Both the position numbers and the translations under genes were made by a program. The notes beneath the pieces were generated by a model that was not told the origin of the DNA, did no database searches, and was given only the letters and a program-made list of their open reading frames with translations. 64,000 nucleotides of DNA from Verrucomicrobiota bacterium (GTDB taxonomy: Bacteria; Verrucomicrobiota; Verrucomicrobiia; Limisphaerales; AAA164-E04): positions 768,001 through 832,000 of the forward strand of contig CP170459.1 in the NCBI GenBank assembly GCA_047947115.1. The letters run 5' to 3'. Positions 1 to 64,000 of this stretch are shown piece after piece; the stretch's first letter is position 1; each line of letters opens with the position of its first letter.

Positions 1-1014
1 CAGTGGAGTCCCGGTTCCCAACAAGGGATTCGTCACAGGATGCGGCGCCAGATTACCCACAAGCAACTCGCTGCCGGAAAAAGTCCTCTCATCTTCAACC
101 ACATTTTGCCCCACAGAAATCCGCCAGGATCTCAACCAGTTCTCCAGCCCGGTCACCCTGCCAACGGCCTTGAAATTGAAACCAATCAAAACACGACCGC
201 CCCCTCGCACATATTGATCCAGATGATGCAACTCTTCCGGTGCCCATTGCTGGACCGACCCGGCAATGATCAAGGCCGCAACATCGTCCGGAATCGCTCC
301 CTGTTCCCTTATGTTCCAGCTCTTGACCGCAAGGTTCTTTTCTTCCAGTGCATACTTCAAGGAAGCATACCCATCCAGGTCCTGGCTCTCCAGATCATGC
401 TCGTCGTGACCTTGCACGCAATAAACCACCGGAGTGTTACCCTCGACCAGATTCATCATCGCAGACGTAAACAACATCTCCCCCTTGAACCCCACCGCCT
501 TCATCATGAGCTGTCCCCCCTCATCCACATGCGTGGTGGTGTAATCGATCAACTCCTTAACAGACACCACCCGGTGACGCCCCTCCATTGCGAACAAAAC
601 ACTCTCGTGCTCCTGATCGTTCAGGAGTTCGAATTGTTTGCGGATCGTACGCGCTTTGTCGACTTGACGCAGGTAATCCACCACCTCCACCTGAATGTTC
701 GAATTGGCATGACGATATTCGTTGAGCAACCCCATGATGCTCGCATGGGGCGTGTCGCGTTCGTCCGGATCATGAAACACCACCACCCGCACCTCATTGG
801 TCAGTGACCGCACCCAGGATTCGGTCAAAGGTGACAGCATGACCGCCGGATCCTTATGCCAAAGAAATCGCCAGGGATGCTGGATCACCAGATAATTCAC
901 ACAAACAGCCATCCAGACAATGGCGACACCCGCCAACACAAAATCCAACCAGAAAGCGCTCCCCGTGAGAAGGCCTCGGCGTGACAGATTGGATGGTTTG
1001 TCGGAAGGTTGCAT
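1..1014 (-). CDS. GldG-like ABC transporter auxiliary component (3' end runs off the window)
   Basis: Manual translation from ATG at 1014: MQPSDKPSNLSRR...TM helix...EVRVVVFHDP...NIQVEVVDYLR...FKGEMLFTSAMMNL...VYCVQGHDEHDL...IPDDVAALIIAG...YVRGGGRVLI. This is a typical GldG/ABC_transp_aux layout and follows gldF-like and gldA-like genes. Not in the ORF track because there is no stop in the window. Confidence 0.8.
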   Translation of the reverse strand, partial: MQPSDKPSNLSRRGLLTGSAFWLDFVLAGVAIVWMAVCVNYLVIQHPWRFLWHKDPAVMLSPLTESWVRSLTNEVRVVVFHDPDERDTPHASIMGLLNEYRHANSNIQVEVVDYLRQVDKARTIRKQFELLNDQEHESVLFAMEGRHRVVSVKELIDYTTTHVDEGGQLMMKAVGFKGEMLFTSAMMNLVEGNTPVVYCVQGHDEHDLESQDLDGYASLKYALEEKNLAVKSWNIREQGAIPDDVAALIIAGSVQQWAPEELHHLDQYVRGGGRVLIGFNFKAVGRVTGLENWLRSWRISVGQNVVEDERTFSGSELLVGNLAPHPVTNPLLGTGTPL

Positions 1015-1023
1015 TGAACAAAT

Positions 1024-1782
1024 CTATTTTCGGCTTTCCACCATTCTCCAGGTCAGGAACAGGAACAACCCGGTCAGGGACATATAAAACGTCAAATGCC
1101 TGGCATCAATCACACCTCGAACAAAGTCGGTCATATGATCGAACAGACTGATGTGACCAAAAAAAGCCGCCTGCCAACCGGATTGATCAGGGATGATCTC
1201 AATCACGAAACTCAACATGAACAAAACCATCTCCAAAGTCAGACCGATCATGGCCGCGATAAGCTGACTCTTGGTACAAACCGAAGCCAGAGATCCCATT
1301 GACAAAAACAAGCCCCCAACCAGCAATACCCCAAGCATTGTTCCCCCGATGATCCCTGCATCCAGATATCCTGGATCATTAAAAAACTGTCCCAGCCAAA
1401 CCATCAACCCCCACAAGGGAATCCACATCAACCCATAAAAAGTCCAACTCGCGAAAAACTTTGAAAAAACCACCTGCACATTGCTGACGGGAGTCGTCAT
1501 CAATGCCTCGTAGGTGCCCGTCGATTTTTCAAAAGCAAAACTGCGCATGGTAATCGCAGGGCAGGCCAGCAAGACAATGAACCAAAAGAAAGGTGTACTG
1601 TAGAAGGCCTCGGTCAAAGGAGCATCCATGGCCCGACCATTGTAGGCCAGGATGACCGTGAGGAGACTCAGGCCAATGAGGAACATCACCATGCTCAGGA
1701 TAACGTATCCCGTCAGAGTGGTTAGATAAAACCCAAGCTCGCGCTTGAGCAATGTTGCAAAAATCCTCATGTTATCAATCAC
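1024..1782 (-). CDS. ABC-2 type transporter permease (GldF-like)
   Basis: Multiple TM helices; motifs KRELGFYL and TMRSFAFEKSTGTYEALMTTPV..VVFSKF; overlaps the ATPase gene. Confidence 0.85.
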   Translation of the reverse strand: MIDNMRIFATLLKRELGFYLTTLTGYVILSMVMFLIGLSLLTVILAYNGRAMDAPLTEAFYSTPFFWFIVLLACPAITMRSFAFEKSTGTYEALMTTPVSNVQVVFSKFFASWTFYGLMWIPLWGLMVWLGQFFNDPGYLDAGIIGGTMLGVLLVGGLFLSMGSLASVCTKSQLIAAMIGLTLEMVLFMLSFVIEIIPDQSGWQAAFFGHISLFDHMTDFVRGVIDARHLTFYMSLTGLFLFLTWRMVESRK

Positions 1783-2725
1783 CTAAAGGTCCATGACCCG
1801 ATCGGGTCAACTGCACAAACAAATCCTCCAGAGTCGGCTGCCGATGTGTGAGCTCACGAAGCGTCCAACCGCGTCGTTTGACTTCCTCAAACAACAAAGG
1901 CCGCAAATCCACACCATCACTCGAAGTCAGCGTACACTCCAAAAACCCGCGCCCAAGATCCTTGATCTTATGATCTGCCACTGACGGCATGGCCTGTAAC
2001 GCATGCGCCAAAGCTTCCCACGGAGCGGCCACCTCCGCCACCACATGAGTCAGACTCCCCATACGCTGATGAATCTTCTCCTTGGAATCATCCGCCAGCA
2101 GCTTCCCGGTGTGTAAAATCAGGATTCGATCACAAAGAATCTCAACTTCGGAAAGGATATGAGTCGAAAGCAACACCGTATGATTCTCCGCCAACGATGC
2201 AATCAACTTCCGAAACAAGCGAACCTGATGCGGATCCAAGCCAATCGTCGGTTCGTCCAGTATAATCACCTCCGGCTGATGCAGAATGGCGTCGGCCACC
2301 CCCACACGTTGACGATACCCCTTGGACATCTGACCAATAATTTTGCGCCGCACCTTGGACAAATCGCATAACTCCAGCACCTCGCCCAGACGTTTTCGCA
2401 GACGATCCCCATGCACTCCCTTCAACCCGGCCCGAAAACGAAGGTATTCCTCCACCCGCATGTCCAAGTGCAAGGGATTGTTCTCGGGCATGTAACCAAT
2501 CCGTTTACGCACCTCCATCGGTTTGCGATCAATATCATAACCCGCAATCCGCACCTTCCCCGAAGTAGGCGGCATGAAAGTGGACATGATGCGCATGGTC
2601 GTGCTCTTACCAGCGCCATTAGGCCCCAGAAACCCGACAACCTGCCCTCGCTTCACCGAAAACGAAAGCTCGCGCAGGGCCGTATGCCCCGCATAGCGCT
2701 TGGTCAAATGTTCCACCTGTATCAT
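1775..2725 (-). CDS. ABC transporter ATP-binding protein (GldA-like)
   Basis: Walker A GPNGAGKST, signature MSKGYRQR, Walker B IILDEPT, H-loop STH; start taken at MIQVEHL (ATG 2725). Confidence 0.9.
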   Translation of the reverse strand: MIQVEHLTKRYAGHTALRELSFSVKRGQVVGFLGPNGAGKSTTMRIMSTFMPPTSGKVRIAGYDIDRKPMEVRKRIGYMPENNPLHLDMRVEEYLRFRAGLKGVHGDRLRKRLGEVLELCDLSKVRRKIIGQMSKGYRQRVGVADAILHQPEVIILDEPTIGLDPHQVRLFRKLIASLAENHTVLLSTHILSEVEILCDRILILHTGKLLADDSKEKIHQRMGSLTHVVAEVAAPWEALAHALQAMPSVADHKIKDLGRGFLECTLTSSDGVDLRPLLFEEVKRRGWTLRELTHRQPTLEDLFVQLTRSGHGPLGD

Positions 2726-2881
2726 GTCAAATCCGATGCATTCCCAGACCTTTGAACCCAAAGGTGGGATGAACGTTCATTCTGCTGCCAGAACAAACCC
2801 CAGGCCAAGGAAAAATGTAAGGCAGGAGGTTCACTCCAACCTGGAAACACATCTACATTCTAGACTGCGAAACAAATTTAA

Positions 2882-5800
2882 TTAAGGAACACTGAGTTCT
2901 GAAAGATCGGTTTGCAGGGCCCCATTTGGCATCAGGGGTGAACAATCGGATGTGGCGTTCAATTCGGCGGCGCGAACACGGGCACGGTGTACCACGTGCG
3001 TGACACCCCGCACGCTGAGCAAACTGGGTTTCACGATATTTTCCATGGAAAGAAGCGAGTAAGGACAATTGGCACAACTCCCGACGAAACGGATGACAAC
3101 CTCACCCTTCTCCTCATTGATGTCCAACACTTCCAACTTGCCGCCATCATTGTTCAGAATGGGTTCAATCATGGTCTCAACCACTTGCTGCACCCTCCCC
3201 TGCAAGGTGGGCGCTTCCTCGATCTCGGATACGGCAATTTCGGGCTGCTGTTGGGCTAGTGAAAGGGCGGCAATCAATTGGGGGTCCTCGCTGACAGCAT
3301 GCACTCCGAGTTTGCCAAGGGACTCGGCCAACTCCGGTTTGACGCGCTTTTCCACCAGGTATTCACGAAATTTCTTGGGAGCGGCAGGGGCGATGTGAAT
3401 TTTTCCTACATATTCTTTCCAGTCCAGAGGTTCCGGACCAAAGAAATCAAAGTTTTCATCCCCCGACCTGATATATTGAACGATCAATTCACCCAGACGA
3501 TCAAAGAACCGATTATGTTGCTGGGTGGTTGCCCCTCTTTTACGGTTGATCACAAAATTGCGCAGGAGTGTCAACTCACGATCACGCGGCAGGATGCCTG
3601 TTTTGACGTCCACTCGCACGGCACGATTTTTCCAGCGATCCACCACCATGATCGAGCTGGATCCGATGGCACGGGAATGGATCAAACGGTCCGAATCAAG
3701 ATCAGCCGGAGATATATCAACAAAGTGGGCAGGCACATCGCCGGCGCAGGGTATCGCAATCCCCGACACAAAGGCCAACCGTTCACGCTCCACCTTGGCA
3801 CCAGTGCCAAACAGCATTTCAATACCGCGCTTGATGGCGACAAACAACTGAATGGCCACAATCTCTTCCTTGAATTCCAATATGGAGCTTTTGTGGGCGG
3901 ACAGGAGACTGGCCACCACTTCCTTTCCGTCTTCATCAACCAACACGATGCCCCCCGTAAGATCCGACAGAAGCGTATGCAATGCGGACTGGAAATCCAA
4001 CCGTCTCAGCAAAGGCAACAAGAAGCTTAATAACCGCCACCTGTCATTTGAATCCAACTCCCCAAGAACCTGACACCCCTGCTTGCGGTAATCCTTTGAG
4101 GTAACATATCGCTGAATAAAAGCCATAAATGCCCCGATAGCCGCGGCAAGTCCGGGATCGGATCCGGCATTTGAAAGCCGAATGACATCTTCCGCCGGCC
4201 AGGGATGTCTGGGGGGATACACCTGCTGGGTTTCCGCCCACTTTTCGTCCAATGGAAAATGTTTACGGTAATCCTGATAGATGGTGTCGATCAGACTCTT
4301 TAAAATGGCAGTATCCGGTGAGTTCCAAAGCGCTTGCTCAATCGAAGTGAGGGCATGCAGATTGACAGAGGTGCGCTTGATCAGACTTTGATTTGTAAAT
4401 GCATCGGATTCGACGTAGTCGGTCAAACGATTGATCTCACCCGGAACAAAATCCATGAACACGGCATCCAATGGCGTCCGATCGTTCAATGAAACAATTG
4501 CCACGGCGCTTCCCTGTCCCGAGGACAAGCGCACTGGTTGCCCCTGGCCCACACCTCGGGCGTTGGCAAGATCCGGATGTATTTCCACAAAGTATTCCTC
4601 GGCATCCACCCCATAAATGGGCAGTGTCTTGATCCCTGAATTGTACCTCCCCCGATAAGCCATGCCGTTCATACCGGGACGTCCACGTCCGCTGATCAAC
4701 CGGATGGGGCCGGAAGAAGAGGCTGTCCGTCTGGATGATCCCTCTTTCGGCAGAGGCGCAACCGAAACCAGGTAATCATCCGGAGGTCTAACCAAGCGCG
4801 CAGGTCCCCGGTCAGGATGCTGAAGCCTCGGGAACACATGCCCATCTGTGGAAGATTTCTGATAACGACCATTTCCCTGCCATTGCACGCCGATACCAGC
4901 CATGTCCCGAAGCATCAAGTGACTGATCGGAAGACCGTTCTGGTCCACCAGCTTGGAATAGAGGTTCAACTTGCCGGATACTTCCACAATATGATCAAAC
5001 ACCTTGGAGGAATCCACATCACCCTGATCATCCACATACTTCGCAAAGGTGCGCTCAACGACATCGGGGGAAAGATCATTCAGCTGAGCCGTGTCCGGAT
5101 CCTGCAGGCGCTTGGCAATGGCCAGAGCCAGTCGGGCGAGAATCTGTTCGTCGGACCAGGCGTTTTCCGGGGGCTCGGTAAGGCGTTGCTGCAATTGTAA
5201 GGTCCGATCACCGCGCTGAATCACACCCGTACGTTCGGTATAAGTCATGGACGGCAACAGCACATCCGCCCACTCCAGCACTCCATCCGCGAGAAAGGGA
5301 TCAATGACCACATTGAAAGCGCGTCCCATGCGCCGCATCCAGTGCCCCAGTCTCGGCATGTTTTTGGTCATCTGCGTTCCGACAAAAAGGAACCAGTACA
5401 ATCGGTCATCTTCACACATGTGCGAAACCGGGGTTCCCTTTCCGGAAGGGATATTACTGATGGGAAGATCCAGAGCGTCAGCCAAAGCCTCACGATGTTC
5501 TTCACAATGGGGGTCCATGTTAAACAGAAGCCTTCTGGAATTGAAGCCCATCATGAGTTCACTTGTCGCATTGGACTGTCCGGCAATACGCAGCGATCCG
5601 GCCCCCTTTCGTCCGACATTGCCGGTGAGCAACAGCAGATTCAAATTCGTCGAAAAACCATAAGATCCCGTACTCTGATTAATCCCCATGCTGGAAACAA
5701 AGGCAACTTTGGGACGTTGACCGGAGGAATGATCTGATGGCCGTGATATTAAGGCCGCATAATCGCGGATCACTTTCTCGAGATGCGCAGGATCGTCACC

Positions 5801-6805
5801 TGTCGCCACAATACTGTGTGCCACGCTTGAAGGTTCACAACGATCTTCCATGACCAATTCACGAAAGGCCTGCAAACTTTCAATGTCCACCACACGTTGC
5901 AAATATTCCCTGTCTTCCCACCCCTCCTCAAGAATCACGCGACTGACTGCCAGATTGAACAAGACATCACAACCTTGCTGAAAACGAATGTGAAGCGTTC
6001 GTTCGTCACAGGCCTTCAAATCAGAAACCGTGTCGGTTGCAACCGGATCAATCACCACCTTGATGGGATGCGGATTACGTTTCAACTTTTCGTAAGCTTG
6101 GGGAAATGTGATGTAAGGATTCGTTCCATGAAGTACCGCAATGTCACAAAAGTCCAATTCTTCAAATTCCTGCCAGGTGAATGAAGCTTCATTCCCAAAA
6201 TTCAATTCATGGGCAGCTCCTGCACTGGCAAGGCAATGCTCGGAATTGGCCCCAATCGTGGGCATTTTAAATACAAGTTTGTAAAGGGAAGCCATCCAGA
6301 TGGCCTCAAGAGTTTTCTGGCCATTTCCATACAATCCCACCGCGTCCGGGCCCACCCATTCTCGCGCATGTAAAAACAACCATGCCGCCCGATCCAAGGC
6401 TTTTTCCCAGGAAACCGGGTGCATCTTTCCGTCATGCCCCCGAATCATGGGTGAGGTGATCCGGTCGTCGGGCAGTTTCCTTTTCTCGAGACGCTGCCGA
6501 CGCTCGGTCAATCCTCCAGTCATAAGGGAAGTTTTCCCTTTGATACAAAGTCCAAGAGCACTCATGGGCACCACAACAGGACGCCCCTTCTTATCAGCTT
6601 CTACCGCATAAGGACAACCCACGCCGCAATAACTGCAAACACTTGATTGTGAGGTAAGGCGATCAAATCTCTCCCTGGCGGCCGGTAATGCACGCAATTG
6701 GGCATCCTGCCTGAAATGACGCACGAACTTCCAGGCTTCCATATTAATTGGTTCGGGAGTTTTCGCTTTTTGAGCAGTGCGCATGGCTTGATTTTTTGAA
6801 TTCAT
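2882..6805 (-). CDS. Molybdopterin (Mo/W-bisPGD) oxidoreductase, NasA/NapA/FdhF superfamily, with an unknown middle domain and a C-terminal NifU/NfuA domain
   Basis: [4Fe-4S] motif CSYCGVGC...LCIKG; SWEKALD; Cys-ligand region NSEHCLASA; HGTNP; MGINQS; ADVLLPS..YTERTG...DRTLQ; Molydop_binding domain (VEIHPDLA..GV.QGQPVRLSS.QG); C-terminal IEPILNNDGGKLEVLDI...VIRFVGSCANCPYS. AAGGAG RBS upstream of ATG 6805. Confidence 0.88.
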   Translation of the reverse strand: MNSKNQAMRTAQKAKTPEPINMEAWKFVRHFRQDAQLRALPAARERFDRLTSQSSVCSYCGVGCPYAVEADKKGRPVVVPMSALGLCIKGKTSLMTGGLTERRQRLEKRKLPDDRITSPMIRGHDGKMHPVSWEKALDRAAWLFLHAREWVGPDAVGLYGNGQKTLEAIWMASLYKLVFKMPTIGANSEHCLASAGAAHELNFGNEASFTWQEFEELDFCDIAVLHGTNPYITFPQAYEKLKRNPHPIKVVIDPVATDTVSDLKACDERTLHIRFQQGCDVLFNLAVSRVILEEGWEDREYLQRVVDIESLQAFRELVMEDRCEPSSVAHSIVATGDDPAHLEKVIRDYAALISRPSDHSSGQRPKVAFVSSMGINQSTGSYGFSTNLNLLLLTGNVGRKGAGSLRIAGQSNATSELMMGFNSRRLLFNMDPHCEEHREALADALDLPISNIPSGKGTPVSHMCEDDRLYWFLFVGTQMTKNMPRLGHWMRRMGRAFNVVIDPFLADGVLEWADVLLPSMTYTERTGVIQRGDRTLQLQQRLTEPPENAWSDEQILARLALAIAKRLQDPDTAQLNDLSPDVVERTFAKYVDDQGDVDSSKVFDHIVEVSGKLNLYSKLVDQNGLPISHLMLRDMAGIGVQWQGNGRYQKSSTDGHVFPRLQHPDRGPARLVRPPDDYLVSVAPLPKEGSSRRTASSSGPIRLISGRGRPGMNGMAYRGRYNSGIKTLPIYGVDAEEYFVEIHPDLANARGVGQGQPVRLSSGQGSAVAIVSLNDRTPLDAVFMDFVPGEINRLTDYVESDAFTNQSLIKRTSVNLHALTSIEQALWNSPDTAILKSLIDTIYQDYRKHFPLDEKWAETQQVYPPRHPWPAEDVIRLSNAGSDPGLAAAIGAFMAFIQRYVTSKDYRKQGCQVLGELDSNDRWRLLSFLLPLLRRLDFQSALHTLLSDLTGGIVLVDEDGKEVVASLLSAHKSSILEFKEEIVAIQLFVAIKRGIEMLFGTGAKVERERLAFVSGIAIPCAGDVPAHFVDISPADLDSDRLIHSRAIGSSSIMVVDRWKNRAVRVDVKTGILPRDRELTLLRNFVINRKRGATTQQHNRFFDRLGELIVQYIRSGDENFDFFGPEPLDWKEYVGKIHIAPAAPKKFREYLVEKRVKPELAESLGKLGVHAVSEDPQLIAALSLAQQQPEIAVSEIEEAPTLQGRVQQVVETMIEPILNNDGGKLEVLDINEEKGEVVIRFVGSCANCPYSLLSMENIVKPSLLSVRGVTHVVHRARVRAAELNATSDCSPLMPNGALQTDLSELSVP

Positions 6806-6892
6806 TGTGCTGGTCTCCTTGGCTTGATTGATCCTGGCAGAGTAGGAAATCATCACTTCCAGATACAAGATATAAAGTTCGAAAATCCGACA

Positions 6893-7882
6893 AGTCGCCT
6901 TTGAAGTCGCCTTTGGGGTCACGTCTCGACATTCAACATTTGGCAAATCGTATCCATTTGCTTTTTCAACCGTCTTTCAGTTTGGATCTTTTTGTTAAAA
7001 CGCCGTATCCCAGCACTGACACTTGAATAGTCCATGTCCCCCACCTTTTCCCCTAACTCAGCCTGGGTTAATCCACAATATCGATGCGCAAGCCATAGCA
7101 ACATCCACTTACCCAAATCACCATGCCTCCCTACCCAATCACGCATCGGTTCAGTTTTGTGTTCTTCCAATACTTCAATGACTTTTTCTAATGGAACAGT
7201 TCTTTTGAAACGAAACCGCCCCTCGTATTCACGCGCATTATTCGGATCTACATAGGATTTGATCTTTTCCAGGAATTCCGCTGAACCGACTGCTATCTGT
7301 TCCTTGAATTGTTCAAACGTAGTTTCCTGGATTCCCCGACGCACCTGATCCTTGGTCATCTCACGATAACGTAGATGCCTATCTCTGAGTCGCCTTTGAA
7401 GTCGCCTTTGGGGTCACGTCTCGACATTCAACATTTGGCAAATCGTATCCATTTGCTTTTTCAACCGTCTTTCAGTTTGGATCTTTTTGTTAAAACGCCG
7501 TATCCCAGCACTGACACTTGAATAGTCCATGTCCCCCACCTTTTCCCCTAACTCAGCCTGGGTTAATCCACAATATCGATGCGCAAGCCATAGCAACATC
7601 CACTTACCCAAATCACCATGCCTCCCTACCCAATCACGCATCGGTTCAGTTTTGTGTTCTTCCAATACTTCAATGACTTTTTCTAATGGAACAGTTCTTT
7701 TGAAACGAAACCGCCCCTCGTATTCACGCGCATTATTCGGATCTACATAGGATTTGATCTTTTCCAGGAATTCCGCTGAACCGACTGCTATCTGTTCCTT
7801 GAATTGTTCAAACGTAGTTTCCTGGATTCCCCGACGCACCTGATCCTTGGTCATCTCACGATAACGTAGATGCCTATCTCTG
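6893..7882. repeat. 495-bp tandem direct duplication (6893-7387 = 7388-7882) of the transposase 3' end plus its inverted repeat
   Basis: Both copies begin AGTCGCCTTTGAAGTCGCCTTTGGGGTCACG and end ...GATGCCTATCTCTG; ORFs 6919-7359 and the end of 7414-8469 give identical peptides. Confidence 0.95.
6919..7359 (-). pseudogene. Duplicated C-terminal fragment (HTH only) of the Y1/RAYT transposase
   Basis: Identical to the last 146 aa of the transposase; lacks the HUH and catalytic Tyr region. Confidence 0.8.
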
Positions 7883-8531
7883 TGACTTTTTCCTGCAGCA
7901 TCCAATACTTTTGACGTCTGCAACCAATCCGGAGCACTGCCATAGCCTGCATAGCATCTAAAGGAACTCCACCGGTAGGTCCTTAGAGCCTTTAGCCTGA
8001 CGCTGACTTCTTCTGGCGTGGGTGGAGCAACGAGTCCCATCCCCTCGTCTTTATTTCTTCGTTTACCCAACCCAAAAGTCTCAGTCCGCACCGGATTGAG
8101 ATGGATGTAAAACGTCAACTGCCACAACCAGTCCTCCGCATCTACTGGCAAACTTTTAAAACGTCCTTGGAACAGTGGTCCAACACGTTGGTGCTTTCGA
8201 TTGAACCAGGTGCTGTAAGATTGCCCAAGCCACTTCATCCCTTCACTCAAATTCCCAAGTGGCGTACACACTGCCAGATGATAGTGGTTATCCATCAAAC
8301 AATATGCGTGAACTTCTATTCCGTATCGCTCCAGCAACAACCCCATCAACTCAACAAAATGAGACCGATCACGATCACCTAGAAAGATCTCCCTGCGCTC
8401 AATACCACGGTTCATCACATGATACCAACCACCAGCTTGATTCACTCTTAACGGTCTGGCCATGCACACATACTACCCAACATGTCTTAAAAATCCAACT
8501 CAAATGTCGAATGTCGAGACGTGACCCCAAA
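7407..8531 (-). mobile_element. Y1/RAYT transposase element bounded by 31-bp inverted repeats
   Basis: 7407-7437 TTTGGGGTCACGTCTCGACATTCAACATTTG matches the reverse complement of 8501-8531 at 30/31 positions; a third copy is at 6912-6942. Confidence 0.8.
7414..8463 (-). CDS. REP-associated tyrosine transposase (Y1_Tnp/IS200-like HUH) with C-terminal DnaA-C-like HTH
   Basis: MARPLR..GWYHVMNRG; HUH motif AYCLMDNHYHL; GPLFQGRFKS; YIHLNPVR; YRWSS; C-terminal LTQAELGEKVGDMDYSSV HTH. Confidence 0.92.
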   Translation of the reverse strand: MARPLRVNQAGGWYHVMNRGIERREIFLGDRDRSHFVELMGLLLERYGIEVHAYCLMDNHYHLAVCTPLGNLSEGMKWLGQSYSTWFNRKHQRVGPLFQGRFKSLPVDAEDWLWQLTFYIHLNPVRTETFGLGKRRNKDEGMGLVAPPTPEEVSVRLKALRTYRWSSFRCYAGYGSAPDWLQTSKVLDAAGKSHRDRHLRYREMTKDQVRRGIQETTFEQFKEQIAVGSAEFLEKIKSYVDPNNAREYEGRFRFKRTVPLEKVIEVLEEHKTEPMRDWVGRHGDLGKWMLLWLAHRYCGLTQAELGEKVGDMDYSSVSAGIRRFNKKIQTERRLKKQMDTICQMLNVET

Positions 8532-8762
8532 ACACATATGATGCCATTTGTGCTTTTCTTCAATTTCAGGATTAATTGTAGTAAGCCAAGTGGGTATTTT
8601 GGGATTCAGTGGTGGCAGGGTAGCTCCAGCGAGACCAGTTCTATCTATTCTACTGATGCTATTGTTATTTACGAATCCGTAAACATTTAATCCCCCCTTC
8701 TCAGCAATCGGATCCCGATTCAACCACCGCCCGGTCCCGGGGTTGTAATACCTGAAGCCATA
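8532..8762 (-). pseudogene. RHS repeat-associated core/toxin-junction remnant
   Basis: Translates [51 protein letters not shown]... (RHS core with DxxGL cleavage motif). An in-frame stop lies just upstream, and the frame runs into the transposase IR after ~33 codons. Confidence 0.85.
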
Positions 8763-8892
8763 AACTCACACACCCGACGACACCGTAACCGTAATTGCGG
8801 TTTGTTTTCAAAGAACTTTCTTACAACAAATGATTCGTAGTTGTAATTGTGAGGTTAACGTTTGATGTCTGTCGTGCAAAGGATGGAGTTCA

Positions 8893-8925
8893 AGAAAAAC
8901 GGCCGGCACCGTTGGGTGCCGGCCG
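8893..8925 (-). terminator. Rho-independent terminator of the repeat-protein gene
   Basis: Hairpin GGCCGGCACC-gttg-GGTGCCGGCC (8901-8924) with an A-run on its left, i.e. a U-tract on the minus strand. Confidence 0.8.
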
Positions 8926-8952
8926 GGTTGTGTTTGTTTTGTTGTTCGAATT

Positions 8953-11900
8953 TTATTCGGCCACCGCTCTGGCGAATCCTTGCGGGGCTTCAGTTGTGGA
9001 CCAGACGCGCGGGCTTTGGCTGTCGTCGGCAACGTCTGTCCAGGGGCCGGTGACTTCGTCCGCCATCTGGAGCATTCCGATCCATTCGATGGTGACGTTT
9101 GCGCCGTCGCTGCTGATCTGGATTTCCGGCGTCACGTTCTGGACTTCGCCGGCTGATTGGTATGCCTTGATGGAGTCCGGATTGGACGTGTCGTTAACCA
9201 GATGAATCTTACGGTCCTTGACCGAGTAGAATTCCAGCATCAATCCGTCTTCCTGATTGGTTTCGGACTGGAACCAGAGGATACGAACGGGATACAGACC
9301 GTCTCTAGGTGCTACGATATCGAAGATCTGGCTGCGACCGTAATAGGTCGGAACGCGCTCGGCATTTTCAGAGTTGTCGTAGAGGCTCAAGACCGGTCCA
9401 CTTGGATCATGTGTCGCAGTGACCTTGTGGCCGCCTTCGGAGAACAATCCCAACTGATGGTAACCCGCAGACAGTTCGAGGTAGGTTTTGAGTTCAAGCA
9501 CGACACCTTCCAAGGCAGGAGCACCAATGTCCGACAGCACTGGAAAGAGCTGATCATTCGGGAAATTCAACACGGCGTCCTTTTCGTCCGCCAGAGCATA
9601 CCAGTTGACCACTCCATCCACTGAGACAGCTTCGCTTTCCCATTCACTGAAGTTGGTTGTTACTTCGTTGTAATAGCCCAATCCAGTTTCATCCTCCAGC
9701 TCACCCGCCAATTGCAGTTCGGCTGTTTCAGCAATGTTGTTGTGCACATTGGTTACTTCCAACGGCTGCCAGGAACTGATCATGGTGAAGGTGGCCAGGA
9801 ATCCCGGCTTACTGTCGTTGGTTACCGAGCCGCGACTACTCTGCGGCAACGCGGTATATTCCATGACGTTCACCACGAATGACTGAGTCTGAGTGCTGCC
9901 ACCCACGGATGCGCTGACGGAAACTTCATGCACACTGCCGGGAGCCAGCAACTGCGGGAAGCGACCGTTGACCGTAGTGATTCCATTGGCCTTGGAAGCG
10001 CTCACGATGGCGTTTGCTCCACCGACGGATGCAGAGATGGAGTTGGGATCCACTGTATTGTCGCCTTCGTCTGTCAACTGTAAGGTGAACCCATATCCAT
10101 TGGCATTGAAGCTGTTTTCCACTCCGAATCCAGAGCCAACACCCTGACTCAGGGTCATTGAATCCGATTCCACCCAATCCACTTGCCAACCATTGGAAGC
10201 CCCTTCCTGGAAGGCGGACAGCGCAATGGTCTGACCCGTAGCAATACCCAGATCGGACAGGTTGAGCGTGGCACTGATGGTGTTGCCGGATGCCACGTAG
10301 GAGTAATCCTGAACGATCGCAGTTTCGTCGTCCGCAGGATCGTAGACATACACTCCGTCCGGAGCGCCATCGCGCCAACCGAATTGCACCACCAAATCGG
10401 CTCCGATGGGACTTTGCAAGTTGGTGGCGTTGCCTTCGTATTCGCTGTTGGTGCGGCCTGTGGCAGGGTTGTTGTCTGTGTCGATCAACCAGTGATAGTA
10501 ATAACGGTTGTTCATACCTTCCGCAGTTTGATCCACGGTTGGAGCAGCCCAACTGGTGGTGCTCATGAGAAGTCGCAGTTGATCGCCTGCCACCCAACCA
10601 TTGACCTGTGTCAAGTCGCCGCTTGGATCCGCCATATCGCCGGAAGCATCGGATACCGAAGCCGAAGCCATGCCACCGCCGTTGATGGCGAGGGTTGCGG
10701 ATTCGACCCAGTCGACTTGCCAGCCGTTGGATGCGCCTTCCTGGAATGCCGACACGGCTATGGTTTGGCCTTGAGCCAATCCAAGTGCGGCGAGCGGAAA
10801 GACGGCTGCAACCGTGTTACCACCGATTTGATAAGAGTAATTCTGCACAATGGCGGTTTCGTCATCGGCCGGATCGTAAACATAGACTCCGTCCGGCGCG
10901 CCGTTGCGCCAACCGAATTGAACCACCAGATCGGCCCCGATAGGGTTTTGCAAATTGGTAGCATTGCCTTCGTATTCACTGTTCGTTCGACCGGTGGCCG
11001 GATTGTTGTCGGTATCCAGCAACCAGTGGTAGTAGTGGCGATTGGTCATGCCTTCGGCGGTTTGTTCAATAGTAGGACCAGCAAAATTTTGTGTAGTCAG
11101 GTAGAGATAAAGCAGATCTCCCACCACGGCAACTTGAACGGAGGAGATGTCTCCGTTGGCGTCCGCCATGTCAGCGGGATCGGTCACGGTAGCTGTCGAA
11201 GCGGAACCGCCGTTCAGCGTCAGCGTATCGGATTCGATCCAGTCAACCTGCCACCCATTTGAAGCACCTTCCTGGAAAGCGGACACGCCGATGGTCTGTC
11301 CGTGAGCCAAACCGAGAGCATCCAATGAAAGAATGGCTTCAATGGTGTTGCCACGCGTCAAAAATGCATAATTCGATACGATGGCTGTTTCGTCATCAGC
11401 CGGGTCATAGACATAGACACCGTCAGGCGCCCCGTTGCGCCAGCCGAATTGCACCACCAGGTCGGCTCCGATCGGATTTTCGAGGTTGGTGGCATTCCCT
11501 TCGTATTCGCTGTTGGTGCGACCGGTGGCGGGATTGTTGTCGGTATCCAACAACCAGTGATAATAATAGCGATTGGTCATCCCTTCAGGGGTTTGGTCCA
11601 CGGTTGGCGCTGCCACCCCGTGAACAGACAAGGACAAGTGCAGGAAGTCTCCGACCACAGTGGCGTGCAGACCGGCGATATCGCCACTGCTGTCAGCCAT
11701 GTCGGCAACATCCTGAACGCGGGCGCTGTCCAGACCGGCACCCCCTCCCGGAACGGAAAGCGTGATTTGTGCGGATTCCGCCCAATCGACCTGCCAGCCA
11801 TTCGACGCGCCTTCCTCGAAAGCGGAAACTGCCAGTGTTTGTCCGGTGGCAATGCCCAGGTCATCCAGATTCAGGATGGCGGTAATGGTATTTCCGGAAG

Positions 11901-13458
11901 CCAAATGGGCGTAGTTTTGAACAATGGCTGTTTCGTCATCAGCGGGATCATAGACATAAACACCATCAGGGGCACCATCGCGCCAACCGAACTGCACAAC
12001 AAGATCGGCACCGATCGGGTTTTCAAGATTGGTGGCATTGCCTTCGTATTCGCTGTTGGTGCGACCGGTTGCCGGGTTGTTGTCGGTGTCGATCAACCAG
12101 TGGTAATAATAACGGTTGGTCATGCCTTCGGCGGTTTGATCTGCTGTGGGAGCCGCCCAGCTGGTGGCGGTCATGGAGAGATGCAATTGGTTGCCGACCA
12201 CGTAGGCGCCAACCTGGGTCAGGTCACCGCTTGGATCCGCCATGTCACCGCTTGCATCGGCCACCGCCGTGCTGGCAATGCCCCCGCCATTCACAGTCAA
12301 GGTATCGGATTCCACCCAGTCGACCTGCCAGCCATTGGAAGCGCCTTCTTGGAAACCGGATACAGCAATGGTTTGTCCTTCGGCTAAACCAAGAGCAGAC
12401 AAAGGAATCACGGCTCCTATCGTGTTTCCACCGATTTGATAGGCAAAATTGCTGACAATGGCGGTTTCATCATCCGCCGGGTCGTAAGCATATACACCGT
12501 CGGGAGCTCCATTGCGCCAACCGAACTGGATGACCAGGTCGGCTCCGATCGGGTTTTCGAGATTGGTGGCGTTGCCTTCGTATTCGCTGTTGGTGCGGCC
12601 GGTCGCAGGATTGTTGTCGGTGTCGATCAACCAGTGGTAGTAGTAGCGGTTGGTCATGCCTTCAGCTGTCTGGTCCACTGTTGGGGCAGCGATGTTCTGC
12701 GTGGTCATATACAGATGCAATTGGTCACCTACGACTGCAGCCATAATGGAGGAGATATCCCCGTTCACATCTGCCATATCAGCCGCATCGGACACCGAAG
12801 CCGTTGCGGAGGAGCCTCCATTCAACGTGAGAGTGGCGGATTCGATCCAATCCACCTGCCAGCCATTGGAAGCCCCTTCCTGAAAGGCCGACAAAGCAAC
12901 CGTTTGGCCTTTGGCCAATCCTAGGGATGCCAGGGGAATCACGGCATTAATAGTATTTCCTCGCGCGAAGAAAGCGTAGTTCTGAACGATCGGGGTTTCA
13001 TCGTCTGCCGGATCGTAAGCGTACACGCCATCCGGAGCACCGTTTCGCCATCCGAACTGAATAATCAGATCGGCACCAATCGGGTTCTCCAGATTGGTGG
13101 CGTTTCCTTCATATTCGCTGTTGGTCCGACCGGTGGCCGGATTATTGTCGGCATCAATCAACCAATGATAGTAGTAGCGGTTGGTCATGCCTTCGGGAGT
13201 CTGGTCGACGGTGGGAGCTGCCGTGCCGTGAACAGTCATGGTGAGGTGCAGGAAATCGCCAACAACGGCTGCCTGTACACCTGCAATATCACCACTGGAA
13301 TCCACCATATCGGCGGGATCCTGGATGGAGGCGCTTTGTTGCCCCATCATCTGGACTTGCGTGGTCAGTAAAACGGCGCTCAGGATTGCCCATGCAACGC
13401 GTGCATGCCCCACGAGGCGGCCAGCCCTTGCGCGTGAGGTTTTAATTCGATTAATCAT
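8953..13458 (-). CDS. Large secreted protein with six ~178-aa repeats (DOMON/CBM9-like fold suspected), an Ig-like/PA14-like region and a Verrucomicrobia-type C-terminal domain
   Basis: N-terminal basic plus hydrophobic signal-like segment; six copies of D..DM.D..GD...YYYHWL(I/L)DTDNNPATGRTNSEYEGNATNL..PIGADL..QFGWR.GAPDGVY.YDPADDET...SAFQEGASNGWQVDW.ES; C-terminal EIQISSDGANVTIEWIGMLQMADEVTGPWTDV. Confidence 0.85.
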   Translation of the reverse strand: MINRIKTSRARAGRLVGHARVAWAILSAVLLTTQVQMMGQQSASIQDPADMVDSSGDIAGVQAAVVGDFLHLTMTVHGTAAPTVDQTPEGMTNRYYYHWLIDADNNPATGRTNSEYEGNATNLENPIGADLIIQFGWRNGAPDGVYAYDPADDETPIVQNYAFFARGNTINAVIPLASLGLAKGQTVALSAFQEGASNGWQVDWIESATLTLNGGSSATASVSDAADMADVNGDISSIMAAVVGDQLHLYMTTQNIAAPTVDQTAEGMTNRYYYHWLIDTDNNPATGRTNSEYEGNATNLENPIGADLVIQFGWRNGAPDGVYAYDPADDETAIVSNFAYQIGGNTIGAVIPLSALGLAEGQTIAVSGFQEGASNGWQVDWVESDTLTVNGGGIASTAVADASGDMADPSGDLTQVGAYVVGNQLHLSMTATSWAAPTADQTAEGMTNRYYYHWLIDTDNNPATGRTNSEYEGNATNLENPIGADLVVQFGWRDGAPDGVYVYDPADDETAIVQNYAHLASGNTITAILNLDDLGIATGQTLAVSAFEEGASNGWQVDWAESAQITLSVPGGGAGLDSARVQDVADMADSSGDIAGLHATVVGDFLHLSLSVHGVAAPTVDQTPEGMTNRYYYHWLLDTDNNPATGRTNSEYEGNATNLENPIGADLVVQFGWRNGAPDGVYVYDPADDETAIVSNYAFLTRGNTIEAILSLDALGLAHGQTIGVSAFQEGASNGWQVDWIESDTLTLNGGSASTATVTDPADMADANGDISSVQVAVVGDLLYLYLTTQNFAGPTIEQTAEGMTNRHYYHWLLDTDNNPATGRTNSEYEGNATNLQNPIGADLVVQFGWRNGAPDGVYVYDPADDETAIVQNYSYQIGGNTVAAVFPLAALGLAQGQTIAVSAFQEGASNGWQVDWVESATLAINGGGMASASVSDASGDMADPSGDLTQVNGWVAGDQLRLLMSTTSWAAPTVDQTAEGMNNRYYYHWLIDTDNNPATGRTNSEYEGNATNLQSPIGADLVVQFGWRDGAPDGVYVYDPADDETAIVQDYSYVASGNTISATLNLSDLGIATGQTIALSAFQEGASNGWQVDWVESDSMTLSQGVGSGFGVENSFNANGYGFTLQLTDEGDNTVDPNSISASVGGANAIVSASKANGITTVNGRFPQLLAPGSVHEVSVSASVGGSTQTQSFVVNVMEYTALPQSSRGSVTNDSKPGFLATFTMISSWQPLEVTNVHNNIAETAELQLAGELEDETGLGYYNEVTTNFSEWESEAVSVDGVVNWYALADEKDAVLNFPNDQLFPVLSDIGAPALEGVVLELKTYLELSAGYHQLGLFSEGGHKVTATHDPSGPVLSLYDNSENAERVPTYYGRSQIFDIVAPRDGLYPVRILWFQSETNQEDGLMLEFYSVKDRKIHLVNDTSNPDSIKAYQSAGEVQNVTPEIQISSDGANVTIEWIGMLQMADEVTGPWTDVADDSQSPRVWSTTEAPQGFARAVAE
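10150..13325 (-). repeat. Six intragenic repeats with spacing ~531, 534, 543, 531, 534 bp, i.e. an (A-B-C)x2 arrangement with ~1608-bp period
   Basis: Spacing of the GWQVDW codons; repeats 1/4, 2/5 and 3/6 share N-terminal signatures (SSGDIAG, NGDISS, DASGDMADPSGDLTQV). Confidence 0.9.
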
Positions 13459-13619
13459 ACGGTTCAAGGTTTGGGTCCTCAATGTGTCATTTTGGAGACA
13501 TAAGCGTTATATATAAAAGACTGAAAGTGAGCAAACTCAAATTAAAGTAAGTGACAGCAAGATTTCCCAATGCCGTATTACATCGAAGGGAATCTCAAGT
13601 GGGGATTACCCAGGCAGGA

Positions 13620-14519
13620 TCAGACCCTCGTTCTCCACCACGGGAAGATGATTTCCACAGCGGTGACGACCAGAAACACAAGGCTAATCAGGGCATTCAG
13701 CCTGAAGAATGAATAATTGATCCACTTGAGGCTGCGTTTTCGGGCCAACCAATGCTCAAGGATCAACGCTACAAATATCAAGCACATGCCAACCAGATAA
13801 ACCAGTTTGAATCGCTCAATGAATCCAAAAATTGCCAGTAATCCCCACATGATCATATGACTTAAGAAGGCTGCTTGCAGGGCATTTTTAACGCCCCATG
13901 CCACCACGACAGAATGGAGTCCGTGTTGGCGGTCAAATTCATGATCTTGCATGGCATAGATGATATCGAATCCAATCAACCAAAAGACCACAGAGATACT
14001 GAGGAGGACAGGCGAAAGGCCCAGGCTTTCACGAACGGCCAACCAAGCTCCGATCGGAGCCAGCCCCAAGGCAACCCCCAGATAGACGTGCGTATAATCT
14101 GTGAAACGTTTGGTCAGTGAATAGAAACACACCACGAACAAAGCCACCGGAGAAAGCACAAAGCAAACAGTGTTGATGAAATAAGCGGCCAGCAAAAATC
14201 CCCCTCCGCTCAACAAAAGCAGCGCTTGCGCACTCCAGAGAGAAATCGCGCCGGTTGCCAAGTGGCGACTGGCGGTTCGGGGGTTGAGTTTATCGAATTT
14301 TCTATCAACAATGCGATTGAAAGTCATGGCACAGGTTCGCGCGCAGACCATTGCTGCCAGGATGAGCAGGAACGTGCGCCACCCCGGCCATCCACGATTG
14401 TCTTTGGCCGCCACCAGCATGGAGGCGAGGGCAAAAGGCAAAGCAAAGACAGTGTGGGAGAATTTGACAAACTCCCCCCACTTGATGATTTCCCGGATGA
14501 TCCTCGACACCGGATTCAT
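13620..14519 (-). CDS. ubiA: UbiA-family polyprenyltransferase (MqnP/ubiA_other type)
   Basis: KFSHTVFALPFA, RTCAMTFNRIVDRKFDKLNPRTASR, YSLTKRFT, GFDIIYAMQD.EFDR; multiple TM helices. Confidence 0.85.
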   Translation of the reverse strand: MNPVSRIIREIIKWGEFVKFSHTVFALPFALASMLVAAKDNRGWPGWRTFLLILAAMVCARTCAMTFNRIVDRKFDKLNPRTASRHLATGAISLWSAQALLLLSGGGFLLAAYFINTVCFVLSPVALFVVCFYSLTKRFTDYTHVYLGVALGLAPIGAWLAVRESLGLSPVLLSISVVFWLIGFDIIYAMQDHEFDRQHGLHSVVVAWGVKNALQAAFLSHMIMWGLLAIFGFIERFKLVYLVGMCLIFVALILEHWLARKRSLKWINYSFFRLNALISLVFLVVTAVEIIFPWWRTRV

Positions 14520-14899
14520 GCAGCACCGTCGGATGTGTCCATGGGCCAACCTGATTCAACCATTGCCTTGTATCCGCCCACCAACGAGTGCACATTCGCA
14601 TAACCCATTCGACGGGCCACATCGGCGGTCAAAGCCGAACGGAATCCCCCACCACAATACATGATGAGTTCGGTGGATTTATCAGGGAATTTGGCTTCGA
14701 TGTCGCGTTCAAGAATCCCCTTACCCAGGTGGACGGCATCAGCGGCGTGTTGTTTGTCCCATTCACGATCTTCACGCACATCGACCAGGATGACGTTCTC
14801 ACCGGAAGCGAGGAGTACACGGGCTTGTTCCACCGACAACTCACTCACGTGTTCACGGGCTTCGTTCACCAACTCCAAAAATCCGGGCGAATGTTCCAT
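14516..14899 (-). CDS. Rhodanese-like domain sulfurtransferase
   Basis: LVDVREDREW...HLGKGILERDIE...YCGGGFRS active-site loop; 4-bp overlap with ubiA. Confidence 0.9.
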   Translation of the reverse strand: MEHSPGFLELVNEAREHVSELSVEQARVLLASGENVILVDVREDREWDKQHAADAVHLGKGILERDIEAKFPDKSTELIMYCGGGFRSALTADVARRMGYANVHSLVGGYKAMVESGWPMDTSDGAA

Positions 14900-14982
14900 A
14901 TCGGTGAGGAGTTAACCCGAAAAACTGAAAATGGCAAAGCGTTTTCAAAGTCTTCCGAGAAGGCTGACTTGACCGGACAACG

Positions 14983-16875
14983 CTAGTTCTCGACAAGAAA
15001 CCGATCCCAGGTGGTTTCGAACCACTCACGGTCCGCCGGAAGGAGCTGATCCCTCTGAACCAGCAAGCCATGGCTTCTCGCCAAATCGTAGTCCTGCTTC
15101 CGCATAGCCACTTCGAACCACGCCAGGTGGTAACCTGAAACAAAATCGGGATCAAGTGACTCCGCCGGCACCTGCTTCAAGTGCTCCACAGCTTCATCAA
15201 AACGATGATTGAGCGCCAGAGCCAATGCGTGATTGATCAACGCTGCCTGATACTTCGAAGGCGTTATCAGGCGACTGATCGAACTTACATTCAATTGTTC
15301 CCAAGTCAAACGAACCGCCGTATCGGATTCCTGCCGGTGGCTCAGCAGCAAAGCCGCATAATTGTTTCGATAGATGTCATTGTCGGGTTCCAGACGATAG
15401 AGCTGCCTGGCTGCTTCCAGGAACAACTCCGAATCCCCCTGATTGGAAGCCAGCGGGAACACTCTTTCCCAATAGGCTTTTTGCTCCTTCATCTCATCTG
15501 AGCAACCGCGCAAAATGCTCAGAGCCTCCGATTCAAATCCAAGGGTTCCCAGTTCTTGAGCGATATAAAAACCCACCGATACAATCTCATATTCCACCCG
15601 GGCAACTTTTTTCATCATCCGGGCCGCCAGCTCGACTTTTTGTTCCCCCAAAGCGGCACGGCCTTCCATGTAGTAGGTGTAGCCTTCCAGGGTGCCGGAC
15701 GCGAGGGGATGCCGACGTGCCTGCACCGCCAGATTGTTCAAACTTTGCCAATCTCGCTGGTCAATCAGAATGTTCGCATAAGCAATCCAGATCGGCTCAT
15801 AATAACCAAAATCGGTGGCATACGTTTTCAAATACTGGATGGCCAGGTCCTTTTCACCGATCATCACCGCAAAATCGGCAAAACGAACCACATCCAGGGC
15901 CTGTTCGGGAGGCAAATTATAGCGTCTGAACTGTTCGATTGCCTGATCCTTTGCTCCCTGCTCAACCAACATGGTCCAATATTGAAGATGATGCACCAAA
16001 CGGTCCACACCCCGGGCGATCATAAAATCCATGGATTGCTTGAACGAATCAGTTTCCCCTCGAGCGACGCTGATCTCACAGTTGAGTGTGTGCGCCAAAG
16101 ACCCAAGAGTGGGATGTTTAAAATGGGAGCGAAGGAGTTCGACGAATGACATCGCTGATTCGGGAGAGCCCCAGATCGACATATAAGCCGCATGATACAG
16201 CTTTAATTCGGGTTCAGCTTCCATGCGCACAGGACCCAAACGCTCAATCCCCCTGCGGAATCCGGAAATGTTCCCCATGTGAAAGGCGCTCTTCAGATAC
16301 TTGACCTCCATCTCAGGAGTCAGTTTTTCCTCCCGCTGACTCAGAAACCACTGGTTGATTTCATGAAGCTGGTAGAAATCAAAGACGTCCGTAACCATTT
16401 CCAGGGAGAATTCATTGGTTTGATTCAATTTCAGATACCACCATCCATTTTGAACAGCCTGACGTGATTTGGATTTCTGCAAATCCTCATTCATCAGAAA
16501 CTGAAAATACTCGCGCTGGTAAATCTGATTTCCCGGATCGTTGGCGATGGAAGAATGCCAGGCATGCACCGCATCATCAAACCGACCGGCATCCATGGCT
16601 TTGTATGCGGCTCGGCGCAGGGACCACGATTGCAGTTTGTCCAGGAGGCTGATTTTGACTGCCGGATTGAAGTCAACAGGAGTCACAGTCCACACTTTGA
16701 CAAGCGCCAAAGGCAACGTAACGAGGATCAAGACCATGCAAAGCAAGCCCCAACGCAACCATGGGGTGTAGTAAAGGAGCCTCAACAAAGGCACGTCATA
16801 ATCAGTAACAAACTTTTCTATCTTTCGACTGATCGTCTTCTTTTTTTCTCTCATTTTTTTCGTAATTGAATGCAA
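14983..16875 (-). CDS. Membrane-anchored TPR-like helical protein, function unknown
   Basis: 630-aa ORF with one N-terminal TM and TPR-like helical repeats (e.g. AARQLYRLEPDNDIYRNNYAALLL). Confidence 0.6.
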   Translation of the reverse strand: MHSITKKMREKKKTISRKIEKFVTDYDVPLLRLLYYTPWLRWGLLCMVLILVTLPLALVKVWTVTPVDFNPAVKISLLDKLQSWSLRRAAYKAMDAGRFDDAVHAWHSSIANDPGNQIYQREYFQFLMNEDLQKSKSRQAVQNGWWYLKLNQTNEFSLEMVTDVFDFYQLHEINQWFLSQREEKLTPEMEVKYLKSAFHMGNISGFRRGIERLGPVRMEAEPELKLYHAAYMSIWGSPESAMSFVELLRSHFKHPTLGSLAHTLNCEISVARGETDSFKQSMDFMIARGVDRLVHHLQYWTMLVEQGAKDQAIEQFRRYNLPPEQALDVVRFADFAVMIGEKDLAIQYLKTYATDFGYYEPIWIAYANILIDQRDWQSLNNLAVQARRHPLASGTLEGYTYYMEGRAALGEQKVELAARMMKKVARVEYEIVSVGFYIAQELGTLGFESEALSILRGCSDEMKEQKAYWERVFPLASNQGDSELFLEAARQLYRLEPDNDIYRNNYAALLLSHRQESDTAVRLTWEQLNVSSISRLITPSKYQAALINHALALALNHRFDEAVEHLKQVPAESLDPDFVSGYHLAWFEVAMRKQDYDLARSHGLLVQRDQLLPADREWFETTWDRFLVEN

Positions 16876-16918
16876 AATTTGCGTTCATATTACTTCAAAG
16901 TAGAGTGCAGATCAGAAA

Positions 16919-18337
16919 CTAAGAGAAACGATGCCTGAGTTCAAGCAAGATTTTTTCATGAACACCACCGAAGCCGCCATTGCTCAAAATAGCAACAACA
17001 TCTCCCGGTTGCACACCTCGAGCGACTTCATTTGCCATTTCATCCGAACCCGCGAGAACCTTGGCAACCTTTCCCTTTTGTTCGATGGATTCAATCAAGG
17101 ATTCCAGATCCAGTCGCTCTTCCTTCTTCAACAGATGCTCGCGAGCCACCCCACCCAGTAGCGTCACATCCGCTTCCGAGAAGGCCTCGATCAATTCCTT
17201 CTGGAAGATATTGCGCCGGGTTGTATTGCTGCGCGGTTCAAACAAGGTCCAGATACGGCCATCCGAATAGACTTTTCGCAGGGTCTGAATGATTTTTCGA
17301 ATGGCGGTGGGATGGTGGGCAAAATCATCGATCACCGTCACGCCTCCCGGGGTTCCAATAATCTCCAATCGACGTTTGACTCCCTTGAAAGTGCGCATGG
17401 CGGTCTCGACCACCGAACTGGGCACGCCGCAATGCTGCGCACAGGCAATGGCAACCAGTGCATTTTCCATATTGTGCTCCCCGATCATCGGTAAATGGTA
17501 TTCATTTTCGTTAACCCGAAAGTGAAGCACACCCTTTTTAGTATCAATGGCTTCCGCCTTAAAATCCTGGTCACCTTGCAATCCGAATCGCTTCACCGGA
17601 CAATAGTCCACATTCAACAACGGTGCGACATTCGGGTCGGCCCCATTGGCCAGCAGGAGCCCGTTCGGGGGAACCAGACGAATCAGGTGCGAAAATGTCT
17701 TCTGCACAGCATGCAGGTTTTCAAAAATATCGGCGTGATCAAACTCGATGTTGTTGATGATGGCGACTTCTGGCAGATAATGCACAAACTTGCTGCGCTT
17801 ATCGAAAAAGGCGGTGTCGTATTCATCCCCCTCCAAAACGATCCAATCACTCGATGTTAACCGCGCGCCCCGCTGGAAATTACCCGGCAGTCCACCGATG
17901 AGAAAGGATGGATGATACCCGGCACACTCCAGAATCCAGGCGATCATGGATGTGGTGGTCGTCTTTCCATGGGTGCCGCTCACCACAATGGACCGCTTTC
18001 CGCGAATGAAAAACTCCTTCAACAACTCGGGAAGGGAACAATAACGCCACTTCTGTTCCAGCACATATTCCACCTCCGGATTGCCCCGCGACATGGCGTT
18101 GCCAATCACGATCCAGTCCGGTTGCTCGCCAAAATGATTCGGATCGTAGCCCTCATGGACCTTGATTCCCGCCTGGGACAGGAAAGTCGACATCGGAGGA
18201 TAAACATTGGCATCGGACCCAGAGACTCTAAAACCTCTTGATTTCAAAGCCCCTGCACACGAAGCCATCGCCGTCCCGCAAATTCCGATAAAATAAATAT
18301 GATCGCCTTCCTGAATCACCCAGCAAGCATGTAGCAA
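16919..18337 (-). CDS. mpl: UDP-N-acetylmuramate:L-alanyl-gamma-D-glutamyl-meso-diaminopimelate ligase
   Basis: HIYFIGICGTAM, SGSDANVYPPMS, GNAMSRGNPEVE, GTHGKTTT, EGDEYDTAFFDKRSKF, DDFAHHPTA, FEPRSNT. Confidence 0.93.
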   Translation of the reverse strand: MLHACWVIQEGDHIYFIGICGTAMASCAGALKSRGFRVSGSDANVYPPMSTFLSQAGIKVHEGYDPNHFGEQPDWIVIGNAMSRGNPEVEYVLEQKWRYCSLPELLKEFFIRGKRSIVVSGTHGKTTTTSMIAWILECAGYHPSFLIGGLPGNFQRGARLTSSDWIVLEGDEYDTAFFDKRSKFVHYLPEVAIINNIEFDHADIFENLHAVQKTFSHLIRLVPPNGLLLANGADPNVAPLLNVDYCPVKRFGLQGDQDFKAEAIDTKKGVLHFRVNENEYHLPMIGEHNMENALVAIACAQHCGVPSSVVETAMRTFKGVKRRLEIIGTPGGVTVIDDFAHHPTAIRKIIQTLRKVYSDGRIWTLFEPRSNTTRRNIFQKELIEAFSEADVTLLGGVAREHLLKKEERLDLESLIESIEQKGKVAKVLAGSDEMANEVARGVQPGDVVAILSNGGFGGVHEKILLELRHRFS

Positions 18338-18444
18338 TCAGCATCATGATTCCAAGAAGGATTTCATAAGAATCAGACTACAGGGCTGAAAAGCATTTGA
18401 TGTGAGAATGAGTATTGGATTTTTTCTCATTCATCAATTGACAC

Positions 18445-18699
18445 ATGATTTCGGTAAGGATTGATCCCACACTTGAAAATGAACTTAGCTTGGTAGCTAA
18501 GGAGAAAGGAATGTCCAAATCGAAATATCTGCGGGGATTAATCATTGAAAAATTGGAGACTGAACGTGTTCATAAAAAGACGCCATGGGAACTGGGTTAG
18601 CATGTGTTTGGCAAATTTGACAGTGGCCGATCCGACCTTTCAAAAAATCGCAAAGCCATTTTGAAGGAAAATTTACGTGAAAAGGCGTGCCGTCATTGA
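18445..18699 (+). pseudogene. RHH/CopG-type antitoxin with an in-frame TAG at 18598-18600
   Basis: MISVRIDPTLENELSLVAKEKGMSKSKYLRGLIIEKLETERVHKKTPWELG*HVFGKFDSGRSDLSKNRKAILKENLREKACRH; the read-through frame overlaps the PIN toxin start, as in TA operons. Confidence 0.75.
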
Positions 18700-19096
18700 C
18701 TCCGGACCTTTGGTTGCTGTTTTTACCGCAAAGGATGCATTCCATCCTTCTGCGCTGGCGTTTTTCAAGTCATTTCAAGGAAACCTTTACTCAACAATCG
18801 CAGTATTAACCGAGGTTAACTATCTACTTGATTTTGATATCCAGGCACAACTGGCAATGCTGGACTGGGTCTTGTCCGGAGGGTTGGAAGTCATTGAATT
18901 GGATCATTCGGACCTGAAAGCCATTCGGCATTTGACTCAAAAACACGCGGATTTGCCGGCTGATTTTGCGGACACGTCTCTTATTGCTGTCGCCGAAAGA
19001 ATGAACATTGAATATGTGGTAAGCATTGATAGCGACTTCTACGCCTACAGAACTTTATCCAGCCGATACCTTACGAACCTCATGGAGACCGGATAA
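18677..19096 (+). CDS. vapC: PIN-domain (VapC-like) toxin
   Basis: VIDSGPLVA, VLTEV, DFADTSLIAVAE, SIDSDFYAYR: the PIN acidic tetrad. Confidence 0.88.
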   Translation: MKRRAVIDSGPLVAVFTAKDAFHPSALAFFKSFQGNLYSTIAVLTEVNYLLDFDIQAQLAMLDWVLSGGLEVIELDHSDLKAIRHLTQKHADLPADFADTSLIAVAERMNIEYVVSIDSDFYAYRTLSSRYLTNLMETG

Positions 19097-19352
19097 CAAT
19101 GCGCCATATAACCAACTGATATCCTGTGCCCATCCCAGAGTTCAAGGTCTTTTGTTGATGCAAGTTTCCCAAAAAGTAGTCTGGAAAACCGGGAGTAATC
19201 AGTCCATTCACTCCTCTAAAAGCAAACCACACTCAAACGACTCGCCCCGACCGCCGACTTGACTTTCCAAGTGCGGATTCGCATGGTGATCCTGTTTAGA
19301 TTCTGAAATGAACATGAATCGTTCCGATTGGGAACGAACCGAAACATTGAAT

Positions 19353-22061
19353 ATGAGCAGCAACAATACAATGAACACACTGAGGGAATTCACACTAGGC
19401 GGTGGAGGCCAGGGTCAATTACACAGCTTACCGGCGTTGGAAGAGGCCGGGATAGGCAGCATTTCACGCCTGCCAGTCTCCATCCGGATCGTGCTGGAGT
19501 CCGTACTCCGCAACTGTGACGGAATCAAAGTCACCGAAGAAAGCGTCCGCCAACTGGCCAACTGGCAGCCCAAAGCCGAACGGACCTCTGAAATCCCCTT
19601 CGTGGTCGCCCGCATCGTGCTTCAAGATTTCACCGGAGTACCGCTGCTTGTAGACCTGGCCGCCATGCGTTCCGCCGTCAACCGATTGGGCAAGAACTCA
19701 AAGATCATAGAACCCCTCGTTCCCGTTGATCTTGTGGTGGATCATTCAGTGCAAGTGGATTTCGCCGGCACCGCCGACGCCATGGACCGAAATCTGGACA
19801 AAGAATTCACCCGCAACCGCGAACGCTACCAGTTCCTCAAATGGGGCATGCAGGCCTTCGATACCTTCAAAGTCGTCCCTCCCGGTATCGGCATCGTGCA
19901 TCAGGTCAATCTCGAATACCTTGCGAAAGGGGTTCTCAGCGCAGACAATATCTATTATCCGGACACCCTGGTCGGCACCGATTCACACACCACCATGATC
20001 AACGGCCTCGGGGTTGTTGGCTGGGGCGTGGGTGGCATCGAAGCCGAAGCAGGCATGCTCGGCCAGCCTGTGTATTTCCTCACACCTGACGTCGTGGGCG
20101 TCAACCTGACCGGAAGCCTACGCGAAGGGGTTACCGCGACCGACTTGGCGTTGACCGTTACCGAAATGCTGCGAAAAGCGAAAGTGGTCGGTAAATTCGT
20201 CGAATTCTACGGCCCGGGCGCCCAGGCACTGCCATTGGTGGACCGTGCTACCATCGCCAACATGGCCCCCGAATACGGCGCAACCATGGGATTCTTCCCC
20301 ATCGACGGGGAAACCGTGAACTACATGCGAGCGACCGGACGTTCGGAGGAACTCTGCGCCACCTATGAAAATTACTACAAGGCGCAGGGCCTGTTCGGCA
20401 TCCCCAACAAGGGCGACATCGACTACTCGGTCGATCTGGAACTCGATCTGGGAACCGTCGAACCCAGCGTGGCGGGCCCCAAACGCCCGCAGGACCGCAT
20501 CGTATTGCCCGACCTGAAAAACAGTTTTCAATCCATGTTCTCCAGACCGGTTGCCGAAGGCGGATTCGGCAAGGACGCTGCTGCCTTGGAATCCACTCAG
20601 GTGAGCGTTGACAACAACGGCTCCGGTTCTGTGGAGCTCAAACATGGCAGCGTGCTGATCGCAGCCATCACCAGCTGCACCAACACCTCCAACCCGGGTG
20701 TCATGCTCGGTGCCGGATTGCTCGCCAAGAAAGCGGTCGAAAAAGGGCTTAAAGTCAACCCTGCTGTCAAGGCTTCCCTGGCTCCAGGTTCCCGCGTCGT
20801 GAGCGATTATCTCGAGCAAGCCGGACTCCAAACTTACCTGGATCAACTTGGGTTCAATTTGGTTGGTTACGGCTGCACCACCTGTATCGGAAACAGCGGT
20901 CCATTGGCCAAACCGATCGAAGAAGCCGTCGTCAACAACGATCTGGTCGCCGCTTCCGTCCTTTCCGGAAACCGAAACTTCGAAGCCCGAGTTCACCAAA
21001 ACATCAAAGCCAACTTCCTCATGTCGCCGCCTCTGGTCGTGGCGTTTGCCCTAGCAGGTCGTGTGGATATCAATCTGGAAGAAGAAGCCCTCGGCAGCGA
21101 TTCCGAAGGCAACCCGGTCTTTTTGAAAGATCTCTGGCCGAGCCTGGAGGATATCAAAGCCCTGTTTGCCAAGGCCATGGATCCTGCAGTTTTCCGAAAA
21201 CTATATACCGATTTTGCCGACCAGAATCCGAAATGGAACGAAATCCCATCTTCAGTGGGCGACGTATATGAGTGGGATTTGAAGAGCACATACATTCAAG
21301 AGCCGCCTTTCTTCACCGACTTCGATCTCGAACCCGGCACCATCACCCCGATCGAAGGTGCACGCGCCTTGGGCATTTTCGGGGACAGCGTGACCACCGA
21401 CCATATCAGTCCCGCCGGAGCGATCAAAAAAGATTCACCCGCCGGACGATTCCTGGGCGAAAACGACGTGGCAGTAGCCGACTTCAACAGCTACGGTTCA
21501 CGACGCGGCAATGACCGAATCATGACCCGTGGAACCTTTGCCAATGTGCGCATCAAGAACCTGATGGTTCCCGGCGTGGAAGGCGGTGTCACCAAGCACC
21601 AGCCATCCGGCGACCAAACCAGCATCTACGATGCCGCTCAACGTTACGCCGAGGAAAAGACTCCATTGGTCGTATTGGCCGGTCAGGAGTATGGAACAGG
21701 AAGTTCGCGCGACTGGGCCGCCAAGGGCACCCGCTTGCTGGGAGTGCGCGCGGTGGTGGCCGCCAGTTTCGAACGCATCCATCGCTCCAATCTGGTGGGC
21801 ATGGGTGTGCTGCCTCTGCAATTCGAAGATGGTCAAAATGTCCAATCACTTAACCTCGACGGCAGTGAAACCTTTGACATTGTCGGACTCAACAACGATC
21901 TGAAACCCCGTCAGGAACTGCAACTGCGCATCACCCGCGCCAACGGCCAACAGGTCGACGTGGCGTTGCGCTGCCGCATCGACACCGATATCGAAATCGA
22001 ATACTACCGCCACGGTGGCATCCTGCCATATGTCCTCCGCCAATTGGTGGCCAAGGCATGA
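19353..22061 (+). CDS. acnA: Aconitate hydratase A
   Basis: [82 protein letters not shown]. Confidence 0.97.
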
Positions 22062-22086
22062 TGTATCCGTCCAGTTAAAGGCATTC

Positions 22087-22121
22087 AAGGGCGTCTCCCA
22101 TGACAAGGAGACGCCCTTTTT
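22087..22121 (+). terminator. Rho-independent terminator after acnA
   Basis: AAGGGCGTCTCC-catgacaa-GGAGACGCCCTT followed by TTT. Confidence 0.8.
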
Positions 22122-22162
22122 GTTGGTTTCTTCGATCAATACCATCCAGAATACCCCAGAGA

Positions 22163-23296
22163 ATGACGACATCGTTCGATGATATGGACCTGAAGTTCAT
22201 GCGACGCGCACTTCAATTGGCAAAGCGCGGTTATGGCCGCGTATCGCCCAACCCAATGGTCGGGGCCGTGCTGACACGCCGGGACTCCATCATCGGTGAA
22301 GGTTGGCATAAAAAGGCAGGTGAAGCACATGCCGAAGTCGCGGCGTTGAACGACGCTAAACAACGCAAAAACAGAGTCAATGATGCCACTCTTTACGTCA
22401 CCCTTGAACCCTGCTCCACCACAGGAAGAACCCCCCCCTGCACCCGGGCCATTCTGGATGCAGGTATCAAAAGGGTGGTCGTGGCATGCCTGGATCCCAA
22501 TCCGAAACATGCAGGGCGAGGCATTGCACTTTTGGAATCAGCAGGCCTGAAGGTGACGAGCGGAGTGCTTGAAGACAAAGCCATGGCATTGAACCACTCC
22601 TTCTTTCACTGGATCCAGCACCATCGCCCCTGGGTAACCATCAAGGCCGCCATGACCCTGGATGGAAAGATTGCAACCGCATCCGGAGAATCCAAATGGA
22701 TCACCGGCACCGAAGCGCGCAGGCACGCCATGAAGCTGAGGTTTGGCATGGATGCCATGTTGGTGGGCATCGAAACCGTCCTAATGGATGATCCATCTCT
22801 CACAGTGCGTCTGGGGACTTCGACTCAACCATCCAAACCGCTCCTGCGCCTGGTGCTCGATTCCAAAGCACGCATTCCACTCGATTCCAAACTGGTCACG
22901 GATCCGTGGAACCAGTGGACGCGGGTTGTCATATCCCAGTCAGCACCCCGAAAACGAGTGAAACTTCTGCAAGAGAAGGTCAAAGTGTGGGAGTCTCCCA
23001 ATAGTGGTCACATCGATTTGAACTGGCTATTGCTTCAATTGGGAGCAGAAAATGTCACATCACTGCTGGTGGAAGGTGGTGGAAAGGTCAATGCAGGATT
23101 CTTCGAGCAACAGCTAGTTCACGCAGTGGCATTTTATTATGCCCCCAAAGTGCTGGGCGGCGAACATTCGCGACGTGCCGTCAGCGGAAAGGGCGCGAAA
23201 ACTCTTCAGGAAGCGATTCGATTGAAAAACGCAAGCTGGAAAAAAGTAGGACAGGATCTGGTAATGCAGGCTTTGGTGAACAAATCAAAGGAGTGA
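22163..23296 (+). CDS. ribD: Bifunctional diaminohydroxyphosphoribosylaminopyrimidine deaminase/reductase
   Basis: SPNPMVGAV, HAEV, TLEPCSTTGRTPPC, KAAMTLDGKIAT..GESKWIT, LLVEGGG. Confidence 0.95.
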   Translation: MTTSFDDMDLKFMRRALQLAKRGYGRVSPNPMVGAVLTRRDSIIGEGWHKKAGEAHAEVAALNDAKQRKNRVNDATLYVTLEPCSTTGRTPPCTRAILDAGIKRVVVACLDPNPKHAGRGIALLESAGLKVTSGVLEDKAMALNHSFFHWIQHHRPWVTIKAAMTLDGKIATASGESKWITGTEARRHAMKLRFGMDAMLVGIETVLMDDPSLTVRLGTSTQPSKPLLRLVLDSKARIPLDSKLVTDPWNQWTRVVISQSAPRKRVKLLQEKVKVWESPNSGHIDLNWLLLQLGAENVTSLLVEGGGKVNAGFFEQQLVHAVAFYYAPKVLGGEHSRRAVSGKGAKTLQEAIRLKNASWKKVGQDLVMQALVNKSKE

Positions 23297-23313
23297 AAAT
23301 TCAAATCAACTGC

Positions 23314-23937
23314 TCAAGCATCTCGTTCATCGGGCGTTTTTGCAACCATCCCGCCCGTCCTGGCGAACCAGAAGGCAGGTCCGATCCCTCCTCCAAAAAA
23401 GAATCCATACGCCACACCCCAGGCCACCGCACCCCACGGCATCCCCATTGAGGCATGCAGCCATGATCCGATGAAGTAGCCACTGGCATTGGAAATCGTC
23501 AGCACCATCCATACCCGGTGCCATTCCTTCATGTTGCCAAGAAACGCACAAATGCAAAGCCCCATGGCCAGCGATCCAAATATCGCCGCCAAAGCCTCAC
23601 CTGTCCGATTGCGCGTCAACATCCAGACAACAATCCATATGACGGCATATGCGGCAAATGAAGTTGAGAAAATCTTAAAAAACTTCAATCGCGCACCCGG
23701 TCCGGGTGTCAGCCCCTTCATGACCTCGCAGCCAATCCCGAGATAAAGAACCAACCAGGCAATGTAAGCGCCCGCTTCTCCCAGAGCACGATAGAACCAC
23801 CCTCCAAGAAACGCCCACGAGCCAAAAACAGCCAGGCTGGCCAAGCCAAATCCCAGCACACCAATGCGCCAGGCATCCCAAATATGTTGCGTGAACGATG
23901 TCGTCCGATCGTTGACGGGTTCAGTCTGATCGATCAT
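23314..23937 (-). CDS. Hypothetical integral membrane protein
   Basis: 207-aa hydrophobic, Gly-rich ORF with about six TM segments; 4-bp overlap with ogt. Confidence 0.7.
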   Translation of the reverse strand: MIDQTEPVNDRTTSFTQHIWDAWRIGVLGFGLASLAVFGSWAFLGGWFYRALGEAGAYIAWLVLYLGIGCEVMKGLTPGPGARLKFFKIFSTSFAAYAVIWIVVWMLTRNRTGEALAAIFGSLAMGLCICAFLGNMKEWHRVWMVLTISNASGYFIGSWLHASMGMPWGAVAWGVAYGFFFGGGIGPAFWFARTGGMVAKTPDERDA

Positions 23938-24440
23938 ATTTCAACACCTTCCAAATCCAATAAGTGTTGTTTCCACTCAATCCCTCCTGAAAAACCACCC
24001 AACTTCCGGTTGGTTGCCAGCACTCGATGGCAAGGAATGATCAGGGGTATTGGGTTGGCACCACAGGCTCCGCCGACAGCCCGGACGGCTTTTGGTTTGC
24101 GGATCTTTTTGGCTATTTCACCGTAAGACCTGGTCTTGCCGTAAGGGATGCTCTGCAAGGCAAGCCAGACGCTTTGTTGAAACGGGGTGCCAAGCTGGAG
24201 ATCAAGTGGTGGAACAGTCCGGGCTCCAGGCTGCTTTCCCTGCAGATAGTCTTTAACCCACTGCCGGGTAGCCTTTTGCCATTCCTGAACCTGTCTGGAG
24301 GGACGATGCCCGGTATCGGCATTTATCTCGACAGGAAACCTGCCGGGGAACCACAGTCCTGTGAGTCCCGCCCCGGAAAAAGCGGAAACCCAGGTATCGG
24401 AACCAATCCGAAAGGCGTCGATGTGAATCGGTTCTTCCAT
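23934..24440 (-). CDS. ogt: Methylated-DNA--protein-cysteine methyltransferase
   Basis: GTPFQQSVW..L..IPYGKTRSYGEIA...AVRAVGGACGANPIPLIIPCHRV...LGGFSGG. Confidence 0.95.
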   Translation of the reverse strand: MEEPIHIDAFRIGSDTWVSAFSGAGLTGLWFPGRFPVEINADTGHRPSRQVQEWQKATRQWVKDYLQGKQPGARTVPPLDLQLGTPFQQSVWLALQSIPYGKTRSYGEIAKKIRKPKAVRAVGGACGANPIPLIIPCHRVLATNRKLGGFSGGIEWKQHLLDLEGVEI

Positions 24441-24443
24441 GAG

Positions 24444-24992
24444 TCAGGGACGCATCACGGCAAACACACCGCAAAGGATGAGCAGAAACAGGACAAACAT
24501 CATCAGAAACCGGTTGCGCGCAATGCGTTTTTCCCGCCGCAACGGCTCAATCCCCTGCACTCCTCCAACGGCCATGTATTGCGCCAATTTCTGAGGCTTC
24601 GGTTTTTCAGTTACGGACTTTCGTTGAAATTCCGGCTTGCCGCCAACCCGCCCGCGTACCCAAGCCATGGGATCGAGTTTCCGAACACCCAATGCGTTAT
24701 AATGGGCTTCGGGATCCCGGATTTCTTCGACGACTCGCAAATCGTCGTGCTCAACCGTTTCAAATAGAGCCCCCATTGATGAACGGTCTGACCGGTCATC
24801 AGACTTTCGTGAGAGCAGCGAAGTTGTTCGTTGAAATTTCGGTTCCTGGCTGGATTGCTTTTTCAAACGCCGGATTTCGGCTTTGAGTTCACGGGCGCGA
24901 GTGTTCAGGTTGCGTGCCCTGGCTGAAATGGGATCTTTCCCAGCCCGCAGCAATTTGTTCAAAAGGGAACCTTTACCGGTGATGCGCATCAT
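24444..24992 (-). CDS. Hypothetical protein, N-terminal coiled coil and C-terminal TM anchor
   Basis: RARELKAEIRRLKKQ; PLRREKRIARNRF followed by a terminal hydrophobic helix. Confidence 0.65.
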   Translation of the reverse strand: MMRITGKGSLLNKLLRAGKDPISARARNLNTRARELKAEIRRLKKQSSQEPKFQRTTSLLSRKSDDRSDRSSMGALFETVEHDDLRVVEEIRDPEAHYNALGVRKLDPMAWVRGRVGGKPEFQRKSVTEKPKPQKLAQYMAVGGVQGIEPLRREKRIARNRFLMMFVLFLLILCGVFAVMRP

Positions 24993-25024
24993 GTCTTGTC
25001 ATTTTCTGACTGCCTTACGAGGCA

Positions 25025-25771
25025 TCAGGATCCACCCTGAAGCCATACAGCTACCAGCATGAACACGCCAACCAGTAAGACCAAAGCCACAGGCCAAGTC
25101 AATGCCAACCCGATTTGAGCCCATTGTTTCCAGGAAAACTGGTCGAAATCCAGCGATGCCAACAGGGATTGAAGGGTCGATGGAGATTTTGGCTTGGGCG
25201 TGGTTTTGATTTTAGGCTCCGGAATGGAATGCGGCACAGGGGCCGATGTTGGTGCGGTTTTTGGATTGAGAACCGGAAATTTTGGAACGGCGCTGATCCA
25301 TTCCTTACGTGCGTTCTCGATGGTGATGAGCGCACGGGTAAGTTCGCGGTTGAGATTGTCCTCTTCCCAGGCATCCTCTGACAATTCCTCCACCTTTTCC
25401 AAGTGCTCCCGAAATTCCACCAGGGATTTGCCCATGTCCTCAATTTGACGGCGGGCTTTTTCCTCTTCCTCTTCAAGCGTGGCGATGCCTTTGCTCAGGT
25501 TGTTCAACATTTCCTCGCGCCCTTGGGTGAATTCGGCACGACGTCTCCTTAAATCCTCGAGAGCGACTCTTTCCTTTTCGAGCCTCTCCTGCTCCTGCTT
25601 GAGCGCAATGAGTCGCTGTTGTGTGGTACCAACCTTGGCCTCAAGTTGTTCGCGTGCAGGAATGCGTTTAATCGGACCATCCTGAGGCGCTTCGGCCATG
25701 TCGGTGAGGGACATTTGCTGGGATTGCTGGTATTCCCTGTCGATAAAATCGTTGTCGTCGTGCGGAGCCAT
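25025..25771 (-). CDS. Hypothetical coiled-coil protein with C-terminal TM anchor
   Basis: Long E/Q/R/L heptad region, Pro-rich linker, terminal TM (GLALTWPVALVLLVGVFMLVAVWL); start taken at MAPHDD. Confidence 0.7.
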   Translation of the reverse strand: MAPHDDNDFIDREYQQSQQMSLTDMAEAPQDGPIKRIPAREQLEAKVGTTQQRLIALKQEQERLEKERVALEDLRRRRAEFTQGREEMLNNLSKGIATLEEEEEKARRQIEDMGKSLVEFREHLEKVEELSEDAWEEDNLNRELTRALITIENARKEWISAVPKFPVLNPKTAPTSAPVPHSIPEPKIKTTPKPKSPSTLQSLLASLDFDQFSWKQWAQIGLALTWPVALVLLVGVFMLVAVWLQGGS

Positions 25772-25857
25772 CCTATTAAAATAATGACAACATGCGGATC
25801 TGTAAAGCGACCGGGGACATTTTAACGTCCATTCGACCTCTTTTTTCGCAAAAACCT

Positions 25858-27609
25858 TCAAATTTCCATGTGCCGAAGCCGATTGATCCCGATGCGATAA
25901 GGAATCAGACCCAATCCCAATGACAACACCGTAAAGCTCCCCCAGCCCAACGCCACCACCCAAGGAACAGTTTGCTCCCGCCAGGGAGATCCAACAGCCA
26001 AAATGGCGATGCTTCCAACAATATACAAGAAACTCAGCACCAAACAGAATGTCCCACCGAAACCACTGACAATTTTACTGGGATTATCTTCCTTGAAATT
26101 GGGATAGATCACACCTAACCCCATGGCAAGACCGTTAAGCGTCAAAGCCATCACCGCAATCACAAAAGTAAAATAACCGATCTGCATCCAAGGCATGTTC
26201 AACATGTGGCAAGACATGAAAATCAAGATACCGGTGAGACTCATGGAAATCAGACAGGCCAGTGTGTATTTGATGCCGATGACCTTTTTCAAACCAATCG
26301 GGGCCATGCCAACGATCCAAAGCCGCTTGCCCTCAAGAGAGAATTGGGGAAACACAAAGCGAGTGGTCAGGGTCGCCAGATTGAGCGAGCAAGCCCCCAG
26401 GTTCATGTAGGAAATAAGGTGAATCCAGAAGGGATTGTTGAGTTTCGATGAAAAATTCTTGAGGTTCACAATGTAGGCCGCAAGCAATCCAAAGAGCAGA
26501 AGGCTTTGCCCCCATTGACTCGTATCCCGCCAGAACACCCGAACATCCTTCACCAAAACAGCACGAAAATCCGGAGGCATCCAGAAAAGCAAACCAAAAA
26601 AACGCTCCAAAAACCCGGGACTCCAAGCCTTGGAACGATTCCTTTTGCCACGATCCAACCACTGAACCCATTTCCAGCGACTCGCCACCGGTCCGCGACT
26701 TTGAACTGCGGAAGCGGCTTCATAAAGAGGTGAACCGGCCATCACCATCGTAAACCGCCCCCAGAACAATCCATAACTCAGCATGACCAACATAAAAAAG
26801 CCCGTGGCACTGATTGCCCCCTCACTCCATGAAATCACACCGGATGCCAGCCAATAACTGGGCAGAAAGGCAAACTGACTGAACTGGGTGTTTTTCAACA
26901 AACGATCCAATACCAGCATGACACGGGTCTCCAACATGTCGTCTGTCACCACATCAGGTTTCAACCAGAACGCCAACGCCACCAACACCAAGACCCCCAA
27001 ACCAAGAGTCGTGTACTGAAAAAACCGCCGATCCATGTAACGGGCCAATCCGATCGCCGACCAGGCCCCGGCAATGGCTGGCAGAATCACAAACATCAAA
27101 ACCATGAACACTGTCACGGGATAAAAGGTCCAGTCCACATCCTCCACCAAACCATAAGCAACCAGCAGTGGAGCAATCAAAAACAGAAACGCCCAGGAAG
27201 CCACTACGGTCGATTCGAGAAACTTCCATTGGAAGATGGCATTGGGAGAAATGGGCAGACAATGGAGGAAATTTGTTTCGCGATTACGAAACAAGTTTGA
27301 ATAGCTGATGACCAGATTACTGATCAGCAACAACGCAAACAGGAACGCGAACAAGATAAAAATCATACGTTCCACGAGCAAATCCCCCAAACCCGGAAAC
27401 GCCCCGACAAAGCGCATCGCACGATAAAAAAGGGCAAAAGACAACCAACAGTATCCCACAATGAACAACAGAACTGTAACGGATAACAGTTTGGACTGTA
27501 AGAGGACGGCTTCCAATCGCCGCCAGTTCTGTTTGAGATGAACACCCGCCAACAGTGCAAAACCGCTGCGCTCACGATAAGGCTCCGAGTTGGTATCGCC
27601 TGGATCCAT
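25858..27609 (-). CDS. Putative ABC transporter permease (large, multi-TM)
   Basis: Many TM segments; LFRNRETNFL..LPI, KDVRVFWRDTSQW, RFVFPQFSLEGKRLWI; follows an ABC ATPase. Confidence 0.8.
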   Translation of the reverse strand: MDPGDTNSEPYRERSGFALLAGVHLKQNWRRLEAVLLQSKLLSVTVLLFIVGYCWLSFALFYRAMRFVGAFPGLGDLLVERMIFILFAFLFALLLISNLVISYSNLFRNRETNFLHCLPISPNAIFQWKFLESTVVASWAFLFLIAPLLVAYGLVEDVDWTFYPVTVFMVLMFVILPAIAGAWSAIGLARYMDRRFFQYTTLGLGVLVLVALAFWLKPDVVTDDMLETRVMLVLDRLLKNTQFSQFAFLPSYWLASGVISWSEGAISATGFFMLVMLSYGLFWGRFTMVMAGSPLYEAASAVQSRGPVASRWKWVQWLDRGKRNRSKAWSPGFLERFFGLLFWMPPDFRAVLVKDVRVFWRDTSQWGQSLLLFGLLAAYIVNLKNFSSKLNNPFWIHLISYMNLGACSLNLATLTTRFVFPQFSLEGKRLWIVGMAPIGLKKVIGIKYTLACLISMSLTGILIFMSCHMLNMPWMQIGYFTFVIAVMALTLNGLAMGLGVIYPNFKEDNPSKIVSGFGGTFCLVLSFLYIVGSIAILAVGSPWREQTVPWVVALGWGSFTVLSLGLGLIPYRIGINRLRHMEI

Positions 27610-27612
27610 GAT

Positions 27613-28356
27613 TCAAGGATGCGTCACCGCAGACTCGGTTTGAGTTGTCAATCTCAGAAAACTCTTCTCAAGAGCGCCATCCTGTCCGCTCTGATGCCTT
27701 AACTCCTCGCTCGTGCCCATAGCGATCAATTTCCCCTGGTGAATGATGCCGATACGATCAGCCATTTCTTCTGCCACCGACAATTGGTGTGTGGACAGGA
27801 ACACGGTCATTCCTGCCCGAGAACGTTCTTTTAAAATGTCTTTAACGATCCGTGCATGCTGAGGATCCAGGCCGACCATGGGCTCATCGATCACAAATAC
27901 CTCCGGATCATGCAGCAAAGCCGATGCAATGGCGACACGCTGTCGAGTGCCATGTGAAAGGCCTTCGATGGGCTTGTGCAAAAAGGCATCCAGATGAAAA
28001 CGTCTGGCCAATTGCTCCCCTTCCTTGCGAACCCGGTCGTGATCAATTTTAAATAATTGACCGGTAAACCGCATAAACTCCAGAGGTGTCAGTTTCTCGT
28101 ACAGAAAAGGAAAATCGGGGACATAGGCCAGCCGTTCGCGGGCTTTTAATGGGTTCTGCTGGATATCATATCCGGCCACCACGACCGAACCGCGTGTAGG
28201 TTTGACCAACCCGACCATCATTTTGATAGTGGTGGTCTTTCCAGCCGCATTAGGGCCGAGCACGGCAAAGAACTCGCCCCTGGGAACCACCAGGTCGATG
28301 CCGTCCACAGCGATCAAATCGCCAAATTGCTTCACTAGCCCCTTGAGCTCAATCAT
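27613..28356 (-). CDS. ABC transporter ATP-binding protein
   Basis: GPNAAGKTT, LSHGTRQR, VIDEPMVGLDP, STH. Confidence 0.92.
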   Translation of the reverse strand: MIELKGLVKQFGDLIAVDGIDLVVPRGEFFAVLGPNAAGKTTTIKMMVGLVKPTRGSVVVAGYDIQQNPLKARERLAYVPDFPFLYEKLTPLEFMRFTGQLFKIDHDRVRKEGEQLARRFHLDAFLHKPIEGLSHGTRQRVAIASALLHDPEVFVIDEPMVGLDPQHARIVKDILKERSRAGMTVFLSTHQLSVAEEMADRIGIIHQGKLIAMGTSEELRHQSGQDGALEKSFLRLTTQTESAVTHP

Positions 28357-28491
28357 GACGCCTAACGTTTAAGCATACAGCCGAATGGTTTTCAAGATAC
28401 GATGACAGGTAATGATTTCTCCGTTTTACAACCGTGACAAATGCATGCATGTTATGTATTTTGACAGGGTAAGGATTCGGGCCTGACTCGT

Positions 28492-30579
28492 ATGAAGGAA
28501 TTTTTCGCGAAAAAACCGCTGAGCGGCAAAGTCAATACTTTGAACATCATCACCAATTCGTTGGCGATGGTGTTGGTGCTCGGTGCCATTTTTGGTCTGA
28601 GCCTTCTGCACTACAAAAACAAAGGCCTGAGCGAAAGTTCCCTCCTGGCTAAAATAGCCACCAACAGTCTGAGCAGATCACTCCCCCCCGCGGACAGGGA
28701 GGAAGGGGACAAGGCTCTCTCGGAGATATTTGCTTATCTGGATCCCGACATGGGGGTTCAACTTTTTGTGGATAATGAATTACGGGGGCAATTCCTGAAC
28801 CACGAAAATACCAATGACATCAATCTCCCAATGACCAGCGACGCTCCTCCCGAAACGGAAGAGCTGAATGGATGGACAGCGCACGTTGCCGTGCCTTTTG
28901 TTTTCACATCCGACCGTAAGACTGAAGCGATCATTTCCATCTTCGCAAGCGTGAAAAACGCTCAAATCAAAGCCGTCACCACAACGGCTGTCTTCGCCCT
29001 GATCGCCATCACATCGGTGATCCTGGCTCTCCTGGCAGGCCGAAAGCTGCAGCGATTCATCTCCGATCCCCTATTACTGTTGGCTGAAGCAACTGAAAAA
29101 ATCGCCAACGAAAAGAATTTCTCCATGCGTGTCTACAGCCCGTCAAAAGATGAAATCGGATTGCTTTACGAAGGATTCAACCGAATGCTTGAAGAGGTGG
29201 AACACAGGGATGAAATGATCCGCAAGACAAACGAACAATTGGAAGATCGAGTCAAAGCACGCACTTCCGAACTGGTACAGGCACACGCGGAAACCGAATC
29301 CATCAACAACCAACTGTTGGAGACCAACGAAAAGCTGAAAGCATCCATCGAGGAAGCCAAACAACTCGCCGTTGAAGCCCAGGCAGCCAGCAAGGCAAAA
29401 AGTGAATTCCTGGCCGCTATGAGCCATGAAATCCGTACCCCGATGAACGGGGTCATCGGTTTCACAAACCTTCTGCTCGATTCCAGCCTGGACGAAACAC
29501 AACGGGACTACGCCAACACCATCAAAAGTTCCGGTGAATCCCTGTTGGTGATCATCAATGACATTCTGGACTTCTCCAAAATCGAGGCCGGTAAATTCTT
29601 CCTGGATTCCACACCGTTCGACATGGCAGCCACATGCAATGAAGTGGTCGAACTCCTCTCCGAACAAGCCAACGCCAAGAATCTGGAACTGAAACTATTT
29701 TACGAACCGGACGCCCGCAAACATCTGGTGGGTGATCCGGGAAGAACCAAACAAGTGTTGATCAACCTGCTTTCCAATGCGATCAAATTCACTGAATCAG
29801 GCTTCATTCATGTTCGTGTGGAAAAAACAGCGGTCGACAAACATCCGGACGGACTCAAAATCAGTGTCACCGACACGGGCATCGGCATTCCTACCAACAA
29901 ACAAAATCTACTCTTTGAAAAGTTCTCACAAACCGACGCCTCCACCACACGCAAATATGGTGGCACCGGACTCGGTCTTGCCATTTGCAAAGAATTGGTG
30001 ACCCTGATGAACGGACAGATCGGATTCAAGAGCCAGGAAGGAAACGGATCCGTGTTCTGGTTCACCCTGCCAGCCTGGGAATTCGCATCGGACCTGTCTA
30101 AATCCGCCACCGAACCGAATCGACTCGCTCAGGAGGGCTCGGTGAAATTCGATCCAAACCAGATGAAGCCCCTCCCGGAAGGATTCACCGTACTGCTGGT
30201 CGAAGACAACACGGTCAACCAAAAGCTGGCGGCCAAAATCTTGTCCCAAATGGGTTGCCATGTGGATCTGGCAATCAACGGCAAAGAAGCTGTCGCCATG
30301 GCTCGCAAGCAATCCTATGACATCATCTTCATGGACTGCCAAATGCCGGAAATGGACGGTTACGAAGCAACCAGACGCATCCGTGACATCGAATTCGACA
30401 ACAAAGTCCCGGAAACCGAGCGCGTCCCCATCATCGCGATCACTGCCAATGCCATGCGCGGTGATAGGGAAAAATGCTTGGAAGAGGGCATGAACGACTA
30501 TATTGCGAAACCCATCGATGCAGGACAAATCGGGCAATTGATCGAAAAGTGGCGACACAAATCCAATCCCTCAAATTGA
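28492..30579 (+). CDS. Hybrid sensor histidine kinase/response regulator (TM-HAMP-HisKA-HATPase-REC)
   Basis: KSEFLAAMSHEIRTPMNG, QVLINLLSNAIKFT, DTGIGI, YGGTGLGLAI; REC domain LLVEDN..MDCQMPEMDG..KP. Confidence 0.95.
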   Translation: MKEFFAKKPLSGKVNTLNIITNSLAMVLVLGAIFGLSLLHYKNKGLSESSLLAKIATNSLSRSLPPADREEGDKALSEIFAYLDPDMGVQLFVDNELRGQFLNHENTNDINLPMTSDAPPETEELNGWTAHVAVPFVFTSDRKTEAIISIFASVKNAQIKAVTTTAVFALIAITSVILALLAGRKLQRFISDPLLLLAEATEKIANEKNFSMRVYSPSKDEIGLLYEGFNRMLEEVEHRDEMIRKTNEQLEDRVKARTSELVQAHAETESINNQLLETNEKLKASIEEAKQLAVEAQAASKAKSEFLAAMSHEIRTPMNGVIGFTNLLLDSSLDETQRDYANTIKSSGESLLVIINDILDFSKIEAGKFFLDSTPFDMAATCNEVVELLSEQANAKNLELKLFYEPDARKHLVGDPGRTKQVLINLLSNAIKFTESGFIHVRVEKTAVDKHPDGLKISVTDTGIGIPTNKQNLLFEKFSQTDASTTRKYGGTGLGLAICKELVTLMNGQIGFKSQEGNGSVFWFTLPAWEFASDLSKSATEPNRLAQEGSVKFDPNQMKPLPEGFTVLLVEDNTVNQKLAAKILSQMGCHVDLAINGKEAVAMARKQSYDIIFMDCQMPEMDGYEATRRIRDIEFDNKVPETERVPIIAITANAMRGDREKCLEEGMNDYIAKPIDAGQIGQLIEKWRHKSNPSN

Positions 30580-30682
30580 CCGACACTGCACTCCAATTGC
30601 CCTCCAGACGGTAACAAACAGTGTATTTCTCTTTCCCCGACGACTTGTCAGTCCTCCTTCTGTTGCTTATGGTGTAGGGACG

Positions 30683-30886
30683 ATGAAAGTCCCAAATACG
30701 ATTGGTTTGAATTTTACGACCAATAACTTCATAACCTGCCTTGCCGTCGGGTTGCTGACAGGGATGCAGTTCCCAAACCTGAATGCTCAAGCCGAGGTTG
30801 ATTTCTCTTCAGACATACAACCCGTGTTGAACGAACATTGCACCTCATGCCACGGTGGGGTGAAGCAGGCTGGCAAGGTCTGCTGA
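30683..30886 (+). pseudogene. N-terminal fragment (signal peptide plus planctomycete cytochrome c) of a DUF1549/DUF1553 protein
   Basis: Signal peptide then VDFSSDIQPVLNEHCTSCHGGVKQAG (CxxCH); stops immediately afterwards while the DUF1549 sequence resumes in another frame at 30882. Confidence 0.75.
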
Positions 30887-33203
30887 TACACAGGGATATG
30901 AAAAAGACCTGGGACGAAATGTCTGGCCCTGGAGAGATTGGGTCATCCGGTCCTTCAATGAGGACATGCCCTACGATCAATTCCTGATCAAGCAATTGGC
31001 TGGAGACCTGTTGCCGGACAGGACACTTGAAGATCTGCTGGCAACAACCTACCACCGAAACACTCAAACCAATACCGAAGGTGGAACCGACGACGAAGAG
31101 TTCCGCATGGCCGCAGTGATCGACCGCCTCAGCACCACCTGGGAAGCGTTCCAGGGAACATCCTTCCGCTGCATACAATGCCACAGCCATCCATATGATC
31201 CCTTTTCGCACGATGAATTTTACAAATTCCTCGCCTTCTTCAATACATCCGAAGATGCAGATGTCACCGAAGATTTCCCTCTCGTCAAAATCCCCAGCGA
31301 GTTGGATCAATTGGCCAAGGTAAACTCACTTTACGATACATCAAAATCCATTCGACAAACTTTGTTCAAAGAAGGCATGAAACGATTGGGTGAGGGATCA
31401 CAGTGGAAGCCCATTTCCGCCATAAAAGCGAGCAGCAGCGGAGAAACACAATTGGTGGTGACTCAAGAAGACGGCCACCCGGAAGTGCGCGCTCAAGGCA
31501 ACCTTTCCACAGGTTCGAAATACGAAATCGTCTTTGAAATCCCCGATGGAATGACTCGGTTGGAAGCGCTCAAAATCGAGGTCCTGCCCAACAACCCGAC
31601 CGCCGCATTGTCCATTCCTGAGATGGGATTTGTCCTAAGTCGTTTCAAATTGTGGGTGAATGCCCCGGGAACCGAACCCGATCCGGAAGATCAATCCGGC
31701 ATCCCCTTCAAATGGGTAGTCGATGATGATCCCGCGGCTTTTTATAATGCCACCGATAGTCTCAAGGATGGAGGCAACGGATGGGGTGCCTACACTCGTT
31801 TGAACGCTCCCCGCACAGCAGCCTTGATTCCTGAGCAACCGATAGATCTCCCCGCAAGCGGCAGCATTCGCATCAGCATGCTCTTTCAACAATCAGCAAC
31901 AGGAGCCATCCCCCTGCTGATTCGTCGCGCTCGATTTGCCGTGTCGGAATCAGACATGTGGTCAGCCTGGGCTGGATCCGACGGATTCCAATCCCTGGTT
32001 GAAAACCTAGGGACCACCGAACAGGAACTCAGTCAAGTGAAAGGAGTGAACGTCCCGGTCATGCTGGAACAACCCAAGGGACAAAAGCGGACGACAGAAA
32101 TTTTCCTCCGAGGAAACTGGTTGGATCGACTGCCGCATTTCGAAAAGGTTTTGGACAAAGTGTGCTTCCTGCGCACCATGACAACCGACCAATTCAACCA
32201 CGCACCCGCCCAACTGCTCCTCCACACCGGCAGTCCCAATCTGGGATCCGCCAGCGCCGGAGCCTGGGCCACCTACGGCCTGGGTTCGGAAAATGAGAAC
32301 CTGCCCGGTTACATCGTGTTGTTGAGCGGCGGCAAAGTACCGAGTGCGGGAAAATCCGTCTGGGGTTCGGGTTTTCTGCCCAGCGTTTACCAAGGCGTAC
32401 AATGCCGCAGCGAAGGCGACCCTGTCCTCTACTTATCCAATCCAGCGGGGGTTGACCAAACACTTCGAGGCAAAGTGGTCGACGCCGTGGCGCGCATGAA
32501 CCGAAAGACCTACGAATCCCTTGGAGATCCGGAAACCATCACCCGCATCGCCCAATACGAAATGGCTTTCCGCATGCAGACAAGCGCTACCGATGCATTC
32601 AATATCCAACAAGAACCCGAACACGTTCACTCCCTCTACGGCACCGAACCCGGCAGAGAGAGTTTCGCCAACAACTGCCTGCTGGCGCGCCGACTTGTGG
32701 AACGCGGAGTGCGTTATGTCCAACTCTTCGACTGGGGCTGGGATTCCCATGGCGCGGGTGAAAGCGAAGCTTTGAACGCGGGATTCAAAACCAAATGCCA
32801 ACAAACCGACCGACCGCTCATGGCGCTCCTCACGGACCTGGAACAACGCGGTTTATTGAACGACACACTGGTCATCTGGGGCGGTGAATTCGGACGCACC
32901 CCCATGCAGGAAAACCGTGGCGGCCGCAAAATGAAATTCGCCGGACGCGATCATCATCCCTCTGCCTTCACCATGTGGATGGCAGGCGGCGGCGTGAAAG
33001 GCGGATTCAGCTACGGAGAAACCGACGAAATCGGATTCCTCCCCGTGGTCAACCCCGTCCAGGTCCAGGACCTTCACCGAACCAAACTCCACCTCCTCGG
33101 CCTCGACCACGAACACCTCACCTACCCCTGGGCCGGCGGCCTCGACCAACGCCTGACAACGTTCACAAAAGAAGCAAGTCTGTTGAATGATATTCTGGCA
33201 TGA
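30882..33203 (+). pseudogene. Chimaeric ORF: partial DUF1549/PSD1-type protein fused in frame to the C-terminal part of a DUF1501 (sulfatase-like) protein
   Basis: ADTQGYEKD..WPWRDWVIRSFNEDMPYDQFLIKQLAGDLLP..CIQCHSHPYDP (DUF1549), then ..IFLRGNWLD joined directly to RLPHFEKVLDKVCFLRTMTTDQFNHAPAQ...FANNCLLARRLVERGVR..WGGEFGRTP..GRDHHP (DUF1501). Confidence 0.75.
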
Positions 33204-33213
33204 TCTATGACAG

Positions 33214-34230
33214 CTAAAACTCAACTTGCTCGTTCAAACGTTGAAACAGCTTATCCCAAATACCCGGAAAGGGAGCGCTTAACATGGTGCGGAGCATGAT
33301 TTCGTAAACGTCCGCCCGGACGACTTTGGCAGGTTGGGTGTTTGGCTGGGGTGGAGAGGTCATCATGCTGATGGTGCGGATCCCCAATAAGATCGGCCAG
33401 GAACAGGAAAGCCGGACACGAGTCCATGATGAGGGCAGCGCCATCGTGTAGCGCCACCCATCCGTCAGACAATCGATCGCCAGGTGCACATGATCCTTCC
33501 AGAGTTCCTTGAAGGCTTCGTTATGGGGATCGGGAGTTTCCGGGCGCCATCCGGTTGGCTCCCACATTTGCCGTGGCAGGTAGCAGCGTCCAATGGAAAG
33601 ATCTTTTTGAAAATCGCGCAGGATGTTCACCAGTTGAAGACCCTGGCCATACCGAATCCCCAGTCGTTCCATCTCCTCGGGTGATTCCCCGGTCCGACCC
33701 CGCAAATGAGTCAGACACATGCGTGTCCAAAACGCACCGACACTGCCGGCAACCCGGTAGGTATAATCATTCAAATCATCCGGTGTATCGAGACTGACAA
33801 TTTTGGAATCCTTGCTGGAATGAAAACGTTTGAGATCGAGCTTTTGACCGCTGATGATGATGTCCAGCACTTCCCGAATCAACACGCGATCCTCCTCAGT
33901 CGAATGACGCAGCACGTCAATTGCCTGGTGACAGACCCGCAAAAGTTCGGCCTCCGAATCATCAGCCTGCTTTTTGATAAAGGCATTCATGGACGGAGCC
34001 GAAGCATCCTGCGATTGTACCGCGTAACCGTAGGCATCCAGCAATGCCAGACGTTGATCCGCAGGGAGCAACTCGGTATCCGCAATGGTATCCGAAGCAC
34101 GCGCTAGCAAATAAGCCAATCCGATCTGATTCCGCACCGGTTTTGGCAGAACATTGAGTGTCAGATAAAACGACCGCGACACCCGCCGCAGCAAATCGGT
34201 CAACAACGTTTCTTTGGTATGTTCACGCAT
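33214..34230 (-). CDS. Phytoene/squalene synthase family protein (farnesyl-diphosphate farnesyltransferase-like)
   Basis: LLRRVSRSFYLTL..LP, AYLLARASDTIAD, DYTYRVAGSVG, GQGLQLVNILRD..DL..GRCYLP. Native start is probably ATG 34230; the upstream in-frame extension comes from a 24-bp duplication. Confidence 0.88.
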   Translation of the reverse strand: MREHTKETLLTDLLRRVSRSFYLTLNVLPKPVRNQIGLAYLLARASDTIADTELLPADQRLALLDAYGYAVQSQDASAPSMNAFIKKQADDSEAELLRVCHQAIDVLRHSTEEDRVLIREVLDIIISGQKLDLKRFHSSKDSKIVSLDTPDDLNDYTYRVAGSVGAFWTRMCLTHLRGRTGESPEEMERLGIRYGQGLQLVNILRDFQKDLSIGRCYLPRQMWEPTGWRPETPDPHNEAFKELWKDHVHLAIDCLTDGWRYTMALPSSWTRVRLSCSWPILLGIRTISMMTSPPQPNTQPAKVVRADVYEIMLRTMLSAPFPGIWDKLFQRLNEQVEF

Positions 34231-34282
34231 TGGGGTCATGGTATGTTCACGCATTGGGGTCACGTCTCAACATTCAACATTT
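34215..34282. repeat. Orphan copy of the RAYT end motif with an adjacent 24-bp tandem duplication
   Basis: TGGTATGTTCACGCATTGGGGTCA x2 (34215-34262), continuing into CGTCTCAACATTCAACATTT; 34254-34282 matches the transposase IR with one mismatch. Confidence 0.88.
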
Positions 34283-34401
34283 ACTCTTTTCCTGAACATG
34301 AGGTTTTTGAATTCATTCGATCAGACCATCGTTTGACTGCGTCCTGTTTAAAGGCAAACCAATCCTCTCAGTTTTACAAGCAAGGACGAGGGCACTACTC
34401 A

Positions 34402-35814
34402 TTAATCCTTCAATTCATTCTTCCAGAACTTGATCTGCTTTCGGACTTCTTTCACCCCCGGAGATCCTGTCATCTGCCGACGTTCCATCGCGCGTTTTAT
34501 GTTAAAAACTTCGAGCGCCTGCTTGGTTAAGCGTTTATCAATCTTCTTGAGATCAGATGCGCGCAGTTTATCGAGCGGACGATTCAAAGATTCGGAGACA
34601 CCCACAACGGCTCCTACCAGGTGATGGGCTTCACGAAACGCCACCCCCTGTTCCACCAACCAGTCCGCCAGATCAGTTGCCAGCAAGACCGGGTCGCTGG
34701 CGGCATCCATGCAGTTTTCATGACGCACGGTGATATGCCCGATCATGCCCGCCATGATGCGAAGGCAGGCTCGCAGCGTGTCAGCAGTGTCGAAGAGTCG
34801 TTCCTTGTCTTCCTGCAGGTCTCGGTTGTAGGTCATCGGCAAGCCTTTTATCAGTGTCAGCAAAGACATCAAGTTACCGATCACGCGTCCCGATTTACCA
34901 CGTGTCAATTCGGCCATGTCCGGATTCTTCTTCTGAGGCATCAGGGATGATCCGGTGGTGTATTCATCTGAGATGCGGATGAAATCAAATTCGGAACTCG
35001 ACCAAAGAATGAGATCTTCCGACAAACGCGAAAGGTGAACCGCGGTCAAAGCAGCTGCCGAGCAGAACTCGACAATGTAGTCCCGGTCGCTGACGGCATC
35101 CATGGAGTTGCGTGAAATCACAGGTTCGTCCTCCAGATTCACAAACCCTAGTTCCTCGGCCACCATTTTGCGATTCAGTTTCAAAGTAGATCCCGCCAAG
35201 GCTCCGCTTCCGAGGGGACATACGTTGACACGTTCAAAGGTGTCCCTGAAACGCCCCTTGTCGCGATCCAGCATTTCCACGTAAGCCAATAAATGATGCG
35301 CGAAGTAAACCGGTTGGGCGCGTTGCAGGTGTGTGTAACCCGGGATCAGGGTTTCCTTGTTGCGATCGCCCAGTTGAACCATCGCCAACTGCAAGGTGTG
35401 CAATTCCGCCATCACATCGACGATCTCTTCGCGCATCCACATCCGCATGTCGAGCGCGACCTGGTCATTGCGTGACCGAGCGGTATGGAGTTTGGCTCCG
35501 GCGGGAACGCGTTTGGTCAGCCCGGCTTCGATGTTCATGTGAACGTCTTCCAGCTCGGTCTTCCACTCGAAGTTGCCATCCTCGATTTCCTCACCGATTT
35601 TGCCGAGCCCTTCGAGAATCTCCTGCAACTCGGCGGCGGTCAGCACACCGATGGATTTCAGCATGCGGGCGTGGGCCATAGACCCGATGATGTCATGACG
35701 CCAGAGTCGCCAGTCGAATGAAACGGACTCTGAAAATTTCAGCACTTCTTCAGCAGGTCCTTTACTGAAACGACCACTGCGGCTGACTGTTTGGGATGGT
35801 TTGGGTGCACTCAT
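34402..35814 (-). CDS. argH: Argininosuccinate lyase
   Basis: EDVHMNIE, KLHTARSRNDQV, PGYTHLQRAQP, TGSSLMPQKKNPD, YNRDLQEDK. Confidence 0.97.
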   Translation of the reverse strand: MSAPKPSQTVSRSGRFSKGPAEEVLKFSESVSFDWRLWRHDIIGSMAHARMLKSIGVLTAAELQEILEGLGKIGEEIEDGNFEWKTELEDVHMNIEAGLTKRVPAGAKLHTARSRNDQVALDMRMWMREEIVDVMAELHTLQLAMVQLGDRNKETLIPGYTHLQRAQPVYFAHHLLAYVEMLDRDKGRFRDTFERVNVCPLGSGALAGSTLKLNRKMVAEELGFVNLEDEPVISRNSMDAVSDRDYIVEFCSAAALTAVHLSRLSEDLILWSSSEFDFIRISDEYTTGSSLMPQKKNPDMAELTRGKSGRVIGNLMSLLTLIKGLPMTYNRDLQEDKERLFDTADTLRACLRIMAGMIGHITVRHENCMDAASDPVLLATDLADWLVEQGVAFREAHHLVGAVVGVSESLNRPLDKLRASDLKKIDKRLTKQALEVFNIKRAMERRQMTGSPGVKEVRKQIKFWKNELKD

Positions 35815-35815
35815 A

Positions 35816-37303
35816 TCAGGCTCCTACGTTTTTCTTGATGTCCTTGAGTTGGGTAAATTCGGGTTTCTCTTTGTAATACTCGTCCAGCGGATAACAGCCG
35901 CTGATCAATCCGTTGCGTGGAGCCGTCGTGCAATCACTGAACGTTCGGCAAATGGCTCTTGGCGTCAGCGAGCCCTTGGTGGTGGCATCGGCCAGGATGT
36001 CAGGATAACTCAGAGTCATACGACCCAAGCCAACCATATCGGTCCATCCTTCGCGCACATTGTGCTGTGCCACGTGCGGCAGGTATTCCTGCAGGTAACT
36101 GTAAGCCGTGCCGACAACGGCGAGGGACGAAGGTGTCTTGGCTTTGATTTGTCGCACGACCTGGATTTGTCGCTCGACATCGATCAAGGGATCATGCGCA
36201 GGCTGATACCCATCCGAGGGCGGGTAAGCTGCCGGGCGCTGCATGTGCGGGTTGTAATAAGGTGAACCGGCGCTGACATTCAGGATCTTCACCCCAAGCG
36301 ATACGCACAAGTCGACGAATTGAAAGGTCTCCGTCAAATCGTACTCCAGAGGATTATCCGGATTGATACCAAAGCCATACCGATAAGGCAGACAATGATC
36401 GTAAGGTTCCGGTATACCCGGGCCGAGTTTTCCCGGAACGGAAAGCTCTGGATCAGGCCGGAAAGGAACGAAGTCGAAAGCGCTCAAACGAACACCGATG
36501 TCAATGTTGTTACCGGAAGCGCGAATACCTTCGACGATCTCGCGGAGGATGCACGTACGATTTTCAAAGGAACCCCCGTAGTTGCCCGGCCGGGTGTGCG
36601 CTCCAAGAAATTCGTGCAAGAGGTATCCGTGACAATGTTTGATGTCCACAAAATCCGCTCCGGCATCACGGGCGACTGCCGCAGCTTCGACATATTTCGC
36701 GATCAATGCCCGCACATCGTCATCGGACAATATCTGATCATCGGAGGTGACATGGAATTTTTTATCGAGAATCGGGTGGCGATAAGCGATGCGTGATTCC
36801 CAGCGTGCTTTTTCATTTGGACGACAAAAGCGTCCCGAATGGGTCAATTGAAAACCGATCACCAAATCATCCGTTCTGCCATAATGCTCTTCGTGTGCCT
36901 GGGTCAGTGTGTTCACCAGAGAGCCTAGACTTTTCTCGCGTCCTTTCTGAATGATGAGTTGGTTTGGATTTGCCCGTCCATCGGGTCTCACCGCCATGGC
37001 TTCTCCACCATAAATCAGTTTGGCGCCACTGACTCCAAACCGGTGCCAACGCCGCACGACTTCTTCGGTCGGTTCACCATCGGTCGTGGCATCCCAACCT
37101 TCCATGGGATGGATCGCCCAGCGATTGCCGATGCTTTTTCCGTTGATGATGACACCCGATACGGGCTGTGTCAGCGGGGACTGATCACCCGTTGCCAGAT
37201 CATCGTCACAACGCAGGTCCAGACCAAGTAACTGCACGTGCTCCCGAAAAGCTGCAGGTGTTTTCAGTGTCGGGATACGAGTTAATTTAAAAGGTTCCGT
37301 CAT
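35816..37303 (-). CDS. NADH:flavin oxidoreductase (Old Yellow Enzyme-like)
   Basis: NRWAIHPMEGWD, QLTHSGR, AGADFVDIKHCHGYLLHEFL, YGGSFENR; C-terminal CRTFSDC..GC cluster motif. Confidence 0.88.
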   Translation of the reverse strand: MTEPFKLTRIPTLKTPAAFREHVQLLGLDLRCDDDLATGDQSPLTQPVSGVIINGKSIGNRWAIHPMEGWDATTDGEPTEEVVRRWHRFGVSGAKLIYGGEAMAVRPDGRANPNQLIIQKGREKSLGSLVNTLTQAHEEHYGRTDDLVIGFQLTHSGRFCRPNEKARWESRIAYRHPILDKKFHVTSDDQILSDDDVRALIAKYVEAAAVARDAGADFVDIKHCHGYLLHEFLGAHTRPGNYGGSFENRTCILREIVEGIRASGNNIDIGVRLSAFDFVPFRPDPELSVPGKLGPGIPEPYDHCLPYRYGFGINPDNPLEYDLTETFQFVDLCVSLGVKILNVSAGSPYYNPHMQRPAAYPPSDGYQPAHDPLIDVERQIQVVRQIKAKTPSSLAVVGTAYSYLQEYLPHVAQHNVREGWTDMVGLGRMTLSYPDILADATTKGSLTPRAICRTFSDCTTAPRNGLISGCYPLDEYYKEKPEFTQLKDIKKNVGA

Positions 37304-37354
37304 GATTCAAACTATCTGTCAAAATGGAAAACTGTTGAAGAGACCCATACCTTT

Positions 37355-38743
37355 TCAATCCAGGCAGCCGAAAAATGTCAGGTATGGCTGTTTCTTGGCG
37401 AGACGATAGACCAGCAAGGCCAGCTCGCGCATGTGGTAATCCCCCCACATGGAACTCTCCCCACAAGGAATTTTCTTGCCGCGCGGGATGTGATCCCAGT
37501 TGTTGGGCCGGTGGTAAATCGAATGCAGCAACAGACCTTGATGTTTGTCGTTTGTGGAAAGATAAGGCTCTTCGAGCAAAGAAGCGGTGACGGTCAATCC
37601 AGCCTGGACATATTGTTCTGCCGCCTGCTTTTTGCCTTTGGATTTCAAATAATTCCCCAGACGAATCAGGCCCTGAGCCGCAATGGCGGCAGCCGAACTA
37701 TCCACCGGTTCCCAGTCGTTGTATGGGTCCGAGGGGTGGTCCAGATAATCACCGAGCCGATGAAGATTAGGTGCGCCGGTATCCCACATCGGAATGCCGT
37801 CGGTGCAGGTGTTTTCCAGGTAAAAATCCGAAGTTGCCTCCGCAGCTTTAAGCATCATGGCCTCGATCTGCTTGCGTCCACCCAGTGGTTGGAGTTCTTT
37901 GTCGGAGACGGTCTTGAGGAACTCCAATTGTTCGGCATAACCGCAAATCGCCCAGGCCAGCCCGCGTGTCCAAGTACTGAACGGCGCATAACCCTGCTGG
38001 GAATTCGGGCATCGATAGTTGCCGTCCTTCACGTTGAAAACACTTTCATGCGCCGTGCGACCTCGCACATCGTAGGCATCGCGTCCTTCTCCGTAGTAGA
38101 CACCATAGTCTGCCGTGCTCTGAGCGTGCTCGACGAGGCGCTTCAAAAGCGAAATCGGTTTGTCGTTCTCAGCCATCAAGACATGTCCCAATCGATGCGC
38201 CACACCAAGAGCCCGCATCGATCGGATCGTGTCGATGAACAGGGAATGGGGTCCATTAAAAGAATGCACGAACCCCCCGCCATTGGCAATGGTCGTCCAG
38301 CGCGATGCCTGCACAGCACCGGAAACTTTCAAGGCCAGTTCGTAGAAGTTCTGCTCAAATTCGTTTTGCGGAATGCGTTTTTCACGCATCAATCGCAGCA
38401 GATTTCCATAGGTGGAAACGTTGTTGAATCCATGATCGTGAACCCCTATGTGCGAAACATGAGTGGCCATGCGCTGAACGGTCTGATCGCGCCCGATCTT
38501 TAAAAATGGTTTCTGGTTCGTCGCATCATACTGCAGCACAGCGGCGCCATACTGGAACCCTTGGGTCCATTCGGTCCAACCGCGCGTCGCATACTTGCCA
38601 CGAACGGTAAACACGGGAGTTCCCTGCGAGGGTTTCCAGTTTTTCTCGATGCTCAGGATCTTCTTACCTGAAAGATCCCACATACGCTCCACCGCCGGAA
38701 CCAGCTTGGTCGGCGTCAATTTCGAATCAATTTTAATGGCCAT
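37355..38743 (-). CDS. Glycoside hydrolase family 88-like (unsaturated glucuronyl hydrolase)
   Basis: EWTQGF, HDHGF, FIDTIR, QGY...STWTRGLAWAICGY, DSSAAAIAAQGL, WGDYH. Confidence 0.8.
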   Translation of the reverse strand: MAIKIDSKLTPTKLVPAVERMWDLSGKKILSIEKNWKPSQGTPVFTVRGKYATRGWTEWTQGFQYGAAVLQYDATNQKPFLKIGRDQTVQRMATHVSHIGVHDHGFNNVSTYGNLLRLMREKRIPQNEFEQNFYELALKVSGAVQASRWTTIANGGGFVHSFNGPHSLFIDTIRSMRALGVAHRLGHVLMAENDKPISLLKRLVEHAQSTADYGVYYGEGRDAYDVRGRTAHESVFNVKDGNYRCPNSQQGYAPFSTWTRGLAWAICGYAEQLEFLKTVSDKELQPLGGRKQIEAMMLKAAEATSDFYLENTCTDGIPMWDTGAPNLHRLGDYLDHPSDPYNDWEPVDSSAAAIAAQGLIRLGNYLKSKGKKQAAEQYVQAGLTVTASLLEEPYLSTNDKHQGLLLHSIYHRPNNWDHIPRGKKIPCGESSMWGDYHMRELALLVYRLAKKQPYLTFFGCLD

Positions 38744-39086
38744 GTCTTAATCTCTGAAACTCAAGATATGCCGCAGGCGATTCCGACGGAACAAAGACAA
38801 CCATCGAATGAAGCACCCCGGCAACCAGGACACGTTACAAAGAAACCATTGGAGCGTCACCTACGTTTTTAAGGAGGGGTCACTGGAATTGAATCTTAGT
38901 AACTCACAATAAAAAAGCTGCTTCCTTGACGAATCTCAATTCCAATCCTCGAGTTTCCTTTGATGGTTAACCTATTACACGCATACGAAGAATCTGGACA
39001 ACCATAAAAATAATAGGTCTGTCCCTTTAATAGAGCCAAAAGATGCCATGTTGACAGTTTGCTGGTTTTCTGGTTTTATTGCTAAT

Positions 39087-39368
39087 GTGAAAACTACGAT
39101 AGATTTGCCGGCCGAACTGGTTAGGGAAATGAAGATCCGAGCGGCCAGTGAAGGTAGAAAGTTAAAAGATGTTGCGGCGGAGATCATGCGGCTAGGACTT
39201 GAACAACCCCGAACTCCTGACTATTCAAAAGTACAGCATCGCGTTCGCTTTCCAATCATTGAATGTTCACCTCCAGTTGCGCCTGCCAAGGATTTAACAC
39301 CTGACGAACTCAACGAGATCTTATTACAACAGGAAGCTGAATGGCACCATGACACTACCAGACATTAA
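39087..39368 (+). CDS. vapB: VapB-like antitoxin
   Basis: GTG start, MKTTIDLPAELVREMKIRAASEGRKLKDV (RHH-type); overlaps the PIN toxin. Confidence 0.8.
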   Translation: MKTTIDLPAELVREMKIRAASEGRKLKDVAAEIMRLGLEQPRTPDYSKVQHRVRFPIIECSPPVAPAKDLTPDELNEILLQQEAEWHHDTTRH

Positions 39369-39789
39369 CGTATGGTTGGCCTTGGCGGTGTCAGGTCACA
39401 CACATCATCAAACAGCTCGATCCTGGTTTGAGAGCCAGACCAAACCAAAATCCATTCATTTTTGTCGCACCACTCAGTTGGGATTGTTGAAATTATTGAC
39501 GACAAAGTCAGTGATCGCCCCATACAACCTGCCTCCACTCAGGAATATCGAGGCATTTCAAGTCCTGGATGCATTCCTGGAAGATGAATGCGTTACGTTT
39601 GCTTCTGAACCTAAGGATGTCATGGCAACTTGGCGCATGTTTTCCGAACAACGAACCACATCCCCTAAACTCTGGATGGATGCCTGGTTGGCCGCCTTCG
39701 CGACGTGCGCAGATTTTCAACTGGTTACGCTGGATAAAGGTTTCTCTCAATTCTCCGGATTGAATTTTCTCCTTTTGGAGAGTACCTAG
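39349..39789 (+). CDS. vapC: VapC family PIN ribonuclease toxin
   Basis: LPDINVWLAL...H.HH..AR.WF, TQLGLLKLLT, WMDAWLAAFA, LVTLDKGF. Confidence 0.88.
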   Translation: MTLPDINVWLALAVSGHTHHQTARSWFESQTKPKSIHFCRTTQLGLLKLLTTKSVIAPYNLPPLRNIEAFQVLDAFLEDECVTFASEPKDVMATWRMFSEQRTTSPKLWMDAWLAAFATCADFQLVTLDKGFSQFSGLNFLLLEST

Positions 39790-39804
39790 GCCTATAATCA
39801 TCAC

Positions 39805-40959
39805 ATGATCGGTCCAGCACAACACATAGCTTCTTCGTGTTTCCAAAACACGATCCTTGGCCTTTTCTTAATGCCATTCGTGTGGCTCACACCGATTTCC
39901 ATTGCAGACGAAACAGCACACTCCACCACCACCTTTCCCGGCAAGACTTGGGAGGAGCGATCTACCGCAGAAGTTGGATTGCAGGAATCATTTCTAGTGA
40001 AGATTCAGGAATACCTCAAAGGGCGTGGCATGATTGTCAAAGATGGCTTTCGCGTCTTCAGTTGGGGCGATGTGAGTAAAGCGGGAGACGTCGCTTCAGC
40101 CGCCAAACCCGTCTATACCCACTTTCTTGCTTATGCCGTGGAAACCGGCAGCTTGGGTTCGTTCGATCAGAAAGTTGAAGACATCCGCCCGGAACTGGGC
40201 TCTATCAATACCAATCTGAATGACAAAGACCGCCAAATGACCTTCACACATCTCGCCAACCAGACGGCCTGCTATGGCGTGAGCGAAGCGCCGGGATCTG
40301 CCTTTGATTACAATGATTTTCAGATGGCCTTATTTTGGGACAGTTTGTTTGAGGGAGTTTACGGAGTGGAGAAAAGCAAGGTCGACGAAGAGGTCTTTCA
40401 CCCCTTGCTAACGAACCCGCTTCAATTTGAAGATCCGGTCAGCATGCTGGCGTTTGGAGCAAAGGACCGGGCAGGTCGCCTTAAAATTTCGCCACGCGAT
40501 TTTTGTCGTTTCGGATGGCTATACCTGAATGAAGGGCGTTGGGGAAACAAGCAGATCCTCCAACCCGAACATGTTCGTATGATCACCCAATCGCCACTTC
40601 CGGTTTCCCTTCCGCGCACGAAAGGGATGGAAGCAGACATGCTGCCCGATCAACGGAGCATCGGCTCGCGCAACATCCCCGATAACCAAACGGATCATTA
40701 CGGTTCCTACAGTTGGCTGTGGTGGATCAATGGGAAACGCTCAAGCGGGCAACGATTCTGGCCGGATGCTCCTGTGGGCGCATTCGCCTGCCTGGGACAT
40801 CAACACGGCAAACGCGGCATGGTGGTGATTCCGGAATGGAACATGGTGATGAGTTGGAATGACACGGATCTGGACAATAAATCCTGGTCGGATTCTCAGG
40901 TTGATCCGCATCCTTTGAACCCTGTGTTCAAATGGATAAGCGAAGCATTAAAAAGGTAG
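39805..40959 (+). CDS. Secreted serine hydrolase, beta-lactamase/penicillin-binding fold
   Basis: SxxK motif VASAAKP, MTFTHL, PGSAFDYND, ISPRDFCRFGWLYLNEGRW, YSWLWW. Confidence 0.8.
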   Translation: MIGPAQHIASSCFQNTILGLFLMPFVWLTPISIADETAHSTTTFPGKTWEERSTAEVGLQESFLVKIQEYLKGRGMIVKDGFRVFSWGDVSKAGDVASAAKPVYTHFLAYAVETGSLGSFDQKVEDIRPELGSINTNLNDKDRQMTFTHLANQTACYGVSEAPGSAFDYNDFQMALFWDSLFEGVYGVEKSKVDEEVFHPLLTNPLQFEDPVSMLAFGAKDRAGRLKISPRDFCRFGWLYLNEGRWGNKQILQPEHVRMITQSPLPVSLPRTKGMEADMLPDQRSIGSRNIPDNQTDHYGSYSWLWWINGKRSSGQRFWPDAPVGAFACLGHQHGKRGMVVIPEWNMVMSWNDTDLDNKSWSDSQVDPHPLNPVFKWISEALKR

Positions 40960-41198
40960 CGACGGGTCGTCCCCGGCCCGTCCCTTGTGGCATCCAATTT
41001 TAGGTTGATTCAAGTTTGGGGAGCCACAAAGTATTCAATTTCCCGCACCACAATCAGGATCAGTCTGTCTCACATTTACGTTAAAAGCTACTCCGACTAA
41101 AATGGTGGGGTTGGGAATACCATAGGCTTCCCAATCGAACGGTATATGAAAAGATGATAGCCATAAGGGACGGGCCGGGGACGACCCGTCGCTACCTT
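40953..41198. repeat. Inverted GTAG-class REP doublet (REPIN-like)
   Basis: 40953-40991 AAGGTAGCGACGGGTCGTCCCCGGCCCGTCCCTTGTGGC matches the reverse complement of 41160-41198 at 38/39; internal GACGGG/CCCGTC palindrome; lies between convergent genes. Confidence 0.88.
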
Positions 41199-41214
41199 AT
41201 TGGGCCGTTCCGAT

Positions 41215-42294
41215 CTATCCTTCCTTTTCCACCTTCAAACGCAACTGGCCGCAGGCGGCATCGATATCATGGCCTTTTTCCCGGCGAAGGGTTGCTTTGA
41301 CGCCGCGCTGGATGAGACCTTCCAAAAAGCTCTCTTGAACGTCCTCCGCAGGGCGTTTCCAGGAAAGGCCATCCACCGAGTTATAAGGAATCAGGTTGAC
41401 CTTCGAATGCATCTTCTGGGCCCAGTCCGCCAGCGGCGCGACCTGATCCATACCATCGTTCACCCCTGCGATCAGGATGTATTCGAAGGTGATCATCTTC
41501 CCTTTTTCGCGTATGTAAGTCTGACAAGCATCCATGAGCACCTGAATGGGATATTTCCGATTCACCGGCATGATCTGAGAACGCACTTCATCCGTAGCGC
41601 CATGCAACGAAATGGCCAGACGAAATTGGTAGGGCTCCTTTGCCAACAATTCAATCTGAGGGGCCAGACCACTTGTGGAAATGGTGATCTTGCGGGCACC
41701 TATGTTGCACCCCCAAGGCGCGTTCACAATCGAAAGCGCCTTCATGAGATGATCGTAATTGGCCATCGGCTCCCCCATCCCCATGATGACGAGATTGTTC
41801 ACTTTGCGATCCTGGTCCTTGCCCAGTTTGGATCGAAAATAATGTTCCACCCAGAGTAATTGTCCGACAATTTCCTCGGGCAATAAATTGCGTTTCCATC
41901 CATCCAAACCGCTGGCGCAGAATTTGCATCCGTACGCACATCCTACTTGTGTCGAAACACACAAAGTATGACGATCGCTGGCTTCTCCGTAAAGCGCGGG
42001 GTTGGCGGGAATCAAAACGCTTTCAACCATGGCCCCGTCCTCAAGACGCCAGAGAAATTTCTGGGTGGTGTCATCGCTCCCCTGTTTTCGAACACACTCA
42101 GGCAAAGCGCTTCGGAAATCCTGACTCAACTTCTCTCTGAGCTTTTTTGGCAGATTAGACATCTCATCGATGTCCCCCACTCGTTTGCGATAGATCCAGT
42201 CCAGAATCTGCCCACCACGGTATGCAGGTTCTCCCCACTCTTTGAGGTGATCTTGGAGGATTTCGGGGGTGAGAGATTGGAGGCAGACAGACAT
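41215..42294 (-). CDS. rlmN: 23S rRNA m2A2503/tRNA A37 methyltransferase (radical SAM)
   Basis: TLCVSTQVGCAYGCKFCASG, MGMGEP, TISTSG, ISLHGA, VNLIPYN, DIDAACGQL. Confidence 0.96.
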   Translation of the reverse strand: MSVCLQSLTPEILQDHLKEWGEPAYRGGQILDWIYRKRVGDIDEMSNLPKKLREKLSQDFRSALPECVRKQGSDDTTQKFLWRLEDGAMVESVLIPANPALYGEASDRHTLCVSTQVGCAYGCKFCASGLDGWKRNLLPEEIVGQLLWVEHYFRSKLGKDQDRKVNNLVIMGMGEPMANYDHLMKALSIVNAPWGCNIGARKITISTSGLAPQIELLAKEPYQFRLAISLHGATDEVRSQIMPVNRKYPIQVLMDACQTYIREKGKMITFEYILIAGVNDGMDQVAPLADWAQKMHSKVNLIPYNSVDGLSWKRPAEDVQESFLEGLIQRGVKATLRREKGHDIDAACGQLRLKVEKEG

Positions 42295-42345
42295 AAAAAG
42301 CAAAACCCGGCCGATTCCACCTATGGAACCGACCGGGATGAATGT

Positions 42346-44481
42346 TTATTCGCCAGTGAGGTAATACTTGTTGGCGTAATCCTGCACCATACGCCAGGTA
42401 TTGTATTCCGGCGTGAGCGTGGAGATGGATCGACGGATTTTTTGAATCCACTGACGCGGCACTCCTGCGGCATCGCGGTTGTAAAAGGTGGGAATCACCT
42501 CGTCATTAAGAACCTTATAGAGGTTTTCGCTGTCAACACGATCCTGCTCTTCGATGGAATCAGGATGCGAATCCGGTCCGATGGCAAAACCGTTGGTGCC
42601 ATCGAAACCTTCACGCCACCAACCGTCCATGATGCTCATGTTCAAACACCCATGCGCGGAAGTTTTCTGGCCACTGGTTCCGGAAGCTTCCAATGGACGA
42701 CGTGGATTGTTCAACCATACATCACAACCGGACACCATCTGACGGGCCACATGGATGTCGTAGTTCTCAAGGAACACCAGGTGTCCATGCAATTCCGTGT
42801 GTTTGCTGAGGTGGATGATGTGTTGAATGAAACGCTTACCTTCATCATCGCGAGGATGCGCTTTTCCGGCAAAGATAAACTGAATAGGGCGCTGCTTGTC
42901 TTTGACCAGTTTAACGATGTGCTCGAACTGCTGGAAGATGAGCGGAGCGCGCTTGTATGTCGCAAAACGTCGCGCAAATCCGATCGTAAGAACGTCCGGG
43001 TTCAGCAGATGATCGTAGGTGATGAAGTTTTCCCGTTTCAAATTCTGGCTTTGAATCAACAGTCGACGACGGGCAAACTCGATCAACTCACGCCGCAACA
43101 CCGAGCGCAATGCCCATATCTCCTCATCGGAAACAAACCCAGGATCCTCCATGCGTTGCCAGAATTCGGGAGTGTTCAAATCCGTTTCCCAACCCTCTCC
43201 CAAACGACGACGGAAGAATCGGCGCAAAGGCCCTTTCATCCAACCGGCAACATGTACCCCGTTCGTAATGTGCCCAATCGGCACTTCTTCAACGGATTTG
43301 CCAGGGTAAAGTCCCTGCCACATCTGGCGACTGATTTCACCATGAAGTTCACTCACACCATTGGCAGTACGTGAATACTTGAGCGCCAGAACCGTCATGC
43401 AGAAAGGTTCCGATTCATCCCCCTGCTGCACGCGCCCCATGTCCATGAACTCCTGATGAGAAATCTTGAGGTTGGAAGCAAAGCGATGTGCGGCATACTG
43501 CACCAGATCGCTGCTGAAACGATCATGACCGGCTTCCACAGGAGTATGCGTGGTGAAAATACATTCCTTGGTGGTTAATGCTTTGGCTTCATCCAGGGAA
43601 CTGCCTGCAGCCAGCTTCTCACGCATCAGTTCCAGGGTCAGGAATGCGGCGTGCCCTTCATTCATGTGAAACACGGAAGGCTGAAGACCCAGCGCACGCA
43701 ACATGCGAACGCCACCGACACCCAGCAGGATTTCCTGCATGATGCGCGTCGTGCTGTCGCCGCCATAAACCCGCAGGGTGAGATCACGATAGTGTTCCTC
43801 GTTCTCGGGCAGGTTGGTATCCATCAGGTAAAGGGGAATGCGCCCCACATTGACCTGCCATACTTTGAATTTCACCTGACTCGTGGCGATTTGCACCATG
43901 CAGGTCAACTGCTCACCTTTGGCATCAAGAACAGCCTCCATGGGCAGGTTTCGAGGGTTGAGTATGGAATAGTATTCCGTCTGCCAGTTTTCCTCGTTGA
44001 TGGTCTGCATGAAGTAGCCCTGACGATAAAACAGGCTGATCCCTACAAACGGCAACCCCAGATCACTGGCCGACTTGGCGTGATCCCCTGCCAGAATGCC
44101 CAGTCCGCCTGCAGCGATGGGGAGAGTTTCGCTGAGACCAAACTCGGCCGAGAAATAAGCGACCGGCTTGTCATTTAATTTCTGCGCGTTCTCAGCGGCC
44201 CAGGTGTTGGGCTCGTTCATGTAGGCATCGAATTTTTTCAACACATCCCGTACTGCATCGGCAAATGCCGGTTCCTGCAATCGGGTACGGAGTTCGTAAT
44301 CGGATACCTCGTGCAACACGGCAACCGCGTTGTGATACAGGTTTTGCCAGGCACGCGGGGAAAGCTTGTGAAAGATTTCCTGCGCTTCCTGGTTCCAGGT
44401 CCACCAAAGGTTGCGGGCAAGCCGGTTCAACCCGAGGATCAGTTCAGATAATTCCGCTGAAGAAAGCGGTTCAGTTTTCAT
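42346..44481 (-). CDS. glgP: Alpha-glucan (glycogen/maltodextrin) phosphorylase
   Basis: LARNLWWTW, AYFSAEFG, GGLGILAGDHAKSASDLG, HMNEGH, GFARRFATYKR, PLP site EASGTSGQK. Confidence 0.93.
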   Translation of the reverse strand: MKTEPLSSAELSELILGLNRLARNLWWTWNQEAQEIFHKLSPRAWQNLYHNAVAVLHEVSDYELRTRLQEPAFADAVRDVLKKFDAYMNEPNTWAAENAQKLNDKPVAYFSAEFGLSETLPIAAGGLGILAGDHAKSASDLGLPFVGISLFYRQGYFMQTINEENWQTEYYSILNPRNLPMEAVLDAKGEQLTCMVQIATSQVKFKVWQVNVGRIPLYLMDTNLPENEEHYRDLTLRVYGGDSTTRIMQEILLGVGGVRMLRALGLQPSVFHMNEGHAAFLTLELMREKLAAGSSLDEAKALTTKECIFTTHTPVEAGHDRFSSDLVQYAAHRFASNLKISHQEFMDMGRVQQGDESEPFCMTVLALKYSRTANGVSELHGEISRQMWQGLYPGKSVEEVPIGHITNGVHVAGWMKGPLRRFFRRRLGEGWETDLNTPEFWQRMEDPGFVSDEEIWALRSVLRRELIEFARRRLLIQSQNLKRENFITYDHLLNPDVLTIGFARRFATYKRAPLIFQQFEHIVKLVKDKQRPIQFIFAGKAHPRDDEGKRFIQHIIHLSKHTELHGHLVFLENYDIHVARQMVSGCDVWLNNPRRPLEASGTSGQKTSAHGCLNMSIMDGWWREGFDGTNGFAIGPDSHPDSIEEQDRVDSENLYKVLNDEVIPTFYNRDAAGVPRQWIQKIRRSISTLTPEYNTWRMVQDYANKYYLTGE

Positions 44482-44761
44482 AGTCCAAGTTCAGATTTAA
44501 GGTTAATCAAAGGTCGGAAACGGCAAGAAATGCCACTACCAACATGTGAGCAAAGACAAAACGATGGGTTTTGGCAATCTATTGTTTCCCCGAAGAAATA
44601 AGGACCCGCCCCCCGCCCAAGAACGCATACCCACGCCAAGGCACTCTGAAACGTGTTGTACAGCACCGCTCTGAACACCTTCCACATGCCCCAGTCGGGT
44701 TAAAATACTGCGAACCTGAGCCTAAACGTCGAATGTGCCCTCGCGGATGGATGAGGGTAGA

Positions 44762-45141
44762 CTAGCCCCCTGCACCCAGACTATACGGCCAGGTCACAGC
44801 CAGACTGACAAACCCCTTGCGCTCAAGGATCGGTTTACTCATCGGAGCGGCATCCACCGACAGATATCGATGGCCTTTTGGTCGCAGCTTCCTTTAAACG
44901 CGTGGTCAGCAACGCAGAATAGATCCCTTTTTGGCGAAGTCTCGGAATCACGGCTCCCCCATGCAGTTCGGGAGACGGAGATCCGGGTAAATACTCCACC
45001 CATCCGGATCCGACAACCTCCTCCTTTGCCTTCACATGGAGCCTGTCGCACGAGATATCCCAGGTCCTCTCGCTTGAAGCCCGCAAAGCTCATGGTTCCG
45101 CGGTCTTTGATATACTCTTCTTTTACAGATTCTCGATCCAT
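44762..45141 (-). pseudogene. Degraded GNAT acetyltransferase
   Basis: Three frames: MDRESVKEEY...GYLVRQ; VVGSGWVEYLPGSPSPELHGGAVIPRLRQKGIYSALLTTRLKEA (GNAT motif A); after a shift in the A-run at ~44876-44879, GHRYLSVDAAPMSKPILERKGFV...PYSLGAGG*. Confidence 0.7.
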
Positions 45142-45173
45142 CACGGAAAATGAGCGAAGCCAATCAGCTTGGA

Positions 45174-45770
45174 TCAGGACTTGCGAGCAACCGTCACCGT
45201 ATCGAAGGCTGCTTCCATCGGAAATCCCAGTGGCGCCAGCAGCTTCGATATCAAAATACGCTTCTTGCTCTGCCATTCCATACCGATGCCGGGGACCACT
45301 TTTTTGATGCCTTTGGACTCGATACTCTCGCACTTGGAAAGCACCACTTCCAAACCCGCCTCCTCAGAAACAGCCCGCATCCCATCCGGATACGCGCGCC
45401 AGCAATCCTGGGGATGTTCGTGGTAAGGCCAACTGACCGGATTCAAGGTGATGACCAAACCGCCCTTTTTGGTAATACGCGCCAGTTCCTTCATCCACGC
45501 CCAAATCTTGGGAACATGCTCAAACACTTGCGCGGAAAACACCAGATCATAAGATTCGTCTTCGATCGGAAACGTATAAGGATCGACGTTTCGGTAAGTA
45601 AGCCGTTCGTCATCGGTGATATCCAATGTGTCCCATTGACCCGATCCACCGGTGGCAAGCTTGCAGTAGGGAGACGGGAAATCAGACGGCCCGATTTCAA
45701 GAATACGTTCGGCATCCTTGAAATAACTCTGGGCGTAGGCTTCAAAAAGTAATCGACTGTTGTTGTGCAT
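45174..45770 (-). CDS. Class I SAM-dependent methyltransferase (Methyltransf_11-like)
   Basis: ILEIGP, FPIEDESYDLVFSAQVFEHV, ELARITKKGG, WPYHEHPQDCWR. Confidence 0.85.
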   Translation of the reverse strand: MHNNSRLLFEAYAQSYFKDAERILEIGPSDFPSPYCKLATGGSGQWDTLDITDDERLTYRNVDPYTFPIEDESYDLVFSAQVFEHVPKIWAWMKELARITKKGGLVITLNPVSWPYHEHPQDCWRAYPDGMRAVSEEAGLEVVLSKCESIESKGIKKVVPGIGMEWQSKKRILISKLLAPLGFPMEAAFDTVTVARKS

Positions 45771-45794
45771 GTGTTTCTTGATTGATGAAGAACT

Positions 45795-46346
45795 CTACCG
45801 GGATTTCCTGCCATAGAGCAAGTCAACCTGTGTCTCGCCGGTGAGATATTGAATGACTTCCATGACATTCGGATCGGCTTTGGACTCGGGAAAATGAACG
45901 AGAAACCATCGAACCTTGCCTTCCGGCAACAATTCTTCGTCTGGTAAAATCGGATGTTCCTCCCAAGGTTTGGGCAATTGTTCCCACAGCCCACGTTGGG
46001 ATTCACTCAACAGGATAATGCGCGACGCATTCAAATCAGGCAATGTCACCTCGGGAACCGAACCTGTCTGCAGGGGAATCCGTTTGACTTGTATACCATG
46101 AGCCAATTCGTAAGCCGTCATCAGTTCCTTGAACATCTCGCCAATACCGGATTCCACATACATTTCGACCGCTTTCAGAGATCGCTGACCTTCGGGCAAT
46201 GGTCCGGTATCCTTCTGCATCGTCAACACACTGGCACGCCACCAGGTGAGCAACGACAAAGCCACCACCGTGGACACAAGAATCAAGATATTTTCCTTCC
46301 GACGCGTCATTTCCGAAATGTTGACGACAATAGCGCGCAATTGCAA
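45795..46346 (-). CDS. Hypothetical membrane-anchored protein, weakly like a periplasmic-binding-protein N-lobe; start uncertain
   Basis: TM segment then VEMYVESGIGEMFKELMTAYELAHGIQV. Confidence 0.45.
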   Translation of the reverse strand: MQLRAIVVNISEMTRRKENILILVSTVVALSLLTWWRASVLTMQKDTGPLPEGQRSLKAVEMYVESGIGEMFKELMTAYELAHGIQVKRIPLQTGSVPEVTLPDLNASRIILLSESQRGLWEQLPKPWEEHPILPDEELLPEGKVRWFLVHFPESKADPNVMEVIQYLTGETQVDLLYGRKSR

Positions 46347-46605
46347 ACCAAGCTTACAGATATGTGCAAACCAGCGATCCTATTCGGACACTTCAGGTAG
46401 TGCGTGCCGTCCCTGGTGTGCTCCTTGTGGTGTTCAAACTCTCCAATCACCTTCCATTTCGGGAAGCCTACAATTCTCGAAATCCCGATCTGCATTCGAA
46501 TATAAACAAAGGAATTTATCGTTCAGATGCGCCGGCGCTTTCCTTTGGATGACATCATTACTCTCGGATGCCATAAGGGGCGCATCGGGACGATACGATC
46601 TACCT

Positions 46606-46707
46606 GTGGGGAACCCGCTGCCGCGGATCCGTCAGCGCGCTGAGGGGTATGAAGACTTATGGTGGCATTCGGACACAACACCGGCCGAGCAGCAGCTCAG
46701 CCCTACC
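46606..46707. repeat. Degenerate single copy of the 123-bp REP doublet unit
   Basis: GTGGGGAACCCGCTGCCGCGGATCCG...TTCGGACACAACACCGGCCGAGCAGCAGCTCAGCCCTACC matches the unit of the 52207 array. Confidence 0.8.
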
Positions 46708-46774
46708 CGAAACCAATTCAATTCGCTCGCATTTTGATTCGACTCCCCCCTCCCGCGCTTGGCAAATTGCCCGC

Positions 46775-47440
46775 ATGTCGGAATCTTTGCCATGGAACAA
46801 TGAAATCGAAGCGGCTTCTTTGGTGATCTGGGATTATCATTGCCTGAAAAGGCCTGTCGAACCAGCTGAAATGATCCTGATCCTCGGAAGCCACGATTTG
46901 CGCGTCGGTGACCGCGCGGCAGAACTTTATCACGCGGGCATGGCTCCTCTGCTGTTATTCACCGGTGGATATGGAAACTGGACCGATGGCGTCTTTGAAA
47001 AGCCGGAAGCCGAACTCATTTCCGAACGAGCCATGGAATGCGGCGTCCCGGCGGAAGCCATTCTCAAAGAACCCAACGCCACCAACACCGGGGAAAACAT
47101 CCGAAACTCCAAAGCGCTTCTGAAAGAAAAAGGCATTCAAATCGAGAAAGCCATCGCCATCCAAAAACCTTACATGGAGCGCCGCGCCTACGCTTCCCTT
47201 TGCAAGCAATGGACGGAAATCGAATGGCAGATCACATCACCTCAACTCAGTTTCCACCAATATTGCAACGCTGACATCACCCAGGAACTCGTCACCGAAA
47301 TCATGGTCGGCGACCTGGAGCGCATCATTGAATACCCCAAACTCGGATACCAAACCGAACAGGAAATGCCGGAATCCGTTCTGGAAGCCTGGCGGTTTCT
47401 CATCAAGGAAGGCTATGATGGGCATTTGATGGCGAAGTGA
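46775..47440 (+). CDS. YdcF/DUF218 family protein
   Basis: IWDYH, ILILGSHD, LLFTGG.G, EPNATNTGENI, QKPYMERRAYA. Confidence 0.88.
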   Translation: MSESLPWNNEIEAASLVIWDYHCLKRPVEPAEMILILGSHDLRVGDRAAELYHAGMAPLLLFTGGYGNWTDGVFEKPEAELISERAMECGVPAEAILKEPNATNTGENIRNSKALLKEKGIQIEKAIAIQKPYMERRAYASLCKQWTEIEWQITSPQLSFHQYCNADITQELVTEIMVGDLERIIEYPKLGYQTEQEMPESVLEAWRFLIKEGYDGHLMAK

Positions 47441-47490
47441 GGAGTGAATGAATATTGCAATTAAGGAACACAAAGTCTATCTTTGGAATC

Positions 47491-47706
47491 ATGATGAATG
47501 CGGAAACAATTATTAGTGACATACAAAGTCTACCTGCATCCGAACAACAAAAAGTGCACGAGTTTTTTCTTACTCAGCAAATCCCTGACATCCACCAAAA
47601 GGTTCAAGCCGGAATTGATCAACTGAATAAAGGGATGGTCGTAGAAGGTGACGCTATGTTTCAGAGATTACTTGCAAAAGCTAAATCAATTGCTGATCCC
47701 AAATGA
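47491..47706 (+). CDS. Putative antitoxin (ParD-like/addiction module)
   Basis: Small ORF (...KVQAGIDQLNKGMVVEGDAMFQRL) overlapping the ParE gene by 4 bp. Confidence 0.65.
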   Translation: MMNAETIISDIQSLPASEQQKVHEFFLTQQIPDIHQKVQAGIDQLNKGMVVEGDAMFQRLLAKAKSIADPK

Positions 47707-47996
47707 AGCGGCCAACTTTTACCAGGTTGGCGGAACAAGATCTTGATGACATTTTAAACTACATCGCTCTGGACAATCCTAAAGCAGCGGTAAAGTTTGT
47801 TTTAACAATAAAGAAGAAATGTGAGTTTTTGGCGTTGTTTCCTGAGATTGGAATGCTCAAGTTGGATTTAGGTGCAGGTATTAGGAGTTTTCCGGTTCGC
47901 AATTACTTGATTATATATCGCGCCTCAGATGAAGGAATTGAAGTAGCAAGAATCCTAAGCGGATTTCGCAGGCTTCCCCAGTTTTTCAGGCATTAA
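47703..47996 (+). CDS. parE: RelE/ParE family toxin
   Basis: AEQDLDDILNYIALDNPKAA..LALFPEIG..IRSFPVRNYLIIYR..IEVARIL. Confidence 0.85.
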   Translation: MKRPTFTRLAEQDLDDILNYIALDNPKAAVKFVLTIKKKCEFLALFPEIGMLKLDLGAGIRSFPVRNYLIIYRASDEGIEVARILSGFRRLPQFFRH

Positions 47997-50971
47997 TCCA
48001 ATTCCCGCAACGCCATCCCCGTGAAACTCCCTTTACATTTCTTGACCGTTTCCGGAGTCCCGCACGCCACCAGTTCACCACCGCCATCACCACCCTCCGG
48101 GCCCAGATCCAGAATCCAATCAGAACTCTTGATCACATCGATGTGATGCTCGATCATGATGACCGAATGGCCTGCATCCACCAAATCCTGAAACAAATTC
48201 AGCAGAATCCGCACATCTTCAAAATGCAGACCGGTCGTGGGTTCATCAAAAACATACAGACAATGCTTCGGACCATTGCGCATGCCCGATATTTGAGTGA
48301 GGTGCTTGACCAGTTTGAGGCGTTGGCTTTCCCCTCCACTCAAAGTATTGACCGGTTGACCCAGTTGCAAATAGCCCAATCCCGCCCTTTGCAGCCATTC
48401 CAGCCCATACCCCGCCTTTTGAGCATGACGTGATTCGGGAAGGGATTGGAGGAAATCCAACACCTCATCCACCGTCGCTTCCAACAGATCGGCAATGCTC
48501 CAGGAACGGCGCGGTTTCTTCGATCTACCTTCGCTTTCCTCAACAAGCTTGATCTCCAAAATCTGCGGTCGATAGCGACGCCCTTCGCACTCGGGACAGC
48601 GTATGAAAATGTCGCTTAAAAACTGCATCTCAATCTTCTCAAAACCCACCCCCTTGCAGTGCTGGCACTGGCCGGTCTTTGAATTAAAACTGAAGTTGCC
48701 CGGTTTGAGTTTCTTTTTCTTAGCATCGTTCGTCTGAGCAAACAGCTCTCTTATGGAATCGAACGCCCCGATGTACACTGCCGGATTGGATCGCGGCGTT
48801 CGCCCGATGGGAGACTGATCCACCAGCACCGTTTCATCGATCACTTTAGCACCGCTAAGTTTTGCAGCTTTTGAACCGGCATCGGATTCGGACAAATCCG
48901 AATCCTCATCATCAAACGTTTTCTCGAGCGTCAAATCCTGATTCAAACTATCCTTTAATAAAGGAATCAACACCTCACGCACCAAGGTCGTTTTGCCAGA
49001 CCCACTGACACCGGTGATGCAAACCAATCGATTCAAAGGGATGGCAACAGACAGGTCCTTGAGATTAAACTTGCAGGCATGCTCGATTCGCAACCAACCG
49101 GATTTCGACCTCGGATTCACCGGACGCGCACGGAACGCATCGATGTTCAGATGACCAGAGAGGTATTTACCCGTCAACGATTGAGCCGATTCGAGAAGTT
49201 TCGAAACAGTCCCTTGAAACACCACATTGCCCCCGGATTCGCCGTGCCCCGGACCGATGTCGATGATCTGATCCGCAGCTTCCATCATCTTCGCCTCGTG
49301 CTCCACCACCACAACCGTGTTTCCCAGATCACGCAGTTGTTGCAGGATTTGAATAAGCCGATCCGTATCACGCGGATGAAGCCCCACACTGGGTTCGTCC
49401 AACACGTAAAGTGTATTGACGAGACGCGTGCCAAGGCAACTGGTTAGATTCACTCGTTCGGTTTCCCCGCCGGAAAGGCTGCGCGTCGGTCGGTCCAGAG
49501 TGAGGTAATCCAACCCAACCTCCACCATGAACGCCAAACGCGACTGTATCTCATCCAACACCAAACCGAGGGGTTCGGTCGATTTGGGTTTGAATCGATC
49601 CCGCCAGGACTGTAACGCGCGTAACGCTTCCCCCAAAGGAAGCCGATAAAATTCAGGCAACGATATTCCGTGCTTTGAAGCACCTTCCAACGGCATGCGG
49701 TAATTCAAAGCATCCGGCTTTAACCGATTGCCATGGCAAGAAGGACACATCTTGTAAGTGCGATAACGCGCCAACAACACGCGCACATGCATCTTGTAAG
49801 ACTTCGATTCCAACCACCGAAAATAACCCCTCACCCCATACCAGGCCTTCGGCCACTGATGCTCCGCGTCCTTCCCGTAATCCGGATCCCCTTCCAGCAC
49901 CCATGCCTGCAAATCCTCCGACATTTTTTCAAAGGGCACGTTTGTGGGAACCTTGCGCTTGCGACAGAAAGAGATCAGATCATTCTGACATTCCACCCCA
50001 TGTCCGGTCTGCCAAGGTTTGACAACTCCGTCAGCTATGGAAAGCCGGGTATCTGGAATCGCCGACATAAGGTCGATGGTGATCACCCGGCCAAACCCTT
50101 TGCATTCAGGGCATGCGCCGACGGGATTGTTGAAACTGAACAAGGAAGGCGTCGGCTCCCGGTAATCCAGATCACAATGCGAACAATGCCGGTGGAGCGA
50201 ATGACGTTTCATGCGGGACTCCTTACGATAATCCCTCTCAAAAACCCGAACCGTTAAATGTCCTTTCCCAAAATGATAAGCCTGTTCACAAGCCTCCACA
50301 AATCTGGAGCGCGATTTGGCGTCCAGACGCAGCCTGTCCAGCACAATTGTCAGGTGTTTAGGTTTCAACCCTTCCAAGGAAGGCAGCGATTCCTCCAGGC
50401 GCATGGGTTCGTCATCAACCAGCAAACGCCTGAATCCCTGCTGCTCTACCAAACCAAGCGATTCACTCAAACTAAGCTTGGAACTTAAGGGCACATCAAA
50501 GGTCACCATCACCGTTTCACCCGGTGCAGCTTCGGACCAATGTTTCCAAACAAAGCCAGGATCCTCCTCACGCACCACCTCCCCGCATTCCGAACAAAAC
50601 AACTCTGCTTTTTGCGCCCACAACACCTTGGCGTGATCGCAAATCTCGGTCATGGTCCCTATGGTGGATCGGGTGGTCTTGACAGCATTGCGTTGTTCAA
50701 TCGCAATGGCAGGCGGGATGCCCTCGATTCGATCGACCTTGGGTTTGTCCATTCGATCGAAAAACTGGCGGGCGTAAGGCGTGAACGTTTCGATATAACG
50801 ACGCTGCCCCTCGGCATAAAGCGTATCAAAAGCCAGCGAACTTTTTCCCGACCCACTCAATCCGGTCACCACCACCAACTTGCCAAGTGGAATATCCAAA
50901 TCAAAATCCTTGAGGTTGTTATGACGAACCCCACGCAATCGAATGCAATTGTCCCGCTTCTTCCTGGGCAT
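47993..50971 (-). CDS. uvrA: Excinuclease ABC subunit A (UvrA family)
   Basis: NNLKD.D..IP, GLSGSGKSSLAFDTLYAEGQRRY, Zn fingers, LSGGETER, second ABC domain GVSGSGKT...LSGGESQRLKL, DEPTTGLH. Confidence 0.93.
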   Translation of the reverse strand: MPRKKRDNCIRLRGVRHNNLKDFDLDIPLGKLVVVTGLSGSGKSSLAFDTLYAEGQRRYIETFTPYARQFFDRMDKPKVDRIEGIPPAIAIEQRNAVKTTRSTIGTMTEICDHAKVLWAQKAELFCSECGEVVREEDPGFVWKHWSEAAPGETVMVTFDVPLSSKLSLSESLGLVEQQGFRRLLVDDEPMRLEESLPSLEGLKPKHLTIVLDRLRLDAKSRSRFVEACEQAYHFGKGHLTVRVFERDYRKESRMKRHSLHRHCSHCDLDYREPTPSLFSFNNPVGACPECKGFGRVITIDLMSAIPDTRLSIADGVVKPWQTGHGVECQNDLISFCRKRKVPTNVPFEKMSEDLQAWVLEGDPDYGKDAEHQWPKAWYGVRGYFRWLESKSYKMHVRVLLARYRTYKMCPSCHGNRLKPDALNYRMPLEGASKHGISLPEFYRLPLGEALRALQSWRDRFKPKSTEPLGLVLDEIQSRLAFMVEVGLDYLTLDRPTRSLSGGETERVNLTSCLGTRLVNTLYVLDEPSVGLHPRDTDRLIQILQQLRDLGNTVVVVEHEAKMMEAADQIIDIGPGHGESGGNVVFQGTVSKLLESAQSLTGKYLSGHLNIDAFRARPVNPRSKSGWLRIEHACKFNLKDLSVAIPLNRLVCITGVSGSGKTTLVREVLIPLLKDSLNQDLTLEKTFDDEDSDLSESDAGSKAAKLSGAKVIDETVLVDQSPIGRTPRSNPAVYIGAFDSIRELFAQTNDAKKKKLKPGNFSFNSKTGQCQHCKGVGFEKIEMQFLSDIFIRCPECEGRRYRPQILEIKLVEESEGRSKKPRRSWSIADLLEATVDEVLDFLQSLPESRHAQKAGYGLEWLQRAGLGYLQLGQPVNTLSGGESQRLKLVKHLTQISGMRNGPKHCLYVFDEPTTGLHFEDVRILLNLFQDLVDAGHSVIMIEHHIDVIKSSDWILDLGPEGGDGGGELVACGTPETVKKCKGSFTGMALRELD

Positions 50972-51070
50972 GAGGCCGAAACTCTATCTCAGATGTCATT
51001 CATGTCAATGGGCTGGTATTTTTGCTCCACATTCAATACTTCAGACCAACACGCGACTGGCGCAATTTTT

Positions 51071-51250
51071 TGGAATGCTGTGGCTCGACACAGCTTTGGA
51101 TACGCCAGGGAAACGTTGTGGTCTCCTCGTGCAGACTGCACTCCATTACTAACAATGGAAGCACTTCAAGTGGATGTTCAAACCATTCGATATTGGACAC
51201 TGCTTGAGTACACGCACCGTATCCAGAGCGGTGATGCTCACCGCACTCCA
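51071..51250. repeat. Inverted REP doublet of a further (GGAGTGCG/CCGCACTCC-type) family
   Basis: 51071-51104 TGGAATGCTGTGGCTCGACACAGCTTTGGATACG resembles the reverse complement of 51218-51250 (TGGAGTGCGGTGAGCATCACCGCTCTGGATACG); each arm has its own internal palindrome. Confidence 0.65.
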
Positions 51251-51359
51251 GAAGGCGCAACAGGAACAGCCAAGCTGAAAGAACCTGACTGACGCGGAAT
51301 GGGCGTCGAAAATTATTATAAAAATTCCTCAAATATCCCTTGTGGATGATCGCTGGGAT

Positions 51360-51413
51360 TCTTGCCTGTTTTTGCCTGAGGAGCATGTCTGGAAGTTCAA
51401 TGGTTGTCTTCAT
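51360..51413 (-). pseudogene. Remnant of a VapB-like antitoxin
   Basis: MKTTIELPDMLLRQ resembles the N-terminus of the 39087 antitoxin (MKTTIDLPAELVRE) and then degenerates. Confidence 0.5.
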
Positions 51414-51619
51414 TTGAGTTATGATAGTGAATACGGGGTTTGGCCAATGCACCACTTACAAGGGTTGCCAAAAGAAAATTCAGACAAGCCTCTGCGTCAC
51501 TGCGTCTCTAGTCCCGATTCATCGGGACGGGCATGAGGATTAACAAGTCTGAACGGATTCGCTTAAGCAAATACTTTTAGCAATAGATAAAGGTTTTCTA
51601 ATCAATCGCAATGATCCTA

Positions 51620-51659
51620 TTGACAGTTGATTTTTTTTGCGTACACTAATCCTGTACGC
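51620..51659 (+). promoter_or_regulatory. Sigma70 promoter and palindromic operator of yefM-yoeB
   Basis: TTGACA (51620-25), 16 nt, TACACT (51642-47); palindrome GCGTACA-ctaatcc-TGTACGC (51639-59) overlaps the -10 box. Confidence 0.7.
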
Positions 51660-51661
51660 TT

Positions 51662-51925
51662 ATGGAAGCTACCTATTCAGAAACCAGATCGAATTTCGCG
51701 TCATTGTGGGATAAAGTCATCGACGAACGGGAACCTCTCACCATCCATCGTCGAGGCGCGGAAGACGTGTCGCTTTTGCCGACCGCTGAGTTGCGAAGTC
51801 TGCAGGAAACGGCCTATCTGATGCGGTCCCCAAAAAACGCAAGGCGTTTGCTCGAAGCGCTCATGTCCTCTATCGAGCAACAAGGTGAAACAGTCTCCTT
51901 GGAGACACTTCGAAAAGATCTGTGA
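51662..51925 (+). CDS. yefM: Phd/YefM antitoxin
   Basis: TYSETRSNFASLWDKV..EPLTIHRRG..SLQETAYLMRSPKNARRL. Confidence 0.9.
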   Translation: MEATYSETRSNFASLWDKVIDEREPLTIHRRGAEDVSLLPTAELRSLQETAYLMRSPKNARRLLEALMSSIEQQGETVSLETLRKDL

Positions 51926-51929
51926 AACC

Positions 51930-52199
51930 GTGACCAGGAAGAAACGTATCTGCATTGTTCAAGAGCAATTCCGAGAAGACCTTCGCACCTGGATAAAACA
52001 AGACAAAAAAATTGCTTCGAAGGTCCTGGACATGGTGGAGGAGGTATTGAAAACCCCATTTGAAGGCCGGGGAAAACCGGAACCATTGAAATACCTCCCA
52101 GGAAATGTATGGTCACGCAGAATCACACATGAAGATCGATTGGTTTACAGGGTTTATGACGACAAGGTCGATTTTCTTCAGGCAAAATACCATTATTAA
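51930..52199 (+). CDS. yoeB: Txe/YoeB toxin
   Basis: FREDLRTW..TPFEGRGKPEPLKY..WSRRITHEDRLVY..QAKYHY. Confidence 0.92.
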   Translation: MTRKKRICIVQEQFREDLRTWIKQDKKIASKVLDMVEEVLKTPFEGRGKPEPLKYLPGNVWSRRITHEDRLVYRVYDDKVDFLQAKYHY

Positions 52200-52206
52200 T
52201 ACAGGA

Positions 52207-53072
52207 GGTAGGGACCTGCTGCAGCAGGTCCGTGAGCGCGTTTGAAACATTCGAAACCTTGCGGGGTTATTCGGACACACCAACGGCCGAGCAGCAGCTC
52301 AGCCCTACCAATAGCTGGCGCACTTCACCGGTAGGGACCTGCTGCCGCAGGTCCGTGAGCGCGTTTGAAACATTCGAAACCTTGCAGGGTTATTCGGACA
52401 CACCAACGGCCGAGCAGCAGCTCAGCCCTGCCAATAGCTGGCGCATTACACCGGTAGGGACCCGCTGCCGCAGGTCCGCGAGCGCGTTTGAAACATTCGA
52501 AACCTTGCGGGGTTATTCGGACACACCAACGGCCGAGCAGCAGCTCAGCCCTACCAATAGCTGGCGCACTTCACCGGTAGGGACCTGCTGCCGCAGGTCC
52601 GTGAGCGCGTTTGAAACATTCGAAACCTTGCAGGGTTATTCGGACACACCAACGGCCGAGCAGCAGCTCAGCCCTGCCAATAGCTGGTGCACTGCACAGG
52701 TAGGGACCTGCTGCCGCAGGTCCGCGAACGCGTTTGAAACATTCGAAACCTTGCAGGGTTATTCGGACACACCAACGGCCGAGCAGCAGCTCAGCCCTAC
52801 CAATAGCTGGTGCACTACACAGGTAGGGACCTGCTGCCGCAGGTCCGCGAGCGCGTAAGAAACATTCGAAACCTTGCAGGGGTATTCGGACACGCCAACG
52901 GCCGAGCAGCAGCTCAGCCCTACCAATAGCTGGTGCACTGCACAGGTAGGGACCTGCTGCCGCAGGTCCGCGAACGCGTTTGAAACATTCGAAACCTTGC
53001 AGGGTTATTCGGACACACCAACGGCCGAGCAGCAGCTCAGCCCTACCAATAGCTGGCGTACTTCACCGGTAG
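52207..53072. repeat. Tandem array of 7 x 123-bp units, each an inverted pair of GTAG-class REPs (BIME/REPIN-like)
   Basis: Unit starts at 52207, 52330, 52453, 52576, 52699, 52822 and 52945 (plus GGTAG at 53068); REP1 GGTAGGGACCTGCTGCCGCAGGTCCG, REP2 CGGCCGAGCAGCAGCTCAGCCCTACC. Confidence 0.95.
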
Positions 53073-53194
53073 ATAAGTTCCACCTCGTTCCCTTTTTTAA
53101 ACCTATAGGTATCTCCTGACCAAGTGACGTGGAACGCGGGAAGATTTCACCCTGCCGATCGCCTGCGGCATTTCCATTGTGCAGGTAATGGATT

Positions 53195-54439
53195 TCACAA
53201 CCCACAAGGTCTGAAGTGGGCTCTAGACGGAGCTTGCCCCTCCAGGCTGTGCAACAATGCTTCGGCGCACGCTTTCGCAAATGCTGGATCGTTGATTTCC
53301 GCATCTTGTTCGATCACGGGTATGTCGGAGCGAAGATGATCTTTGATGCCTTTGAACAATGCTTCGTCTGCAGCAGTATCATGGAAGGATTGTCCGGGTG
53401 CGCTGATCACGCTGATCGCTTTCAGCGGCAACAAGACCGTAACAGGAGCTGTGTAAGCATTGATCTTTTCAGCCAGAATGCGTCCGAGTTTTGCGCATTC
53501 TTCTTGATTCGTGCGCATCAAAGTGACTTGTGGATTGTGATGGTAAAACGTTCTGCCCGCGAATTTGGAAGGCACGGTCTCTGGTTCTCCAAAATTGACC
53601 ATGTCCAGACACCCGGGCACTACAATCGCCGGTAACTTCGCCTTGCCGGTGGCTTCATGACGATGAGGGCCGGCGGATAATACTCCTCCCACGAGTTCAT
53701 CGGCCCACTCGGTTGCCGTGATGTCGAGCACGCCCACCACCAAACCGCTTTCGATCAGCGATTCCATGCAACGGCCACCGGATCCGGTAGAATGAAACAC
53801 CAGCACTTCGTAGCCGGCCTGTTCCAGGATTATCCTGGCTTCCTCGACACATTGAGTGGTGTTGCCGAACATACTGGCCACGATGATGGGTTTGTCTTCT
53901 GTTGCATCTACTTTGGATTCCACCATCCCGCAGATGGCTCCCGCCCCCCGAGTGAAGATCGTTCGTGAAATGCGGTTGAGTCCCGACACATCCACGATGC
54001 TGGGCATCATGACAATGTCTTTGGTACCGACATAATGTTCCGTGTTGCCGCTGGCCAAAGTGGAAATCATCAACTTGGGAAAACCCACCGGAAGCGCCCG
54101 CATGGCAGCGGTGGCAATCGCTGTTCCGCCACCACCGCCCAGCGACACAACACCTTGAATGCCTCCTTCCTTAACCAATTGCTGCAGCAGCACAGGAGCA
54201 GCTTTAGCCATGGCGGCCACCGATTCACCGCGATCTTGTCTGGCCAGCACCGCATTCAAATCGATTTCTCCGGCGGCGGCCACTTCTTCGCGGGTGATCT
54301 GATGTGCCACGGTCGCGGGAGCCCCCGTGCCGACGTCGATCATCAGAGTTTCATGACCGTGCTTGCGAATCTCGTGCGCGATGAAGGCATGCTCGGCGCC
54401 CTTGGTATCCAAGGTTCCGAGGACTGCGATGGTTGCCAT
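53195..54439 (-). CDS. Tm-1-like ATP-binding domain protein (UPF0261)
   Basis: IAVLGTLDTKGAE, DRGESVAAM, GGGGGT, LPVGFPKLMIST, SMFGNTTQCV, FHSTGSGG, HNPQVTLMRT. Confidence 0.9.
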   Translation of the reverse strand: MATIAVLGTLDTKGAEHAFIAHEIRKHGHETLMIDVGTGAPATVAHQITREEVAAAGEIDLNAVLARQDRGESVAAMAKAAPVLLQQLVKEGGIQGVVSLGGGGGTAIATAAMRALPVGFPKLMISTLASGNTEHYVGTKDIVMMPSIVDVSGLNRISRTIFTRGAGAICGMVESKVDATEDKPIIVASMFGNTTQCVEEARIILEQAGYEVLVFHSTGSGGRCMESLIESGLVVGVLDITATEWADELVGGVLSAGPHRHEATGKAKLPAIVVPGCLDMVNFGEPETVPSKFAGRTFYHHNPQVTLMRTNQEECAKLGRILAEKINAYTAPVTVLLPLKAISVISAPGQSFHDTAADEALFKGIKDHLRSDIPVIEQDAEINDPAFAKACAEALLHSLEGQAPSRAHFRPCGL

Positions 54440-54484
54440 GGTTGGGAGGGATTATGAAGATTTCAGTCGTGCTTCATCATACGC

Positions 54485-55198
54485 TCAAGGCTTCTCCGAA
54501 ACCCACTTCAAGGCATTCTTCAGAATTGTTTGATAAGCCTCATGACTGTGCGACTGCCCATCATGACCCAAAGTAATTCCCACGACACGGGCTTTCGGAT
54601 GTTTGATGATGAACACGCTTGGGTAATGATCATTCTTGATCTTGGAATAGGCGGTCGCCAACACTTCGATACCGGGCCCCCTGGGATCGACTTTCTGATA
54701 ATAGAGCTCATCCGTGATCTCAAATGTGACAGGAACACCTTTCATCACCGGATGCTCCTCATCGACCACGTCCACCGTGAAGGGCCCCAAACGATCGTGA
54801 CCTCTCGCGCCGCCACCTGCCAGATCGCGATTGAACTCCGGCCAATCCCTCCAGCTGTACCAAAGCGCGGAATGAACCAGCAACATGCCTTTGCCTTCGT
54901 TCAGGTGCTGAACGATCGCATCTTTGGAGGCCTGATCTTCAAAAGGTTTGTTGTTGCTCAGATATAGCACATCCACACCCGCGATCGTTTCCTTCATATC
55001 GGATGTTTTCTCGGTGTAATCCACTATCACATCGGAACTCTCCAGCAGCTTTTTATCAGCCAGATTGAACCAACGTTGAAAATCGTGATAGGTACCTCCC
55101 CCGACAATCAGTGTGTTTAACGGATCAGCCGACGTAACGCCGCAAACAAGAACCAATGCACAAATGGATGCCCAACGATGGAGAATATATTTTTTCAT
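54485..55198 (-). CDS. Secreted ThuA-like domain protein (class I glutamine amidotransferase-like fold)
   Basis: Signal peptide; GGGTYHDF, GKGMLLVHSA, HPVMKGVP.TFEITDELY, RVVGITLGHD. Confidence 0.8.
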   Translation of the reverse strand: MKKYILHRWASICALVLVCGVTSADPLNTLIVGGGTYHDFQRWFNLADKKLLESSDVIVDYTEKTSDMKETIAGVDVLYLSNNKPFEDQASKDAIVQHLNEGKGMLLVHSALWYSWRDWPEFNRDLAGGGARGHDRLGPFTVDVVDEEHPVMKGVPVTFEITDELYYQKVDPRGPGIEVLATAYSKIKNDHYPSVFIIKHPKARVVGITLGHDGQSHSHEAYQTILKNALKWVSEKP

Positions 55199-55264
55199 AA
55201 ATGACGTAACCGGGTTGATCAGTATTGAAGTGAATCAGACACGCGCGGTCAAGCGCCACACGCC

Positions 55265-56146
55265 TTAAAATTTGAATTTTCCGGCAGCGGGAGCTTTAAG
55301 GGATTTGAATTTACGGGTGAGTTGAGTGAGGGATTCCTCAACTGCCATGCGTTCCAGAGAACTGGCACCCACAAAACCCAGCACATCCGAATGCTTCATG
55401 ATTTTGTCGGCATCTTCCGGCGTGTTGATGGGTCCACCGTGCGCCAAAAAGATCACATCCTTGCGGTGTTGTTGCACGGCATCGATGATTTCTTTGCAAC
55501 GCTGGATCGCAAAATCCCAGGTTACCACCGCATTGGTCACTCCAATCGAACCACCCACAGTCGTGCCTACGTGCACGATGATCGCATCCGCTCCGGCCTT
55601 GGCCATCTCCACGGCTTCTTCGGGTGTGGCGACATACACAACGGAAAACAAATCCATCTTCCGCGCCAAAGCAACCATCTCAAATTCCTTCTTCACGCTC
55701 ATCCCGGTCTCCTCCAGCACACCCCGGAAATGACCGTCGACAATGGTATGGGTCGGGAAATTGTTCACCCCCGAAAACCCCATATCCTTGACCTGAAGCA
55801 ACCAGTGCCACATCCGACGCCGTGGATCCGTGGCGTGCACCCCGCAGATCACCGGCACTTCCTCCACCACCGGCAACACTTCAAACTCCCCGATCTCCAT
55901 CGCCACCGCATTGGCATCCCCGTAGGCCATCAGGCCACAGGTGGAACCATGCCCGGACATACGATAACGTCCCGAGTTATAAATAATGATCAAATCCCCC
56001 CCACCCTTTTCAATAAACTTGGCGGAGATGCCGGTTCCGGCGCCTGCAGCGATGATGGCGTCCCCTTGCTTGATCGTTTCATGAAGTCGCTCGATGACTT
56101 CCTTGCGTGTGTAAGGATTCCCCTTACCTGTCCATGGGTTTGGCAT
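55265..56146 (-). CDS. Phosphoenolpyruvate hydrolase-like TIM-barrel protein (Tm-1 C-terminal homologue)
   Basis: AGAGTGISAK..GGGDLIIIYNSGRYRM.G.GS..GLMAYGDAN, GFSGVNNFPT, LEETGM, HGGPI, GFVGASSLERM. Confidence 0.9.
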   Translation of the reverse strand: MPNPWTGKGNPYTRKEVIERLHETIKQGDAIIAAGAGTGISAKFIEKGGGDLIIIYNSGRYRMSGHGSTCGLMAYGDANAVAMEIGEFEVLPVVEEVPVICGVHATDPRRRMWHWLLQVKDMGFSGVNNFPTHTIVDGHFRGVLEETGMSVKKEFEMVALARKMDLFSVVYVATPEEAVEMAKAGADAIIVHVGTTVGGSIGVTNAVVTWDFAIQRCKEIIDAVQQHRKDVIFLAHGGPINTPEDADKIMKHSDVLGFVGASSLERMAVEESLTQLTRKFKSLKAPAAGKFKF

Positions 56147-56205
56147 AATTAAAAAGTAACGTGTTCAGAAATTCTAGCTTTGCGACGATTGAATTTCCAT
56201 CAAGT

Positions 56206-56607
56206 TCATTCATTGAACTGATAGAGTTCAATAGGAATGTGTTTGGCATAATGGACAAAGTCCTTGTCTTTACTGAGGATTGATATCTTCCATTTGATCG
56301 AACAGGCACAAATTAAGAAATCGGTATGGGATCCCTGGATCCCCCTGCTTCGACAGAGATTGAAACAGGATGCTGCCATCTCAAAAATTGGCTCTTCAAT
56401 GATGTGACTCGGAAACGCCCTCAATGAGTTTTTGATCTGTTCATATTGAGTGAAGTTCTTAATCCCTGATAGGATCTCCTGTCTGATCGGCCCGATCATC
56501 ACCACTTCACCGTTTGCAATCAGGTTTCTGAGAGTGGTCACACTCTTGCCTGATCTACCCTTTTTCCGGAATGCTTCAGACCAGACATCGGAATCAACGA
56601 TGACCAT
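56206..56607 (-). CDS. vapC: PIN-domain VapC toxin
   Basis: VIVDSDVWS, GPIRQEILSGI, CRSRGIQGSHTDFLICA, DKDF. Confidence 0.9.
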   Translation of the reverse strand: MVIVDSDVWSEAFRKKGRSGKSVTTLRNLIANGEVVMIGPIRQEILSGIKNFTQYEQIKNSLRAFPSHIIEEPIFEMAASCFNLCRSRGIQGSHTDFLICACSIKWKISILSKDKDFVHYAKHIPIELYQFNE

Positions 56608-56804
56608 TACAGCCTCCGGGCCTTTTTAGGTTGGTAATCGTCGAAATATTCCACCGTCCCAAAAAGATCCAGCACCTTTTGTTGCTCCCGTCGAACAATA
56701 AATTCTTTCAATGCTTCGTTGACCGTATCCTTCTTCGTCCTCTTTCCCCCTATTTTTAGAGCTTTGTTTAACAGCTCATCATCTATTGCCAAATTTGTCG
56801 CCAT
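56607..56804 (-). CDS. vapB: VapB family antitoxin
   Basis: MATNLAIDDELLNKALKIGGKRTKKDTVNEALKEFI; upstream palindrome TGTGTA-n6-TACACA and a TTGACT -35-like box. Confidence 0.88.
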   Translation of the reverse strand: MATNLAIDDELLNKALKIGGKRTKKDTVNEALKEFIVRREQQKVLDLFGTVEYFDDYQPKKARRL

Positions 56805-56829
56805 GTGTAGACACTTACACAAATGTGGC

Positions 56830-57880
56830 ACATAGTCAATCAAACTGGTTTTCAACGGAAGTACATTCTGGTCAGATTATCAACAACAATTATCAGATTG
56901 ATATTACTGTGGGAGCTAAACACTACTTCGCTTTGGTAGGCTTGAGCGAACCAGCACTTCAGGATGAGGTTGTTGGTGGCCTTGTGCCTTTCAAACTTTC
57001 GGAAGCAGAGCATCAGTTCATGCTCCAAGAGACAGATATTGCTGTAGATGTAGATTCTGCGGTTGATGCTGCTGAACAATCTTTCAGCGAAAGCTACCCA
57101 AATGGGAACATTTACTTCAAAAAGAGCAGATTTTACAAAGGTTCTGCACTGCATTCACTGAGATATTCAACAGTTTTGGGGCGTGTTGGTTGTTTCTAAT
57201 ATAGTTTAAAATACTGCAATTTGATGTTTTTGCTATAAATAAAACCCAATCAAATACCAACAGAACACCAACAAAACCCAACCAAATACCAACAAAACGA
57301 AGATAAATTATCTTATTCCAAAGCCATTTTGATTAAATAAAGGCCATAAAATGCTGTCTTTATGGCTTTTTTGCTTTTCCACACCATTTTTAAATCAAGA
57401 ACTTGTTGTTTATTTTTATAAATAGCAATCAAGATGGCCTTTGTGACGTAAATCGACACAACCAAACATCTGGTCAAATTCTCATCGGATACTCGCGAAG
57501 TTGTCCCTCCTCTCTAAAAGCAAGCAAGTGTTCAGCAACATTTGAAATAAAGGGTAGGGTCTTCTTCTACCTCTCAACAGTCACTAGGCTGTTCACCTAC
57601 CCTTCAACCAAGTAACTAAAATTAAATCTGAAAAAAATTTTCATCTTCTTTGGTAATGTTTGTTAGATTCTTGCTTTTTGCCTCATTGGGCATGCCCATA
57701 TCATTACTACAGCAGACATTTCAACGGCCTCCATATCTATTATGATGAAATGCAATAATCGAACTTGCTTTAATAGGATTAAAACCATATTAAAGAGTTC
57801 GTTTTGGCGTTTTGAGATTGATCTGGATGCAGATCTGCATAGCACCTTCTGCTATGCATCAAAATGCAGAAAACCCTGAA
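56830..57880. other. AT-rich, degraded foreign segment upstream of tRNA-Arg
   Basis: Visibly much lower GC than the flanks; only short or broken ORFs; CCAACA-rich stretch at 57245-57295; 9-bp IR TGCATAGCA/TGCTATGCA at 57836-57858. Confidence 0.6.
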
Positions 57881-57881
57881 A

Positions 57882-57958
57882 GCACCGGTAGATCAACTGG
57901 ATAGATCATCTGACTTCGGATCAGAGGGTTGGGGGTTCGAATCCCTCCCGGTGTACCA
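57882..57958 (+). tRNA. tRNA-Arg (anticodon TCG)
   Basis: Acceptor stem GCACCGG/CCGGTGT, D-arm GATC-AACTGGATA-GATC, anticodon arm TCTGA-CTTCGGA-TCAGA, T-loop GTTCGAATC, encoded CCA. Confidence 0.95.
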
Positions 57959-57963
57959 TTTGC

Positions 57964-59334
57964 TTACCCCTTAAATTCCGCTACCAATCCCTGCAATGTC
58001 TGTCGTGCATCGCCGAAGAGCATGCGGGAGTTTTCACGGAAGAAGAGGGCGTTGTCGATGCCGGCAAAGCCGGAGGCCATGGAGCGTTTCATGACAATCA
58101 CCGTTCTGGCTTTGTGGGCTTCGATGATGGGCATGCCGTGAATCGGGCTGGATGGATCTTCCGCTGCCGCAGGGTTCACGATGTCGTTGGCGCCGATGAT
58201 CAGGCAGACATCGACGGTTTCCATCACGGGGTTGATGGCTTCCATTTCCACCAGTTGTTCGTAGGGTACGTTGGCTTCAGCCAATAATACGTTCATGTGG
58301 CCCGGCATACGTCCTGCAACGGGGTGGATGGCGTATTGAACTTGTGCGCCGTTGGCTTCCAGGATTTGACCGAGTTCGTGCACGGCGTGTTGGGCTTGGG
58401 CCACTGCCATGCCGTATCCAGGTACGACAGCGACTGATCGGGCGGCTTCCAATAGAATAAAGGTGTCTTCAACTGAGATGGGTTTGACCTCGCCTTCGAT
58501 TTTGTCCTGTTTCTTGGAGGTGGATGCCGAACCAAATCCACTGAACAACACGTTCCCCAGGGAACGGTTCATGGCTTTGCACATGATCTGGGTGAGGATG
58601 ATGCCGCTGGCTCCGACCAGGGAGCCGGTCACGACCAAAACGTTGTTCCGCAAAACGAATCCCGTCGCACAAGCTGCCAAACCCGAATAACTGTTGAGCA
58701 AGGCAATGATCACCGGCATGTCCGCTCCACCAATGGGAATCGTGGTCAGCACACCCAACAACAAAGCCACTCCGAGGACAATATGGAAAAAGGTCAAATT
58801 GGCTCCCCCCCCCGCACAGAATGCAACAGTCAAACCCACAACCGCGAGAATCAACACCAGATTCAAGGGCTTTTGTCCGGGAAACAGGAACGGTCGGCCG
58901 GGGAGTTTACCACTGAGTTTTCCCCAGGCGATTAAACTTCCAGTAAAAGTAAGCGCTCCGATGAAAACGGAAATGAGCACGGTGGCGTTTTGAAACACTT
59001 CAGGAGATGGCGATCGCCGATGAGCTTCCCAAGCGACGAGCAAGCTGGCCAGACCTCCCGACCCGTTGAAGAGAGCCACCATTTCCGGCATCGAAGTCAT
59101 GGCCACCAACCGGGCGGCCAGCGCTCCGATGACGGTTCCCGCCACCACGCCGACGACGATCCATTGAAAATCCAGAATGCCTTTGTTGAGCAATGTGACG
59201 ATGATCGCCAGCAGCATGCCGGATGCTGAGAGCATGTTCCCACGCCGGGCTGTGTCGGGCGAGCTGAGTTGTTTGATACCAAAAATGAAGGCGCCCGCGC
59301 TGAGCATGTAGGCTATGTCGATCCAGTGGTTCAT
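57964..59334 (-). CDS. pntB: NAD(P) transhydrogenase subunit beta
   Basis: MTSMPEMVALFNG, IGGADMPVIIALLNSYSG, VPGYGMAVAQAQH, HPVAGRMPGHMNVLLAEA. Confidence 0.96.
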   Translation of the reverse strand: MNHWIDIAYMLSAGAFIFGIKQLSSPDTARRGNMLSASGMLLAIIVTLLNKGILDFQWIVVGVVAGTVIGALAARLVAMTSMPEMVALFNGSGGLASLLVAWEAHRRSPSPEVFQNATVLISVFIGALTFTGSLIAWGKLSGKLPGRPFLFPGQKPLNLVLILAVVGLTVAFCAGGGANLTFFHIVLGVALLLGVLTTIPIGGADMPVIIALLNSYSGLAACATGFVLRNNVLVVTGSLVGASGIILTQIMCKAMNRSLGNVLFSGFGSASTSKKQDKIEGEVKPISVEDTFILLEAARSVAVVPGYGMAVAQAQHAVHELGQILEANGAQVQYAIHPVAGRMPGHMNVLLAEANVPYEQLVEMEAINPVMETVDVCLIIGANDIVNPAAAEDPSSPIHGMPIIEAHKARTVIVMKRSMASGFAGIDNALFFRENSRMLFGDARQTLQGLVAEFKG

Positions 59335-59630
59335 CGCTTGTCACCCTTCTTTTTGAACATTTCCAACATACGATCAGTGACCAGGTATCCTCCGACGACA
59401 TTGACCGTTGCCGCGATCAGGGCGATCAACCCCAACCACCGACTGAGGGTATCATCGGTTCCCGAACCTGCCGCCAGCAACGCCCCGACGATGGCGATGC
59501 CGGAAATGGCGTTGGATCCGGACATCAGGGGTGTATGCAACATGGACGGAACCTTGGAGATCAATTCAAATCCAAGCACGGCCGAAAGTAAGAAGATGAA
59601 GAAGAGATAAATGAGTAAAGTTGTTTCCAT
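59331..59630 (-). CDS. pntA: NAD(P) transhydrogenase subunit alpha part 2 (membrane)
   Basis: KVPSMLHTPLMSGSNAISG, NVVGGYLVTDRMLEMF. Confidence 0.94.
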   Translation of the reverse strand: METTLLIYLFFIFLLSAVLGFELISKVPSMLHTPLMSGSNAISGIAIVGALLAAGSGTDDTLSRWLGLIALIAATVNVVGGYLVTDRMLEMFKKKGDKR

Positions 59631-59641
59631 AACGTTGTTGA

Positions 59642-60775
59642 TTAGGAATGGATGGACTGAAACTGCGGATGAATGATTTTCCCTTCGTAGGCGATCAGGC
59701 AGGATTTCATGATCTCGTCCTCAAGGTCCCATTTCCAGGTTTTGGTTTCCTTGTCCCAGAATTCGGTGATGAGATGCACCAGATTGCTTGCGTACATCTG
59801 GCTGGCATGGAAGGCGACCCGACCGGGAAGTTTCGAAAAGCCGATCAATTTAACCCCATTGATATCCACGATCTCGTCGAGTTGAATCCCTTCAACATTG
59901 CCACCGGTTTCCACCGCCAGGTCCACCACAACGGTACCCGGCTCCATGGCATTGACGATGTCTTTGGTGACGATCTTGGGAGCGGGTTTGCCGAAGACCT
60001 GTGCCGTGGTGATCACGATGTCGGCGTTGCGATAAAACTTGAGCATGGCTTCACGTTGTTTGGCCAATTGCTCATCCGTCAATGCCTTGGCATAGCCTTG
60101 ATCAGTCTGCCCGGTTTCACCCACATCGATCTGGGCAAAACGTGCCCCCAGAGATTCGACCTGTTCGCGCACCACCGGACGAGTATCGTAGGCGGTCACT
60201 TGAGCCCCAAGACGGCGGGCTGTGGCAATGGCCTGCAATCCGGCCACACCGGCACCGACCACCAGCACCCGACAAGGTTGAATGGTTCCTGCAGCCGTCA
60301 TCATCATGGGAAACGCCTTGGTCGTATGGTTGGCGGCGATCAATACAGCCACATATCCCGCCAGATTTGCCTGAGAGGTCAAAGCGTCCATGCGTTGGGC
60401 GCGGGTGATGCGGGGCACCATTTCAATGCCGATCGCGTTGATTTGCTTGCGGGCCAGGGTTCCAACCGGTGAGGTCTTGTCGAAGGGGTTCAAGAAACCG
60501 ATGTGCAAGGAGCCTGACTGCATCTGTTCAACATCCTCTTGTGCAGGAGGATGAAAGCGCAGCACAATGTCGGCATTAGATACAACCTTCGTGCGATCAG
60601 ACTCCACACTCGCGCCGGCTTTCTCATAGGCTTCATCGGGAATGCCACTTAAGGCGCCCAATCCAGCCTCCACCACCACCTCCGCTCCCAAGGCAACCAA
60701 CTTGGTCACCGATTCGGGAACCATGGCGGTTCGCTGTTCTCCCGGTAATATTTCGGATGGTATCCCGATCTTCAT
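59642..60775 (-). CDS. pntA: NAD(P) transhydrogenase subunit alpha part 1 (soluble dI)
   Basis: PRITRAQRMDALTSQANLAGY, GAGVAGLQAIATARRLGA, EQVESLGA, DLAVETGGN. Confidence 0.95.
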   Translation of the reverse strand: MKIGIPSEILPGEQRTAMVPESVTKLVALGAEVVVEAGLGALSGIPDEAYEKAGASVESDRTKVVSNADIVLRFHPPAQEDVEQMQSGSLHIGFLNPFDKTSPVGTLARKQINAIGIEMVPRITRAQRMDALTSQANLAGYVAVLIAANHTTKAFPMMMTAAGTIQPCRVLVVGAGVAGLQAIATARRLGAQVTAYDTRPVVREQVESLGARFAQIDVGETGQTDQGYAKALTDEQLAKQREAMLKFYRNADIVITTAQVFGKPAPKIVTKDIVNAMEPGTVVVDLAVETGGNVEGIQLDEIVDINGVKLIGFSKLPGRVAFHASQMYASNLVHLITEFWDKETKTWKWDLEDEIMKSCLIAYEGKIIHPQFQSIHS

Positions 60776-60964
60776 AATGCTTAAGCTGGTGAGGGTATTG
60801 TGAAGGAAACGCGGTTCCAGACCAAGCCAATATTGACTTTGAAATAAGATAAGACACAGAGCAGAATGACCGAAGCATCTCCTTTAGGCTTTTCTTTGAA
60901 TCCCGATTTGTCACACTACATCTTATTCCGAAAACCTAGAATCCAGTTTAAGGACGATAACCTT

Positions 60965-61930
60965 ATGAATAGTTTTTTGAACAAGAAATGGATATTTCCC
61001 ATATGGGCGTGTTTGACAATCTTGACGCTGAGCGGAACGCTCTCGGCCGGGTCACTTTCGCTCCTCGAAACCAAAGAGACCATCGAAATCAGGGATGCAG
61101 ACCAGACGATGCTGGTTTATCACAAGGCAGCTGTTCCTCAACCGGAGGGAAAGGACCCAGTTTACGCTCGCAGCGGATTTATCCATCCACTCAAATCTCC
61201 TTCGGGCGGTGTGGTGACCAGCATCCATGCCGATGATCATGTCCATCACGTCGGTCTCTGGCATGCCTGGGTAAAGACGGAACACAAAGACCGTCACTTC
61301 GATTTTTGGAATCTCGGAGACAAGACCGGCAAAGTGCGATTCGTCAAAACTCTTTCATCATTCAGTCAAGGAGAATCCGTTGGATTCTCGGTTCAACAGG
61401 AACAAGTCGGCATGACCAGCGAAGGCACAAAGGAAGAAGTCGTTCTAAACGAGATTTTAACCGTTCAAGTTCAGAAAAGAGACGGCAGTTACCTTGTCGA
61501 CTACGACACGGAACAGACCAATGTGACCGATGCGCCACTGAATCTCCCCGCGTATCGCTATGGCGGCTGCATCGCCTATCGCGCCCCCTATCATTGGAAC
61601 AAGGAGAACAGCAACTACCTCACCTCTGAAGGCAAAGACCGCAGCAATGGTCACACCACCCGCGGACGCTGGTGCGCGATGTTTGGCCCCACCGATCAGG
61701 GAGACGCCACGCTGGCCATTCTTTGTCACCCGGAAAACCGCGATGCCCCGCAGCGCATGCGTGTGTGGCCCGATGGAAAAGTGTTTTTCAACTACGTCCC
61801 CATTCAGGAAACCGGGTGGGCGCTCAAACCGAACGAACCCTCCACCATGCGTTATCGCGTGGTCATCTCCGACGGCAAGGCAAACGCCGATCGTTTGAAC
61901 GCATTTTGGAACCATTACTCCAAGGAATAA
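60965..61930 (+). CDS. Secreted protein of the Pfam 'PmoA'-named/DUF6807-type family (not methane monooxygenase)
   Basis: Signal peptide; RSGFIHPL.SPSG.VVT..DHVHHVGLWHAW, YRYGG, HPEN..P.RMRVW, MRYRVVISDG. Confidence 0.7.
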   Translation: MNSFLNKKWIFPIWACLTILTLSGTLSAGSLSLLETKETIEIRDADQTMLVYHKAAVPQPEGKDPVYARSGFIHPLKSPSGGVVTSIHADDHVHHVGLWHAWVKTEHKDRHFDFWNLGDKTGKVRFVKTLSSFSQGESVGFSVQQEQVGMTSEGTKEEVVLNEILTVQVQKRDGSYLVDYDTEQTNVTDAPLNLPAYRYGGCIAYRAPYHWNKENSNYLTSEGKDRSNGHTTRGRWCAMFGPTDQGDATLAILCHPENRDAPQRMRVWPDGKVFFNYVPIQETGWALKPNEPSTMRYRVVISDGKANADRLNAFWNHYSKE

Positions 61931-61959
61931 TCCAACAAGAACAACCATCCTCAAAAAAC

Positions 61960-63009
61960 ATGAAGATCAAAAACTCATTGTTGCATATTGCCCTGATCGC
62001 ACTCATCACCCCTTCAGTGACGAGTTCGGCGGAAACCGTCAAAGAAAGATTGGCGGCGACCCCATATCACCTGGTCTACGAAAAATACGCCGATAACAAC
62101 TGGGAATTATTTGTTTCCAAAGCCGATGGCACCGGCGAGCACAACCTGACCAACACCCCGGATCAACACGAACTATACCCCCAGGTATCACCTGACGGAA
62201 AACGACTATGCTTTGTCTCCGACAAGGGTTCCGGACGCAACACAGTGCGGAGCGTCTATGTGATGAACATCGATGGCTCAGACCGGAAGCTGGTAGCCCA
62301 TGAGGCGCGTCAGCCTTGTTGGACTAATACCAGCGACACCATCCTCTATTTACCACAGGAGTATTCCAAATGGAACGTGGTGGATTACTTCACAAAGGGA
62401 TTGGTTTATTACAACGTCGAAACGGGGGCAAAGCGCGAGCACCCCAACAGCGCCGCACTGCATCACCTTTACAACCCCAGCATGTCACCGGACGGCAAAT
62501 GGATTGTATCGACAGTACACGCTGGCATGGGATACAAGCACGCCATCCTGTTGATCGAAGCCGAAGGCACCGCCATTCACAGTCTGGAAATCCCCGGATG
62601 CCGCCCGACTTTCAGTCCCAATGGCAAATATGTTGCCTGGGGTCCCGGGGATCATGAAATTGCGGTCGGTGAAATCGATTGGGCAGCCAACCCGCCAAAA
62701 ATCAAAAAGAAATGGTTGTCCGTGAAAGACGAAGTCAACAAGGTGTACCATGTTGACTGGTCACCCAACAGCGCCTTCCTGAGCATCAGCCGGGGTGTCA
62801 AAAGCGACGGTGATTTGTCCAAACCGGGCACACACCAATCAGCCTGCGAAATCGTCGGAGTTTATGCCAAAGACTGGAACGTCATTGCAGTGCCTCTTGA
62901 TAAAGGACCAGAAATCGACCTGTCCAAAGCAACCGCAGATCAGTTCCTCCAAGTAACTCGGGACGGAAGCAGCAACAAGGAATCCGATTGGTTTACCCCT
63001 GCCAAATAA
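61960..63009 (+). CDS. Secreted TolB-like (PD40/WD40-like) beta-propeller protein
   Basis: Signal peptide; NWELFV..ADGTG..NLT, PQVSPDGK, PSMSPDGK, PTFSPNGK repeats. Confidence 0.82.
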   Translation: MKIKNSLLHIALIALITPSVTSSAETVKERLAATPYHLVYEKYADNNWELFVSKADGTGEHNLTNTPDQHELYPQVSPDGKRLCFVSDKGSGRNTVRSVYVMNIDGSDRKLVAHEARQPCWTNTSDTILYLPQEYSKWNVVDYFTKGLVYYNVETGAKREHPNSAALHHLYNPSMSPDGKWIVSTVHAGMGYKHAILLIEAEGTAIHSLEIPGCRPTFSPNGKYVAWGPGDHEIAVGEIDWAANPPKIKKKWLSVKDEVNKVYHVDWSPNSAFLSISRGVKSDGDLSKPGTHQSACEIVGVYAKDWNVIAVPLDKGPEIDLSKATADQFLQVTRDGSSNKESDWFTPAK

Positions 63010-63013
63010 TCAC

Positions 63014-63937
63014 ATGAATCATTGGCATAAAATCTGCGCCGGTCTGTGCGGTGCCATGGAATTGCTGACGCTCGTCGGATGTGGTCCTTCGCCTTCGAAT
63101 GAGCAAGCCTCTCCCGCTGCAAAATCCTCGTCCGGCATGATGTCGTTTCCGGTCAGGACGGCTTCCGGCATCGACATGATATTTCTGGAAGGCGGCGCTT
63201 TTACCATGGGCAGCGACAAGGAAAGTCCCGACGAAGGTCCGGCCCATGAAGTCACTTTGAGCCCGTTCCTGATCGATCAGTTTGAGGTCACGCATGCACA
63301 GTTTGAAAAAGTGCAAATGCCCAACCCGTCCCACTGGCAGGACGACCCCCAAAAGCCAGTGGAACAAGTGCGGTGGCGCGATGCCAAGCTCTACTGCAAT
63401 GAACGATCCTTGCTGGAAGGATTGACACCTTGCTACGACGAGACGAAAGAAGGCTGGCCCTGCAACTACGAGGCAAACGGATACCGTCTCCCCTCGGAAG
63501 CCGAATGGGAATTTGCGGCGCGTGCCGGATCAAAGGATCGTTATCCCTTTGGCGAACGTGCGCTCAATCAGTCGGCGTGGTTCGGTGACAATGCCGGCAA
63601 GCAAACCCACGTCGTCGGCACCCGACGTCCCAATGACTGGGGCATTCACGACATGTATGGGAATGTGTCCGAATGGTGCCAGGATGCCTACCAGGAAGAT
63701 TACTACGCACAGAGTCCCAAAGAGAATCCCAGAGGCCCTGCCGACACACTTGAAAACAACAAGCGCGTCATGCGTGGCGGATCATGGAAATCCACCGCGG
63801 AAATGTGCCGGGTAACCTTCCGTCAAGGCCAGCAAACAGGAGATTCGGACGCATGTTTCTTCACCGACTTCTGCGGTTTCCGCTGCGTGCGATCCATCAC
63901 CCAGGACGAAGCGGAAAAGTTAGTGGTCACCCCATGA
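63014..63937 (+). CDS. Formylglycine-generating enzyme (SUMF1/FGE-sulfatase) family lipoprotein
   Basis: Lipobox-like LVGC; FTMGS, PAHEVTL, PVEQVRW.DA, YRLPSEAEWEFAARAG, PNDWGIHDMYGNVSEWC, RGGSW, GFRCVR. Confidence 0.88.
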   Translation: MNHWHKICAGLCGAMELLTLVGCGPSPSNEQASPAAKSSSGMMSFPVRTASGIDMIFLEGGAFTMGSDKESPDEGPAHEVTLSPFLIDQFEVTHAQFEKVQMPNPSHWQDDPQKPVEQVRWRDAKLYCNERSLLEGLTPCYDETKEGWPCNYEANGYRLPSEAEWEFAARAGSKDRYPFGERALNQSAWFGDNAGKQTHVVGTRRPNDWGIHDMYGNVSEWCQDAYQEDYYAQSPKENPRGPADTLENNKRVMRGGSWKSTAEMCRVTFRQGQQTGDSDACFFTDFCGFRCVRSITQDEAEKLVVTP

Positions 63938-63953
63938 ACAACAAGATGAATTG

Positions 63954-64000
63954 GGTAGGGACCTGCTGCCGCAGGTCCGCGAGCGCGTTTGAAACATTCG
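63954..64000. repeat. Start of another copy of the 123-bp REP unit (cut by the window end)
   Basis: GGTAGGGACCTGCTGCCGCAGGTCCGCGAGCGCGTTTGAAACATTCG matches the array units. Confidence 0.9.

Follow-up and report, generated by a model that had tools for sequence, protein, structure and literature searches.

Enzymes of the Mo/W-bisPGD superfamily have acquired new reactions through domain gain and active-site change (PMC10100899). NasA, NarB, NasC and NapA share with the family described here their fold, a single [4Fe-4S] cluster, its bridging lysine, a cysteine ligand of the metal and the MGxNQ and GQxNA motifs, and NasA also bears C-terminal add-on modules. According to the accessible part of a 2026 review, the substrate channel of DdNapA is lined by Arg354 and Asp155, the former a possible nitrate-binding residue, and the NapA ligand is oxo, not sulfido (PMC13223375); the protein that sulfurates the Nap cofactor is unknown (PMC10609526). 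AioA and IdrA are presented as offshoots of the Nas radiation in the available portion of PMC7331816, and an excerpt of PMC10448176 names AioA Arg447 as pivotal for catalysis. Nfu is described, in the accessible section of PMC4982691, as taking part in Fe-S protein maturation. FmdE has been found with a covalent ligand on Cys61, its domains form dimers and a chaperone role has been suggested for it (PMC2954224).

The window analysed here is a 64-kb stretch of DNA from a Verrucomicrobiota bacterium. It contains an intact open frame of 1307 aa (positions 2882-6805, on the minus strand like all features given below), which would encode a Mo/W-bisPGD core, a helical linker, a predicted FmdE-fold domain and an Nfu domain. 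The ATG start is backed by a ribosome-binding site, AAGGAG, 9 nt upstream (6815-6820) and by homologue alignments reaching residue 1. In the protein, Pfam matches Molybdopterin (residues 115-560), Molydop_binding, i.e., domain IV (residues 716-797; 4415-4660), and NifU (residues 1205-1262; E 1.4e-11, 44.8 bits versus a cut-off of 27); the Fe4S4 model has no match, although C57, C60, C64 and C87 are present, and residues 798-1204 have none at all. The ORF and this map bear out the sequence-only reading, which had seen a complete catalytic core in frame with an Nfu domain, and had correctly spelled and placed the motif of the latter (residues 1198-1276; 2978-3214).

All three parts are present in 113 of 129 homologous proteins, the remainder being shorter pieces, and core, middle region and Nfu lie in one unbroken frame in 32 of 45 genomes. 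The starts of 34 shorter proteins are scattered, pointing to contig ends and frameshifts and not to a split form; when the fusion was tested against a two-gene family, no consistent split form was found among the homologues. The gene is rare and patchy, its architecture is fixed across the five phyla that contain it, and many carriers are marine or estuarine; cyanobacteria carry it too. A metagenome scan added two family loci among 80 kept, the other 78 being ordinary NasA (24-32% identity). A lost stop, a misassembly or a dead gene could be suspected because a transposase lies 90 bp upstream of the gene together with a tandem duplication of 495 bp, and because a few relatives are broken (L040, L045, L039). 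However, besides the unbroken frames, an independent contig from a separate study (covering 900-6933) agrees with the window copy and is free of indels in the gene, and the catalytic residues are invariant across the family: an artefact has next to no probability and is already refuted. Parts of the gene are found in six RNA runs; in the four examined, short contigs cover the gene, but also its flanks and the transposase, so that DNA carry-over is possible and transcription only putative.

No named NCBIfam family and no publication on this family were found. It is not in the table of lineages of the MopB survey PMC10100899, whose supplementary trees could hold it unnamed, and the accessible text of PMC5432002 and PMC9751292 contains nothing on it. 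As neither a split form nor a known family came out of these tests, the earlier reading stands to this extent: the proteins form a Mo/W-bisPGD subfamily that is stand-alone and has yet to be described, and their fusion to Nfu is genuine and conserved.

The catalytic core (residues 50-820; 4346-6658) has a predicted Nap/Nas/Fdh fold by Pfam, alignment and Foldseek, the model of a homologue (P0080) matching NapA/Fdh structures at the E 1e-33 level, DdNapA best (E 6e-33); judged by sequence and model, it is a MopB superfamily member with the fold of domains I-IV. The [4Fe-4S] motif (C57, C60, C64, C87) and the bridging K89 (6539-6637) do not vary among the 122-124 family proteins that include these positions, nor does the Mo-ligand C191, aligned to DdNapA Cys140. 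R707, N792 and K810, which would contact the predicted cofactor, are kept, as are Q163, M373, N376-Q377 and Q410 of Nap/Nas. In the Mo-ligand loop, N187-S-E-H-C191-L192...H199 (6209-6247), an Arg of Nap/Nas is replaced by Glu, and the residue after the Mo-Cys is Leu (L192) in 125/125 family proteins versus Met in 30/30 Nas/Nap references. The Asp155 equivalent is Glu206 in 125/125 family proteins and Asp in 30/30 references. Finally, Arg or Lys occurs at +5 to +9 after Q410 in 0/127 family proteins, versus the Arg354 equivalent in 30/30 references. Met, Asp and Arg of the nitrate channel are thus replaced in all 125-127 members covering them, with a net acidic gain (E189, E206, E416). The channel motif R406-IAGQSNATS-E416-L417 (5549-5590), devoid of an Arg354 equivalent, places R406 in the column of AioA Arg447; this residue is Arg in 127/127 family proteins and in 3/3 Aio/Idr, versus 0/37 Nas/Nap/Fdh references. 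The columns of AioA His199, Glu207, Lys413 and His451 hold N187, A195, M373 and Q410, and at the FDH positions L192 stands instead of His after the Cys and A408 instead of Arg before GQ. Searched against the PDB, residues 240-430 match AioA best (E 1.6e-7; NapA, 7.6e-4). Among NCBIfam models, Fdh-alpha scores highest (174 bits versus a cut-off of 666), and NasC/NasA models give 136 bits versus cut-offs of 1000-1100, below which the canonical NasA of the host likewise falls (438-476). The active site appears, from these alignments, to have been remodelled away from nitrate and formate. The absence of a Tat signal, already noticed from the sequence, extends to the family, as a regular expression finds a Tat-like motif in 0/122 N-termini.

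The family is monophyletic (support 100), with a stem 1.3-2.0 substitutions/site long, and falls inside Nas+Nap+Aio in three IQ-TREE runs (UFBoot 88-99). Its sister group is Aio/Idr in the LG tree (SH-aLRT 80, UFBoot 70). In the best C20-PMSF tree this link is lost, as expected of long-branch attraction, and the family is sister to NapA or NarB/NasA (UFBoot 57-61); the AioA/IdrA sister-group, being model-dependent, was dropped. In AU tests, neither the NapA (p 0.26) nor the NarB/NasA (p 0.09) position is rejected, whereas grouping with cytoplasmic FDHs is (p 0.003). On these trees, the core descends from the nitrate-reductase branch, as a long branch within the Nas/Nap/Aio radiation.

For the ~380 residues that had been called unrecognised, the lack of a Pfam match stands, and they now divide into two domains. 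The first (residues ~821-948; 3962-4345) is an all-helical linker, modelled at pLDDT 92 and without clear structural match. The second (residues ~949-1135; 3401-3961) is predicted to adopt the FmdE (PF02663-like) fold. When the middle region is searched by Foldseek, FmdE ranks 1, 2 and 4 (E 0.03-0.5, prob 0.77-1.0); by VIA, FmdE structures reach Z 9.8, 8.9 and 8.2, the next match 6.5, and PDB 3d00, 2glz and 2gvi superpose at rmsd 3.1-3.2 over 134-146 residues. HHalign to FmdE gives 72% (E 3.3e-5), with controls at <=0.4% for five other segments and a maximum of 2.65% in 40 shuffles. The PF02663 model itself has no match in the protein, and none at E 10 in the host genome; Pfam, NCBIfam, PDB profile and sequence, and ESM Atlas searches gave no identifying match for the middle region. 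Its profile retrieves 25 proteins from 1.84 billion representatives, all family members or fragments, one of which (P0114) is an apparent chimera with a 26-residue match. H971, K979, E980, E981, C1020, D1023, H1043 and H1097 are near-invariant in the predicted FmdE-fold domain. C1020 (121/122) and D1023 (122/122) would correspond to FmdE Cys55-x2-Asp58, the Cys-x2-Asp being present in 20/21 FmdE rows, in a register set by eye and secondary structure where the HHalign alignment is unclean; a longer motif, C-x2-D-x6-G-x-S/T, occurs in only 6/21 rows, and the claim is limited to C-x2-D. The FHGHxC metal motif is replaced, the interhelix loop reading E977-F-K-E-E981; the top FmdE match, SYN_00638, likewise lacks two metal ligands.

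The CxxC of the Nfu domain (C1244-A-N-C1247; 3065-3076) is kept in 119 of the 121 family proteins covering it. The idea that the fused Nfu replaces a housekeeping one holds for the host, but not for most carriers: about 35 of the 45 genomes with the gene also encode an Nfu or NifU as a separate protein, so that a private carrier is not obviously needed. By analogy, the Nfu domain may mature or repair the cluster of its own enzyme.

Seven other ORFs in the first 1-16.9 kb of the window, and 22 of at least 250 aa in the rest, were scanned with Pfam. As the sequence-only reading had said, none is a nitrite reductase, NapB, FdhD or nitrate transporter (beyond 17 kb, among ORFs of at least 250 aa). 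Its wider claim that no transporter lies nearby needs correction, as an ABC-2 exporter (ATPase and permease) begins 120 bp downstream on the same strand; as a partner it was rejected, five same-genus genomes keeping the exporter without the gene. Across the family, neither nitrite reductase nor nitrate transporter is found among 203 neighbour ORFs scanned or the recurrent families, nor are nap, Rieske, cytochrome c peroxidase or ars genes among the scanned neighbours. A flavohaemoprotein-like single-domain globin is the first neighbour in 6/46 genomes (0.017 expected), DUF1858 lies within 1.2 kb in 6/7 genomes of the cyanobacterial clade, and a Fur-like box is found in 9/43 upstream regions (0.57 expected; 2/162 control promoters). 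These stress neighbours are clade-clustered: the globin in about three lineages, two beside broken Chromatiaceae copies, DUF1858 in one clade, and 6/9 Fur-like boxes in one Minwuia-like clade; most loci, the window included, lack them. FNR/DNR, NnrR, NsrR, NorR and NtcA boxes are not enriched upstream, and nothing exceeds chance in a sigma-70 promoter and terminator scan. In the accessible parts of the sources, a Bradyrhizobium DUF1858 gene is NnrR-dependent (PMC6710368) and DrpB, for which nitrate sensing has been proposed, contains DUF1858 (PMC6282519). RimO, ferredoxin and UgpB were rejected as neighbours, each being limited to a single lineage; a 2Fe-2S ferredoxin and its reductase are nearby only in Minwuia-like loci. 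MoaC is present in 42/45 carrier genomes and in the host, which elsewhere in its genome has a separate canonical nitrate-assimilation cluster, a Sec formate dehydrogenase and fdhD.

Our tentative proposal, held at somewhat under even confidence, is a cytoplasmic Mo/W oxidoreductase of nitrosative stress, with a built-in Fe-S/thiol maintenance tail and a nitrogen-oxide by-product, not free nitrate, as substrate. With cluster ligands, bridging Lys, Mo-binding Cys and cofactor contacts kept, and with the channel Met, Asp and two Arg replaced at a gain of acidic residues, the substrate could carry little or no charge (an N-oxide, or a hydroxylamine-type or nitrosated compound). Oxygen-atom transfer on it would serve defence against nitrosative/oxidative stress, the neighbours suggesting a role tied to NO and iron stress. 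Following the precedents of Nfu and FmdE, the Nfu CxxC would be loaded with an Fe-S cluster by the host machinery; the cluster, or reducing thiol equivalents, would pass via Cys1020 of the FmdE-fold domain to the core. The two tail domains would reload or protect the metal centres of their own enzyme, and being in cis could let a single gene work after horizontal transfer. A bolder and rather unlikely version makes the family a new MopB catalytic type, the third lineage, with AioA and IdrA, to have left nitrate reduction, carrying out an NO/nitrogen-oxide reaction with single-domain globins and matured along an in-chain line from Nfu to the FmdE cysteine to the Mo centre (Fe-S or sulfur). If true, it would give the FmdE fold its first biochemical function, and a handle on how Nap/Nas-type enzymes gain or repair metal centres without FdhD.

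The enzyme might still be a nitrate reductase with a re-engineered channel, recycling nitrate from a globin NO dioxygenase or serving as backup for assimilation. The nesting among Nas/Nap, with NapA or NarB/NasA as best sister under C20-PMSF, the retained Nap/Nas residues, the globins, and the DUF1858 neighbours with their link to a proposed nitrate sensor all fit. The channel swaps are possibly compensatory, as R406 may replace Arg354, so that nitrate would remain a possible substrate. We nevertheless consider it improbable, given that the channel Met, Asp and both Arg are replaced without exception, that the scanned neighbours include no nitrite reductase or nitrate transporter, and that the host has its canonical nas cluster elsewhere; moreover, NarB is reportedly inactivated by changes at its corresponding Met, Asp and Arg. 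Less probable still is a cytoplasmic AioA/IdrA relative whose substrate would be a neutral oxy-species of a metalloid or halogen (arsenite, antimonite, iodate), Cys1020 and the CxxC of Nfu together forming a thiol relay. R406, the PDB match of residues 240-430, the LG tree and the many marine or estuarine hosts speak for it; yet the family has retained two cysteines missing from AioA/IdrA (the Mo ligand and the fourth Fe-S ligand), misses the four AioA residues and the Tat motif, has no ars, Rieske or cytochrome c peroxidase gene among the neighbours scanned, and loses the sister link under C20-PMSF. Formate dehydrogenase, suggested by the top NCBIfam model and by the link of FmdE to a CO2-reducing Mo enzyme in methanogens, is very improbable: the score is far under its cut-off, the post-Cys His and FDH-position Arg are missing, and such an origin is rejected by the AU test.

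Whichever substrate is used, the tail could alternatively serve electron transfer rather than maturation, a dimeric Nfu with a permanent [4Fe-4S], or a CxxC dithiol, substituting for BFD or flavodoxin and perhaps exchanging electrons with globin or ferredoxin. It occupies the position of NasA electron-input modules (the reference L049 ends in a CysJ-like flavoprotein), FmdE domains dimerise, and the family is accompanied by no dedicated donor gene, ferredoxin being confined to Minwuia-like loci. However, Nfu clusters are known as labile and transferable, not as fixed wires, and in the full-length model Nfu is placed with less confidence than any other part (pLDDT 57-89 in the final 90 residues); we regard this use of the tail as unlikely, and retain the maintenance tail as our proposal.

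Compared with known systems, the family is 24-31% identical to Nas/Nap, with the equivalents of Met141, Asp155, Arg138 and Arg354 replaced, no Tat signal, no nas/nap operon, and a tail of predicted FmdE fold and Nfu instead of BFD or flavoprotein. AioA/IdrA share with it the Arg at R406/Arg447, but have no amino-acid Mo ligand, a [3Fe-4S] cluster, a Rieske partner and a periplasmic location, all absent from the family. NfuA/Nfu carriers have in common with it a NifU domain above the Pfam cut-off, with DGG and CxxC; the fused Nfu is diverged (E ~1e-11, where stand-alone Nfu proteins of the same genomes reach 1e-28) and, unlike them, in cis to its presumed client. FdhD and XdhC offer a functional analogy, in that a Mo enzyme is served by an accessory module with a cysteine, but are separate proteins, and no sequence or fold match between them and the tail was found. 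FmdE (PF02663), which methanogens transcribe together with a Mo enzyme and which is known in fusion to a MoeA/MogA-type domain, appears to share with the middle domain an alpha+beta core and a strand-Cys-x2-Asp-helix; the middle domain has 7-11% identity to it and no Pfam match, a conserved E-x-K-E-E in place of FHGHxC, no zinc finger and, unlike FmdE proteins, is fused to the catalytic subunit itself. The family combines domain gain and active-site change at once, and would provide a physical link between the FmdE fold and a Mo enzyme from organisms other than methanogens. Its spread in marine/estuarine bacteria and cyanobacteria suggests an unrecognised nitrogen-oxide or oxyanion step. As it is a single soluble gene, expression and assay are directly feasible, and the fused tail offers an in-cis test for questions of maturation.

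The gene at 2882-6805 (minus strand), which fuses a molybdopterin enzyme to an Nfu domain, is real. It is a stop-free reading frame of 1307 residues with AAGGAG 9 nt ahead of its ATG; the two nearest relatives of its product can be aligned from residue 1, and a contig of a separate study, spanning 900-6933, has five substitutions and lacks indels within the gene. Pfam maps a Molybdopterin domain (residues 115-560), a Molydop_binding domain (716-797) and a NifU domain (1205-1262), with no match between the latter two. The sequence-only reading, which had described a Mo/W-bisPGD core running in frame into an Nfu domain across a blank stretch, was accurate, and an artefact is practically negligible as an explanation. 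With NCBIfam, every score is far below cut-off, the top one being Fdh-alpha (174 vs 666).

When the middle region, between core and Nfu domain, is used alone as query, 94 proteins of 718-2288 aa are found, 92 of which contain a NifU domain. The core alone finds the same family, at 56-100% identity, among its best 120 matches; outside the family, identity falls to 24-32%. With both searches pooled, the Mo-Cys, Cys1020 and the CxxC motif are all present in 113 of 129 distinct proteins, the remaining 16 being shorter or frameshifted pieces. In GTDB, an exact-pattern scan, which gives a lower bound, assigns at least 47 of 50 loci, from at least 45 genomes, to the family; the titles of the carrier genomes include Verrucomicrobiota, alpha- and gamma-proteobacteria, Myxococcota, Chloroflexota and cyanobacteria. 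Core, middle region and Nfu domain lie in one unbroken frame in 32/45 genomes, and all parts are present with a stop or frameshift in 4/45. In seven of the 45 genomes the locus ends at a contig edge, and for five of these the missing tail was recovered on another contig. Locus L040 is broken and has no Nfu domain, L045 is a remnant, and in L039 the core is followed by unrelated sequence, so that the Chromatiaceae copies look degraded. Homologues are not consistently two genes, the outcome that would have refuted the sequence-only reading: the shorter database proteins begin at scattered positions, with no split point shared among them. The fusion is ancestral to the family.

The distribution of the gene is patchy, as it is found in 3 of 41 close genomes and in none of the seven of the same genus. 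Contigs of two other sequencing runs, with the same loose end, depart from the window sequence at 2850, just beyond the end of the fusion gene; some strains of the host population are thus without the gene, which occupies a variable site adjoining a conserved ABC-2 exporter. Phyla are intermixed in the family tree, and this is consistent with horizontal transfer. In one contig of an RNA run, position 6273, inside the gene, is joined to the transposase terminal repeat, which suggests that insertion of the repeat disrupts the gene in some strains. A REP-associated tyrosine transposase gene lies at 7414-8469 (minus strand), flanked by 31-nt inverted repeats (7407-7437 and 8501-8531). Its 3' end is exactly duplicated in tandem over 495 bp (6893-7387 = 7388-7882); the joint of the duplication is crossed by a low-depth contig in one other run, and another run has one copy. 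The repeat is found at several sites in the genome. Further along, 8953-13482 encodes a probably secreted protein of 1509 aa with about six near-identical repeats (YYYHWLxDxDNNPATGRTNSEYEGNATNL...) and no convincing Pfam match.

A superfamily tree was built from 44 sequences and 627 columns under LG and C20-PMSF, after removal of redundant, partial and broken reference rows (27/88, later more). The family is monophyletic (support 100) and lies within the Nas/Nap/Aio radiation, with UFBoot values of 88 (LG), 97 (PMSF) and 99 (Aio and distant outgroups left out); its stem is 1.3 substitutions per site long under LG and 2.0 under C20-PMSF. Its sister is model-dependent: AioA/IdrA under LG (80/70), Nap under PMSF (57-61). 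The proposal of an undescribed subfamily is upheld, the family being within the MopB superfamily and outside all its named families tested. Our literature search, with most subscription journals outside its coverage, found no paper joining 'molybdopterin oxidoreductase', 'NifU' and 'fused', and nothing on the family. The article text of the largest MopB phylogeny (PMC10100899) does not contain NifU, Nfu or fused and its table has no such lineage. In databases the proteins bear automatically assigned names ('molybdopterin-dependent oxidoreductase', 'dehydrogenase/NfuA').

The AlphaFold2 model of residues 815-1175 (91 sequences), a check already suggested from the sequence, is confident (pLDDT 92, pTM 0.90) and resolves the middle region into an all-helical part (residues ~821-948) and an alpha+beta domain (~949-1135). 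Three solved FmdE proteins hold Foldseek ranks 1, 2 and 4 (E 0.03, 0.1, 0.5), and the same three come out on top with an independent aligner over 48,161 chains (Z 9.8, 8.9 and 8.2; next 6.5), superposing with an rmsd of 3.1-3.2 over 134-146 residues. As these Z values are no more than moderate, profiles were compared by HHalign: the family segment matches 21 FmdE sequences at 72% (E 3.3e-5), where five other segments reach at most 0.4%, 40 column-shuffled profiles at most 2.65% and the reversed profile 0.12%. The model of homologue P0080 (1199 residues) folds as one unit (pLDDT 88, pTM 0.87); its core matches NapA and Fdh, and its Nfu end is the least certain part.

No conserved operon was found around the fusion gene, and Pfam detects no nitrite reductase, nitrate transporter, Nap, Rieske or ars gene among 203 neighbour ORFs. 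A single-domain globin, whose best match is the NO-inducible flavohaemoprotein model, is the first neighbour in 6/46 genomes (0.017 expected), which represent about three lineages and show it in three orientations; one further genome has a truncated globin 0.7 kb from the gene, and another has an H-NOX. A Fur-like box (at least 14/19 matches to the Fur consensus) is found upstream in 9/43 loci, where dinucleotide shuffles predict 0.57; among control promoters, 2/162 have one. Six of the nine boxes belong to one, Minwuia-like clade, where the box persists while the divergent neighbour switches from ugpB to rimO. At six loci of this clade (L012, L013, L015, L016, L023, L024), genes for a 2Fe-2S ferredoxin and a ferredoxin reductase are near the fusion gene, together with rimO, which encodes a radical SAM enzyme with two clusters. 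The sole DUF1858 copy lies within 1.2 kb of the fusion gene, in shuffled positions, in 6/7 cyanobacterial-clade genomes. At cyanobacterial loci L021, L032, L038 and L210, an efflux operon (HlyD, ABC and two ABC-2 permeases) accompanies both genes in shuffled order. A DUF1858 gene is down 29-fold in a Bradyrhizobium nnrR mutant (PMC6710368), and the proposed nitrate sensor DrpB contains a DUF1858 domain (PMC6282519). The globin, DUF1858 and Fur-box signals, in whose counts kin genomes are not independent, are weak but repeated and point to nitrosative and iron stress; none occurs in most loci or in the window, and NO-regulator boxes are not enriched upstream of family genes.

Elsewhere in the host genome are moaC and fdhD, a gene for a Sec formate dehydrogenase and a separate cluster for nitrate assimilation. 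The host's only Nfu domain is that of the fusion gene, another Nfu being present in most carriers. The single PF00042 globin gene of the host precedes genes for a NirB-like flavoprotein bearing a BFD domain and for a multihaem cytochrome (L295:5526-8068, G000:C1 ~4,751,500-4,754,100), which could possibly be a reductase partner for a single-domain globin. In a myxobacteria-like genome, locus L173 (G167:C10) encodes a long-branch Nap-like enzyme of 918 aa that is unusual in its channel and in domain IV; DUF1858 and globin genes lie nearby.

In the active site, the family keeps the four Fe-S cysteines, Lys89, Cys191 (DdNapA Cys140), Gln163, Met373, Gln377 and Gln410, with Arg707, Asn792 and Lys810 in domain IV. 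DdNapA Arg138, Met141 and Asp155 are replaced by Glu189, Leu192 and Glu206 in every member covering the site, and 0/127 members have Arg or Lys at the Arg354 position. The Met141, Asp155 and Arg354 equivalents are each present in 30/30 Nas/Nap references, labelled by motifs and NCBIfam scores rather than as characterised enzymes, and that of Arg138 in 28/30; among further NasA-type matches, RLCM occurs in 76/78 and GGRE in 72/72 covering it. Arg354 and Asp155 are described as lining the channel, Arg354 as a possible nitrate-binding site (2026 review, PMC13223375). A variant nitrate reductase is an unlikely reading; the AU test, run with 5000 replicates where more are advised, does not reject a grouping with NapA (p 0.26) or with NarB/NasA (0.09). 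By the same test, with the same replicates, the family does not group with cytoplasmic FDHs (p 0.003), and its active site lacks the His and Arg of FDHs, making a formate dehydrogenase highly improbable. Metalloid or iodate chemistry of the Aio/Idr kind is rather more doubtful than nitrate reduction: the invariant Arg406 aligns with AioA Arg447, named as pivotal for AioA catalysis (PMC10448176), but the other AioA residues are missing.

From the observed architecture, conservation, residue changes and tree placement, we infer, tentatively and at less than even probability, a cytoplasmic Mo-bisPGD oxygen-atom-transfer enzyme produced under NO, peroxide or iron stress. Its substrate would be a nitrogen-oxide by-product that is neutral or carries little charge, and the Nfu domain and the cysteine of the predicted FmdE domain would reload or protect the metal centres of the enzyme. 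That the tail would instead be an electron relay is about as improbable as the nitrate reductase.

The tail can be compared with FmdE itself, which has a metal site made of His-x-His-x-Cys and Cys55, carries a covalent ligand on the last Cys of this motif and forms dimers (PMC2954224). Its gene is co-transcribed with Mo formylmethanofuran dehydrogenase, and the same paper describes a fusion of FmdE to a molybdopterin-binding domain and suggests that FmdE acts as a chaperone (PMC2954224). The family retains the counterpart of FmdE's Cys-x2-Asp as Cys1020-x2-Asp1023 (Cys1020 in 121/122, Asp1023 in 122/122), and the HxHxC loop is replaced by a near-invariant E977-F-K-E-E981. The FmdE-like pocket would still be under selection, with a changed chemistry.
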